Shown piece after piece: positions 1 through 32,000 of a stretch of 32,000 nt of DNA; position 1 is the stretch's first letter, and the number at the start of each line of letters is the position of its first letter. A program made the translations under genes and the position numbers. The stretch comes from Pyrobaculum calidifontis JCM 11548 (GTDB lineage: Archaea; Thermoproteota; Thermoprotei; Thermoproteales; Thermoproteaceae): assembly GCF_000015805.1 (NCBI RefSeq), contig NC_009073.1, forward strand, positions 840,001-872,000. Direction: 5' to 3'. The notes below the pieces were generated by a model. That model was not told where the DNA came from. It searched no databases and saw only the letters and a program-made list of their open reading frames with translations.

Positions 1-637
1 TAGCCGTGGTAACCACGTGGTCTGCGAATTTAGACACTGCCTCGGCCTTGGCGGGGCTAGTCACAGCCACCACCTTTGCCCCATAGGCCTTGGCCACTTG
101 CACCGCGTGTATCCCCACGCCGCCCCCTGCGCCGGTCACAACTACCACCTTACCAGGCCCCACCTCTGCCACTCTGGCCGCTCTAACCAAGGTGGAGAGG
201 ACGCAAGCCGCGTAAGACGCGGCCTCGAAGGAAACGCCTGGCGGTATTTTTACAAGGGCCTTGTAATCCACTGACACATACTCGGCGAAGACTCCGGGGA
301 TCTCCTCCCCCAGGACTTTCCTATTCCTACACAGATACTCTCTGCCAGATCTGCAGTGCTCGCACTCTCCGCAGAACTCGTACATCATGCCAGCCACCGC
401 GTCGCCCACCTTTAAGCCCTCTACGCCCTCGCCCACCTCTTCCACTACTCCCGCGAACTCGTGCCCGGGCACTATTGGCAGTTTGACCCGCTGAAACCCC
501 TTATAAGCCAGGTAGTCCCTATAACACACGCCGGCGGCCACAACTCTCACCACCACGCGGCCGCGCGTCGCCCGCGGCTTTTCCACTTCCTCAAGAGAAG
601 GCTGTTCGCCGAAGGCCCGTAAGACAAAGGCCTTCAT
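1..637 (-). CDS. Zn-dependent alcohol dehydrogenase / medium-chain dehydrogenase-reductase, N-terminal ~212 codons (3' end lies beyond the window edge)
   Basis: Absent from the ORF track because it runs off the edge. My translation from ATG 637..635 gives MKAFVLRAFGEQPSLEEVEKP...GVCYRDY...PGHEFAGVVEEVGEGV...CGECEHCRSGREYLC...VVVTGAGGGVGIHAVQVAK, with Zn-ligand motifs and a GxGxxG Rossmann motif. Confidence 0.85.
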   Translation of the reverse strand, partial: MKAFVLRAFGEQPSLEEVEKPRATRGRVVVRVVAAGVCYRDYLAYKGFQRVKLPIVPGHEFAGVVEEVGEGVEGLKVGDAVAGMMYEFCGECEHCRSGREYLCRNRKVLGEEIPGVFAEYVSVDYKALVKIPPGVSFEAASYAACVLSTLVRAARVAEVGPGKVVVVTGAGGGVGIHAVQVAKAYGAKVVAVTSPAKAEAVSKFADHVVTTA

Positions 638-657
638 ATAGGCGGTGCGAATCCCAA

Positions 658-665
658 GTTATAAC
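658..665 (-). promoter_or_regulatory. TATA-like box (GTTATAAC) for the alcohol dehydrogenase gene
   Basis: A/T-rich octamer about 22 nt upstream of ATG 637, the same spacing seen at other first genes in this window. Confidence 0.45.
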
Positions 666-678
666 TGTTCTCTCCCCC

Positions 679-1791
679 TTACTCCGCCTCAACTGCCCTT
701 ACGCCGATGCCCAAAAGCCTCCTCATCACTCTGTCTATTAGCCTTATGTAGGCGCCCCTCTGCCCTATAAAGGCGCCGAACTCGCTCCTCTTTACTTGCA
801 CGAGCAGCTCGGGGCCTGCGAAGTCTGCATCGACGATGTGCTTCTGAATCCAGCCGATGGGATGGAGCGCCCTAATCCACTGTTTAAAGTCCAGGGTCAT
901 TTCCAACACCCTCAGCCGCGCCCCCGCCTCCCCCTCAATGGTCTTAATCCGCTCTCCGCCCTTGCCCACCACTCTGCCCAGTTGCCCCTCTTTGACGACT
1001 AGGAGGGCGTCTGGCACATTTTCACTCTTTATCCCCAGCGCGTCTTTATCTGCGCGAAACTCCACGGCGGTTATTATGTCGGCATCTGGCGCAAAGATGC
1101 GCGCAGTCTCGTATATGTAACGCTCGGCGTCTGAAAGCGTCCTCTTGCGCATCCTCAGCTCGAGCGCAAGCCTAATCCCCCGCCTCGCGCCGGGCCTCAC
1201 GATGTCCTTCACGCCGAGGTCCACCACCTCGGCCTTCTCCTCCCCCAGCAACGCCTCTCTGAGAAGAGTTGCCCCATCTCTCTCGACGCCCACGGGCTTT
1301 TGGAAAATGGGGTCGCCGGCCACAATGAGGCGGCTGCCTCTCCCAAGCCTTATCAAGATCTCCGCGGCGCTCTCCGGCTGCACGTTTTGCGCGTCGTCGA
1401 GGAAGATTACGCTGTCGTCGAAGGTCCTGCCGCGCAGGTACGACACGTCTGTGACAACCACCTTCTCCTCCTTTATGAGCTTCTCCACATAGGCGCTGTC
1501 TGCGTAGGGGCCCAGGATGTCCCCCAAGTACGCCGAGGCTATTCTGTAGTACATGTCTCCGAGACGCTCCGGCGTCAGAGTCTCCCCCGTCGACACGTCC
1601 ACGATTGGACGCGCGATGATAAACCGCTTAGCCTTCCCATTCTCCACAGCCCAAATGCCGTAGGCAATGCTCAAAAGCGACTTGCCAGTCCCAGTGGGCC
1701 CAAAGAGACCCACAAGCTCGTTCTCAGGGTCCCTTAGCACATTTACAGCACGCTCCTGCCCCACAGTCATCGGCTTAAGCTTGTCAAGCAT
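679..1791 (-). CDS. PhoH-like P-loop ATPase with C-terminal KH RNA-binding domain
   Basis: Uses the internal start of track ORF 679..2142 (M118, ATG 1791..1789), which sits 20 nt from a TATA box. The longer form would overlap the divergent Nudix gene. Walker A is GPTGTGKS. The KH GXXG motif is VVGKGGERIKTIE near the C-terminus. Confidence 0.8.
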   Translation of the reverse strand: MLDKLKPMTVGQERAVNVLRDPENELVGLFGPTGTGKSLLSIAYGIWAVENGKAKRFIIARPIVDVSTGETLTPERLGDMYYRIASAYLGDILGPYADSAYVEKLIKEEKVVVTDVSYLRGRTFDDSVIFLDDAQNVQPESAAEILIRLGRGSRLIVAGDPIFQKPVGVERDGATLLREALLGEEKAEVVDLGVKDIVRPGARRGIRLALELRMRKRTLSDAERYIYETARIFAPDADIITAVEFRADKDALGIKSENVPDALLVVKEGQLGRVVGKGGERIKTIEGEAGARLRVLEMTLDFKQWIRALHPIGWIQKHIVDADFAGPELLVQVKRSEFGAFIGQRGAYIRLIDRVMRRLLGIGVRAVEAE

Positions 1792-1810
1792 GACCGACCG
1801 AGGGCACAAG

Positions 1811-1818
1811 TTTAAAAA
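1811..1818 (-). promoter_or_regulatory. TATA box (TTTTTAAA on minus strand) for the PhoH-like gene
   Basis: Lies 20 nt upstream of ATG 1791. Confidence 0.55.
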
Positions 1819-1865
1819 CGTTAACAACTCAACGCCACAGCGCGCAAGCGGCGGCTTAGTCAAAG

Positions 1866-1874
1866 TTTTAAATT
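1866..1874 (+). promoter_or_regulatory. TATA box (TTTTAAATT) for the Nudix gene
   Basis: Lies 20 nt upstream of ATG 1894. This argues against the TTG 1873 start in the track. Confidence 0.55.
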
Positions 1875-1893
1875 GACCGGCTCGGTGACGCTC

Positions 1894-2307
1894 ATGGAGA
1901 GGCCAGCAGTAGCCGTGGCCGCGGCCGTGGTCAAAGATGGGAAGGTCCTTCTCATCAAGCGTAAGTACCCACCGTCGGCGGGCAAGTGGTCTCTCCCAGG
2001 GGGCCACGTGGAGTTGGGAGAGAGACTTGAGGAGGCTGTGCTTAGGGAGCTGAGGGAGGAGACGGGCATAGAGGGCGTTGTAAAAAAGTTCTTGGCCCCA
2101 GTGGAGTACATAGAGCGGGAGGGGGACAAGGTGAAATACCACTTTGTCATTCTCGTGTACTTGGTGGAGGGCGACGGGGCGCCAAGGGCCTCGGACGACG
2201 CCGAAGACGCCGCATGGGTGGAGTTAGAAAGGGCGTTTGAGCTGGACTTAACTAAGACCGCTAGGGAGGTGCTGAGGCTTCTGGCTGAGTCTGGCGGGAG
2301 GGGCTAA
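1894..2307 (+). CDS. Nudix hydrolase
   Basis: Nudix box GGHVELGERLEEAVLRELREETGI (GX5EX7REUXEEXGU). Start chosen at ATG 1894 (MERPAVAVAAAVV...). Confidence 0.85.
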   Translation: MERPAVAVAAAVVKDGKVLLIKRKYPPSAGKWSLPGGHVELGERLEEAVLRELREETGIEGVVKKFLAPVEYIEREGDKVKYHFVILVYLVEGDGAPRASDDAEDAAWVELERAFELDLTKTAREVLRLLAESGGRG

Positions 2308-2386
2308 GCCTTGCCGCACTTCCCGCGGTGTTTTACTATGGTGTATGTCACCACGGCTGTGAATATCAATGCGGTGATGAGCGTGT

Positions 2387-3325
2387 CTAGCCCCATAGCT
2401 CTTTTGCCAGGTCCTCCGCCGTCTTTTTAACGGCCTCGGCGCTTGTCATAGTGGGCCTCCACCCCGTCAGCTTCATGAGCTTTGTCACTGCGAGTGTCAT
2501 GTACTTCACGTCTCCGGGCCACCCCCTCCCGTCTGGGGTAGAGGGGACTAGCCTAATCTCGGGCCTTAGCCCCAAGACCTCTGCCACTATCTGCGCAATG
2601 TCTAACACCCTCACCGCGTCTACGTTGCCCACGTTGAGGGCTAGGAAGGGGGCATCCATCTCCTCGAACTTCTTCCACGCGGCCAACGTGGCCTCTACGG
2701 CGTCTCTGACGTAGAGGTAGCTCTTTCTCTGCGTCCCGTCTCCCAGCACCTCGAGGACGTTGGGGTTTCTCCTGAGCTTCATTATAAAGTCGTATATTAC
2801 GCCGTGCCTAAGCCGGGGCCCTACCACATTCGCGTACCTAACCGCGAGGCACCGGACGCCGAATAGCCTGGCGTAGGTGGCGCACATGACCTCGCCCGCC
2901 GCCTTTGCCGCGCCGTAGACCGATATCGGCTTGTACGGCTCTTCCTCCGGCGTTGGAATGACGTCGGCGTCGCCGTACACGGTGGAGGATGAGGCAAATA
3001 CCACAGTCCTCACCCCCGTCTGCCTCGCCCACTCTAACACGTTGAAAGTGGCTACCACGTTCTCGTTGAAGTGAACGATGGGCTCTGTGGTGGATAGGCG
3101 GACTTCGGGGTTTGCGGCGAAGTGGAAAACTACGTCGCCTTTGATCCCCGCGCCCCAGGAGTAGTCCTTGAGGTCTCTGACGTGGAGCTCTGCGCTGGGG
3201 TTGACAAACTCGCGTCTGCCGCTCGAGAGGTTGTCCACGACGACGACCTCGTACCCAAGCTCCACGAGCTTGTCCACGAGGTGGCTACCAATGAACCCAG
3301 CGCCGCCTGTTACAACAATTCTCAT
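2387..3325 (-). CDS. NAD-dependent nucleoside-diphosphate-sugar epimerase/dehydratase (UDP-glucose 4-epimerase-like SDR)
   Basis: N-terminal MRIVVTGGAGFIGSHLV Rossmann motif and catalytic YxxxK (SVYGAAKAAGE), 312 aa. Confidence 0.85.
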   Translation of the reverse strand: MRIVVTGGAGFIGSHLVDKLVELGYEVVVVDNLSSGRREFVNPSAELHVRDLKDYSWGAGIKGDVVFHFAANPEVRLSTTEPIVHFNENVVATFNVLEWARQTGVRTVVFASSSTVYGDADVIPTPEEEPYKPISVYGAAKAAGEVMCATYARLFGVRCLAVRYANVVGPRLRHGVIYDFIMKLRRNPNVLEVLGDGTQRKSYLYVRDAVEATLAAWKKFEEMDAPFLALNVGNVDAVRVLDIAQIVAEVLGLRPEIRLVPSTPDGRGWPGDVKYMTLAVTKLMKLTGWRPTMTSAEAVKKTAEDLAKELWG

Positions 3326-3344
3326 GTGGCAGAGAGCTACCCGC

Positions 3345-3353
3345 TTTTTAAAA
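3345..3353 (-). promoter_or_regulatory. TATA box (TTTTAAAAA) for the epimerase gene
   Basis: Lies 20 nt upstream of ATG 3325. Confidence 0.55.
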
Positions 3354-3423
3354 CTAACCTAGGGCAAGAGCCGAATTGTCCACAAAACTTGGCTCACCTC
3401 CTAGCAACGCTCTTAAGTTTTGA

Positions 3424-3458
3424 AGATTGCAATCTGCAAGATTTGAATCTTGCAGATT
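3424..3458. repeat. Array of alternating inverted pentamers AGATT/AATCT containing two nested perfect palindromes
   Basis: AGATTGCAATCT (3424-3435) is a perfect 12-bp palindrome. AATCTGCAAGATT (3431-3443) and AATCTTGCAGATT (3446-3458) are perfect 13-nt inverted arms separated by TG. Confidence 0.8.
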
Positions 3459-3668
3459 TAGTCTTGTGTGTTTGTAGATAGGTCTGAGGAGTTGCACATC
3501 CTTGAGGAGCTCTCTAAGCGGCGACAGAGTGGTGGCCATAGAAGTCAAGTGGGGAGGCGTGGACGAAGGCGAGGCTCTTGAGATAGTCCGAGAGACTAAG
3601 AAAAGCTCGGCGGGAGAGAGGGGGTGTACCTTGTGGCCGCCAGGAGGAGCCCAGAGGAGGACACGTTA

Positions 3669-4232
3669 TCACTGCCGAGGATATATTCGCCCCCCGCTAG
3701 GCGTATCTACGTCGAATAATACGCCGGGGTCGTCCACCTCCACATATTTAACCTCGGCGTGTTCCACAAGCGCCCTAAGCCCCACGTCGCCTGACAACAG
3801 CTCCAAGGCCAGGGGGTATGCGTCTCTGCAACACGCCGCGGGGTTACCCCTCGCCCCCTTGTACACGGGGAACACGATGCCTCTTTCACACGCCGACGCC
3901 ACTGCGACAACTGTGCGTGGAGACACCTCGGGCATGTCCCCCAGCATGAACACGAGGCACCTCCTGTCTATCAACGCGGAGACCGCCGCCTTTACACTTG
4001 TGGAAAGCCCAAGGCGCCACCACGGGTTGTAGATAAAGCCGTCCACCAGCCCCGCCGCCCTGCGCACCTCGTCGGCGACGTAGCCCAAGACTACGTACAC
4101 TTCCCCAAGCGCCTCTTTGGCAGACTCAACGGCCCATCTCACAAGCGGCTTCCCCCTGTACTCTGCCACAAGCTTCAGCCCGCCGAACCTCGTGGAGGCC
4201 CCCGCCGCTAGGACTACCCCCGTGCAGACCAC
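3669..4232 (-). CDS. MobA/MocA-like molybdenum cofactor nucleotidyltransferase
   Basis: N-terminal VVLAAGASTRFGG (LAAGxSxRxG) motif, 187 aa. Last gene of the Mo-hydroxylase operon, overlapping the large-subunit stop by 19 nt. Confidence 0.75.
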   Translation of the reverse strand: MVCTGVVLAAGASTRFGGLKLVAEYRGKPLVRWAVESAKEALGEVYVVLGYVADEVRRAAGLVDGFIYNPWWRLGLSTSVKAAVSALIDRRCLVFMLGDMPEVSPRTVVAVASACERGIVFPVYKGARGNPAACCRDAYPLALELLSGDVGLRALVEHAEVKYVEVDDPGVLFDVDTPSGGRIYPRQ

Positions 4233-6397
4233 ATTAGCTTGTACACGTACTCGGGGTCCGCCGGCGTCTTAACAATTCTGGCCCTGGGGTTTATCTTCCT
4301 AATGGCGTCTTCCACCGCGCTTATGACCGCAGGCGTTGAAGCAATGGTAGCGGCCTCGCCTATGCCCTTGCTCCCAATGGGCGTCGCCGAGGGGTGAGGC
4401 TCCTCTGCGAAATAGACCTCGAACCTCGGCGCCTCGTGGGCCGTGGGCACGTAGTAGTAGGCGAGGTTGGGGGTGAGGAGGTTGCCCCCCTCGTCGTATA
4501 TTGCCTCCTCGTACAAGGCTTGTGCAATGCCCTGGAGCGCGCCGCCGTGTATTTGACCAGCGGCCAGCAGGGGGTTGACCACTTGCCCCACGTCGTCGTA
4601 CGACTTGTACAAAAGCGGTTTGACAAACCCCGTCTCTGGGTCCACTTCTACGACGGCTAAGTGTACGCCGAAGGGGAAGTTGGACTCGGCGTGGTATATG
4701 GCCTCAACTGTCAGCTGCGCCTCGGCGTCGCCCCTCAGCACTGCTTTAACCACGTCTTGTATCGTTGCGCTTCTGTCTCCGCAGTGGAAGACGCCGCCTC
4801 TGTACACGGGCTCGCAGTTCAACAACTGCGCCGCCGCCTTCGACAACTCGGCCTTAAGCTTCCTCGCGGCGAGGATGGCCGCGGAGCCCCCCGCCGTTAT
4901 TGAACGAGATCCCATGGTCCCAATTCCGTCGGGGACGTAGGCGGTGTCGCCCCAGTACACCCTCACCTTCTCTATCGGTATTTCTAGCTCGTCTGCCACC
5001 ACTTGCGCGAGGGCGGTCACAAGCCCTTGGCCTGTGGGAGTGAGTGCGGTGTACACTGTTATACTCCCGTCGCGCTCGGCCCGCATGACCACGGCCTCGT
5101 AGCCAAACGTAGTTATTTCTACATATGCCGAAAGCCCTACGCCTATGAGCCTCCCATTCTTCTTCCACTCCTCCTCCGCCCACCTCTTGAGCTGGTAGTA
5201 GCCGAGTTTTTCAAGCGCTCTCTCGAACACGGCAGGGTAGTCCCCCGTGTCGTACGTGACGCCGAGCGGGTTCGTGTACGGGAGACGCTTGACCAAGTTC
5301 CTTCTCCTTACCTCTATGCGGTCTAGGCCCAGCTCGTCGGCCACTGCATCCACTATCCTCTCGATGAAGAACGTCGCCTCGGGGCGCCCTGCGCCGCGGT
5401 ACGCGCTTAGGGGGGTCTTATTGGTCAACACAGAGACCGCCCTCACCCTCGCCGCTCTAATCTCGTACGGCCCCGGCAACATCTTCGCCGCCGTGTCCGC
5501 CAGCCCCTCGCCCCAGTAGTAGGCCCCGGCGTCTGCGTACACGGTTCCCTCGATTGCCAAAATTCTGCCGCCGTTGTCAACGGCGACTTTGTAGTCTAGG
5601 ACGAGGGCCCTCCCGTGGGTCGTGGCCTTGAAGTCCTCGCTCCTCGTCGCGACCCACTTAACCGTCCTCTTGAGCATATAGGCCGCCTTTGCCACCGCCA
5701 CCTCCTCCGGGTAGACGAGGAGCTTTGAGCCAAAGGCGCCGCCCACGTACGGCTGAATGACTCTCACAGAGGAGAGGGGCAGGTCAAGCGCCTTAGCCAC
5801 CTCTTTCTTAATGTCGAAGGGCACCTGCGTAGAGCTCCACATAGTCAGCGTCGCTCCGTCGTACATGGCCACGACGCCACGCGGCTCCATAGCCGCTGGT
5901 ATAACGCGCTGAGTGGACAGCCTCCCCTCGAGGACCCGCGCCGCCTCTCTAAACGCGCCCTCCACGTCGCCACCTTGGTATACCTCGTCGCTTGCAATGT
6001 TGGAGCCAAGCGACTCGTCCACCAGCGGGGCCCCGGGCTTCATTGCCTCAAATATGTCCAACACGGCGGGAAGCGGCTCGTATTCCACCACTGCCTTCTC
6101 CAACGCGTCGTAGAGCAGATATCTGTCTCTGGCCACTACCATTGCCACGGCCTCTCCCTGGTAGCGGACTTTCCCGCCGGGGGCAAAGCCGAGCTCTGGG
6201 CCAAACACTGCCACGACGCCTTTGGCCCCCCTAACGTCCGACAAATCCACTTTTACAACTCTGGCATGGGCATACGGAGATCTGACGAACCCAGCGTATA
6301 ACACGCCTGGGGGTTCTATGTCGTCTACATACTGCGCGCGCCCTCTCAAAATGACGTCGTCCTCGACACGGAGGATGGGCTTGCCGATGTACCTCAT
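4214..6397 (-). CDS. Molybdopterin-binding large subunit of a xanthine dehydrogenase/CoxL-family hydroxylase (form II type)
   Basis: Internal start M53 of track ORF (MRYIGKPILRVEDDVILRG...). It forms an ATGA overlap with the upstream 2Fe-2S subunit stop (6394-6397). The active-site loop reads AYRGAGR (5384-5404). Confidence 0.85.
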   Translation of the reverse strand: MRYIGKPILRVEDDVILRGRAQYVDDIEPPGVLYAGFVRSPYAHARVVKVDLSDVRGAKGVVAVFGPELGFAPGGKVRYQGEAVAMVVARDRYLLYDALEKAVVEYEPLPAVLDIFEAMKPGAPLVDESLGSNIASDEVYQGGDVEGAFREAARVLEGRLSTQRVIPAAMEPRGVVAMYDGATLTMWSSTQVPFDIKKEVAKALDLPLSSVRVIQPYVGGAFGSKLLVYPEEVAVAKAAYMLKRTVKWVATRSEDFKATTHGRALVLDYKVAVDNGGRILAIEGTVYADAGAYYWGEGLADTAAKMLPGPYEIRAARVRAVSVLTNKTPLSAYRGAGRPEATFFIERIVDAVADELGLDRIEVRRRNLVKRLPYTNPLGVTYDTGDYPAVFERALEKLGYYQLKRWAEEEWKKNGRLIGVGLSAYVEITTFGYEAVVMRAERDGSITVYTALTPTGQGLVTALAQVVADELEIPIEKVRVYWGDTAYVPDGIGTMGSRSITAGGSAAILAARKLKAELSKAAAQLLNCEPVYRGGVFHCGDRSATIQDVVKAVLRGDAEAQLTVEAIYHAESNFPFGVHLAVVEVDPETGFVKPLLYKSYDDVGQVVNPLLAAGQIHGGALQGIAQALYEEAIYDEGGNLLTPNLAYYYVPTAHEAPRFEVYFAEEPHPSATPIGSKGIGEAATIASTPAVISAVEDAIRKINPRARIVKTPADPEYVYKLMWSARG

Positions 6398-6834
6398 ACC
6401 AACACCTCCTTTATGGCGTTTATGATGTTTTGATATCCCGTGCACCTGCACAGATTTCCGCTTATCCCCTCCACAACCTCCTCCTCGCTCTTGGCGCCGG
6501 ACTTGGCCAAGTGGTAGGCAGATATGAGCATGCCCGAGGTGCAGTAGCCGCACTGAGCCGCGTGGTTCCTCTTAAACGCCTCCCTTATCTTCTCCATGAG
6601 CTCGTCGCTGTACTCAGCCGTGATGATCTCAGCGCCGTCTGCTTGGACGGCCAACACGTTACAGCTTTTGACAGGCCTGCCGTTCATCAACACTGTACAC
6701 GCGCCACACGTCGCCGTGTCGCAACCTACTTTAACAGAGGTGTAGCCCAGCTCCCTAAGTACGTGTACCAACAGCCTCCTGGGCTCTACTTCTACCTCGT
6801 GTATGTTTCCGTTCACCTTAAGCGTGATCTTCAT
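6394..6834 (-). CDS. [2Fe-2S] small subunit of the Mo-hydroxylase (CoxS/XdhC-type)
   Basis: Cys clusters CDTATCGAC..C and CGYCTSG...CRCTGY, 146 aa. Confidence 0.9.
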   Translation of the reverse strand: MKITLKVNGNIHEVEVEPRRLLVHVLRELGYTSVKVGCDTATCGACTVLMNGRPVKSCNVLAVQADGAEIITAEYSDELMEKIREAFKRNHAAQCGYCTSGMLISAYHLAKSGAKSEEEVVEGISGNLCRCTGYQNIINAIKEVLV

Positions 6835-7646
6835 AGCCTCTCCAAGGCCCTCTTCACTCCCACTTTCACAAGCGCCCGCCTATACTCAGAGGAGGCCCTG
6901 AAGTCGCTTGGCGGCTCCACCTCCTTCGCAGCTACCTCAGCTATTTCCACGACGGCGTCTTTAGACAGGCGGGAGCCCAGGGCGGCGGCCTCGGCCTTCT
7001 TAAGCCTAATGGGCTTGTCGGCGACGCCGGACGCGGCGATTCTAACCCACTTCACATGTCCCTCCTCCACCTCCGCCGCTACGGCCACCGCCACTAGGGC
7101 GAAGTCGTTGTGCCTTCTGGAGAACTTTACGAAGGCCACACGCGGCGGACATTTGAGCCTCACCTCCGTCAAAACTTCCCCCCGCTCCAGCGCCGTGGAG
7201 TAGGGCCCCCTGAAGAAGTCGTCCACTTCCACCTCTCTACGCCCAGAGGGCCCCTCGGCGACCAGCGACGCCCCGGCCGCTAGCATTGCCACAGGCCAAT
7301 CGCCGAGGGGGTCCGCGTGGGCCAGAGAGCCCCCGACGGTGCCAAGCGACCTAATCTGTTGGTCGCCTATCCTCCTTGCAGTTTCTCTAAGCAACGGGCA
7401 GGGGGAGTTCTCCAGCTCGTAGTGCCTAGTAAGCGCGCCTATCTTTACCACGTCGCCGTATTGGACGTAGCGCAGCTCTCTTATTCCGCCGAGGTCTACC
7501 ACAAGGGTCGGAGAGATGAGCCTGAGCTTGAGGAGGGGGATCAGCGACTGGCCCCCTGCCAGCGCCACTGCGCCTTCGGCGGAGAGGCGGCGAACCGCTT
7601 CGCCAACTGTATACACTTTTACGTATTCAAACTCCGGAGGATACAC
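6831..7646 (-). CDS. FAD-binding medium subunit of the Mo-hydroxylase (CoxM-type)
   Basis: ALAGGQSLIPLLKLRL FAD-binding motif, 271 aa, GTG start. Overlaps the small-subunit start by 4 nt. Confidence 0.85.
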   Translation of the reverse strand: MYPPEFEYVKVYTVGEAVRRLSAEGAVALAGGQSLIPLLKLRLISPTLVVDLGGIRELRYVQYGDVVKIGALTRHYELENSPCPLLRETARRIGDQQIRSLGTVGGSLAHADPLGDWPVAMLAAGASLVAEGPSGRREVEVDDFFRGPYSTALERGEVLTEVRLKCPPRVAFVKFSRRHNDFALVAVAVAAEVEEGHVKWVRIAASGVADKPIRLKKAEAAALGSRLSKDAVVEIAEVAAKEVEPPSDFRASSEYRRALVKVGVKRALERL

Positions 7647-7658
7647 ACCGCGATGTCC

Positions 7659-8420
7659 CTACTCCCTTTTAAAGATATCGCCTATACACTCCAGCGCCTT
7701 GTAAAACCTCTCGTAGGCCACGTCTGGGTCAATCAACGATCTACCAAGGTCGCCGCCCTCCTGCAGAGCTTTCATGAACTCGTCCAGCGGGGCCCTCTCC
7801 GCGTACCGTTGCGCGTTTTTGTCTCTGAGAAGCGAGAAGGCGTAGGTGGCGAGGTATTTGAAGGACGTGCCTCCATATTTGACGATCTCTTCGCCTGCCT
7901 CGGAGTACAGTCTTGCGAGTGCAAGCCCCACCGCGTAGCTCAACGCGATCGTCCTTGAGACATAGTAGTCGTGTTTAGACAAGTCGCCCCACTCCACTTC
8001 TGCGCCAAGGCTCCGCCAGAACTCAAAGGCGCGCTGAGCCCCGCTCCTCCCCGGCACCTCCATCACCAACACCCTCTGCCCTCTTATGCCGGAGGCGCCC
8101 GGCCCAAACAGGGGGTGGACCGTGGCCACCTCTGCGTCGGGGGGAAACCGTCTGTACACCTCTGCCAGCCCCTCCTTAAAGGTCGCTATGTCCATCACAA
8201 GCCGCCCAGAGGCCGTGGGCGCAATGGCGTCTAGGACCTTCGCGGTGTCCCAAAAGGGCACCGCCACCAGCACCACATCAGACCACTCTACAAGCGCCGC
8301 GAGGCTTTCCACGTCGCTCTTCGACTTGTCCACGTCGTATATCAACACGTCGTGCGCCTTGCCTATCTCGCGCCTAAGCCACTGCCCCATGGCGCCGCCT
8401 CCCACAATGCCCACTCTCAC
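7659..8420 (-). CDS. tyrA: Prephenate dehydrogenase
   Basis: Start moved to GTG 8420 (VRVGIVGGGAMGQW, NAD-binding GxGxxG), 7 nt after the DAHP synthase stop. The longer track ORF would overlap the upstream gene by 71 nt. Confidence 0.8.
   Translation of the reverse strand: MRVGIVGGGAMGQWLRREIGKAHDVLIYDVDKSKSDVESLAALVEWSDVVLVAVPFWDTAKVLDAIAPTASGRLVMDIATFKEGLAEVYRRFPPDAEVATVHPLFGPGASGIRGQRVLVMEVPGRSGAQRAFEFWRSLGAEVEWGDLSKHDYYVSRTIALSYAVGLALARLYSEAGEEIVKYGGTSFKYLATYAFSLLRDKNAQRYAERAPLDEFMKALQEGGDLGRSLIDPDVAYERFYKALECIGDIFKRE
7667..7674 (-). promoter_or_regulatory. TATA box (CTTTAAAA) for the Mo-hydroxylase operon, embedded in the last codons of the upstream tyrA gene
   Basis: Lies 21 nt upstream of GTG 7646 and inside the 3' coding end of CDS 7659..8420. 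Confidence 0.5.
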
Positions 8421-8427
8421 GGCTACG

Positions 8428-9417
8428 CTACGGGAACTCTTTCCCAAGAGCCCGGGCCAGCTCCCTCGCCTTAGCCATAAGCTCCCTAAACTGGTCAAAG
8501 GTGAGTTGTTGTTTGGCGTCGCTCCACGCCTTGTCTGGGTCTGGGTGCACCTCGACGATTAGGCCGTCTGCCCCCGCCGCCAGTATGGCCAAGGCGAGCG
8601 GAATGACGTAGCGCCGGTCGCCGGCGGGGTGGCTCGGGTCGCCTATCACAGGCAAGTGAGTGTGTTGTTTTACGTAGGCGATGGCCCCCACGTCCAGGGT
8701 AAAACGCAGAGTGCGGTCAAACGTCCTAATCCCCCTCTCCACGAACACCACGCCCCCATTCCCGTGGAGAGCCACGTACTCCCCCGCCAGTAGCCACTCC
8801 TCCACAGTGTTGCCAAACCCCCTCTTGAGCAGTATGGGCTTCCCCGCCCTCCCCAGCTTCTTTAACAACGTAAAATTCTGCATATTCCTGGCCCCCACTT
8901 GTATCGCGTCGGCGTACTTGGCCACCAGCGGGAGGTCCTCTGGGTCCATCAGCTCGGTGGTCACCGGGAGCCCAGTGGCCTCCCTAGCCTTAGCCAAGAG
9001 CTTAAGCCCCGCCTCCCCCAGGCCTTGGAAGGCGTAGGGGCTCGTCCGCGGCTTGAAGGCCCCTCCCCTCAGCGCATGTGCCCCAGCCTCTTTGACGGCC
9101 AGCGCCGTAGAGATAATCTGCTCCTCTCCCTCGACTGAGCAAGGCCCCGCAATAATGAAGACCTTGCCCTCCCGCACTTCTCTATCCCCTATAAACACGG
9201 GCGTTGGATCCCTCTTCCACTCCCGCGACACTAGCTGGTAGTCGGTCTTAAGCTCCACGACGGCCTTGACGGGGGTCTTGACCTCGGTCCTCGCCCCCGG
9301 CGGCGTGGCAACTATGTAGTGCCCCCAGAGCTCTATATACCAAGCCGGTACCCCCCTCGACTCCAGCTCCTCCCTCAAGGCCTTCCCCCTCTCAGGCCCA
9401 TCGACTATATAAAGCAT
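8428..9417 (-). CDS. 3-deoxy-7-phosphoheptulonate (DAHP) synthase, type I-beta, with an N-terminal ~75-aa extra domain
   Basis: Core FIIAGPCSVEGEEQ...GAFKPRTSPYAFQGLG...QVGARNMQN. The N-terminal region ...VKAVVELKTDYQLVSREW... precedes the barrel. Confidence 0.85.
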   Translation of the reverse strand: MLYIVDGPERGKALREELESRGVPAWYIELWGHYIVATPPGARTEVKTPVKAVVELKTDYQLVSREWKRDPTPVFIGDREVREGKVFIIAGPCSVEGEEQIISTALAVKEAGAHALRGGAFKPRTSPYAFQGLGEAGLKLLAKAREATGLPVTTELMDPEDLPLVAKYADAIQVGARNMQNFTLLKKLGRAGKPILLKRGFGNTVEEWLLAGEYVALHGNGGVVFVERGIRTFDRTLRFTLDVGAIAYVKQHTHLPVIGDPSHPAGDRRYVIPLALAILAAGADGLIVEVHPDPDKAWSDAKQQLTFDQFRELMAKARELARALGKEFP

Positions 9418-9436
9418 ATACGGCAGATAAACCTTC

Positions 9437-9445
9437 TATAAAATT
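9437..9445 (-). promoter_or_regulatory. TATA box (AATTTTATA) for DAHP synthase-tyrA
   Basis: Lies 20 nt upstream of ATG 9417. Confidence 0.55.
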
Positions 9446-9478
9446 GTTTGCTCCACGCCGCAGATGGAGACAAGGGCG

Positions 9479-10426
9479 TCACTTGAGCTTGGCCAACATG
9501 TCGATAAGCGCCTTGGCGACGGCGTCTTTTAAGGCTTGTGGCGATACGTCGCCGTTTTTGTAGTCGTTGGCAAGGGCTTGGGGGTCCTCGTACCTCCTGC
9601 CGCCCACCTCCAGCGGCCCGTGGTACGGGATCAGCAGATACGCTGCCAGCTCGTACACCGGGTTGAAGCGCACCTCCCTGGGAGGGCAGTAGGCGGCCCA
9701 GACCTTCTTCTCCACCTCCTCAGGCGGGTCTGTGACAAATATGGCGCTCTGCGGCTTAGACTTAGACATTTTGTACATGGCGTAGACCTCGTCGATCTCC
9801 CGGTGGGATCCCTCCATCCGCCCCACGCCCGAGAGCGAAGTTATTATGGGGGTGTGGAGGGCGACGGGCTTTTTAAAGCCAAGCTTCTCAGCCACGTCTC
9901 TGGCCAACATGTGCGCCCTACGTTGGTCCACCCCGCCCACGGCCACGTCGACGCCTAGGTAGAAGATGTCCGCCACCTGGAGCACGGGGTAGAGGAGCTT
10001 TGCGAAGTCCAACTCCACCTCCTCCGCCCGCCTCCCCATCACAGGCGTGGCCCTCCTCACGCGCGCAAGCGAGGCCCCCTTGGCCACCCTCACCGCTAGC
10101 TCCCAGTAGGCTGGGTCCTTTGCCAACTCCTCGCCATAGACGTACTTGAACTGGGCCACCTTCCCCAGAAACTGCCTCACCTCGTCGCCGTGCCGCCTAA
10201 GCTCCTCCAAGCTCCCCTTGTCGTTTATCCACGCGTGCCAAGTGGCGACGAGCACCACCACGTCGAAGCCGGCCTCTTGCAACTCCCTGAGCTTATAGGC
10301 CCACACCAACCACCCAACGTGTATAGGCCACAGCGGCTCAAACCCCAGGTACGCCCTGCCGCCCCCCAGCCGCAGGAACTCCTCCTTGGTCACCACCTCT
10401 TCCACGTTTTTAAGTAAGTGCTCCAT
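9479..10426 (-). CDS. tyrS: Tyrosyl-tRNA synthetase (archaeal type) with a non-canonical HIGH motif
   Basis: Internal start M22 (MEHLLKNVEEVV, ATG 10426), 21 nt from a TATA-like box. Contains KMSKS (YKMSKSKP), YLGFEP and LYPVLQVADIFYLGVDVAVGGVDQRRAHMLARD. From memory these closely parallel Methanocaldococcus TyrRS. The HIGH position reads HVGW (10310-10321). Confidence 0.8.
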   Translation of the reverse strand: MEHLLKNVEEVVTKEEFLRLGGGRAYLGFEPLWPIHVGWLVWAYKLRELQEAGFDVVVLVATWHAWINDKGSLEELRRHGDEVRQFLGKVAQFKYVYGEELAKDPAYWELAVRVAKGASLARVRRATPVMGRRAEEVELDFAKLLYPVLQVADIFYLGVDVAVGGVDQRRAHMLARDVAEKLGFKKPVALHTPIITSLSGVGRMEGSHREIDEVYAMYKMSKSKPQSAIFVTDPPEEVEKKVWAAYCPPREVRFNPVYELAAYLLIPYHGPLEVGGRRYEDPQALANDYKNGDVSPQALKDAVAKALIDMLAKLK

Positions 10427-10444
10427 GCAAAGAGAGACGCAACT

Positions 10445-10452
10445 CCTTAAAT
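10445..10452 (-). promoter_or_regulatory. TATA-like box (ATTTAAGG) for tyrS
   Basis: Lies about 21 nt upstream of ATG 10426. Confidence 0.45.
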
Positions 10453-10459
10453 GTGTTAA

Positions 10460-10468
10460 TTTTAAATA
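10460..10468 (+). promoter_or_regulatory. TATA box (TTTTAAATA) for the plus-strand transketolase-aroB-aroA operon
   Basis: Strong TATA in the 90-bp divergent spacer. The ATG 20 nt downstream (10488) opens a 20-codon uORF, not the transketolase frame. Confidence 0.5.
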
Positions 10469-10516
10469 GGTGGGCATTTCCTGGCCCATGGAATCGGAGG
10501 GGTACGCGCTGTCGGG

Positions 10517-11320
10517 GTGGAAAGAGGGGTTTCAGAATTGGCGCCGCTGACGTGCAAGGCGCGTAGGTACATATTGCTCATGGCGGCCTACGACCCCGGC
10601 ATGCACCTCGGCTCCTCGCTCTCCGTGCTAGAGATATTGGCGGCGCTGTACGGCACAGGCCGCGTCAAATTCAACGTGGCAAACGGCGTCAAGAATAGGA
10701 ACTACCTCGTTCTCTCAAAGGGACACGCCGTACACGCCATCTACGCCATTGCTGCAGCAATGGGGCACTTGACCATCGACGAGCTGAGAGAGACCGGCAG
10801 CCTTGGAAGCCGCCTCCAAAACCACCCAGAGGTCGACACCCCCTACGTGGACGTGCCTAACTCAGGCTCTCTCGGCCAAGGCATAAGCCTCGCCGTGGGC
10901 CTGGCGCTGGGCCTCCGCCTAAGGGGGGAGGAGGGCAGAGTGTACCTAGTGACGGGGGACGGCGAGCTCGACGAGGGGCAGAGCTGGGAGTCCTTCGCCG
11001 TGGCGGCCCACTACGGGTTAAACAACCTTGTCACAATAGTAGATTTAAACGACGTACAGTTGGACGGCCACAGCCACGAGGTGTTGAAGAAGGGAGACTT
11101 GGCTGGGCGGTTCAAGTCGCTGGGCTTTGAGGTACTGCAGGTGGACGGCCACGACGTGAGAGAAGTTGTTGAGGCTTTTGAGAAGGCGGAGAAGAGCGAC
11201 AGGCCTGTGGTCATCTTGGCGAAGACCGTAAGAGGGAGAGGCGTGCCGTCTATTGAGGACACCGCAAAGCAGAGGCTCCCCCGCGACGAGGCGCTGAGCT
11301 ACGCAAATGGGCCATGTTAG
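10517..11320 (+). CDS. Transketolase, N-terminal (TPP-binding) subunit
   Basis: GMHLGSSLS and the GDGELDEGQSWE TPP motif, 267 aa. The start is uncertain: GTG 10517 or in-frame TTG 10538, which has AGAGGGG 8 nt upstream. Confidence 0.85.
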   Translation: MERGVSELAPLTCKARRYILLMAAYDPGMHLGSSLSVLEILAALYGTGRVKFNVANGVKNRNYLVLSKGHAVHAIYAIAAAMGHLTIDELRETGSLGSRLQNHPEVDTPYVDVPNSGSLGQGISLAVGLALGLRLRGEEGRVYLVTGDGELDEGQSWESFAVAAHYGLNNLVTIVDLNDVQLDGHSHEVLKKGDLAGRFKSLGFEVLQVDGHDVREVVEAFEKAEKSDRPVVILAKTVRGRGVPSIEDTAKQRLPRDEALSYANGPC

Positions 11321-12258
11321 ACATACAGAGCTTAACCCCACGCGAGGCCTTGGGCAGGGCGCTTGCGGACCTCGGAGACTTGAGAGAGGACGTAGTGGTC
11401 ATCGTGGCGGACACGGGCGAGACTACTAGGGCCAAGTTCTTCGCCGAGAGACACCCCGGGCGCTTCTTCAACGTGGGGATAGCCGAGCAGGCCATGGTGG
11501 GCATAGCGGCTGGGCTCGCCCTCGCCGGCTTTATGCCCTACGCCCTCACCTTCGCCTCGTTTTTAACAAGGGCGTGGGAGCAAGCGCGTAACTCAGTGGA
11601 CAGGATGGCCCTCCCAGTGAGGCTCGTGGGGACTCACGCAGGCTTCGCCGACGCCTACGACGGACCTTCGCACCAGGCGTTGGAGGACATAGCGCTGTTC
11701 AGAGTTTTGCCCAACTTCACAGTACTGGCCCCGGCCGACTCGTGCGAGGTGTATAGGGCGGTGCTGGCGTCGGCGGCTGTTAAGGGGCCGGTCTACATAA
11801 GAGTTGGGCGTGACTTCCACATCCCCACGACTTGTGAGCTATACGGAAGATTTGAAGTGGGCAAGGCGTATGTGGCCGTTGAGGGGGGCGACGTGGCCAT
11901 TTTCACCACAGGCGTAGTGTTGCCCTTCGCCGTGGAGGCGGCGCAGATACTGCGCGACAGGGGGATCTCCGCCGCAGTGGTACACTTCCCCACAGTGAAG
12001 CCGCTCGACTACGCCACAGTGGAGAAGTACGCCCAGGCCACCGGCGCCGTTTTAACCGTGGAGGAGCACATGGTGCACGGCGGCTTCGGCTCGGCTGTGG
12101 CAGAGTACCTCGTTCAGACGAGGCCCGTGAAAATGGCGATAATGGGCCTCAAGTCGTACGGCAGAACTGCCAAAAGCCCAATGGAGCTCTACACGTACTT
12201 CGGCCTCACGCCTGAGAACATAGCCGCCAGGGCAGAGGAGCTGGTGAAACTGCGATGA
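11314..12258 (+). CDS. Transketolase, C-terminal (pyrimidine-binding) subunit
   Basis: [22 protein letters not shown] motif, 314 aa. Overlaps the N-subunit stop by 7 nt. Confidence 0.9.
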
Positions 12259-13280
12259 GGCGCTTCTACTACCGGCACTCCCGCGGCGTGACCGAGGTGG
12301 CGGTGGGCAAGAGGCTAGACTACGCTACGTATGCCCCCTCGCCACTTGTGCTAATCGAGGAAGGCCTCCCAAGCCCCCTGGAGGGCCCCTCCCTGAGACT
12401 GAGGGGCGGGGAGGAGGTCAAGTCATTCGACTCCCTCCTCAGAGTCTACCAATTCCTCGCAGAGCAGGGAGCCGACAGATCTTCTACGCTGGTGGCTGTG
12501 GGGGGAGGCGCCTTGCTCGACTTGGCCACCTTCGCCGCGGGGACCTACATGAGGGGCATCGGCCTCGTCCTAGTGCCCACCACGCTGCTGGCCATGGTCG
12601 ACGCGGCGCTGGGGGGTAAGGGGGCCGTGGACGTGGGCCCCGTCAAAAACCTAGTGGGCGTCTTCTACCAGCCCAGGGCCATCCTCTGCGACTTGGAGTG
12701 GCTACAGTCGCTCCCAGACCGCGTCTACCGCTCCGCCTTGGCCGAGGTGGTGAAGTACGGAGTGGCGCTAGACGCCGACTTCTACCAGTGGCTGGCGGAA
12801 AACGTGGACGAGGTCCTCAGGCGGGGGGAGAGGGCCGTGGAGGAGGTGGTGTACCGCTCGCTCAAGATAAAGGCCAGCATCGTGGAGGTGGACGAGTTTG
12901 AGGAGAGGGGGATTAGGCAGGTGTTAAACGTGGGACACACCGTGGGACACGCCGTTGAGCGAGTCTTCGGCTTGCTACACGGCGAGGCCGTATCCGTGGG
13001 CATCGTGGCCGAGCTTAAGATGGCCGAGGAGCTGGGGTACCTGACTCGCGGCACCTCCGAGGAAGTGGCCACCTTGCTAACGCGCATCGGCCTCCCCACC
13101 TGCATAAGGGCCAGCGCAGAGGAGCTGGAGAAGGCCAAGTCTCTGGTCAAATTCGACAAGAAGAGGCGCGGCGAGTACGTGCTAATGCCCGTGGTGGTTA
13201 GACTGGGCAAGTGGGTTCTGGAGAAAGTCCACGTGGGAGAGGTGGAGCGCGCCGTGGACTTTGTAAAATGCTCTGCGTAG
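12255..13280 (+). CDS. aroB: 3-dehydroquinate synthase
   Basis: [33 protein letters not shown] and [12 protein letters not shown] motifs. ATGA overlap with the transketolase stop. Confidence 0.85.
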
Positions 13281-14479
13281 AGCCCGGCGTCTTTTCCGGG
13301 ACCTTCAAGGCGCCGCCCTCTAAGCCCATCTCCCAGCGGCTCCTCCTTGCGGGGGCCCTCGCCGAGGGGGAGACCGTTGTCAAAGGCGTGGAGCTAAGCG
13401 ACGACGTCGTGGCCATGTTACGCGCAATACAGCCCCTCGCCCGCATTAGCATCTACGGCGGCGACGTACATGTTGAGAGGCGGGAGCCCGACGTCTACAG
13501 GGCGTTTAACGTGATGGAGAGCGGCTTCACCTTGCGCACAGCCGTGGCGGTGTACGCGGGGGTCCCAGGCCTCACCGCGGTGTACTACGGAGGGACGCTC
13601 AGAGGGAGGCCCATAGACGAACTTATACAAGCGCTCAGATCGCTCACAGACGTGGCGAAGGCGCCCGGCGCCGTCTTCATCAGAGGGAAGAGGCTGAGCC
13701 GCTTTGAGGTAGAGATGCGGGCCGACATTTCTTCCCAGTTTATCTCCGGGCTCATGTTCCTGGCGGCGGCTGGGGAGGGCGGCGTCGTAAGGCCGGTGGG
13801 CGGCAGAAAGTCGTGGAGCTTCGTCGAGGCCACCGCCTCTGTGCTCAAGCAGTTTGGGGCCAGGGTGGAGGTCGGCGATGTGATAGAGGTGGAGGGCGGG
13901 CTGAGGGGCCCCGGGGAAGTCGCCGTGCCTGGGGACTACAGCCTAGCCGCCTTCCTAATCGCCGCGGGCCTAATAACCGGAGGCAGAGTGGAAGTGGAGG
14001 GCCAGGCCAGCGACGTGGATAAGCAGGTGCTAGACATCTTCGCCGCCATGGGCGCCCATGTGGCGTACGACGGCAGAAGAGCCACGGCTTGGGGCACCCC
14101 CAGCCGCGGAGTAGACGTGGACCTGGGCTCAAACCCAGACTTAGTCATGCCGGTGGCCCTCGTAGCCGCCTTTGTAGAAGACTGGACAGTGATTAGAGGC
14201 GTAGAGCACTTGCGCTATAAGGAGAGCGACCGCGTGGCGTCTGTACTCGACGTACTGCAGAGGCTTGGCGTAGAGGCTACGTACAAAGACGGCGCATTGC
14301 ACATACGGGGCCCGCCCAGGAGGAGAAATGTACAATTCCTCTCCCACGGCGACCACCGCATAGGGCTAATGGCCCTCGCCGCCAGTAAAGCAGTCGGCGG
14401 GTGTCTAGACGACGTGTCGCCGATATCCAAGTCGTGGCCAACGGCACCTCTCTACTTTATAGTCCTTCCAGAAAAATAG
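13268..14479 (+). CDS. aroA: 5-enolpyruvylshikimate-3-phosphate (EPSP) synthase
   Basis: Internal ATG 13268 ([38 protein letters not shown]) is the typical EPSPS N-terminus. The longer track ORF adds an R/G-rich extension overlapping aroB. Confidence 0.85.
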
Positions 14480-14566
14480 GCCAAAACGCGCCAACCGCCT
14501 TGGGACAACCCCCACCTCTGCCCCCTATACGGCTCTCATAGTCTCTGCTACCCTCTCTAAAGATAG

Positions 14567-15453
14567 CCCTCCTTAGACGGGGCTGGCAAGACAGCCCTCT
14601 TGAAGCAAACAATAGCACTGTTTAAGGTTACTCCGTCGTCTACGTCAATCCCCTTGGCGAGGTGGCTGAGCGGCTTGTCGCCACTGAGGATTTGAGGGAT
14701 GTGGTGAAGAGGGCGTGGAAGGAGGTGCTCGGCGGCGTGGTTAACCCGGCGGCGCCGGCGCTTGTAGACCTCGCGCTTGCGGTGGCGTCTAGGGCGCTGA
14801 AGAGGGGCAAGAAGAGAGTCGCCATACTCGCCGACGACGTCTTTCAAGCTGTGGGAGTTGATAGGGCCAAGCTCCTTGTCAAGACTATGCTTAACCTCAT
14901 TGAATACCCGTCGGCCGACTACGATAAAATAGTCGTACTTGTAGCATCAAGCGAGGGGGTCACAAGAGAAAGAGTCGGGAAGCATAGGTGGGCCGAGTTG
15001 CGAGTCATGTGGAATATGCCGCGGAGCGGCTTTGAGCAACTCTACCACCTCCTCCCAAGCCCAAAGCCCCCATTCGACGATGTGTGGAGGTGGACTGGGG
15101 GCAATCCCGACGCCTTAGAGAGGCTTTTTGGGACCAGCTGGGACGTGGAGAAAGTGGCGGAAGACTTGGCGGTTGATAAGGGGCTGAGCGTGGCCTTTGC
15201 CGAGAGGTGGAGGGCGCATTTGGCCAAGGCGCTGGAGGACCCAGACTATCTCTGGGAAGAGCCCGAGGCAGAAGGGCTGGCAAAGGAGCTCGTAGAGAGA
15301 AATCTCGTCGTATTGTTAAAGGGGAGGAGGCCAGACGCTTGCATAGACCAGCCACCACCCGAAAAAGACCCAGAGCTCGGCATTGGGAAATATTATGCGT
15401 GGCAGACCCCTCTGCATAGAGAGGCTGTGAGGAGGGCGCTGGAGCTGACCTAA
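14567..15453 (+). pseudogene. Decayed Arch_ATPase (PF01637-like) paralog of the genes at 18051-20125
   Basis: Track ORF 14662..15453 aligns to residues ~75-340 of the intact paralogs (DDVFQAVGV, VVLVASSEGVTRERVG, TGGNP, QPPPEKDPELGIGKYYAWQTPLHREAV). The Walker A remnant DGAGKTALLKQ (14576-14608) is in a different frame. It is preceded by an in-frame TAG (14564-14566) and followed by a frameshift near 14620-14626. The N-terminal ~45 codons are unrecognisable. Confidence 0.65.
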
Positions 15454-15520
15454 GGCATAAGCCAGGGCCAGAGGCGCTTATGCTAAAGCTACGCCAGTGA
15501 CATCGTAGCCGTGTGAACTT

Positions 15521-15926
15521 CTAGGGATCCCTCACTCTCTCTAGTATCTTTTTCGCCAGCTCTACTGTCTCGCGGTAGCGTTTGTTTTTTAGTATGTCCT
15601 CTATGATGCTTATGTCTATTGAGGCATAGCCGTGCACCAAGATATTCCTAAAACCGACGATCGCCCTATACCTCTTGTAATCTTTTCTCATCGAATATCC
15701 CCCTGCGTAATAGTATCTCCCCAGCCTCGGCATAGCTGTGGGGGCTTTCTCCCAGCTGTGCGGCGGCTCTTTGAACCATGTCTATGAGCGTCTGCGCTTG
15801 AATCTGTAGGGCATGGGCAAACTTCATCAAGTCGCCGAGCTACGAGAGGTCAAACCCCTTTGCCGCCTCGTTTTCTATCTCGGCCGTAATCTTGACCAAG
15901 TACTCGAAGAGCGCCCTCAGTCTCAT
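15521..15926 (-). pseudogene. HEPN/DUF86-family toxin gene, disrupted
   Basis: C-terminal part in track ORF 15521..15733 has the RNxxxHxY motif (GFRNILVHGY). The N-terminal part starts at ATG 15926 (MRLRALFEYLVKITAEIENE...). It contains an in-frame TAG (15840-15842) and needs a frame change at an A4/T4 run (15683-15686) to join ...GEILLRRGIFDEK to DYKRYRAIVGFRN. Confidence 0.7.
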
Positions 15927-16264
15927 CCTATGGTCTCCAACAACGCCTCGTGTGGCCTCAGCTTTTTATAGTCTATGTCCTCGACGTAGAGGGGTATGGC
16001 CTTTGGCAATGCGTCTAAGACGAAGGGACAGGGAGTGCGCGGGGTTAAGCGGTATTAGGTCAATTTGATCCTCTGTAACGCCGAGGTGTTTGACAAGGCC
16101 TCTAGGAGCTCTCCATACGTCTCTAAGTCGACGGGGGATATGATTATGTCTACGTCGCGCCCGCGCCTGCCCTCTGCCCAAGACCCCGTGAGATATGCAA
16201 ATTTGACGTAGCGGCGCCAAGGAAAGGCCTTCAGCTTGTCAATCACACAAACGATTTTGCCCAT
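15923..16264 (-). pseudogene. Minimal nucleotidyltransferase (MNT) antitoxin gene, disrupted
   Basis: N-terminus has LTGSWAEGRRGRDVDIIIS (GSxxxGx5-7DxD). The C-terminus IPLYVEDIDYKKLRPHEALLETIG ends in an ATGA overlap with the HEPN start. The middle segment (LVKHLGVTEDQIDLIPLNPAHSLSLRLRRIAKG) is readable only in a second frame. The main frame hits TAA at 16055-16057. Confidence 0.65.
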
Positions 16265-16309
16265 GTATAAAAGCTAGAAAGAGGCCGCCCGGCGGCTTGC
16301 AAGAAAGGC

Positions 16310-16318
16310 TAATATATT
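16310..16318 (+). promoter_or_regulatory. TATA-like box (TAATATATT) for ilvD
   Basis: Lies 17 nt upstream of ATG 16335. Confidence 0.4.
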
Positions 16319-16334
16319 CCCCTCTTCTTTGACC

Positions 16335-18029
16335 ATGGTCCGGGTTAGGATACGCTCTCCGTCGTGGTACGACGGCGTAGACAACGCGCCGCATAGGGTG
16401 TACCTAAGGGCCGTGGGGTTTACAGAGGAGGACTTCTCCAAGCCCCTGGTGGGGGTAGCTGTGTCTTGGTCAGAGTTGGGGCCGTGCAACTACCACACGC
16501 TGGAGCTTGCGCGGTACGTCAAAGAGGGGGTCAAGGAGGCGGGCGGCGCGGCGCTTGCGGCGCCCACCATTGTGGTAAACGACGGCATTAACATGGGGAC
16601 GCCGGGCATGCGGTACTCGCTGATCAGCCGGGAGCTGATCGCCGACTCGATAGAGGCGCAGTTCAACGCACATGGGGTAGACGCTTGGGTTGGGATTGGG
16701 GGCTGCGACAAGACTCAGCCCGGCATCATCATGGCCATGGTGAGGCTGAACTTGCCCTCGGTGTACTTATACGGCGGCTCCGCCGAGGCAGGGTGGCTGG
16801 GGGAGAGAGAGCTCACCGTGGAAGACGTGTTTGAGGCCGTGGGGGCCTACTACGCGGGGCGGATTACTCTTGAGGAGCTCAAGAGAGTGGAAGAGCTCAG
16901 CTTCCCCACATACGGCACGTGCCAGGGCATGTTCACGGCGAACACCATGGCCCTCTTGGCAGAGGCCATGGGAGTCTCCCTCCTGGGCTCGGCCACGCCC
17001 CCCGCCACGTCGGCTAGGCGCAGGAAGTTCGCAGTGGAGTCGGGCAAAGCCGCCGTGAGAGCCCTAGAGCTTGGAATTAAGCCGAGAGACGTCGTCACCT
17101 ACGACGCACTGTACAACGCGGCAGTCGCGCTATTCGCCACCGCGGGGTCCACCAACGCCATACTCCACCTCCTAGCCATCGCCCACGAGGCCGGTGTCAA
17201 GTTCGCCCTCGAAGACTTCGACAAAATTGGGAAAAGGGTGCCGGTGATAGCCGCGCTTAGGCCGGCGGGGCCCTACGCCATGCAGGACTTAGACAGAGTT
17301 GGCGGAGTCCCCAGGCTTTTGAAAAAGTTGTACAAGGCGGGCCTCCTGAGGGGCGAGGCCCTCACCGTAGAGGGGGAGCCCATCGGCAAACTGCTCGAGC
17401 GCTGGGAGCCGCCCGCCGTGCCAGAGGCCGGCGTGCTGTACGACGTAGATAGGCCGTACAAGCCCCACGGGGGCATTAGGATACTGTGGGGCAACTTGGC
17501 GCCCCGCGGCGCAGTGATGAAGATAGGCGCCGCCGAGGTTCTAAAGTTCGAGGGGAAGGCCCTCGTCTTCGACGGAGAGGCCGAGGCCTTCAAGGCAGTG
17601 GCGGCTGGAGAGGTGAAGCCGGGTCACGTGGTAGTCATACGCTATGAGGGGCCCAAGGGCGCGCCCGGGATGCCCGAGATGTTGAAAGTCACCGCCGCCA
17701 TTGTAGGCGCCGGGCTGGGCGAGTCCGTGGCGCTTGTGACAGACGGGAGGTTCTCGGGGGCCACCAGGGGAATCATGGTGGGCCACGTGGCGCCCGAGGC
17801 GGCCGCAGGCGGCCCAATTGCGCTTGTAGAAAACGGCGACCGGATAGTCATCGACGGCGAAGCCGGTCTGCTCAAGCTAGACGTATCAGACGAAGAGCTA
17901 GAACGCCGCAGAAGGCAGTGGACGCCCCCACCGCCTAAGTACAAAGGCGGCCTCTTGGCAAAATACGCCGCGTTGGTGTCACAAGCAGACCAAGGCGCCG
18001 TCACAACCCCAGAAACCTGCCAGTGTTAG
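16335..18029 (+). CDS. ilvD: Dihydroxy-acid dehydratase
   Basis: [30 protein letters not shown]-terminus, GGCDKTQPG and [11 protein letters not shown] motifs, about 564 aa. Confidence 0.9.
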
Positions 18030-18050
18030 CGGCTAACTGCCCCTCGCGCT

Positions 18051-19073
18051 CTACGCCACCTCTAACGCCTTTTTCACAGCCTCTCTATGTAGTGGGGTTT
18101 GCCACGCGTAGTGCTTCCCAATGCCTAGCTCTGGGTCTTTCTCGGGGGGCGGCTGGTCGACCCAGAGGTATGGCTTGCGATCCCATACCCTAACAATCAA
18201 GTTCTTCTCGACGAGCATGTCCCTAAGCTCTTGCACCTCCCTCTCCCCAATCCTCCTAAATATCACGTCGGGGTCTTCCACAGCCTCTTTGAGAACTTCA
18301 AGCTTGACGCTGTCTAGTCCAGACACTACATCATAGAGGCTTTTGGATATTACGAGCCTCTCCACCAGTTGTTCCACGTCCCACCTAGTTTCGAAGAGTC
18401 TTTCCAAGAACCTTGGGTTACCGCCTGTCCACTTCCACACTTCGTCGAAGGGAGGCTTGGGGTCGGGTAGCGTTTCATACAACTGGCGAAAGCCCTCCCT
18501 CGCCATGTTCCACGTTACAAAAATAGTGGCCCAGCTGTGCCGACCCACACGCTCCCTCGTGACGCCTTCACTCGACGCCACTAGCACGACTATTTTGTCG
18601 TATTCGGCGGGTGGCCACTCTATCAAGTTGAGTAGAGCTTTGACGTAGGCCTCTGCATTCTCAACTCCAATGGCTTGGAATATGTCGTCCATGAGGACCG
18701 CAACCTTTGCCTTGTGGAATTTTTGGATTATCCACCCTGCCACGTTTATTACCAGGTCTACGGCCTTGGCTAATGGGTCAGAGAATACGCTGAATGCCTT
18801 CTCCACAAGCTCCCTCGCCGAGGGAGAGTATTGGAGGATTTCCTCAGCCCTCTTGGCTAGAGGATTGGCGTATAAGACGTGGTAGCTGAACTCCTCCTCT
18901 AGGACGGCCTTGGCTTGTTTGAGGAGGGCCGTCTTGCCACAGCCCTCGGGGCCGTACACGACGTGTACTGTGTAGGTGCCTCTCTCGGCTAGCTTGGCTA
19001 TTTGCTCCAGGGCCACGTCTCTGTCTGTAAACTCCGTCTCTCTGCCGGCGAAGGCCAGCTTGATCCTCTTCAC
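18051..19073 (-). CDS. Arch_ATPase (PF01637-like AAA+) family protein, tandem copy 1
   Basis: FTDRDVALEQI...VVYGPEGCGKTALLKQ (Walker A), VAVLMDDIFQA (Walker B), TGGNPRFL, C-terminal wHTH-like LVEKNLIV. 340 aa, GTG start. Confidence 0.8.
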   Translation of the reverse strand: MKRIKLAFAGRETEFTDRDVALEQIAKLAERGTYTVHVVYGPEGCGKTALLKQAKAVLEEEFSYHVLYANPLAKRAEEILQYSPSARELVEKAFSVFSDPLAKAVDLVINVAGWIIQKFHKAKVAVLMDDIFQAIGVENAEAYVKALLNLIEWPPAEYDKIVVLVASSEGVTRERVGRHSWATIFVTWNMAREGFRQLYETLPDPKPPFDEVWKWTGGNPRFLERLFETRWDVEQLVERLVISKSLYDVVSGLDSVKLEVLKEAVEDPDVIFRRIGEREVQELRDMLVEKNLIVRVWDRKPYLWVDQPPPEKDPELGIGKHYAWQTPLHREAVKKALEVA

Positions 19074-19091
19074 GGGTGTACCGCCCGTAGA

Positions 19092-19105
19092 AGTTTAAGA
19101 GGTTA
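19092..19105 (-). promoter_or_regulatory. Conserved 14-nt promoter element TAACCTCTTAAACT upstream of ATPase copy 1
   Basis: Identical 14-mer occurs at 20145-20158 upstream of copy 2, at 19-20 nt from each GTG start. Here it overlaps the stop codon of copy 2. Confidence 0.6.
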
Positions 19106-20125
19106 CTTCCTCGTAACCTCCAGCGCACTCCTCACAGCCTCTCTGTGCAGAGGGGTCTGCCACGCAAAGTAGCGGCCGATGCCCAGCTCTGGGTCTCTCT
19201 CGGGCGGCGGCTGGTCAATCCAGAGAAACGGCTTGCGGTCCCCTATCTCTATTATGAGGTTTTTCTCAGTAAGCTGGCTTATTAGGCTCTTAGCCTCCCT
19301 GTACCTCTTCAAGAGGACGTCTGGGTCTTCGACGGCCTCCTCAAGAATCTGCCTCTCCACGTCAGACAGAGAGTATACGAACCCCACAAGCCCTTTACCG
19401 CCCCCCAACGCCGCCACTACTTCCTCCACCCCCCACCCAACCTTGTAGAAATTTTCGAGGTACCTCGGATTGCCCCCCGTCAGCCTCCACACTTCGTCGA
19501 AGGGAGGCTTTGGCCCCGGGAGTTGCTCGTATAGTTGGCGGAAGCCCTCCCTAGCCATATTCCACATAACCTTGATCGTCGCCCAACTGTGCCTCCCCAC
19601 CCTCTCCCTCGTGACGCCTTCACTCGACGCCACTAGCACTACTACTCTGTCGTATTCGGCGGGTGGCCACTCAATGAGGTTGAGTAGGGCTTTGACGTAC
19701 GCCTCTGCGTTTTCCACACCCACCGCCTGAAATATGTCGTCCATCAACACGGCCACTCTCGATCTTCTAAGCCTCTTCATAATCCAGCCGGCGACGGCTA
19801 TTGTGACATCTACCATCTTGCCCCACGGGTCCGGCGTCGCGCTAAGGACTTCTTTGACTATGCCTTCTGCAGACGGCGAGTACTGAAGGACCTCCTCGGC
19901 TTTTTTGGCCAGGGGATTTGCATAAACGACGTGATACCCATACTCCTCCTCTAGGATGGCCTTAGCTTGTTTCAAAAACGCCGTCTTTCCACACCCCTCT
20001 GGCCCATACACGACATAGACCGGGAAAGTCCCGCGCTCGCCAAACTCTCTGACCTGCTCCAGAGCCCTCTCCCTATCCACAAACTCAACCTCAAGGCCGG
20101 CAAACGAGACCTTGATCCTCTTCAC
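19103..20125 (-). CDS. Arch_ATPase (PF01637-like AAA+) family protein, tandem copy 2
   Basis: Same architecture as copy 1 (VVYGPEGCGKTAFLKQ, VAVLMDDIFQA, TGGNPRYL). The central region shows stretches of near-identical nucleotide sequence with copy 1, e.g. CCTCGTGACGCCTTCACTCGACGCCACTAGCAC. Confidence 0.8.
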   Translation of the reverse strand: MKRIKVSFAGLEVEFVDRERALEQVREFGERGTFPVYVVYGPEGCGKTAFLKQAKAILEEEYGYHVVYANPLAKKAEEVLQYSPSAEGIVKEVLSATPDPWGKMVDVTIAVAGWIMKRLRRSRVAVLMDDIFQAVGVENAEAYVKALLNLIEWPPAEYDRVVVLVASSEGVTRERVGRHSWATIKVMWNMAREGFRQLYEQLPGPKPPFDEVWRLTGGNPRYLENFYKVGWGVEEVVAALGGGKGLVGFVYSLSDVERQILEEAVEDPDVLLKRYREAKSLISQLTEKNLIIEIGDRKPFLWIDQPPPERDPELGIGRYFAWQTPLHREAVRSALEVTRK

Positions 20126-20144
20126 GGGGTTAGACTCCTGACAG

Positions 20145-20158
20145 AGTTTAAGAGGTTA
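20145..20158 (-). promoter_or_regulatory. Conserved 14-nt promoter element TAACCTCTTAAACT upstream of ATPase copy 2
   Basis: Identical to 19092-19105, 20 nt upstream of GTG 20125. Confidence 0.6.
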
Positions 20159-20160
20159 TC

Positions 20161-20227
20161 CCCGACGCCCTCCACCGCCTCCAAAGGCGTCTGCCAAACG
20201 CAACGGCAACTGGTCGAGGGCGTCGGG
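20161..20227. repeat. Perfect 12-bp inverted repeat CCCGACGCCCTC / GAGGGCGTCGGG with a 43-nt spacer
   Basis: Arms at 20161-20172 and 20216-20227. A third GGCGTC copy (20186-20191) allows an alternative pairing. Lies between the surface-operon stop and the ATPase promoter. Confidence 0.75.
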
Positions 20228-20269
20228 CCTCCATGCCGCCAAGCTCTGCGGGAGGCGCGCCGGGTCTGT

Positions 20270-20788
20270 CTAGCGCGCGTGTGAGGTAAACTCTACGGCG
20301 ACTGGGTAGGCGCGGTTTGGCTGTGCCTTGGCGTCGATGAGGACCTCCAGTCTCGCGGGGAGGCACTGTCCCGCCTTAAAGACTGCGTTTAGCGGCGTGT
20401 AGTTGCCAAAGCTGTATCCAAACGCTGTCCCGTTGACGTACAGCAGGAAGACCTTCACCTCGGGCGGCGCCTCCACTACCCTCGCCGAGACAGCCACGTC
20501 GGCCCCCGCCACGTTGCACACATACACGTCGTACACGGCGAGGGCACCCACAGGCGCCACAAGGCCAAAAGTCTGCGTCCCATTCCAACCCACCAACACC
20601 GCCAAGGGAACCGCCGACACGCCGCCGCCACCCGCCAGGCCCAGCGCAACCCCCGGCGCCACCCCCACCAAAGAGAACACCACCAACAACAAGAGGGCCA
20701 CCGCGCCGAGCACCACCACGGCGAGAGAAGGCCTCCTTTCCTCCTCTTCCTCCACCTTCGCCACAGCCCTCTCCACCGCCGACGTCAT
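20270..20788 (-). CDS. Membrane-anchored beta-rich protein, paralog of the 204-aa secreted protein (putative anchor subunit)
   Basis: Start taken at ATG 20788 (ATGA overlap with the upstream stop). Acidic N-tail is followed by a hydrophobic stretch (LAVVVLGAVALLLLVVFSLVGV). The C-terminal domain shares VCN...GQC-x10-D...YPVAVEFT with the 204-aa protein. Confidence 0.6.
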   Translation of the reverse strand: MTSAVERAVAKVEEEEERRPSLAVVVLGAVALLLLVVFSLVGVAPGVALGLAGGGGVSAVPLAVLVGWNGTQTFGLVAPVGALAVYDVYVCNVAGADVAVSARVVEAPPEVKVFLLYVNGTAFGYSFGNYTPLNAVFKAGQCLPARLEVLIDAKAQPNRAYPVAVEFTSHAR

Positions 20789-23049
20789 CCCCACGCCTCC
20801 ACAGTCCTCACTATTAAGTACTCCCCCGGCCCAGCCCTGAAGCCTATGTACTGCGCGGCTGGCGGCGCGGCGCAGCCAAAGCGGGCCAACGGGCCACCAG
20901 CGGAGTCTCTCACGATTACGTCGCCCAGGGCGGCGAGTGGCCTAAGCTCTACCCACCTCGACGAGGGGCTGTAGTAGCCGTAGACACAGCCCGCCGACGC
21001 GCCGCGTAGGTAGAGGCCGAAGGCCTCGCCCAGCGCTGAGGTTAGGGCAACGTACTTTCCCTTGCCTGTGAAGTTGGCCACGTATGTAAGCGCGCCTTGG
21101 ACAAGCTGAGTGTAGGCCGTGGCGCCGTTTGCCACGAACAAGGCGTAGTTAGTCTGCCACACGTAGGCCCCCGGCGCCGTGTTGCTATACCAGCCGGCCG
21201 GCAGTGGACAAGAGTAGCTCTGCACAGTGACGGGCCCCCACTCCACTGCGAAGTCGCCTAGGGTGCCATCAGAGTCGGCATAGCTTGCATCTGTCACGAC
21301 TAGGGCCACCGATGTGACAGCCCCCTGCGCAGTCAGCGTTATGGTGAAGGCGTAGTCGCCCGGCGTTATGCTACCAAGCCGCGTAGCCACGTAACGTGTA
21401 CCCGAGGGAGTACAGGCGCCGGCGCTGTCTACTGTACACACCACCTGCTGTGTAAACGGCGAGACTATTATGCCGTTGTAGTCGACGGTGTCGTAGTAGT
21501 AATAGATATACTCCCTATCCGCCGACCCGTCGTAGTCCACGTCCACAGCCACGTCCACATAGACCACGTTGTTACGTGCCTCGTTTCCGCCCCGGATGTA
21601 CCTAACGCCTACGGAGATCTGAGCCCCCGTGGCGTTAAACTTGTAGTCTATGAAAGCCGCCGCAACGCCGTAGTCCGTGGAGGGTGTGCCAGAGGAACCG
21701 CGGGCATCTACCTGCGTCACCAGCCTCCAACTGTCAGTCCTAACAAACACGTCAGTACGATAGCTACCAAGCTCCCAAACCCTCAGCCCGGGGTCACACG
21801 CCGGAGCAACCACAGTTATGGCGAAGTTCTGCCAGTCAACCCAGAAGTCGCCAGAGGGGCTACCAGAGGCGGCGCCCGACGCGTCTACTACCACAAACGC
21901 AATGCCGACGATTCGCCCCACCTGCGTTGTGGGCAGTGTAATAGATATGGTGAAGGAATTGCCACTAGTCACACTACTAACCTTCGTCAGCCTGTACTGA
22001 GGCGGCGGCGTCGTGGTGGGGTCTCCCTGGCTATTTATACTAGCCACGCTACTCCCCCTATTGATAAATATAGACACGATAAGGCCGTTGCCCTGGGCTG
22101 TGTCGTAGACGTAGGCTATGTACTCCACGTCGGCTACGCCGTCTCCGTTCTCGTCAACGCCCACGGAGAGGTAGGCCACGTTGTTACGCGTATCGCCGCT
22201 AAGGGCGTAGGCGCCGGAGACTTGCACCGTAGCCCCAGCCGCTACTACTAGGCCCCAGCGGTCTGCCACTCTGTATATGGCTGAGGAGAGGCCCCAGTCG
22301 GTGCTACTTCTTGCGTCTATCTGCGTCCTTATCGACGAGCCGGTGTACCGCACCGGCGACACTGCAAGGTAAGTGGAGCTGTACACTGCGTATTCGTCGA
22401 TGTAGGTTGGCTTTGAGCTGTAGGCCAAGGAGTCGCTATAGGACGGAAGCGTGGCCGTGTAGGTGCCTCCGGCGCAAGTGTACTGCTGGGTGTAGGTGTG
22501 GCCTGGGCAGGAAAAGCTCCACGACGTCAGTTTCGACATGGGCTCTGCTGTGAAGTTGACCAGCTGTACGGCGTATATGCCTCCTTTGTTGAACTGGGCT
22601 GTGGCGAGGATGGAGTACCGCCCCGTCGTCGCCATAGACCACACGAGAGGCGCCGGGGCGGGAGCGTAGGATCCCGCGTTTTGCGTGTTACCTATCTGCT
22701 GGACGTTACCCAGCGAGATGGTGTACGTCCCGCCTGGGTTTCCGCTACGGCCAACTACCTCAAGCCTTGTCTGCCAGCCGGCGTCTCTGGCGGCGAATAT
22801 GCCCACTGTATATGTCTCGGGCCACCCCGGCTTAAACTTGACGTAGTAGTACGTCACGTTGTACGGCCCAGAGTACTGGTACCACGCCTTCGCCAGTGGG
22901 TACAGCGACTGGTTCAAGTTCTTGGAGATGGGGGCCAGCGTGGCGTTGGCAGCCCACTGCGACGCGTTGAAGTAGGCGAGGAGCGCCAGGGCCCCCGCCG
23001 CGGCGAGGGCCACCAAGGCGAGAGAGGCGGCTCTTGCACGGCGCCTCAT
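20785..23049 (-). CDS. Large (754 aa) secreted/N-anchored multi-domain surface protein with internal tandem duplication
   Basis: N-terminus MRRRARAASLALVALAAAGALALLAYFNASQWAANATL (charged, hydrophobic, then a motif shared with the 204-aa protein). Many N-x-S/T sequons. Two ~180-aa repeats. Confidence 0.7.
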   Translation of the reverse strand: MRRRARAASLALVALAAAGALALLAYFNASQWAANATLAPISKNLNQSLYPLAKAWYQYSGPYNVTYYYVKFKPGWPETYTVGIFAARDAGWQTRLEVVGRSGNPGGTYTISLGNVQQIGNTQNAGSYAPAPAPLVWSMATTGRYSILATAQFNKGGIYAVQLVNFTAEPMSKLTSWSFSCPGHTYTQQYTCAGGTYTATLPSYSDSLAYSSKPTYIDEYAVYSSTYLAVSPVRYTGSSIRTQIDARSSTDWGLSSAIYRVADRWGLVVAAGATVQVSGAYALSGDTRNNVAYLSVGVDENGDGVADVEYIAYVYDTAQGNGLIVSIFINRGSSVASINSQGDPTTTPPPQYRLTKVSSVTSGNSFTISITLPTTQVGRIVGIAFVVVDASGAASGSPSGDFWVDWQNFAITVVAPACDPGLRVWELGSYRTDVFVRTDSWRLVTQVDARGSSGTPSTDYGVAAAFIDYKFNATGAQISVGVRYIRGGNEARNNVVYVDVAVDVDYDGSADREYIYYYYDTVDYNGIIVSPFTQQVVCTVDSAGACTPSGTRYVATRLGSITPGDYAFTITLTAQGAVTSVALVVTDASYADSDGTLGDFAVEWGPVTVQSYSCPLPAGWYSNTAPGAYVWQTNYALFVANGATAYTQLVQGALTYVANFTGKGKYVALTSALGEAFGLYLRGASAGCVYGYYSPSSRWVELRPLAALGDVIVRDSAGGPLARFGCAAPPAAQYIGFRAGPGEYLIVRTVEAWG
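21205..22332 (-). repeat. Intragenic tandem duplication (two ~180-aa domains) within the 754-aa protein
   Basis: Repeat 1 (aa ~240-418) has ...IDARSSTDWG...TRNNVAYLSVGVDENGDGVADVEYIAYVYDTAQGNGLIVS...FTISITL...VVVDASG...GDFWVDW. Repeat 2 (aa ~441-615) has ...VDARGSSGTPSTDYG...ARNNVVYVDVAVDVDYDGSADREYIYYYYDTVDYNGIIVS...FTITLT...VVTDASY...GDFAVEW. Confidence 0.8.
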
Positions 23050-23705
23050 GCAGAAGCCATAAAGTCTAGCTTCTCTCTGTCCTCTGGGCTTAGTGTGTCG
23101 GGGTTCACAGAGGCAAGTATTACCTCAGCCGCGGCCTTGGGGTTGACGTAGTAGTACGTGAAGGGGCCTATCCTCACCGACTTGACGCGTCCCTCCCGCT
23201 CGAGGACGTAGAGGTGCCACTGCACCGAACTCCAAGACCTCCCCATCGCCCTGGCGATCTGCGAAAGAGTGGCGGCGCCCATCTTCTCCACGACGCGGAC
23301 AATCTCCCGCCTGACGGGGTCCTCGGCCCTCGCCGTCTTGACCCTCGCCAAAATGGGGGCAATGGGGGCTAGGAGGAGCTCCCTCCTGTTTGAGAGAAGG
23401 TGGCTGAGGCCGGCCGCCGCGGCGGCGCCCACGGCCAGCGCCAGTATGGGGGCAGAGGGGGGCAACTGCGTGGGAGGCGGCTGGGGGGTGCGCCACTGCA
23501 CGTCAACCCAGCCCGAGAGGAGGAGCGGCTCTCCGCCCGTGTTGACGCAGGCGATGGCCATCCGGCTGTACACCTCAGCCACCCCCGTGAAGTTGCACAC
23601 CGGGGGAAGCGAAGCCGACACTACAGCCGACGTCCCCGGAGGCGGCTGTACCACAAACATCCACATGGTGAGCGGAGCGAGTAACAATAAAACAGTAGCA
23701 TTCAT
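23046..23705 (-). CDS. Membrane-tethered winged-helix (ArsR/MarR-like) transcription regulator with an extracytoplasmic N-terminal domain
   Basis: N-terminal hydrophobic segment (VLLLLAPLTMWMFVV), ~65-aa Cys-containing segment, Pro-rich linker, second TM (ILALAVGAAAAAGLSHLL). Then the wHTH: VRREIVRVVEKMGAATLSQIARAMGRSWSSVQWHLYVLEREGRVKSVRIGPFTYYYV. Confidence 0.7.
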   Translation of the reverse strand: MNATVLLLLAPLTMWMFVVQPPPGTSAVVSASLPPVCNFTGVAEVYSRMAIACVNTGGEPLLLSGWVDVQWRTPQPPPTQLPPSAPILALAVGAAAAAGLSHLLSNRRELLLAPIAPILARVKTARAEDPVRREIVRVVEKMGAATLSQIARAMGRSWSSVQWHLYVLEREGRVKSVRIGPFTYYYVNPKAAAEVILASVNPDTLSPEDREKLDFMASA

Positions 23706-23724
23706 AGCACCCCCCTCATACGTA

Positions 23725-23732
23725 CTTAAATG
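23725..23732 (-). promoter_or_regulatory. Possible internal TATA-like box (CATTTAAG) plus SD-like GAGGGGGGTG ahead of the wHTH gene
   Basis: The box overlaps the GTPase stop codon, 20 nt upstream of ATG 23705. The 20-nt spacer (23706-23725) also carries a purine-rich SD-like run, so either internal initiation mode is possible. Confidence 0.35.
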
Positions 23733-24223
23733 TTTTGTGTTGCGCTAAGCCCCTCTAGGAGCACCTTTAGCAGAGTGTCCGGGCTGTCTTTCAGCGCTGA
23801 GGTGTAGTAGACGCGGGTTGCGCCAAGGGCTTTCGCCGCCTCTTCGCCGCGGACAAACGTCCCGCGCTCCTCTGCCAAATCCCGCTTGTTGCCTATCAGA
23901 ATTTTGCGGGGAGCATAGCTGGCAAGCGGCGCAAGCTGAAGGAGCTCCTCCAATGTGCGCCGGTCTGTGACATCGTACATGTAGGCAATTAAGTCGATCT
24001 GGGCGCCGTAAGTCTTAACGGCCTCGTTGTAAAGCGCCACAACCTCTGCGGCGTATTGCCCAGGGGCGTCTAGCAGGAAGAGCTCCATGTCCCCAACCCT
24101 CAGCGCGTAGAACTGGGGCCTCCTCGTCACTCTCGGCGTCCTGGAGAGGCCCAGCAGGCGATATATGTAAGTAGTCTTGCCCACTCCACCCACCCCGAGG
24201 AAAGACACGGCGTGTCGCTTCAT
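23726..24223 (-). CDS. Ras-superfamily small GTPase (165 aa)
   Basis: Internal start M85 of the track ORF (ATG 24223, ATGA overlap with the upstream stop). G1 GVGGVGKT, G3 DAPGQ, G4 NKRD, G5 TSAL. The upstream 84 codons of the track ORF are R/P-rich shadow sequence. Confidence 0.8.
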   Translation of the reverse strand: MKRHAVSFLGVGGVGKTTYIYRLLGLSRTPRVTRRPQFYALRVGDMELFLLDAPGQYAAEVVALYNEAVKTYGAQIDLIAYMYDVTDRRTLEELLQLAPLASYAPRKILIGNKRDLAEERGTFVRGEEAAKALGATRVYYTSALKDSPDTLLKVLLEGLSATQNI

Positions 24224-24582
24224 ACCAGGAACGGGTCGCCTAGCCCCAGCGCCCTGGCCACCACGGCGAGGAGGATAATGTAGACCCAGGCCGCGGCGGC
24301 GAAGAGGTAGAAGGTCCACCTCCGGGTCCACATCCCCCACCAAGTGTAGGCGATAGACACGGCGAGGAGGCTCACCGCGAGTAGGTAGGTGAAGCGGGCA
24401 TAGAAGAGCTGCCACTGCTGTAGGAGGAGGGTTAGGACGAAGCCGGCGATGAAGGAGACGAGCGCCCCAGTCCACGTGGTGAAGGTGGCGCGCCTAGCCA
24501 CGTAGAATATATATACCAGGGGCGCCAGCGCCGCCACTGCGCCGCCAGCCGCCGACAGTAGCATCATCTCGGCGAAATTCAT
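24220..24582 (-). CDS. Small polytopic membrane protein (about 4 TM, 120 aa)
   Basis: Start at ATG 24582 (ATGA overlap). Almost entirely hydrophobic helices separated by short R/W-rich loops. Begins MNFA like its neighbour (MNWA). Confidence 0.6.
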   Translation of the reverse strand: MNFAEMMLLSAAGGAVAALAPLVYIFYVARRATFTTWTGALVSFIAGFVLTLLLQQWQLFYARFTYLLAVSLLAVSIAYTWWGMWTRRWTFYLFAAAAWVYIILLAVVARALGLGDPFLV

Positions 24583-24980
24583 ATGACCCACAGCGTGTAG
24601 CTATTTAAAGCCAGCGCCGCGAGGTAGAGGGCGAATAGGTACACATAGGGGGCGCATGATATGAGCGCCAGGTCGAGGTCGCGTCTCAGGGGCCGCAGGG
24701 CGATGTGTAGCTGGAGGAGCTGCGCCGCGAGGAGGAGGGCGAGGCCCAGCACTGCGGAAAGCCTAAGCGAGGCGAGTCCCCCATAGGCCACGGTAATCCA
24801 TACTCCATAGACGTTGGCCGCCGTCGCCAAGGCGAGGAAGGGGACAAGGACGTCTCGGTGTTTGAACATGAGCTGTGGGGCCAGGCCGTACCTCTTCGCC
24901 ACCACGTTCTCGGCGTAGACTCTGCCGAAGGCCACGGCGAGCCCCGCCGCGACGCCCACGAGGAGGACTGCCCAATTCAT
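24579..24980 (-). CDS. Small polytopic membrane protein (about 4 TM, 133 aa)
   Basis: Start at ATG 24980 (ATGA overlap with the 410-aa gene stop). Hydrophobic helices with short basic loops. Confidence 0.6.
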   Translation of the reverse strand: MNWAVLLVGVAAGLAVAFGRVYAENVVAKRYGLAPQLMFKHRDVLVPFLALATAANVYGVWITVAYGGLASLRLSAVLGLALLLAAQLLQLHIALRPLRRDLDLALISCAPYVYLFALYLAALALNSYTLWVI

Positions 24981-26209
24981 GGCCCCCACGGCTTAAGCCC
25001 CTCTACTCTGACGTCTACGACCACTGGCCAGCCGTCCCAGCCGCCCGTGGGATCGGCCACGACATAGAATGGCCCAAACCAGCCGGTGGGGAGCCCCTTG
25101 GGCAGGGCGAGCCGCTGGAGGGGCGCCTCGGGGCCAGCCACCCAGTATCTAACAGTGCCGTTGTAGAGCCAGACGCCTGGCGAGACCTCCACCGGCGCGG
25201 CGCCTCTGCCTGGGGCAAAGTAGGACACATACGTCGTGAGCCGGGGCTCGGAGGGGAAGTGGTAGTACAGTACCCCGCCCCACATGCCCACGGGGGTGCT
25301 GTACCAATAGGCGTACAGCTCTCCGTAGCCGCTTCCGTTGGCCACCACGACCCTCCTCAGGGTGGTGTTTATATAGCTGGCGTTGAAGGTGTACGTCGCC
25401 AGTATATACCCCTCGGGGGTGGGCACGCCGAATTTGTACTCATAGGCCGTGTAGTTGGGCGGAGGCGGGGTTGGGGCCTTCCCCACGCCGTTGGGGCACG
25501 GCGCGTCGTATATGTAGAGCTGGCCTCTGCCCTCTAGCCTTATGAAGAAGCCGTAGCGGGTCTGGCCCTCCCTTGAGGGCAAGAGAGGCAGCGGGCGCAC
25601 CTGTGGGGCCACTGGCGCATAGCGCAGGGCCTCTGGCAGTAGGAGCGACTTGTTGTACACCGCGGCGCAGCCCACAAGCGGCGTTCTGCCAATTGGCCTC
25701 TCCCAGGCGTATACCTCTCCGCCGCCGACTTGCACAAACTGCCACCCCCTGCCCTCCAGCGTGACCACCGCCCGCCGCGACGCTGGGTACCAGTCCACGA
25801 GCTTTACCCTGACTTCCACGGCCCTCCACCACCCCGACGCGTGGGTGAAGTTGAGGACGCAGCGCCCCTCCCACCCCGGCGGCACCGTTATGTTGACCCA
25901 CTTGGCCCCGGGCGGCGGTGTGAGGAAGTGCGGCGGGACAAATGGGCAGTTCCCCCCGACGTGCACCTCCACAGGCGCCATCAGCTCCACCTTTACCGCC
26001 CTGTCGTACTGCCACGGGGCGTAGGGCGAGCTGTAGAGGTAGAGCACGCCGTCGCGCCACGCGGCGTAGGAGGGGAGGACCCCCGGCCCTACCTCAGCCG
26101 GGGAGCCCGAGGTAAACACATACTCCCCGTAGGGAGAGGACAGGGCGATGAGAAAAACTAGAGAGGGGAGGAAAAACAGAAAAAACCGCTTTACCTTTTC
26201 CCCCTTCAC
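24977..26209 (-). CDS. Secreted protein of unknown function (410 aa), W/Y/P/G-rich
   Basis: N-terminal signal-like MKGEKVKRFFLFFLPSLVFLIALSS and several N-x-S/T sequons. No C-terminal anchor. GTG start 2 nt after the upstream stop. Confidence 0.65.
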   Translation of the reverse strand: MKGEKVKRFFLFFLPSLVFLIALSSPYGEYVFTSGSPAEVGPGVLPSYAAWRDGVLYLYSSPYAPWQYDRAVKVELMAPVEVHVGGNCPFVPPHFLTPPPGAKWVNITVPPGWEGRCVLNFTHASGWWRAVEVRVKLVDWYPASRRAVVTLEGRGWQFVQVGGGEVYAWERPIGRTPLVGCAAVYNKSLLLPEALRYAPVAPQVRPLPLLPSREGQTRYGFFIRLEGRGQLYIYDAPCPNGVGKAPTPPPPNYTAYEYKFGVPTPEGYILATYTFNASYINTTLRRVVVANGSGYGELYAYWYSTPVGMWGGVLYYHFPSEPRLTTYVSYFAPGRGAAPVEVSPGVWLYNGTVRYWVAGPEAPLQRLALPKGLPTGWFGPFYVVADPTGGWDGWPVVVDVRVEGLKPWGP

Positions 26210-26211
26210 CC

Positions 26212-26826
26212 TTACGGACTTGTGCTAAACACTACGTTTACCTGGTACGTGGCAATTACAGTCTTGCCGTCTCTAGCCGACGTAGGTAGCGATGGGTCTA
26301 CTAGCACATAGGCGCCCACAGTGGCACACTGGCCTGGCCCAATGGACACGCTACCTGTGGCGCTCTGTGTGACACTGGTGCCCTGGAATTGTACGTAGTT
26401 AGGCGTGGTGGTGGGGTTGACGAAGTACACTCGGAAGTCTTTTATGTAGCTCTCGTAGTTAGTGGTACCTACTGTGCCGACGGCCACTAGCTTGGCGTAT
26501 AGTGTCCCGCTGTAGTACTTGTTGCAGAGCTGTAGGACGTTGGTGTAGTTGGTGGGGTCGCCGGTGAAGCCCACTATCGAGATTCTCGTCACGTTGTAGC
26601 CGGTGGAGGGGTCGTAGTAGTAGGAGACGTAGACGTATCTGTTGTAGCCGCTACTGTCTGACCTAGTTATTGTGGTGTCTGTGCCGGGGTACTTCATGGC
26701 TGGAGGCAGTGTGGCGTTGATCAACCAGTACGTCAGGTTAGTAAACGTCAGCGTAGCCATCGCCAGCGCGGCAACTGCCAGCGCCGCCAACGCGATTAGT
26801 GGTCTGTAGTTCTTCTTCCTCGCCAT
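26212..26826 (-). CDS. Secreted beta-rich protein (204 aa), candidate filament/matrix subunit
   Basis: MARKKNYRPLIALAALAVAALAMATLTFTNLTYWLINATLPP signal-like N-terminus. T/Y/V/N-rich body, two Cys (LCN, GQC), many sequons. First gene after a strong TATA box. Confidence 0.7.
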   Translation of the reverse strand: MARKKNYRPLIALAALAVAALAMATLTFTNLTYWLINATLPPAMKYPGTDTTITRSDSSGYNRYVYVSYYYDPSTGYNVTRISIVGFTGDPTNYTNVLQLCNKYYSGTLYAKLVAVGTVGTTNYESYIKDFRVYFVNPTTTPNYVQFQGTSVTQSATGSVSIGPGQCATVGAYVLVDPSLPTSARDGKTVIATYQVNVVFSTSP

Positions 26827-26846
26827 GTGCGCCTGAGACTCATAAG

Positions 26847-26856
26847 TTTAAATATT
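26847..26856 (-). promoter_or_regulatory. TATA box (AATATTTAAA) for the surface operon
   Basis: Lies 21 nt upstream of ATG 26826, consistent with a leaderless transcript. Confidence 0.6.
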
Positions 26857-27361
26857 CAACGTTGTGCCGTTGTATACGTACATGTGCCATGGGCGTCAGA
26901 CATCGAGTAGCATGCAAGCGGGGCCGTCTGTCTCGTTCCGCGTCTGCGCACACCGCCTCTCGCAAGGCGCGCCTAGCGCCGCCGTGGTTTGTCACGGCCG
27001 TTGTTACATATTTTGCGGCGGGCCCCCCATCTTACAGCGCCTAGAGACGCCCAGGGGAGCCTTGCATGCCGTTTGTTATTTCACGCTGGTTTCCGTGCCA
27101 CAGAAGCGGTCTGAAGAGTAGTAGGGTGGATTGGCCCTGCGCCGGGCTGTTGGCTCGACGGCCTGGCCCCAAGGGCGAGCTCCCTAGGCGTGGCTGTGGA
27201 CGGGGGGTCAACAAGGGCGGGATTGCCCGTGGTCTACCGCTATGGATGCGCCATGTGTTTACCTTTTTCTCCCTCTGCTCTTGGAGAGCTTAGCCGCCTA
27301 ATATGCCAGTTATGGTCAACGAGAGACTCACGACGTAGTAGGCCGCGTCTTGTATGTCCCG

Positions 27362-28246
27362 TTAGGCGACTATTTGCACTGCTTTGCACATTTGTACTAG
27401 TATTTCGAATAGTTGTTTGAAGTCGCCTGCGCGTTTTAGGACTTTTGCCTCTCTCTCGTCGTCGTATATTGGGAGGCCGGCGGCCTTTTTTATTCTGCCT
27501 ATGTCTCTGCAGATTTCTAGTCTGCGTTTTAGTAGGTGCATGAGGGCTCCGTCTACCCAGTCTAGGGCCTCTCTGAGGGTGGAGAGGTCTTGTCCTTGTG
27601 GGGCTAGGCCTATGGCGAGGAGGCCGGCGTAGTAGGCGTCGGGGGTGGTCTGGCCGGGGGCTGTGGCTTCGCCTAGGGAGACGTACATTATGGGGCTTCC
27701 CAGGGCGGCGGCGGCGAGCCTGGTGTAGACTCCGTGGGGGCCCATGGCGAAGGCCACTGTGGGCTTCTCTAGGGCGCCTATTAGGGAGAGGACTCTGAGC
27801 CCGTCGGCTGGGCTCCTCGCGTAGGTGGCTATTTTCACCACGTCGCCCACCTCGGCGGCTTTTCTGCCCCACTGCATCAGCACCTCCAGTGGGGGCGTCT
27901 GTTCGAAGTCGTGTCTGCTGGCTATCACCTTGGTGCCTCCGCTGGGGGCCAGCTCCCGTGCGGCTGGGGACTCAGCCTCGACGTCTATGTAGTGGGGCCT
28001 TAGGTCGAGGAGCGACGCGTAGAGCCTTATCCTCTCCTCCTCTGTCCCCCTCCAGGCGCCGCCCTCCTCCCTCCTTCTCACGGTGAATATGGCCACCTTC
28101 TTCTCCACTGCCTCCCTCAGCGCCTGCATCATTTGCTCGTCGACGCGCTCGGCGTAGTCCAGCCTGTACTCAACGCAGGGCGTCGGCGCCTCCAGCGCCC
28201 TGCGTATGTCTGCCACGCCTCTCACGGGCACGGCGCCGCATATCAA
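27362..28246 (-). CDS. aroD: Bifunctional 3-dehydroquinate dehydratase (type I) / chorismate mutase (AroQ) fusion
   Basis: Only the last ~294 codons of track ORF 27362..28903 are real. TTG 28246 gives (M)ICGAVPVRGVADIRRALEAPTPCVEYRLDY. AroD motifs are SRHDFEQTP, VVKIATYA and AFAMGPHGVYTRL. The C-terminal 75 aa (27365-27589), LREALDWVDGALMHLLKRRLEICRDIGRIKKAAGLPIYDDEREAKVL, is an AroQ chorismate mutase pattern. Confidence 0.8.
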   Translation of the reverse strand: MICGAVPVRGVADIRRALEAPTPCVEYRLDYAERVDEQMMQALREAVEKKVAIFTVRRREEGGAWRGTEEERIRLYASLLDLRPHYIDVEAESPAARELAPSGGTKVIASRHDFEQTPPLEVLMQWGRKAAEVGDVVKIATYARSPADGLRVLSLIGALEKPTVAFAMGPHGVYTRLAAAALGSPIMYVSLGEATAPGQTTPDAYYAGLLAIGLAPQGQDLSTLREALDWVDGALMHLLKRRLEICRDIGRIKKAAGLPIYDDEREAKVLKRAGDFKQLFEILVQMCKAVQIVA

Positions 28247-28271
28247 TACCCCATGTCTCTGAGAACTGGTG

Positions 28272-28280
28272 TTTTTAAAA
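28272..28280. promoter_or_regulatory. Near-palindromic TATA element (TTTTTAAAA) shared by divergent aroD-CM and TrpE/PabB-like genes
   Basis: Lies 26 nt from TTG 28246 on the minus strand and 19 nt from GTG 28299 on the plus strand. Confidence 0.55.
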
Positions 28281-28298
28281 CCGTTTGCATGCGCCCCC

Positions 28299-29372
28299 GT
28301 GGAGGGGCGGGCATACTTTAGGAGCGACGTGGTGGAGGTGTACGTAGAGGGGCAAGTGACGTGGGATGTGGAGGAGGTGGCTAGGGCTGTGGGGCGGGGG
28401 GAGGTGGCGGTGGGAGTCTTCACCTTTGACTTCTCCCCCTGGGAGGGGGTTGCGGTGAGGAGGAGGGAGAGGTGGCCGGGGGCCCTCTTCGTGGTTGGGA
28501 GACCCACCTCGCCGATCTTCTCAAGGCCGGCGCGTTGCCGCGTGGAACACCTGGGCGGCTCGGGGGGCTTTCTTGGGGCAGTGGCGGCGGCTAAGGAGGC
28601 CTTGGCCCGGGGCGAGGTTTTCCAGCTCGTGTTGGCGCGGTTTGAGAAATACCTCGTGGAGTGTCCAATTGACACAGTGTATAGGGCCCTCGCCGAGGCG
28701 TCTGAGGGGAGGTACCACTTCTTTTTCGAGGCTGGGGAAGTGGCCCTCGCCGGGGTGTCGCCCGAGATTTTGGCCAGAGTGGAGGGGCGGCGGGTGTTAA
28801 GCGGGCCTATCGGCGGCACAAGGCCGCGGGGGCGCACGGCCGACGAGGACAGGGCGTTGGAGGAGGAGCTCGTGTCGAGCGTTAAGGAGAGGGCTGAGCA
28901 CATAATGCTGGTGGACTCTGTGAGAAACGACTTGGGGAGGGTGTGCGCGTGGGGGAGCGTGAGGCCGGTGGAGGTGCTGAAGGTGGAGAAGTACAGCTAC
29001 GTCCAGCACTTGGTCTCCTACGTGGAGGGGGTTCTCGACCGCTTCTACCGCCCCATTGATGCAGTCTTGGCGCTTAACCCCACTACCACGGTGGTGGGGG
29101 TGCCCAAGCCGAGGGCCATGTCGCTTATAGACATGCTTGAGGAAGAGCCGCGGGGGCCCTTCGCGGGTAGCTTCGGCGTATTGGCCAAGGACTTTGCTGA
29201 CTTTGCCGTGGTCATTAGGAGCGTGTATGGGGAGGGGGACACGTTCTATGTGTGGGCCGGGGCGGGGATTGTGGCAGATTCAAACCCGGCGTGGGAGCTG
29301 AGGGAGACCGAGGTCAAAATGGCGCCTGCCAAGGCCGCGCTGAGGAGGCTAGGTAGTTCTCCACCTCCTTAG
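28299..29372 (+). CDS. Chorismate-utilising enzyme, TrpE/PabB family, short form
   Basis: GEVFQLVLARF, PIGGTRPRG, AEHIMLVDSVRNDLGRV, VVGVPKPRAMSLI, PRGPFAGSFG and WAGAGIVADSNPAWELRETEVK motifs. Start moved to GTG 28299 because the TATA box lies inside the track start (28269). Confidence 0.8.
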   Translation: MEGRAYFRSDVVEVYVEGQVTWDVEEVARAVGRGEVAVGVFTFDFSPWEGVAVRRRERWPGALFVVGRPTSPIFSRPARCRVEHLGGSGGFLGAVAAAKEALARGEVFQLVLARFEKYLVECPIDTVYRALAEASEGRYHFFFEAGEVALAGVSPEILARVEGRRVLSGPIGGTRPRGRTADEDRALEEELVSSVKERAEHIMLVDSVRNDLGRVCAWGSVRPVEVLKVEKYSYVQHLVSYVEGVLDRFYRPIDAVLALNPTTTVVGVPKPRAMSLIDMLEEEPRGPFAGSFGVLAKDFADFAVVIRSVYGEGDTFYVWAGAGIVADSNPAWELRETEVKMAPAKAALRRLGSSPPP

Positions 29373-30135
29373 CTACCTCGACCGCCTCTCTCGCCTCGGC
29401 CTCCCCCAAGAGGTACTTGTAGAGGGGCTTGTGGAACTTTTCTACGAACTTCATCCAGCCCGGGCCCCTCAGGGGCCTGGCGGCCTCTAGGAGGCCTCTG
29501 TGGCGCTTCCACTCACCCCACTGCGCGTCCAGATAGGGGGGAGGATAGGCATAGGTGTACAGCGGCTTGGGCTTGTGCCCTCTCCACGTAAGCCCCCAGA
29601 TGCCGGAGATGGGGCCCCAGGGCGGCGCCTCAAGCGCGACGTCGCTTGCCCAAGCCGTCCACATGACTCCCCAGACGTATGCGCCGGCTCGGGCCCCCTC
29701 CACGAGCTCCCTCGGAGTCCTCGGGGCGCATCTGTACACCTCCCGTGCGGCGGCCAGCGCAGACTTCACGTCGCGGTGGATTAAGTACAGGGGGAGGAAG
29801 AGGTCCGTGACAAGGGGCTCCCCGGGCTTTGCCAATAGGCCGAGGCATTTGCCGAAGGGCGCCTTGAAGGCGGCCTGCACGTTGCCGAGCATGGGCAACA
29901 TCCTCCCCGCCAAGTGCGACAGCTGGCTTGGTAGCAGGCCGGGGGGCTCGGGCGCCTCTCCCTCGGCCTCGTAGAGCCAGGGCTCCTCCACGTAGTAGAC
30001 CCCCGGCTTTCCCTCGACGTATCTGCGGTAGAGCGACATGTAGTCCAGCTCCACGTATTCGCATCCGAGGGCCTTTGCCAGCGGCTTTAGAAAGACCGCG
30101 TGGTAGCCCTCTCTGCCGTACAGCTTACACGCCAC
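29314..30135 (-). CDS. Conserved-looking hypothetical protein (273 aa), W/Y/P-rich, no motif recognised
   Basis: Codon usage matches neighbouring genes (GC3-rich, aag/gag/tac). GTG start 18 nt from a TATA box. The 3' end overlaps the convergent TrpE/PabB-like gene by 59 nt. Confidence 0.55.
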   Translation of the reverse strand: MACKLYGREGYHAVFLKPLAKALGCEYVELDYMSLYRRYVEGKPGVYYVEEPWLYEAEGEAPEPPGLLPSQLSHLAGRMLPMLGNVQAAFKAPFGKCLGLLAKPGEPLVTDLFLPLYLIHRDVKSALAAAREVYRCAPRTPRELVEGARAGAYVWGVMWTAWASDVALEAPPWGPISGIWGLTWRGHKPKPLYTYAYPPPYLDAQWGEWKRHRGLLEAARPLRGPGWMKFVEKFHKPLYKYLLGEAEAREAVEVAKEVENYLASSARPWQAPF

Positions 30136-30152
30136 AAGCGGAAAATGGCCGC

Positions 30153-30162
30153 AAATAAAAAT
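30153..30162 (-). promoter_or_regulatory. TATA box (ATTTTTATTT) for the 273-aa gene
   Basis: Lies 18 nt upstream of GTG 30135. Confidence 0.5.
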
Positions 30163-30166
30163 CCAG

Positions 30167-30175
30167 TTTTATATA
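30167..30175 (+). promoter_or_regulatory. TATA box (TTTTATATA) for the aminotransferase-shikimate kinase operon
   Basis: Lies 16 nt upstream of GTG 30191. In-frame GTG 30206 is an alternative start. Confidence 0.5.
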
Positions 30176-30190
30176 CTGCACATATCTAAC

Positions 30191-31189
30191 GTGGACTTCG
30201 CCTCTGTGCTAGAGCGTATTAGGGCGTCGGGGCCTAGGCACCGCCTCGACATAGGCGACCCCGACCTTCCGCCGCCGCCTGAGCTCTTGGAGGCCCTTGG
30301 GAGAGCGCGCGACTTTCGGTACGGGCCTCCCGAGGGGCTTCCCGAGTTTAGAGAGGCTGTGGCGGAGGTCTTCGGCGTTGAGCCGGGCGAGGTGGCGGCC
30401 GTGGCTGGGGGGAGGCTGGGCCTCGCGGCGCTTATGTGGAAGTTCCGTAGGGAGAGGCTGTTGACGCCGAGGCCCTTCTATCCCGGCTACTTGGAAATTG
30501 CCGAGGTCTTCGGCATAGGCCTTGGCTTTGTGGAGGCGGGCGTGGGGTGGCTTCCCAGCTTCTCCGAGCGGGGGGTCTACGTGGTCAACTATCCCAACAA
30601 CCCCACGGGGGTGGTCCTCCCGAGGGCCAAGGTGAGGGAGCTTGTGGACGTGGCGTCTTTTGTCATAAGCGACGAGATCTACAGAGACATCGTCTTTGCG
30701 GAGTTCACATCGCCGGCTGAGCTGAGCTCCTCTGTGGCTGTGGTGTACAGCTTCTCCAAGGTCTTCTCTATCCCGGGCCTCAGGATCGGCGCCGTGGTGG
30801 GGCCCCGCGAGGTGGTGAAGGAGGTGGCCAAGTTCAACAAGGCCACGGTGAACGTCCCCCCGACGCCTGTTCAGAGGGCCGTGGCAGAGGTTATACACAT
30901 ACTGCCTAGGCGGAGGGCGGAGGTCTCTAGGGCGTACGCGGAGAGGGCCCGGCTGGCCGCCGAGACGCTTAAGCTCAAGTTCGTGGAGCCAGGCGGCGCG
31001 TTTTACATTTTCCCAGAGGTGGGCGACGGGGACCGGTGTTTTGAAGAGGCGCTTAAGAGGGGCGTCTCCGTGTTGCCGGGTGGTCTGTACGGCTCGAAGA
31101 GCCATGTGAGAATTGCCTTGGTGGAAGAGGCGCCGCGGCTGGCGGAGGCCTTTAAGGCCCTCAACGAGGCGTGCGCCGGGGGGCCGTGA
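30191..31189 (+). CDS. Class I/II PLP-dependent aminotransferase (likely aromatic/aspartate type)
   Basis: NYPNNPTG and SFSKVFSIPGLRIG (PLP lysine) motifs, 332 aa. The antisense 298-aa ORF is rejected. Confidence 0.85.
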   Translation: MDFASVLERIRASGPRHRLDIGDPDLPPPPELLEALGRARDFRYGPPEGLPEFREAVAEVFGVEPGEVAAVAGGRLGLAALMWKFRRERLLTPRPFYPGYLEIAEVFGIGLGFVEAGVGWLPSFSERGVYVVNYPNNPTGVVLPRAKVRELVDVASFVISDEIYRDIVFAEFTSPAELSSSVAVVYSFSKVFSIPGLRIGAVVGPREVVKEVAKFNKATVNVPPTPVQRAVAEVIHILPRRRAEVSRAYAERARLAAETLKLKFVEPGGAFYIFPEVGDGDRCFEEALKRGVSVLPGGLYGSKSHVRIALVEEAPRLAEAFKALNEACAGGP

Positions 31190-32000
31190 AGTGTGCGAGG
31201 GCCTGCGCGTGGGGCGGGGGGACTATAATTAACGCCATTGCCACAGGTCTCGGCGCCGCTTTCCCCATCTCTATGAGGGCGACGGCGGAGGTCTGTGAGG
31301 CGGAGCGCGACTCCGTCTCCACATATGCCGACGTGGACATGGGGCCTGTCTTGAGAGCCGTGGCCCTTGTGAGAGAGAAGCTGGGCTTGGGGCCTCTCTC
31401 TGTCAGGATAGAGGGCGATTTGCCCACCGCGGGGGGGCTTAAGTCGAGTAGCGCCACGTTAAACGCCGTCATTAGAGCCGCGGCGGAGCTCGCGGGGGTT
31501 AAACTCGACTTATTCGACGCGGCGAGGCTGAACGCGCAGATAAGCAGAGAGGTGGGGATAAGCGTGACGGGGGCCTTTGACGACGCCGTGGCCAGCGCCG
31601 TCGGCAGAGCGTATCTCACCGACAACTTCAAGCTAGTGGTGATTAGGGAGTTGGACGTGTCGGGGAGGGCCGTGGTGTTGATACCGCCGTGGGAGAAGCG
31701 AAGGCACAAGCTGGAGGAGATGGGGGCCTTGGCGCCCGTCGTCAGAGTCGCTGTGTCGCACGCGGGGCTTGGCATGTGGAAGGAGGCCATGCTGATAAAC
31801 GCGGTGGCCTACGGCTACGCCCTCGGCTACCCCCCAGACCCCCTCCTCGACGCGCTGAAGCTGGGGGCCGTTGGCGGAGTGTCGGGGACGGGGCCCTCCC
31901 ACGTCTTCGTCGCCGAGGACCCAGAGCGGCTTGCCCAAGCCTTGGCCAAGTATGGGAAAACCTACGTGGTGGATATCCCGAGAGGCCCTTGCGAGGCGTA
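31186..32000 (+). CDS. Archaeal-type shikimate kinase (GHMP kinase family), 3' end beyond the window
   Basis: Not in the ORF track (runs off the edge). My translation from GTG 31186 (GTGA overlap with the aminotransferase stop) gives VKCARACAWGGGTIINAIATG...GDLPTAGGLKSSSATLNAVIRAAAEL...GVSGTGPSHVFV. These are GHMP motifs. Confidence 0.8.
   Translation, partial: MKCARACAWGGGTIINAIATGLGAAFPISMRATAEVCEAERDSVSTYADVDMGPVLRAVALVREKLGLGPLSVRIEGDLPTAGGLKSSSATLNAVIRAAAELAGVKLDLFDAARLNAQISREVGISVTGAFDDAVASAVGRAYLTDNFKLVVIRELDVSGRAVVLIPPWEKRRHKLEEMGALAPVVRVAVSHAGLGMWKEAMLINAVAYGYALGYPPDPLLDALKLGAVGGVSGTGPSHVFVAEDPERLAQALAKYGKTYVVDIPRGPCEA

Follow-up and report, generated by a model that had tools for sequence, protein, structure and literature searches.

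The window, by which we mean the whole stretch of 32,000 nucleotides analysed, carries eight open reading frames (ORFs) on its minus strand that encode, in order, proteins of 204, 410, 133, 120, 165, 219, 754 and 172 amino acids (Table 1). An initial annotation, made from the sequence alone, had delineated these ORFs correctly, and its description of their junctions was accurate to the nucleotide: five 4-nt ATGA overlaps (24977-24980, 24579-24582, 24220-24223, 23046-23049 and 20785-20788), a 2-nt gap between abpA and abpB, and a 20-nt spacer with an SD-like run, containing GAGGGGGGTG, that precedes the winged helix-turn-helix (wHTH) gene. The choice of start codon decides two of the junctions. 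In metagenome gene calls, abpB begins 30 codons later, giving a 380-residue protein that has lost its signal peptide, while the GTPase is 152 residues long in such calls and 160 in the nr entry.

In a Kyte-Doolittle scan, every product but the GTPase showed hydrophobic segments, in line with the initial annotation, which had counted signal-like or transmembrane (TM) segments in seven of the eight and had singled out the GTPase as the only soluble cytoplasmic product. When the eight products were searched against Pfam and NCBIfam, a small-GTPase domain and an ArsR-type wHTH were the sole domains found. FlaI/PilB, PilC/FlaJ, prepilin peptidase, sortase and signal peptidase were not found in these searches, consistent with the earlier statement that the cluster encodes no type IV pilus, sortase or dedicated signal-peptidase machinery.

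Table 1. Features of the gene cluster, in window coordinates, with the evidence used to describe them
Feature	Description	Position	Strand	Basis
Conserved putative promoter element	GCACAACGTTGAATATTTAAACTT; contains TATA box AATATTTAAA	26846..26870	-	Sequence and alignment
abpA (Pcal_0910)	204 aa, ATG start; major bundling pilin	26212..26826	-	PDB match
abpB (Pcal_0909)	410 aa, GTG start; secreted beta-rich protein	24977..26209	-	PMC9245690 match
Pcal_0908	133 aa; small membrane protein	24579..24980	-	Several hydrophobic segments (Kyte-Doolittle)
Pcal_0907	120 aa; small membrane protein	24220..24582	-	Several hydrophobic segments (Kyte-Doolittle)
Pcal_0906	165 aa; Ras-like small GTPase	23726..24223	-	Pfam
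Pcal_0905	219 aa; membrane-tethered regulator	23046..23705	-	Pfam, NCBIfam, hydrophobic segments
Pcal_0904	754 aa; signal peptide, AbpA-like N-domain and beta-sandwiches	20785..23049	-	hhalign, AF2, Foldseek
Pcal_0903	172 aa; TM helix and AbpA-like jelly-roll	20270..20788	-	AF2, hhalign, Foldseek

The product of the first gene is identical to chain A of PDB entry 7UEG (204/204 residues, E 2.3e-131), and those of the seventh and eighth are 100% identical to proteins of Pyrobaculum calidifontis JCM 11548, the last of them named Pcal_0903. Because the pilin is identical and the published list of eight genes, Pcal_0910 to Pcal_0903, matches in sizes and order (Wang et al., PNAS 2022, PMC9245690), we are virtually certain that these genes form this organism's archaeal bundling pilus (ABP) operon. 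There is no evidence that contradicts the identification. Relative to the published operon (Wang, Cvirkaite-Krupovic, Krupovic and Egelman, PNAS 2022; PDB 7UEG), this is the same locus with no sequence difference, and the agreement extends to the number, order and sizes of the genes as well as to the membrane proteins, the GTPase and the wHTH regulator. The eight-gene cluster is therefore real but already published, and hence not new. The initial annotation had rightly recognized a surface-structure operon headed by a secreted beta-rich protein, and the TasA-like bundling pilus locus of P. calidifontis that it had offered as a possible match proved to be the correct one.

The structure of the AbpA pilin was determined by cryo-EM in 2022 (PDB 7UEG). 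The protein carries a Sec signal peptide, cut at AMA|TL by the general signal peptidase I to leave T25 as the mature N-terminus, followed by an N-terminal donor strand and a TasA-like jelly-roll, with N-glycosylation sites at N37, N78 and N93 (PMC9245690). Polymerization is extracellular, the N-terminal donor strand entering the jelly-roll groove of the next subunit, and assembly proceeds without a chaperone, usher, ATPase or dedicated peptidase; the resulting filaments bundle and connect cells within biofilms (PMC9245690). With 37 representative clusters among 1.84 billion proteins, the AbpA family is a small one, and AbpA gave no match to the TasA Pfam family at E-values up to 1.

Upstream of abpA, the TATA box reported initially is indeed present on the minus strand (26847-26856), 20 nt ahead of the ATG and unique in the window. 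It is more than a chance match, since it falls inside an element of 18-24 nt that is conserved in all eight of the other Pyrobaculum promoter regions aligned. The 18-nt core of this element occurs once in the window, where chance alone would give 0 matches; a diverged version occurs at two Thermoproteus loci, and the flanking DNA does not align between loci. Such conservation suggests that the element works as a promoter or operator. As it ends approximately 20 nt upstream of the abpA ATG, the transcript would probably have little or no leader.

The largest product, Pcal_0904, begins with a signal peptide bearing a conserved AxA site. Within an N-domain of approximately 170 residues, positions ~23-105 contain an AbpA-like donor strand and half jelly-roll; two duplicated beta-sandwich domains (~242-418 and 445-614; 39% identity, E 1e-19), each with a DxDxDG-like loop, and a C-terminal domain follow. 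Comparison of the AbpA and Pcal_0904 families by hhalign gave 96.8-97.2%, and 94.2% (E 1.1e-7) with the signal peptides removed, where controls stayed below 1%. Every Pcal_0904 orthologue, those from Thermofilales included, has the AxA motif in register with the proven cleavage site of AbpA, and the N-terminal donor-strand motif varies, lineage by lineage, in parallel with that of the cognate AbpA in both Thermoproteales and Thermofilales, where Pcal_0904 homologues likewise adjoin abpA. The AF2 model is all-beta (mean pLDDT 75), and its Foldseek matches are CBM, jelly-roll and other beta-sandwich proteins. Because an AbpA-like cleavage site, donor strand and half jelly-roll occupy its N-terminus, Pcal_0904 is likely, as judged from its sequence, to be a minor subunit that carries a donor strand and serves as nucleator or as adhesin at the tip.

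The last product, Pcal_0903, consists of an acidic cytoplasmic N-terminus, a TM helix, a Gly-rich linker and a jelly-roll ectodomain (62-171) from which the AbpA-type donor-strand motif is absent. Its AF2 model comprises a single helix (22-40) and a beta-sandwich whose pLDDT exceeds 90, in contrast to the four TM segments given in PMC9245690. Aligned by hhalign with the C-terminal half of AbpA, it scored 78-88% (E 3e-6 to 2e-5; controls below 1%), with the two cysteines and the CN and GQC..EVLVD motifs in matching positions. In Foldseek, 7UEG_A has the best TM-score in the list, yet at an E-value of 9.9e-3 and among many generic beta-sandwich matches; we regard the relationship to AbpA as moderately supported. 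In five other Pyrobaculum loci, a Pcal_0903 orthologue with 36-40% identity comes after that of Pcal_0904, and none is present at the Thermoproteus UBA157 locus or at one Thermofilaceae locus (L012); an Infirmifilum contig (L011) stops within its Pcal_0904 homologue. Since it unites one TM helix with an AbpA-like jelly-roll lacking a donor strand, the modelled architecture makes Pcal_0903 a likely membrane anchor that accepts a donor strand.

A reversal of these roles is possible, if rather unlikely. Pcal_0904 would then be an uncleaved, signal-anchored, membrane-proximal base donating its strand to the first AbpA, AbpB would be the initiator or adhesin, and Pcal_0903 would be self-complemented and unrelated to the filament ends. 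TMHMM, as used in PMC9245690, reads the N-terminus of Pcal_0904 as a TM domain and not as a cleaved signal, and residues 2-35 form one low-confidence helix in the AF2 model; moreover, a strand at 62-66 of the Pcal_0903 model, directly after the linker, could fill that protein's own groove. The same paper describes AbpB as TapA-like and tentatively proposes it as initiator or anchor, with adhesin as a further option (PMC9245690). Against this arrangement stand the conservation of AxA at the proven cleavage register in every Pcal_0904 orthologue and the architecture of Pcal_0903, which is that of the proposed anchors of haloarchaeal Tat-fimbriae (Tafi), TafF, TafF1 and TafF2, each with one TM helix and a jelly-roll (PMC12337348).

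Homologues of all eight genes occur in other Thermoproteales genomes at 36-75% identity. The initial annotation had named gene-neighbourhood conservation as a check on its eight-gene set: seven genes keep their order (in Thermoproteus UBA157, Pyrobaculum WP30, P. oguniense, P. ferrireducens, P. arsenaticum and one metagenome contig), whereas the GTPase does not. With homologues for all eight and the order kept for seven, these are real genes. We consider it improbable that abpA and abpB alone make up the pilus, the other six being co-located with no direct part in assembly or anchoring. It is true that these six received generic predictions only in PMC9245690, which lists abpA and abpB as all that the Thermofilales share, that the GTPase varies between loci, and that Pcal_0908 and Pcal_0907 lack detectable relatives of known function. 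However, the order of seven genes persists over six other Thermoproteales loci, stop and start codons overlap between genes, AbpA-related sequence is found in both Pcal_0904 and Pcal_0903, and Pcal_0904 and the wHTH regulator also adjoin abpA in Thermofilales loci.

That regulator, Pcal_0905, has an N-terminal hydrophobic segment (1-21 in the Kyte-Doolittle scan), a Cys-containing ectodomain of approximately 60 residues, a TM segment at ~85-105 (85-105 in the scan) and a cytoplasmic ArsR-type wHTH at 129-195, matched by Pfam HTH_20 and HTH_5 and by NCBIfam ArsR/SmtB (2e-8). Orthologues with 48-65% identity are present in those Thermoproteales loci that reach that far, and a homologue adjoins abpA in a Thermofilaceae locus. 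Pcal_0905 would be a one-component regulator bound to the membrane, with the ABP operon as its probable target.

AbpB agrees with PMC9245690 in size, position and signal peptide; it matched nothing in Pfam, NCBIfam or the PDB sequences, and in Thermoproteus and further Pyrobaculum loci its orthologues (39-61% identity) are found at the corresponding position. The small membrane proteins Pcal_0908 and Pcal_0907, each described with four TM segments (PMC9245690), have no detectable relationship to one another and no match in the PDB. Their orthologues share 67-74% and 63-74% identity, respectively, and polar motifs, HRD and SC among them, are invariant in those of Pcal_0908. A Pfam match of Pcal_0907 to Peptidase_A24 (E 0.21) was dismissed as compositional noise.

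The GTPase Pcal_0906 (Pfam MMR_HSR1, 8.7e-8; Ras, 1.7e-6) displays, by eye, the motifs G1 GVGGVGKT, G3 DAPGQ, G4 NKRD and G5 SAL; its family, labelled 'Rab family GTPase' by NCBI, extends across the Thermoproteales. The pairing of GTPase and surface genes proposed initially is not general, for none of the nine other Thermoproteales loci examined has a GTPase inside the ABP operon, although P. oguniense and P. arsenaticum have a homologue (50-51% identity) in divergent orientation next to abpA; the more similar homologues (56-58%) have unrelated genomic surroundings. The scheme proposed below gives no role to the GTPase, AbpB, Pcal_0908 or Pcal_0907. The headline of the initial annotation, a previously uncharacterized surface-assembly system coupling secreted beta-rich modules to a Ras-like GTPase, has in its favour the absence of known pilus machinery from the operon and six of eight products without a Pfam, NCBIfam or PDB sequence match, but is ruled out by the identity of AbpA to the solved 7UEG pilin and the description of all eight genes in PMC9245690, which place the products in a characterized system, and is at odds with the absence of a GTPase from the operon at the other loci examined.

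The tapA-sipW-tasA operon of Bacillus subtilis shares with the ABP a jelly-roll fibre subunit, donor-strand complementation and a TapA-like accessory protein, and TapA nucleates by giving a strand, the role that we infer for Pcal_0904. The dedicated SipW-type peptidase is absent from the ABP operon, which has in addition a membrane regulator, two small membrane proteins, a GTPase and a TM-anchored jelly-roll. The threads of Sulfolobus acidocaldarius (Saci_0406) are, like the ABP, Sec-dependent, chaperone-free and built by donor-strand complementation, and their co-transcribed pilin-like minor protein Saci_0405, which carries a donor strand but lacks an acceptor site, has been put forward as a nucleator or cap (Gaines et al., Nat Commun 2022). 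Saci_0405 parallels Pcal_0904, but is small and without a predicted Sec signal, whereas Pcal_0904 has 754 residues and large extra domains; no TM-anchored acceptor of the kind proposed for Pcal_0903 has been described for the threads. Haloarchaeal Tafi loci follow the same logic of pilins (TafA/TafE), tip protein (TafC), anchor with TM helix and jelly-roll (TafF) and regulator (TafB) (PMC12337348). Pcal_0903 resembles TafF1/TafF2 in architecture, a likeness that carries no claim of homology to ABP proteins. Tafi pilins differ in using the Tat pathway, where the ABP uses Sec, and in topology, and their loci encode a DUF5305 protein together with TafD, a dedicated signal peptidase. Bacterial chaperone-usher pili (type 1 and P pili) have donor-strand complementation, a tip adhesin with extra domains and tip-first assembly in common with our model; the ABP operon, by contrast, encodes no periplasmic chaperone or usher, in an organism without an outer membrane, and its strand-only and groove-only end subunits would be placed differently.

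In the proposed scheme, the single conserved promoter would drive abpA, assuming one transcript, and the ATGA overlaps would extend expression to the seven downstream genes by translational coupling. Pcal_0904, cleaved in the AbpA register, would place its AbpA-type donor strand in the groove left empty at one end of the filament, serving as nucleator and/or distal tip and displaying two CBM-like domains. At the cell-proximal end, Pcal_0903 would take the free donor strand, so that the filament is both terminated and anchored. To the published account, this study adds the AbpA-like regions of Pcal_0904 and Pcal_0903, the reading of Pcal_0903 as a protein with one TM segment where the paper gives four, and Pcal_0904 and wHTH homologues at Thermofilales loci for which abpA and abpB alone had been reported as shared. 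It contributes four inferences to the biology of this pilus: a likely tip or nucleator in Pcal_0904, a likely anchor in Pcal_0903, GTPase homologues next to abpA, and a conserved element that may serve as the abpA promoter.

On sequence identity, the eight-gene minus-strand operon is the published archaeal bundling pilus (ABP) operon of Wang et al. (PNAS 2022; PMC9245690), because three of its products match known proteins of the organism or its pilus and its composition fits the description in that paper. The product of gene 1 is identical at all 204 of 204 residues to chain A ('Pilin') of PDB entry 7UEG (E = 2.3e-131) and, as Pcal_0910 (AbpA), bears the AMA/TL site at residues 22-26 reported there. 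The gene 7 product shows 100% identity to a P. calidifontis protein, as does that of gene 8 to 'hypothetical protein Pcal_0903 [Pyrobaculum calidifontis JCM 11548]'. Two small multi-TM proteins, a GTPase, a winged helix-turn-helix (wHTH) protein, a large beta-rich protein and a small membrane protein complete the match to the published operon. PMC9245690 describes AbpA as a protein of 204 aa cleaved at 22-AMA/TL-26, AbpB (Pcal_0909) as a TapA-like protein of 410 aa, Pcal_0908 and Pcal_0907 as having four TM segments apiece, Pcal_0905 as a wHTH regulator and Pcal_0904 as a TM segment at the N-terminus followed by a large beta-rich ectodomain; the GTPase is placed among the eight operon genes in P. 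calidifontis only. The candidate for abpB is an ORF of 410 aa that starts 2 nt past abpA and whose product has a hydrophobic segment at its N-terminus, size and position fitting Pcal_0909; a PDB sequence search with AbpB gave no match. The initial annotation had named the ABP locus as a possible match, which the identity of gene 1 to 7UEG chain A bears out, and its suggestion of an uncharacterised system falls, since the products belong to the characterised ABP system. The feature is thus real, accurately described and already known. As a discovery it carries no weight, both the locus and a cryo-EM structure having been published in 2022; what it still offers is testable predictions on the filament ends, along with some side observations.

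The gene structure proved to be as first described. Listing the ORFs in six frames and checking the junctions by script recovered eight consecutive minus-strand genes, five ATGA overlaps at exactly the positions claimed for them, a gap of 2 nt between abpA and abpB, and a 20-nt spacer 5' of the sixth gene that contains GAGGGGGGTG. The TATA box AATATTTAAA lies 20 nt 5' of the first ATG, and a Kyte-Doolittle scan found hydrophobic segments in seven of the eight products, the GTPase having none. Two of the junctions are decided by the choice of start codon: metagenome gene callers start gene 2 30 codons later, with loss of the signal peptide, and give the GTPase a length of 152 aa (160 aa in the nr entry). 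Pfam and NCBIfam were informative for the GTPase and for an ArsR-type winged helix in Pcal_0905 only (HTH_20, 1.7e-5; NCBIfam ArsR/SmtB, 2e-8). Among the eight products, these scans returned no pilus ATPase, platform protein, prepilin peptidase, sortase or signal peptidase, in agreement with PMC9245690 and with the earlier observation that known machinery is missing. Three weak matches were taken as noise: DUF6690 for AbpA (E = 0.0055), KdpB for Pcal_0903 (E = 0.005) and, far below the cutoff, Peptidase_A24 for Pcal_0907 (E = 0.21).

Features of the ABP operon, its flanks and the comparison loci (coordinates with an L-number refer to a comparison locus, all others to the window)
Feature	Coordinates	Strand	Description
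Gene 1, abpA (Pcal_0910)	26212-26826	minus	204 aa
Gene 2, abpB (Pcal_0909)	24977-26209	minus	410 aa, GTG start
Gene 3, Pcal_0908	24579-24980	minus	133 aa
Gene 4, Pcal_0907	24220-24582	minus	120 aa
Gene 5, Pcal_0906	23726-24223	minus	165 aa, GTPase
Gene 6, Pcal_0905	23046-23705	minus	219 aa, wHTH
Gene 7, Pcal_0904	20785-23049	minus	754 aa
Gene 8, Pcal_0903	20270-20788	minus	172 aa
ATGA overlaps	24977-24980, 24579-24582, 24220-24223, 23046-23049, 20785-20788	minus
TATA box	26847-26856	minus	AATATTTAAA
Conserved promoter element	26846-26870		GCACAACGTTGAATATTTAAAC
Upstream intergenic region	26827-27361		535 bp
Tandem PF01637 ATPase paralogues	18051-19073, 19103-20125		340 aa
Third PF01637 ATPase copy	14662-15453		shorter
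Paired abpA paralogues, Pyrobaculum sp. WP30	L009:10001-11330
Paired abpA paralogues, P. ferrireducens	L014:4959-6445
Paired abpA paralogues	L015:5875-7227
Paired abpA paralogues, P. arsenaticum	L017:6555-7921
Two extra small genes, P. ferrireducens	L014:8536-9216		78 and 144 aa
GTPase homologue, P. oguniense	L013:6106-6582	minus	5' of abpA
GTPase homologue, P. arsenaticum	L017:8001-8492		5' of abpA
abp locus, Thermofilaceae	L012:9080-14088		with Pcal_0904 homologue
abp locus, Infirmifilum	L011:153-4070		with Pcal_0904 homologue
abpB break, P. oguniense TE7	L013:7783-7791		G9 run
abpB break, Pyrobaculum sp. WP30	L009:12033-12046		(TA)6

A conserved element, GC[A/G]CAACGTTGAATATTTAAAC, of 18-24 nt includes the TATA box and is the sole conserved part of the upstream intergenic DNA. 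It stands 5' of abpA in eight other Pyrobaculum promoter regions aligned and in a diverged version in Thermoproteus, and it is unique in the window, where no chance matches are expected. Judging from sequence and conservation, this single promoter would drive the operon, with the ATGA overlaps coupling translation. The intergenic region itself looks long against the tightly packed genes of the window; across species, conservation is confined to 24 nt around the TATA box, and six metagenome contigs carry the whole region at 100% identity. It holds no called genes, and neither Rfam (gathering threshold over the whole window; E-value mode over 26700-27500) nor a tRNA scan gave a match, so that it appears as a long intergenic region without known RNA. 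Weak tblastx matches link it to small ORFs 3' of the aroD/chorismate-mutase gene of P. oguniense.

Relatives of AbpA are few, a search of 1.84 billion proteins giving 37 representative clusters at E up to 1e-3. Gene order was compared by tblastn in thirteen loci, drawn from a scan of species-representative genomes with the AbpA alignment and from contigs encoding homologues of Pcal_0904 and the GTPase. Five of them (Pyrobaculum WP30, P. oguniense, P. ferrireducens, P. arsenaticum and a metagenome contig) keep abpA, abpB, the two small membrane proteins, the wHTH, a Pcal_0904-like and a Pcal_0903-like gene in order; Thermoproteus UBA157 has the same order minus Pcal_0903, and two more loci retain part of it in tblastn searches with the eight products. 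The gene set is co-conserved in other Thermoproteales, the GTPase excepted: the order without it is that of loci L007, L009, L013, L014, L015 and L017. The small membrane proteins share 63-75% identity with those of the window in Pyrobaculum and 45-67% in two Thermoproteus loci, Pcal_0903 orthologues being lowest at 36-40%. Shikimate-pathway genes always lie within a few kilobases of the operon. In several Pyrobaculum species two abpA paralogues, with about 34% and 53% identity to the AbpA of the window, head the operon; the pairs are mostly tandem and in P. ferrireducens divergent, with the conserved promoter element at both copies, and the abpA of P. calidifontis is single.

Beyond the Thermoproteales, in both Thermofilales loci abpA and a gene of 458 or 465 aa are directly followed by a homologue of Pcal_0904 (about 33% identity, E = 1e-65 to 1e-70), and one of the two loci, that of the Thermofilaceae, has a homologue of the TM-tethered wHTH upstream. 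According to PMC9245690, only abpA and abpB are common to the two orders. Between Thermoproteales AbpB and the 458/465-aa proteins beside Thermofilales abpA, hhalign gave 0.9% and no detectable similarity, leaving the published structure-based AbpB relationship unsupported by sequence in this comparison. As a separate observation, abpB is frameshifted in two complete genomes, P. oguniense TE7 and Pyrobaculum sp. WP30, each time at a simple repeat; the P. calidifontis gene is intact and has no repeat at the homologous sites near 25732 and 25522. Assembly errors or pseudogenisation could explain these frameshifts; so could slipped-strand phase variation, in which case abpB may be switched on and off.

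Pcal_0906 is a predicted Ras-like small GTPase, with Pfam matches to MMR_HSR1 (8.7e-8; 32.7 bits, cutoff 21.9) and Ras (1.7e-6; 28.2 bits, cutoff 21.6) and a G1 to G5 set of motifs (GVGGVGKT, DAPGQ, NKRD, SAL) read off the sequence. Its family, named 'Rab family GTPase' at NCBI, is widespread in Thermoproteales. None of the other loci in the thirteen-locus set has a GTPase inside the operon, as PMC9245690 also reports. In P. oguniense and P. arsenaticum, though, a homologue (50-51%) directly adjoins abpA on its 5' side and is encoded on the other strand. The closest homologues outside P. calidifontis (56-58%), from P. neutrophilum and a Pyrobaculum MAG, have unrelated neighbourhoods, as does that of Thermoproteus tenax (49%). 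The recurring adjacency is suggestive but could be coincidence; it is possible that a Ras-like GTPase is functionally tied to the ABP in some Pyrobaculum species. The slot that the GTPase takes in P. calidifontis, after the second small membrane-protein gene and before the wHTH, holds two extra small genes in P. ferrireducens. Pcal_0905, from its architecture, may sense an extracellular signal and regulate the operon; its ectodomain scored below 1% against AbpA, AbpB, Pcal_0904 and Pcal_0903. Pcal_0908 and Pcal_0907, at 0.4% in hhalign, are not paralogues of each other, and profile searches with these two small membrane proteins gave no match; a paired-SMR or ArnE/F-like flippase role for them was set aside as being without sequence evidence.

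The mechanism of the shaft is known from PMC9245690. AbpA is secreted by the Sec pathway, processed by the general signal peptidase I and N-glycosylated at N37, N78 and N93; the B strand of its TasA-like jelly-roll serves as N-terminal donor strand and enters the groove of the adjacent subunit, and the resulting filaments form bundles linking cells. AbpA thus works like TasA. It gave no match to the TasA/camelysin family PF12389 (Peptidase_M73) in Pfam at E up to 1, and according to PMC9245690 the kinship shows only by profile-profile or structural comparison; AbpA is therefore a remote homologue and not a PF12389 member by profile match. As to a chaperone-usher system, there is no PapD-like chaperone or usher pore among the eight products (Pfam, NCBIfam) and there are no such genes in the P. 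calidifontis genome (PMC9245690), which found no chaperone, usher or dedicated peptidase for the ABP. A type IV pilus or archaellum is dismissed by the absence from the eight products of a FlaI/PilB-type ATPase, a PilC/FlaJ platform, a class III signal peptide and a prepilin peptidase, the AbpA cleavage site being of class I (AxA; PMC9245690). For the ends of a donor-strand pilus that must start, stop and attach to an archaeal cell in the absence of chaperone, usher, sortase and outer membrane, the operon offers two concrete candidates: an AbpA-type donor strand on Pcal_0904 and an AbpA-like jelly-roll on the membrane-anchored Pcal_0903.

In tblastn, AbpA matches the start of Pcal_0904 orthologues, and the two families align in profile-profile comparison at 96.8-97.2% probability (E = 3e-11 to 2.6e-10). 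With signal peptides removed, AbpA 25-122 still aligns with Pcal_0904 23-105 (94.2%, E = 1.1e-7), and the controls (AbpA against the rest of Pcal_0904, AbpA against AbpB, Pcal_0903 against Pcal_0904) stayed below 1%. An AxA motif in register with the proven cleavage site of AbpA occurs in every Pcal_0904 orthologue, and the motif that follows varies in parallel with the cognate AbpA: TLTFTNLTYWLINATLPPAMK in AbpA and LLAYFNASQWAANATLAPISK in Pcal_0904 of P. calidifontis, AAITITNITEWSIQAKPAPIKK and AAVTITNITEWRIVAMESPLVK in the Thermofilaceae locus, AAITLTNITQWTVQAQTAPIVK and AAVIITNVAEWSVIAAESPVPK in Infirmifilum. The remainder of the protein is an internal tandem beta-sandwich duplication (residues 242-418 against 445-614; 39% identity, E = 1e-19), each repeat bearing a conserved acidic loop, VDENGDGVADVEY and VDVDYDGSADREY respectively, like DxDxDG calcium-binding loops. 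The AF2 model is all-beta with a mean pLDDT of 75. Foldseek with the full-length model returned CBM, jelly-roll and other beta-sandwich matches, generic and multi-domain at very high rmsd, and was set aside as evidence on the N-domain; a PDB sequence search gave only matches at E above 0.1. We infer that Pcal_0904 is a secreted minor subunit whose donor strand would fill the empty end groove, acting as a nucleator and/or tip adhesin.

In the AF2 model of Pcal_0903, an acidic N-terminus precedes a helix at 22-40; a Gly-rich linker of low confidence then leads to a beta-sandwich at 62-171, where pLDDT exceeds 90. The model has one TM segment, as against four in PMC9245690. A diversified alignment of its orthologues matches AbpA in hhalign at 78% (E = 1.8e-5), and the ectodomain matches mature AbpA at 88% (E = 3.3e-6); Pcal_0903 74-155 pairs with AbpA 82-180, both conserved cysteines and the CN and GQC..EVL[IV]D motifs being aligned, with controls below 1%. 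In Foldseek against the PDB, 7UEG_A has the best TM-score (0.39, query-normalised) and a near-highest identity of 19%, at an E of just 9.9e-3 amid many generic beta-sandwiches. No AbpA-type donor-strand motif is present in Pcal_0903. These profile and model comparisons, of moderate strength, point to Pcal_0903 as a putative acceptor for the free donor strand of the cell-proximal AbpA, by which it would anchor the pilus. Some of its metagenomic homologues (P0009-P0015) have a 25-30-aa N-terminal extension (..EFVDRDVALGQ..) that resembles the N-terminus of the archaeal PF01637 ATPases encoded just 3' of the operon in the window, and this resemblance suggests rearrangements at the Pcal_0903 end. 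In the Thermofilaceae locus, too, a 463-aa ATPase-like protein is encoded after the abp genes; the position of ATPase genes downstream of abp genes is probably a coincidence.

Together, three AbpA-derived proteins might form a complete chaperone-free assembly line, with Pcal_0904 as nucleator and distal tip, AbpA as shaft and Pcal_0903 as terminator and anchor, a tentative scheme built from sequence comparisons to which we give somewhat less than even odds. Pcal_0904 would start the filament or cap its groove end with the AbpA-type donor strand, becoming a distal tip adhesin; AbpA subunits would then add with their N-terminal strands toward the cell, building the shaft, until Pcal_0903 catches the last free strand at the membrane, so that the pilus is both terminated and anchored. 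Comparable parts are encoded elsewhere. One is Saci_0405 of the Sulfolobus thread, a co-transcribed pilin-like protein in which the donor strand is present and the acceptor site absent; it has been proposed to be a cap or nucleator, in a role like that of TapA. In haloarchaea, Tafi loci specify TafC for the tip and TafB as regulator, and the anchors TafF1 and TafF2 each combine one TM helix with a jelly-roll domain. According to a 2026 AbpX preprint, TasA-superfamily loci generally come with minor subunits, tips, anchors and regulators; the preprint still tentatively gives the anchoring of AbpA to AbpB. The literature searched contained no paper giving Pcal_0904 or Pcal_0903 nucleator, tip or anchor roles. 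If the scheme is true, the polarity of the filament would be fixed, with N-terminal strands pointing cellward, and the roles of nucleator and anchor would shift away from AbpB, their current holder in the literature.

Follow-up and report, generated by a model that had tools for sequence, protein, structure and literature searches.

Evidence for an AbpA-type linking strand on Pcal_0904 and a possible pilin-like domain on Pcal_0903 in the bundling pilus operon of Pyrobaculum calidifontis

The bundling pilus operon and its shaft pilin

The window analyzed here, a 32,000-nucleotide stretch of the Pyrobaculum calidifontis genome, contains the archaeal bundling pilus (ABP) operon, which has already been published. 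The operon comprises eight genes, Pcal_0910 to Pcal_0903 (Table 1), in agreement with the description by Wang et al. (2022). The pilin AbpA and its operon are known, and no new system is added. What is new is evidence, drawn from sequence comparison, for AbpA's own linking strand on a 754-aa neighbor, Pcal_0904, and weaker evidence for a pilin-like domain in the small membrane protein Pcal_0903. These two features suggest a tip or starter and an anchor for the pilus. In a literature search, Pcal_0903 and Pcal_0904 were mentioned by no paper besides that of Wang and colleagues, where Pcal_0903 to Pcal_0908 are given generic predictions only (PMC9245690).

Table 1. Positions of genes and features of the ABP operon within the window
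Feature	Position	Strand	Basis or remark
TATA-box-like element, AATATTTAAA	26847..26856	(-)	~25 nt upstream of the abpA ATG; read from sequence
abpA (Pcal_0910), 204 aa	26212..26826	(-)	ABP shaft subunit, TasA-like jelly-roll pilin
AbpA signal peptide, residues 1-24	26755..26826	(-)	cleavage between AMA and TL
AbpA N-terminal donor strand, residues 25-46, TLTFTNLTYWLINATLPPAMKY	26689..26754	(-)	Wang et al. 2022; alignments
abpB (Pcal_0909), secreted, three beta domains	24977..26209	(-)	Wang et al. 2022; hhalign
Pcal_0908, small polytopic membrane protein	24579..24989	(-)	tblastn synteny, hydropathy, alignment
Pcal_0907, small polytopic membrane protein	24220..24591	(-)	synteny, alignment, hydropathy
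Pcal_0906, small GTPase	23726..24223	(-)	Pfam MMR_HSR1 and Ras matches
Pcal_0905, membrane-spanning ArsR-type wHTH regulator with small N-terminal ectodomain	23046..23705	(-)	Pfam, NCBIfam, hydropathy
Pcal_0904, 754 aa, predicted to be secreted, beta-rich	20785..23049	(-)	profile, HMM and synteny evidence
Pcal_0904 predicted signal peptide, residues 1-22	22984..23049	(-)	hhalign register
Pcal_0904 AbpA-type donor-strand motif, residues 23-44, LLAYFNASQWAANATLAPISKN	22918..22983	(-)	hhalign, strand HMM, conservation
Pcal_0904 N-terminal beta-sandwich, ~residues 45-185	22495..22917	(-)	AF2, pLDDT 75-90
Pcal_0904 tandem duplicated ~185-aa beta domains	21214..22362	(-)	BLASTP
Pcal_0903, 172/174 aa	20270..20794 (annotated start 20788)	(-)	AF2, Foldseek, hhalign, HMM
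Pcal_0903 ectodomain, residues 64-174	20273..20605	(-)	alignments, hhalign

The TATA-like position upstream of abpA suggests that the transcript is leaderless or has a short leader. The abpB gene starts 2 nt past the abpA stop, and abpA lies directly upstream of abpB in 10 loci identified by tblastn synteny. Start and stop codons overlap inside the operon. Pcal_0908 is conserved in the operon (tblastn synteny, 9 loci) and Pcal_0907 has a conserved C-terminal motif, GL[GP]DPF; paralogy between the two proteins is not detectable. Assignment of Pcal_0907 to the GxGD (Peptidase_A24-like) proteases was rejected, as the Pfam match reaches E=0.24 only and GLGD reads GLPD in two orthologs. The start of Pcal_0906 is probably M85 of a 249-aa reading frame, and tblastn finds that the gene is not kept in the operons of other species. 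Pcal_0904 follows Pcal_0905 in 8 of the 9 loci of sufficient extent. Two loci (L002 and L008) have no Pcal_0903 downstream of Pcal_0904, and both genes are missing from a rearranged locus (L003). An Rfam scan of the window returned no RNA family.

The 204-aa protein is AbpA itself and not merely AbpA-like, being identical to chain A of PDB 7UEG at 204 of 204 residues (100%; phmmer E=2.3e-131), the AbpA/Pcal_0910 structure of Wang, Cvirkaite-Krupovic, Krupovic, and Egelman (PNAS 2022, PMC9245690). A first-pass annotation of this DNA had rightly called AbpA and TasA to mind. In the cryo-EM filament the chain begins at T25, after signal peptidase I has cut at an AxA site of generic type, and AbpA polymerizes by placing its N-terminal strand (residues 25 to ~46) in the jelly-roll groove of its neighbor, as shown experimentally (Wang et al. 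2022, PMC9245690). The sequence contains the AMA/TL site followed by the conserved donor strand, which is near-invariant in alignments of 18 to 111 AbpA homologs. N37 is glycosylated, with glycan density at N37 and N78 in the structure (PMC9245690). The cysteines C101 and C167 are invariant in the alignment, which shows no sorting motif at the C-terminus. The homology of AbpA to TasA is published, the link being reported by HHpred and structure comparison only (Wang et al. 2022, PMC9245690).

The first-pass annotation had further likened the segment after the hydrophobic region to a SipW-type signal context, a likeness that the searches do not support. Neither PF12389 (Peptidase_M73) nor TIGR04088, the NCBIfam SipW-cognate signal-peptide model, matches AbpA, Pcal_0904, or Pcal_0903 at cut-offs of E<=1 for Pfam and E<=10 for NCBIfam; the AbpA site, as noted, is a generic one. 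No peptidase family is detected in the eight operon proteins with Pfam and NCBIfam, and Wang et al. (2022) likewise report no dedicated signal peptidase in the operon (PMC9245690). The same two collections reveal no chaperone, usher, sortase, or SipW-like gene in the operon. Of the two pilus types the first-pass annotation had invoked, the donor-strand analogy is borne out by the published behavior of AbpA, while the sortase analogy finds no Pfam or NCBIfam domain in the operon.

The AbpA-type strand motif of Pcal_0904

The first-pass annotation singled out three open reading frames, of 204, 754, and 172 aa, as related. Their coordinates were correct and every motif it quoted is found in the sequence. 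Pairwise alignments of the three proteins give nothing significant (BLASTP E 0.09-0.27), so family profiles are needed. With profiles, the relation of AbpA to Pcal_0904 is significant, that of AbpA to Pcal_0903 is marginal, and Pcal_0903 and Pcal_0904 show no relation to each other by either BLASTP or hhalign.

The AbpA segment FTNLTYWLINATLPPAMK matches YFNASQWAANATLAPISK of Pcal_0904 at a pairwise BLASTP E of only 0.092. When ortholog alignments of the two proteins are compared by hhalign, the probability is 97% with E 2e-12 to 6e-11, and without the signal peptides it is 95% with E 2e-8 to 6e-8 over 82 columns. The hhalign score is 54.8, while the best of 100 column shuffles scores 28.1. 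At the level of the sequence families, the likeness is confirmed as real and above chance, and the motif that the first-pass annotation had placed after the hydrophobic segment of both proteins is common to them. A full-length Pcal_0904 profile searched against the whole PDB has AbpA as its sole match (E=0.0022), and tblastn with AbpA reaches the N-termini of Pcal_0904 orthologs in two other loci, L002 (35% identity over 119 aa, E 7e-6) and L001 (E 4e-6).

Once the ~20-aa strand is removed as well, the signal is lost (hhalign E=0.1), so that what the two proteins share amounts in essence to the donor strand. As judged by sequence, AbpA and Pcal_0904 demonstrably have in common only the signal-peptide cleavage context and this ~20-aa strand. 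A second pairing proposed earlier, between the YYY strands YVYVSYYYD of AbpA and YNVTYYYV of Pcal_0904, is not the one that the profiles make, which align YNVTYYYVKF of Pcal_0904 with YNVTRISIVGF of AbpA (77-86).

A strand HMM built from AbpA donor strands alone was run against 2,539 open reading frames. At E<=0.1 it matches only AbpA, the AbpA2 paralog, and Pcal_0904 orthologs, the last with E from 5e-7 to 0.1. It does not pick up P. calidifontis' own Pcal_0904, the most divergent copy of the motif, with LAP replacing LPP. In AbpA numbering, F28, N30, N37, A38, P41, P42, and K45 are each conserved in at least 93% of both families; positions 29, 33, and 35 of the strand are not common to them. 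The conserved positions of Pcal_0904 include the sequon of the glycosylated N37 and part of the alternating pattern of AbpA strand residues 28-36. The sequons at AbpA N30, N37, and N78 align with those at Pcal_0904 N28, N35, and N64, and three such aligned N-glycosylation sequons are consistent with a strand module common to both proteins.

The predicted cleavage site of Pcal_0904, ALA/LL, stands in the same register as AMA/TL of AbpA, and an AxA-like site is found at that register in every Pcal_0904 ortholog examined, cleavage itself being a prediction. In the AF2 monomer the strand segment is disordered (pLDDT<50) and is placed in no sheet. Other exported proteins of the operon served as controls. 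AbpB has no similarity to AbpA (hhalign P 0.1-0.18; strand HMM E >= 9), nor does the Pcal_0905 ectodomain (hhalign P 0.31), and neither is related to Pcal_0904 or Pcal_0903. Since the motif is missing from these secreted proteins, AbpB and Pcal_0905, it cannot be explained as a general signal for export.

After the strand, the model of Pcal_0904 has an N-terminal beta-sandwich, for which Foldseek ranks the FimH lectin domain and chaperone-usher pilins highest, with TM-scores of 0.36-0.43 that are too low for a claim of homology; 7UEG is absent from the top 50 matches. The tandem domains that follow are 39% identical to each other (BLASTP E=1e-19), and each has a loop, RNNV.Y..V.VD.[ND].DG..D.EY, resembling a calcium-binding loop. 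These repeats have no Pfam matches and no PDB sequence matches. Pcal_0904 is proposed to be a strand-donating cap or initiator, possibly with the function of a tip adhesin.

The ectodomain of Pcal_0903

Pcal_0903 is predicted to have an acidic cytoplasmic N-terminus, one transmembrane (TM) helix, a Gly/Ala-rich linker, and a ~110-aa jelly-roll-like ectodomain. In the AF2 model, residues 22-40 form the helix, 42-60 are disordered, and 62-171 form a beta domain at pLDDT>90. Wang et al. (2022), by contrast, describe Pcal_0903 as having four TM segments (PMC9245690). The ectodomain contains three N-glycosylation sequons and a conserved cysteine pair (VCN ... GQC) that aligns with C101/C167 of AbpA. 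The first-pass annotation had reported a C-terminal pattern shared with AbpA at identical spacing. The motifs are there, and the spacing is identical for GQC-x6-VL[VI]D only; CN and GQC are separated by 65 residues in AbpA and 50 in Pcal_0903, and VLxD and the last strand by 17 and 9, respectively.

The relation of Pcal_0903 to AbpA is plausible from the sequences and statistically marginal. BLASTP gives E=0.27, which is not significant, and hhalign a probability of 9-28% (P 6e-4 to 4e-3) with CN, GQC, VLxD, and the last strand paired. The hhalign score is 27.3, which none of 100 shuffles reaches, the highest being 26.2. Among the 2,539 open reading frames, 8 of the 9 next matches of a Pcal_0903 HMM past its own family are AbpA or AbpA2; a profile search of the PDB does not match AbpA. 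Foldseek against the PDB ranks 7UEG_A best by TM-score (0.40 across all 172 aa; rmsd 4.5 A, identity 19%) at E 4.7e-3, with the generic jelly-rolls GOLD, CUB, and CPE ahead by E-value.

It is unlikely, though the reading is the strongest competitor on this point, that the resemblance arose by convergence or chance between small cysteine-containing beta-sandwiches, so that only the relation of Pcal_0904 to AbpA is real. The low hhalign probabilities, a shuffle score so close to the real one, and a Foldseek E-value at which generic jelly-roll folds score alike all speak for such a coincidence, as do the lack of a PDB sequence match and a family of 16 representatives in 1.84 billion proteins, among which no distant relatives bridge Pcal_0903 to AbpA. 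Against coincidence stand the preponderance of AbpA and AbpA2 among the best non-self HMM matches, the rank of 7UEG as best in TM-score, rmsd, and identity among the PDB matches, the alignment of both invariant cysteines, and the location of the gene in the same operon as abpA.

No donor strand is found in Pcal_0903 by the strand HMM or by regex; in the hhalign comparison, its TM helix and linker stand where the N-terminal 60 residues of AbpA align. The ectodomain has an extra strand (~residues 72-78), with no counterpart in AbpA, which might occupy the groove of the domain itself. Pcal_0903 is proposed to be a membrane-tethered strand acceptor, that is, an anchor or terminator. The earlier grouping of one small subunit, one large protein, and one membrane-anchored copy of the same module fits as an overall picture, in which the Pcal_0903 link is marginal and the Pcal_0904 module is the strand only. 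That observation is thus partly confirmed and its interpretation partly supported.

A proposed start and stop for the pilus

In the best model, which has about an even chance of being correct, Pcal_0904 is the strand-donating cap or initiator, AbpA forms the shaft, and Pcal_0903 is the membrane-tethered strand acceptor. The tip and anchor roles of Pcal_0904 and Pcal_0903 are what we infer; the shaft role of AbpA is published. Pcal_0904 would be secreted by the Sec pathway and cleaved in the AbpA register, so that the mature protein would begin with an exposed donor strand of AbpA type. This strand would enter the empty groove of the first AbpA and thereby cap the groove end of the filament. 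Pcal_0904 would probably nucleate assembly, as TapA does for TasA, and its duplicated C-terminal beta domains, at the distal tip, are candidate adhesin domains. Pcal_0903, which lacks a donor strand, would present an AbpA-like jelly-roll on a flexible linker from its single TM helix and take up the N-terminal strand left free on the final AbpA, the one nearest the cell, so that growth stops and the filament is tethered to the membrane. The N-terminal strands would then point toward the cell, with growth at the base, and the proposed assembly would need neither chaperone nor usher.

Precedent for the model is provided by TapA-TasA of B. subtilis (Boehning et al. 2022, PMC9674648; Roske et al. 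2023, PMC10151520). The N-terminus of TapA resembles the TasA donor strand, gives the first strand, and nucleates a chaperone-free donor-strand fiber. In the ABP operon, unlike that system, Pfam and NCBIfam find neither a dedicated peptidase of the SipW type nor a match to PF12389 or to a SipW-cognate signal. The strand is found on the 754-aa Pcal_0904 rather than on AbpB, the protein with the TapA fold, and Pcal_0904 has large domains that TapA lacks.

Wang et al. (2022) suggested AbpB (Pcal_0909) as a possible strand-donating initiator, whereas the AbpA strand motif is found here on Pcal_0904. If AbpB does initiate, Pcal_0904 may be an independent surface protein or adhesin and Pcal_0903 an unrelated small membrane protein, a combination that appears improbable. 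Its attraction is that the first AbpB domain has a TapA-like fold and that abpA and abpB are the only genes common with the ABP loci of Thermofilales, which have neither Pcal_0904 nor Pcal_0903 (PMC9245690). AbpB, however, has no AbpA donor-strand similarity (P>=0.1; strand HMM E>=9), and it is on just such N-terminal similarity that nucleation by TapA rests (PMC10151520, PMC9674648). The likeness of Pcal_0904 to AbpA would then stem from a common context of secretion, cleavage, and N-glycosylation or from an ancient partial duplication, which accords with the lack of significant similarity beyond the strand and the failure of the N-domain model to find 7UEG. Context as the sole cause is countered by conserved positions that extend beyond the cleavage site to the N37 sequon and the alternating pattern, and by the missing motif in the other secreted operon proteins, AbpB and Pcal_0905.

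Still less probable is an uncleaved Pcal_0904 N-terminus, by which the protein would be a membrane-anchored base with a juxtamembrane strand plugging the cell-proximal AbpA groove and Pcal_0903 would be otherwise employed, for instance to aid assembly or to act as a sensor alongside the Pcal_0905 regulator: the single N-terminal TM domain annotated by Wang et al. (PMC9245690), the one N-terminal hydrophobic segment (residues 5-30, hydropathy), and the leucine at -3 in several orthologs, a weaker signal peptidase I site, are outweighed by the AxA-like site at the exact AbpA register in all orthologs examined, by the need for a strand abutting a TM helix to reach the groove without a linker, and by the better suitability of Pcal_0903, with its 20-residue flexible linker and no strand, as the anchor.

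The division of labor proposed for Pcal_0904, AbpA, and Pcal_0903 is the same as that of the haloarchaeal tafi, in which TafC forms the tip, TafE the adapter, TafA the shaft, and TafF the anchor (PMC11821415; PMC12337348). There too, a multi-domain tip gives the first N-terminal strand, a one-helix jelly-roll-like protein takes the last, and a transcription regulator is encoded in the locus. The tafi subunits differ in being Tat-exported and from another pilin group, a 2025 PNAS paper having placed tafi in a third group apart from ABP and thread-like filaments. The tafi locus also has its own signal peptidase, TafD, and the membrane helix of TafF is described as C-terminal whereas that of Pcal_0903 is N-terminal; the likeness drawn here is one of described roles.

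The thread of Sulfolobus acidocaldarius is likewise a crenarchaeal donor-strand filament, built from Saci_0406 (Gaines et al. 2022, PMC9715654). Its co-transcribed paralog Saci_0405, with an N-terminal strand and no acceptor site, has been proposed either to nucleate the filament as its distal cap or to terminate it proximally, according to polarity (PMC9715654). Saci_0405 has the same size as the subunit and no Sec signal, whereas Pcal_0904 has 754 aa, a predicted Sec-type signal, and significant likeness to the pilin in the strand only; no membrane-anchored acceptor has been proposed for threads. Chaperone-usher pili (Fim/Pap) combine donor-strand complementation of beta-sandwich subunits with specialized tip and terminator subunits, as is proposed here, and the Pcal_0904 N-domain is weakly like the FimH lectin domain at the TM-scores given above. 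The logic is reversed, however, since the tip adhesin of chaperone-usher pili offers a groove but lacks a strand, while the candidate tip Pcal_0904 has a strand.

A more far-reaching form of the model is possible, and is held more tentatively. The ABP would be a self-propagating strand-exchange chain that starts with Pcal_0904 rather than AbpB and stops with Pcal_0903, with fixed polarity, a calcium-loop adhesin, and AbpA2 as adapter. The genes for start and stop would both lie at the far end of the operon and would have escaped notice when the system was first described. The duplicated calcium-loop domains of Pcal_0904 would be the cell-to-cell or surface adhesin of bipolar bundles, and the AbpA2 paralog of some species would be a TafE-like adapter.

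Concrete, testable role assignments for two uncharacterized operon genes are a useful increment in themselves. Should Pcal_0904 start and cap the filament and Pcal_0903 anchor it, three points that the 2022 structure paper left open would be settled: the orientation of the bundling pilus relative to the cell, the way in which a chaperone-free donor-strand fiber starts and stops on an archaeal membrane, and what mediates adhesion. The topology published for Pcal_0903 and the role suggested for AbpB would need correction, and the initiator, shaft, and anchor logic proposed for tafi and TapA/TasA would reach the crenarchaeal ABP lineage.

The archaeal bundling pilus locus

The 204-aa product of the minus-strand ORF is identical in 204/204 residues to PDB 7UEG chain A, labeled "Pilin" (phmmer E=2.3e-131). 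That chain is AbpA (Pcal_0910), which Wang, Cvirkaite-Krupovic, Krupovic, and Egelman (PNAS 2022, PMC9245690) reported as the archaeal bundling pilus (ABP) subunit of Pyrobaculum calidifontis. The window therefore contains the published eight-gene ABP operon, and the feature is real and represents the founding example of an already described system. Mature AbpA begins at T25, after AMA↓TL; its N-terminal strand inserts into the jelly-roll groove of the neighboring subunit; and glycan density is present on N37, N78, and N93 (PMC9245690). The same study put forward AbpB as a possible strand-donating initiator, gave generic predictions only for Pcal_0903 to Pcal_0908, and noted that Thermofilales loci have only abpA and abpB in common with this operon (PMC9245690). 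A literature search for Pcal_0903 and Pcal_0904 found no mention of either beyond Wang et al. 2022 (PMC9245690).

Features of the ABP locus and AbpA2 genes of comparison loci
Feature	Position	Strand	Description
abpA (Pcal_0910)	26212-26826	-	ABP subunit
abpB (Pcal_0909)	24977-26209	-	
Pcal_0908	24579-24989	-	small polytopic membrane protein
Pcal_0907	24220-24591	-	small polytopic membrane protein
Pcal_0906	23726-24475	-	small GTPase; mechanical 249-aa ORF, overlapping Pcal_0907
Pcal_0905	23046-23705	-	membrane-spanning ArsR-type wHTH regulator
Pcal_0904	20785-23049	-	754 aa
Pcal_0904 tandem duplication	21214-22362	-	~185-aa beta domain; copies 39% identity, E=1e-19
Pcal_0903	20270-20788/20794	-	172/174 aa
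PF01637 "archaeal ATPase"	19103-20125	-	340 aa, directly downstream of operon
PF01637 "archaeal ATPase"	18051-19073	-	340 aa, tandem paralog
AbpA2, locus L004	10734-11330		
AbpA2, locus L005	10727-11320		
AbpA2, locus L006	7457-8074		
AbpA2, locus L003	2-313		truncated

Several start and stop codons of the operon genes abut or overlap, and a TATA-like AATATTTAAA precedes the abpA ATG by ~25 nt. The true start of Pcal_0906 is probably M85 (nt 24223), leaving a short overlap of a few bases with the Pcal_0907 stop; because its homolog in comparison locus L001 is on the opposite strand, upstream of abpA, this GTPase is not a fixed member of the operon. The C-terminus of Pcal_0907 is a conserved ALGL[GP]DPF motif, and the protein faintly matches Peptidase_A24 (GxGD prepilin peptidase, E=0.24); Pcal_0908 carries two invariant Asp residues (HRD, RDL), and no paralogy between the two is detectable. 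They may constitute a platform for assembly at the membrane, or a peptidase. Pcal_0905, conserved in 10/10 loci, consists, from the N-terminus, of a hydrophobic segment, an ectodomain of ~60 aa bearing sequons and two conserved Cys residues, a Pro-rich stretch, a second TM segment, and the wHTH on the cytoplasmic side, and may act as a sensor that regulates pilus expression. In the operon, searches detected no sortase, chaperone, usher, SipW-type peptidase, or SipW-cognate signal. Several metagenomic Pcal_0903 homologs (P0166-P0169, P0172) have N-terminal extensions (MTSREVEFVDRDVAL...) like the N-terminus of the PF01637 ATPases, which suggests recombination or gene-calling artefacts at the junction.

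In several Pyrobaculum genomes a further AbpA paralog, AbpA2, is encoded between abpA and abpB; the P. calidifontis window lacks it. AbpA2 has ~34% identity to AbpA and retains the CN/GQC cysteines as well as a donor strand of its own (SV[IM]NVTYWYVNTT.PPV.KY); by analogy with the haloarchaeal adapter TafE, it may serve as a minor pilin or adapter.

The donor strand of Pcal_0904

The first-pass annotation paired AbpA with Pcal_0904 through a motif following the hydrophobic segment. The motif is present; BLASTP of the two proteins gives only a weak match (18 aa, E=0.092), but comparison of families is stronger. The material comprised AbpA homologs, Pcal_0904 homologs, and ten ABP loci taken from genomes and MAGs of Pyrobaculum and Thermoproteus. 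With AbpA as the query, tblastn reaches the N-termini of Pcal_0904 orthologs in L001 (E=3.6e-6), L002 (35% identity over 119 aa, E=6.8e-6), and L009 (E=4e-4). The Pcal_0904 N-domain family aligns to the AbpA family by hhalign with Prob 97% (E 2e-12 to 6e-11), and with both signal peptides removed at Prob 95% (E 2e-8 to 6e-8, 82 columns); the score is 54.8, whereas column-shuffled controls (n=100) average 13.7 and reach at most 28.1. Deleting the signal peptides and the first ~20 mature residues leaves no hhalign signal between the two (E=0.1), so the significant shared module is the donor strand itself. Three further, independent tests point the same way: a PDB-wide profile search, a strand HMM, and a comparison by position. 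Searched against 177,635 distinct PDB sequences, the full-length Pcal_0904 profile has AbpA as its sole match (E=0.0022).

An HMM of the donor strand (24 columns, AbpA sequences only) was searched against all 2,539 ORFs from six-frame translation of the window and the loci, where it recovered AbpA (E 1e-18 to 1e-14), the AbpA paralog (~1e-7), and Pcal_0904 orthologs (5e-7 to 0.1), with no other ORF below E=0.6. Pcal_0904 of P. calidifontis itself was missed by this HMM among the 2,539 ORFs; its motif copy is the most divergent, with NATLAP instead of NATLPP. Position by position, F28, N30, N37, A38, P41, P42, and K45 are common to both families at at least 93%, and positions 29, 33, and 35 are unrelated. 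Conservation in residues 28-36 looks partly alternating, as expected with one buried strand face, the orientation being read only from N37 glycosylation. Every Pcal_0904 ortholog has an AxA-like site placed two residues ahead of a [TSA]-F-x-N motif, in the register of the proven AbpA cleavage, and AbpA/Pcal_0904 sequons pair as N30/N28, N37/N35, and N78/N64. The suggested pairing of YYY strands did not hold, as the profiles instead align YNVTYYYVKF with AbpA YNVTRISIVGF. On these sequence comparisons, homology of the strands is very probable; the link is solid and so far unreported in the searchable literature.

Beyond the strand, the AF2 model of Pcal_0904 residues 23-214 (mean pLDDT 68.9) has its first 19 residues, the strand, disordered (pLDDT<50) and then a beta core (pLDDT 75-90). 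Foldseek matches of the N-domain to the PDB are weak (TM 0.36-0.43), with the FimH lectin domain and pilins of the chaperone-usher type (AggA, CooA, CfaB, CupB6) at the top, and 7UEG is not among the top 50; the globular part is thus not demonstrably AbpA-like. Each of the ~185-aa repeats, which match nothing in Pfam or PDB sequences, contains a D-x-[ND]-x-D-G-x-x-D loop within a conserved RNNV.Y..V.VD.[ND].DG..D.EY, a pattern that resembles a calcium-binding loop.

Pcal_0903 and the AbpA fold

AbpA and Pcal_0903 had been described as sharing C-terminal motifs at identical spacing. The motifs are present and the GQC-x6-VL[VI]D spacing is equal, but other spacings are off by 15 and 8 residues. 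BLASTP between the two gives E=0.27. The Pcal_0903 ectodomain family, enlarged by few representatives from 1.84 billion proteins, aligns to AbpA by hhalign with Prob 9-28% (P 6e-4 to 4e-3), a score of 27.3 exceeding 100/100 shuffles (best 26.2), and this alignment reproduces the proposed residue correspondence (CN, GQC, VLxD, last strand). The two invariant cysteines of the AbpA family align with those of the Pcal_0903 family. Among the 2,539 ORFs, AbpA or AbpA2 takes 8/9 places next after the ectodomain HMM's own family (E 0.003-0.96); the Pcal_0903 profile does not match AbpA in the PDB. Two secreted beta-rich controls from the same operon, AbpB and the Pcal_0905 ectodomain, show no resemblance to AbpA, Pcal_0904, or Pcal_0903 (P 0.016 to 0.5).

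The AF2 model of Pcal_0903 (mean pLDDT 78.4) contains a TM helix (22-40), a disordered Gly/Ala-rich linker (42-60), and a beta-sandwich (62-171, pLDDT>90). The single helix contradicts the published "four predicted transmembrane domains" with a signal sequence (PMC9245690). Hydropathy peaks at 48-69 and 78-96 correspond to the linker and first strands, whose hydrophobicity would lead a hydropathy-based predictor to over-count TM segments; judged from the model, the four-TM topology is probably an over-prediction. Foldseek finds no PDB match below E=1e-3. 7UEG_A ranks 8 by E-value (4.7e-3), and it leads the matches listed in query TM-score (0.40 across all 172 aa, the domain being only ~110), in rmsd (lowest, 4.5 Å), and in identity (highest, 19%); the remainder are generic jelly-roll, GOLD, CUB, and CPE domains. 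Global hhalign pairs the first Pcal_0903 strand (LAVLVGWNGT) with AbpA ISIVGFTGDP, and Pcal_0903 has one extra strand compared with AbpA. On this alignment, Pcal_0903 resembles an AbpA jelly-roll without the donor strand and B'/B'' hairpin, the TM helix and linker being substituted. We consider an AbpA-like fold fairly probable and the link to AbpA suggestive.

Pcal_0904 follows Pcal_0905 in 8/9 loci of sufficient extent, and Pcal_0903 follows Pcal_0904 in the window, L001, L004, L006, and L007. L002 (downstream of 15493) and L008 have a Pcal_0904 ortholog with no Pcal_0903 ortholog after it; the adjacent L008 ORF (15455-16294) encodes a 280-aa secreted protein with many N-x-[ST] sequons and a helical heptad-like sequence. 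Neither gene was found in L003 (1-4600, MAG Pyrobaculum sp. GMQS_201907_bins_3), whose order is AbpA2, abpB, Pcal_0908, Pcal_0907, Pcal_0905, and a full abpA ortholog adjoining the aroD/chorismate-mutase-like gene whose counterpart in the window sits upstream of abpA. This order may be a true rearrangement or a mis-assembly.

A proposed assembly mechanism

The division into shaft, tip, and anchor first read from the sequence is partly supported, with the links to Pcal_0904 and Pcal_0903 differing in strength and the roles of both proteins inferred by analogy. The same logic has been put forward for the Bacillus subtilis pair TapA/TasA, in which the N-terminus of TapA is similar to the donor strand of TasA and starts fibre formation (PMC9674648, PMC10151520), for the putative Sulfolobus thread cap Saci_0405, which has a strand and no acceptor site and would be a distal cap or a proximal terminator depending on thread polarity (PMC9715654), and for haloarchaeal tafi, with TafC as the tip that provides the first strand, TafE as adapter, and TafA as shaft (PMC11821415, PMC12337348). 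The counterpart of Pcal_0903 would be the anchor TafF, which is jelly-roll-like and has one TM helix (PMC11821415, PMC12337348). In contrast to these systems, ABP has generic Sec-type signal peptides and no dedicated peptidase, its strand-bearing accessory protein is Pcal_0904 rather than the TapA-fold protein AbpB, and its candidate anchor has an N-terminal helix.

Cleavage of AbpA at T25 and its polymerization by N-terminal donor-strand insertion are established (PMC9245690). Cleavage of Pcal_0904 in the same register would expose an AbpA-type strand. Inserted into the vacant groove of the first AbpA, this strand would cap the filament there and probably nucleate its assembly. Every AbpA secreted afterwards would take the previous subunit's free strand and then free its own, until Pcal_0903, a pilin-like domain with no strand, tethered by a TM helix and 20-residue linker, took the last one, terminating and anchoring the filament. 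We give this whole model, with Pcal_0904 as cap and nucleator, AbpA as shaft, and Pcal_0903 as anchor, an even chance. With Pcal_0904 the first donor and Pcal_0903 the last acceptor, Pcal_0904 and its duplicated C-terminal domains would sit at the distal tip of the pilus, with the N-terminal strands pointing cellward.
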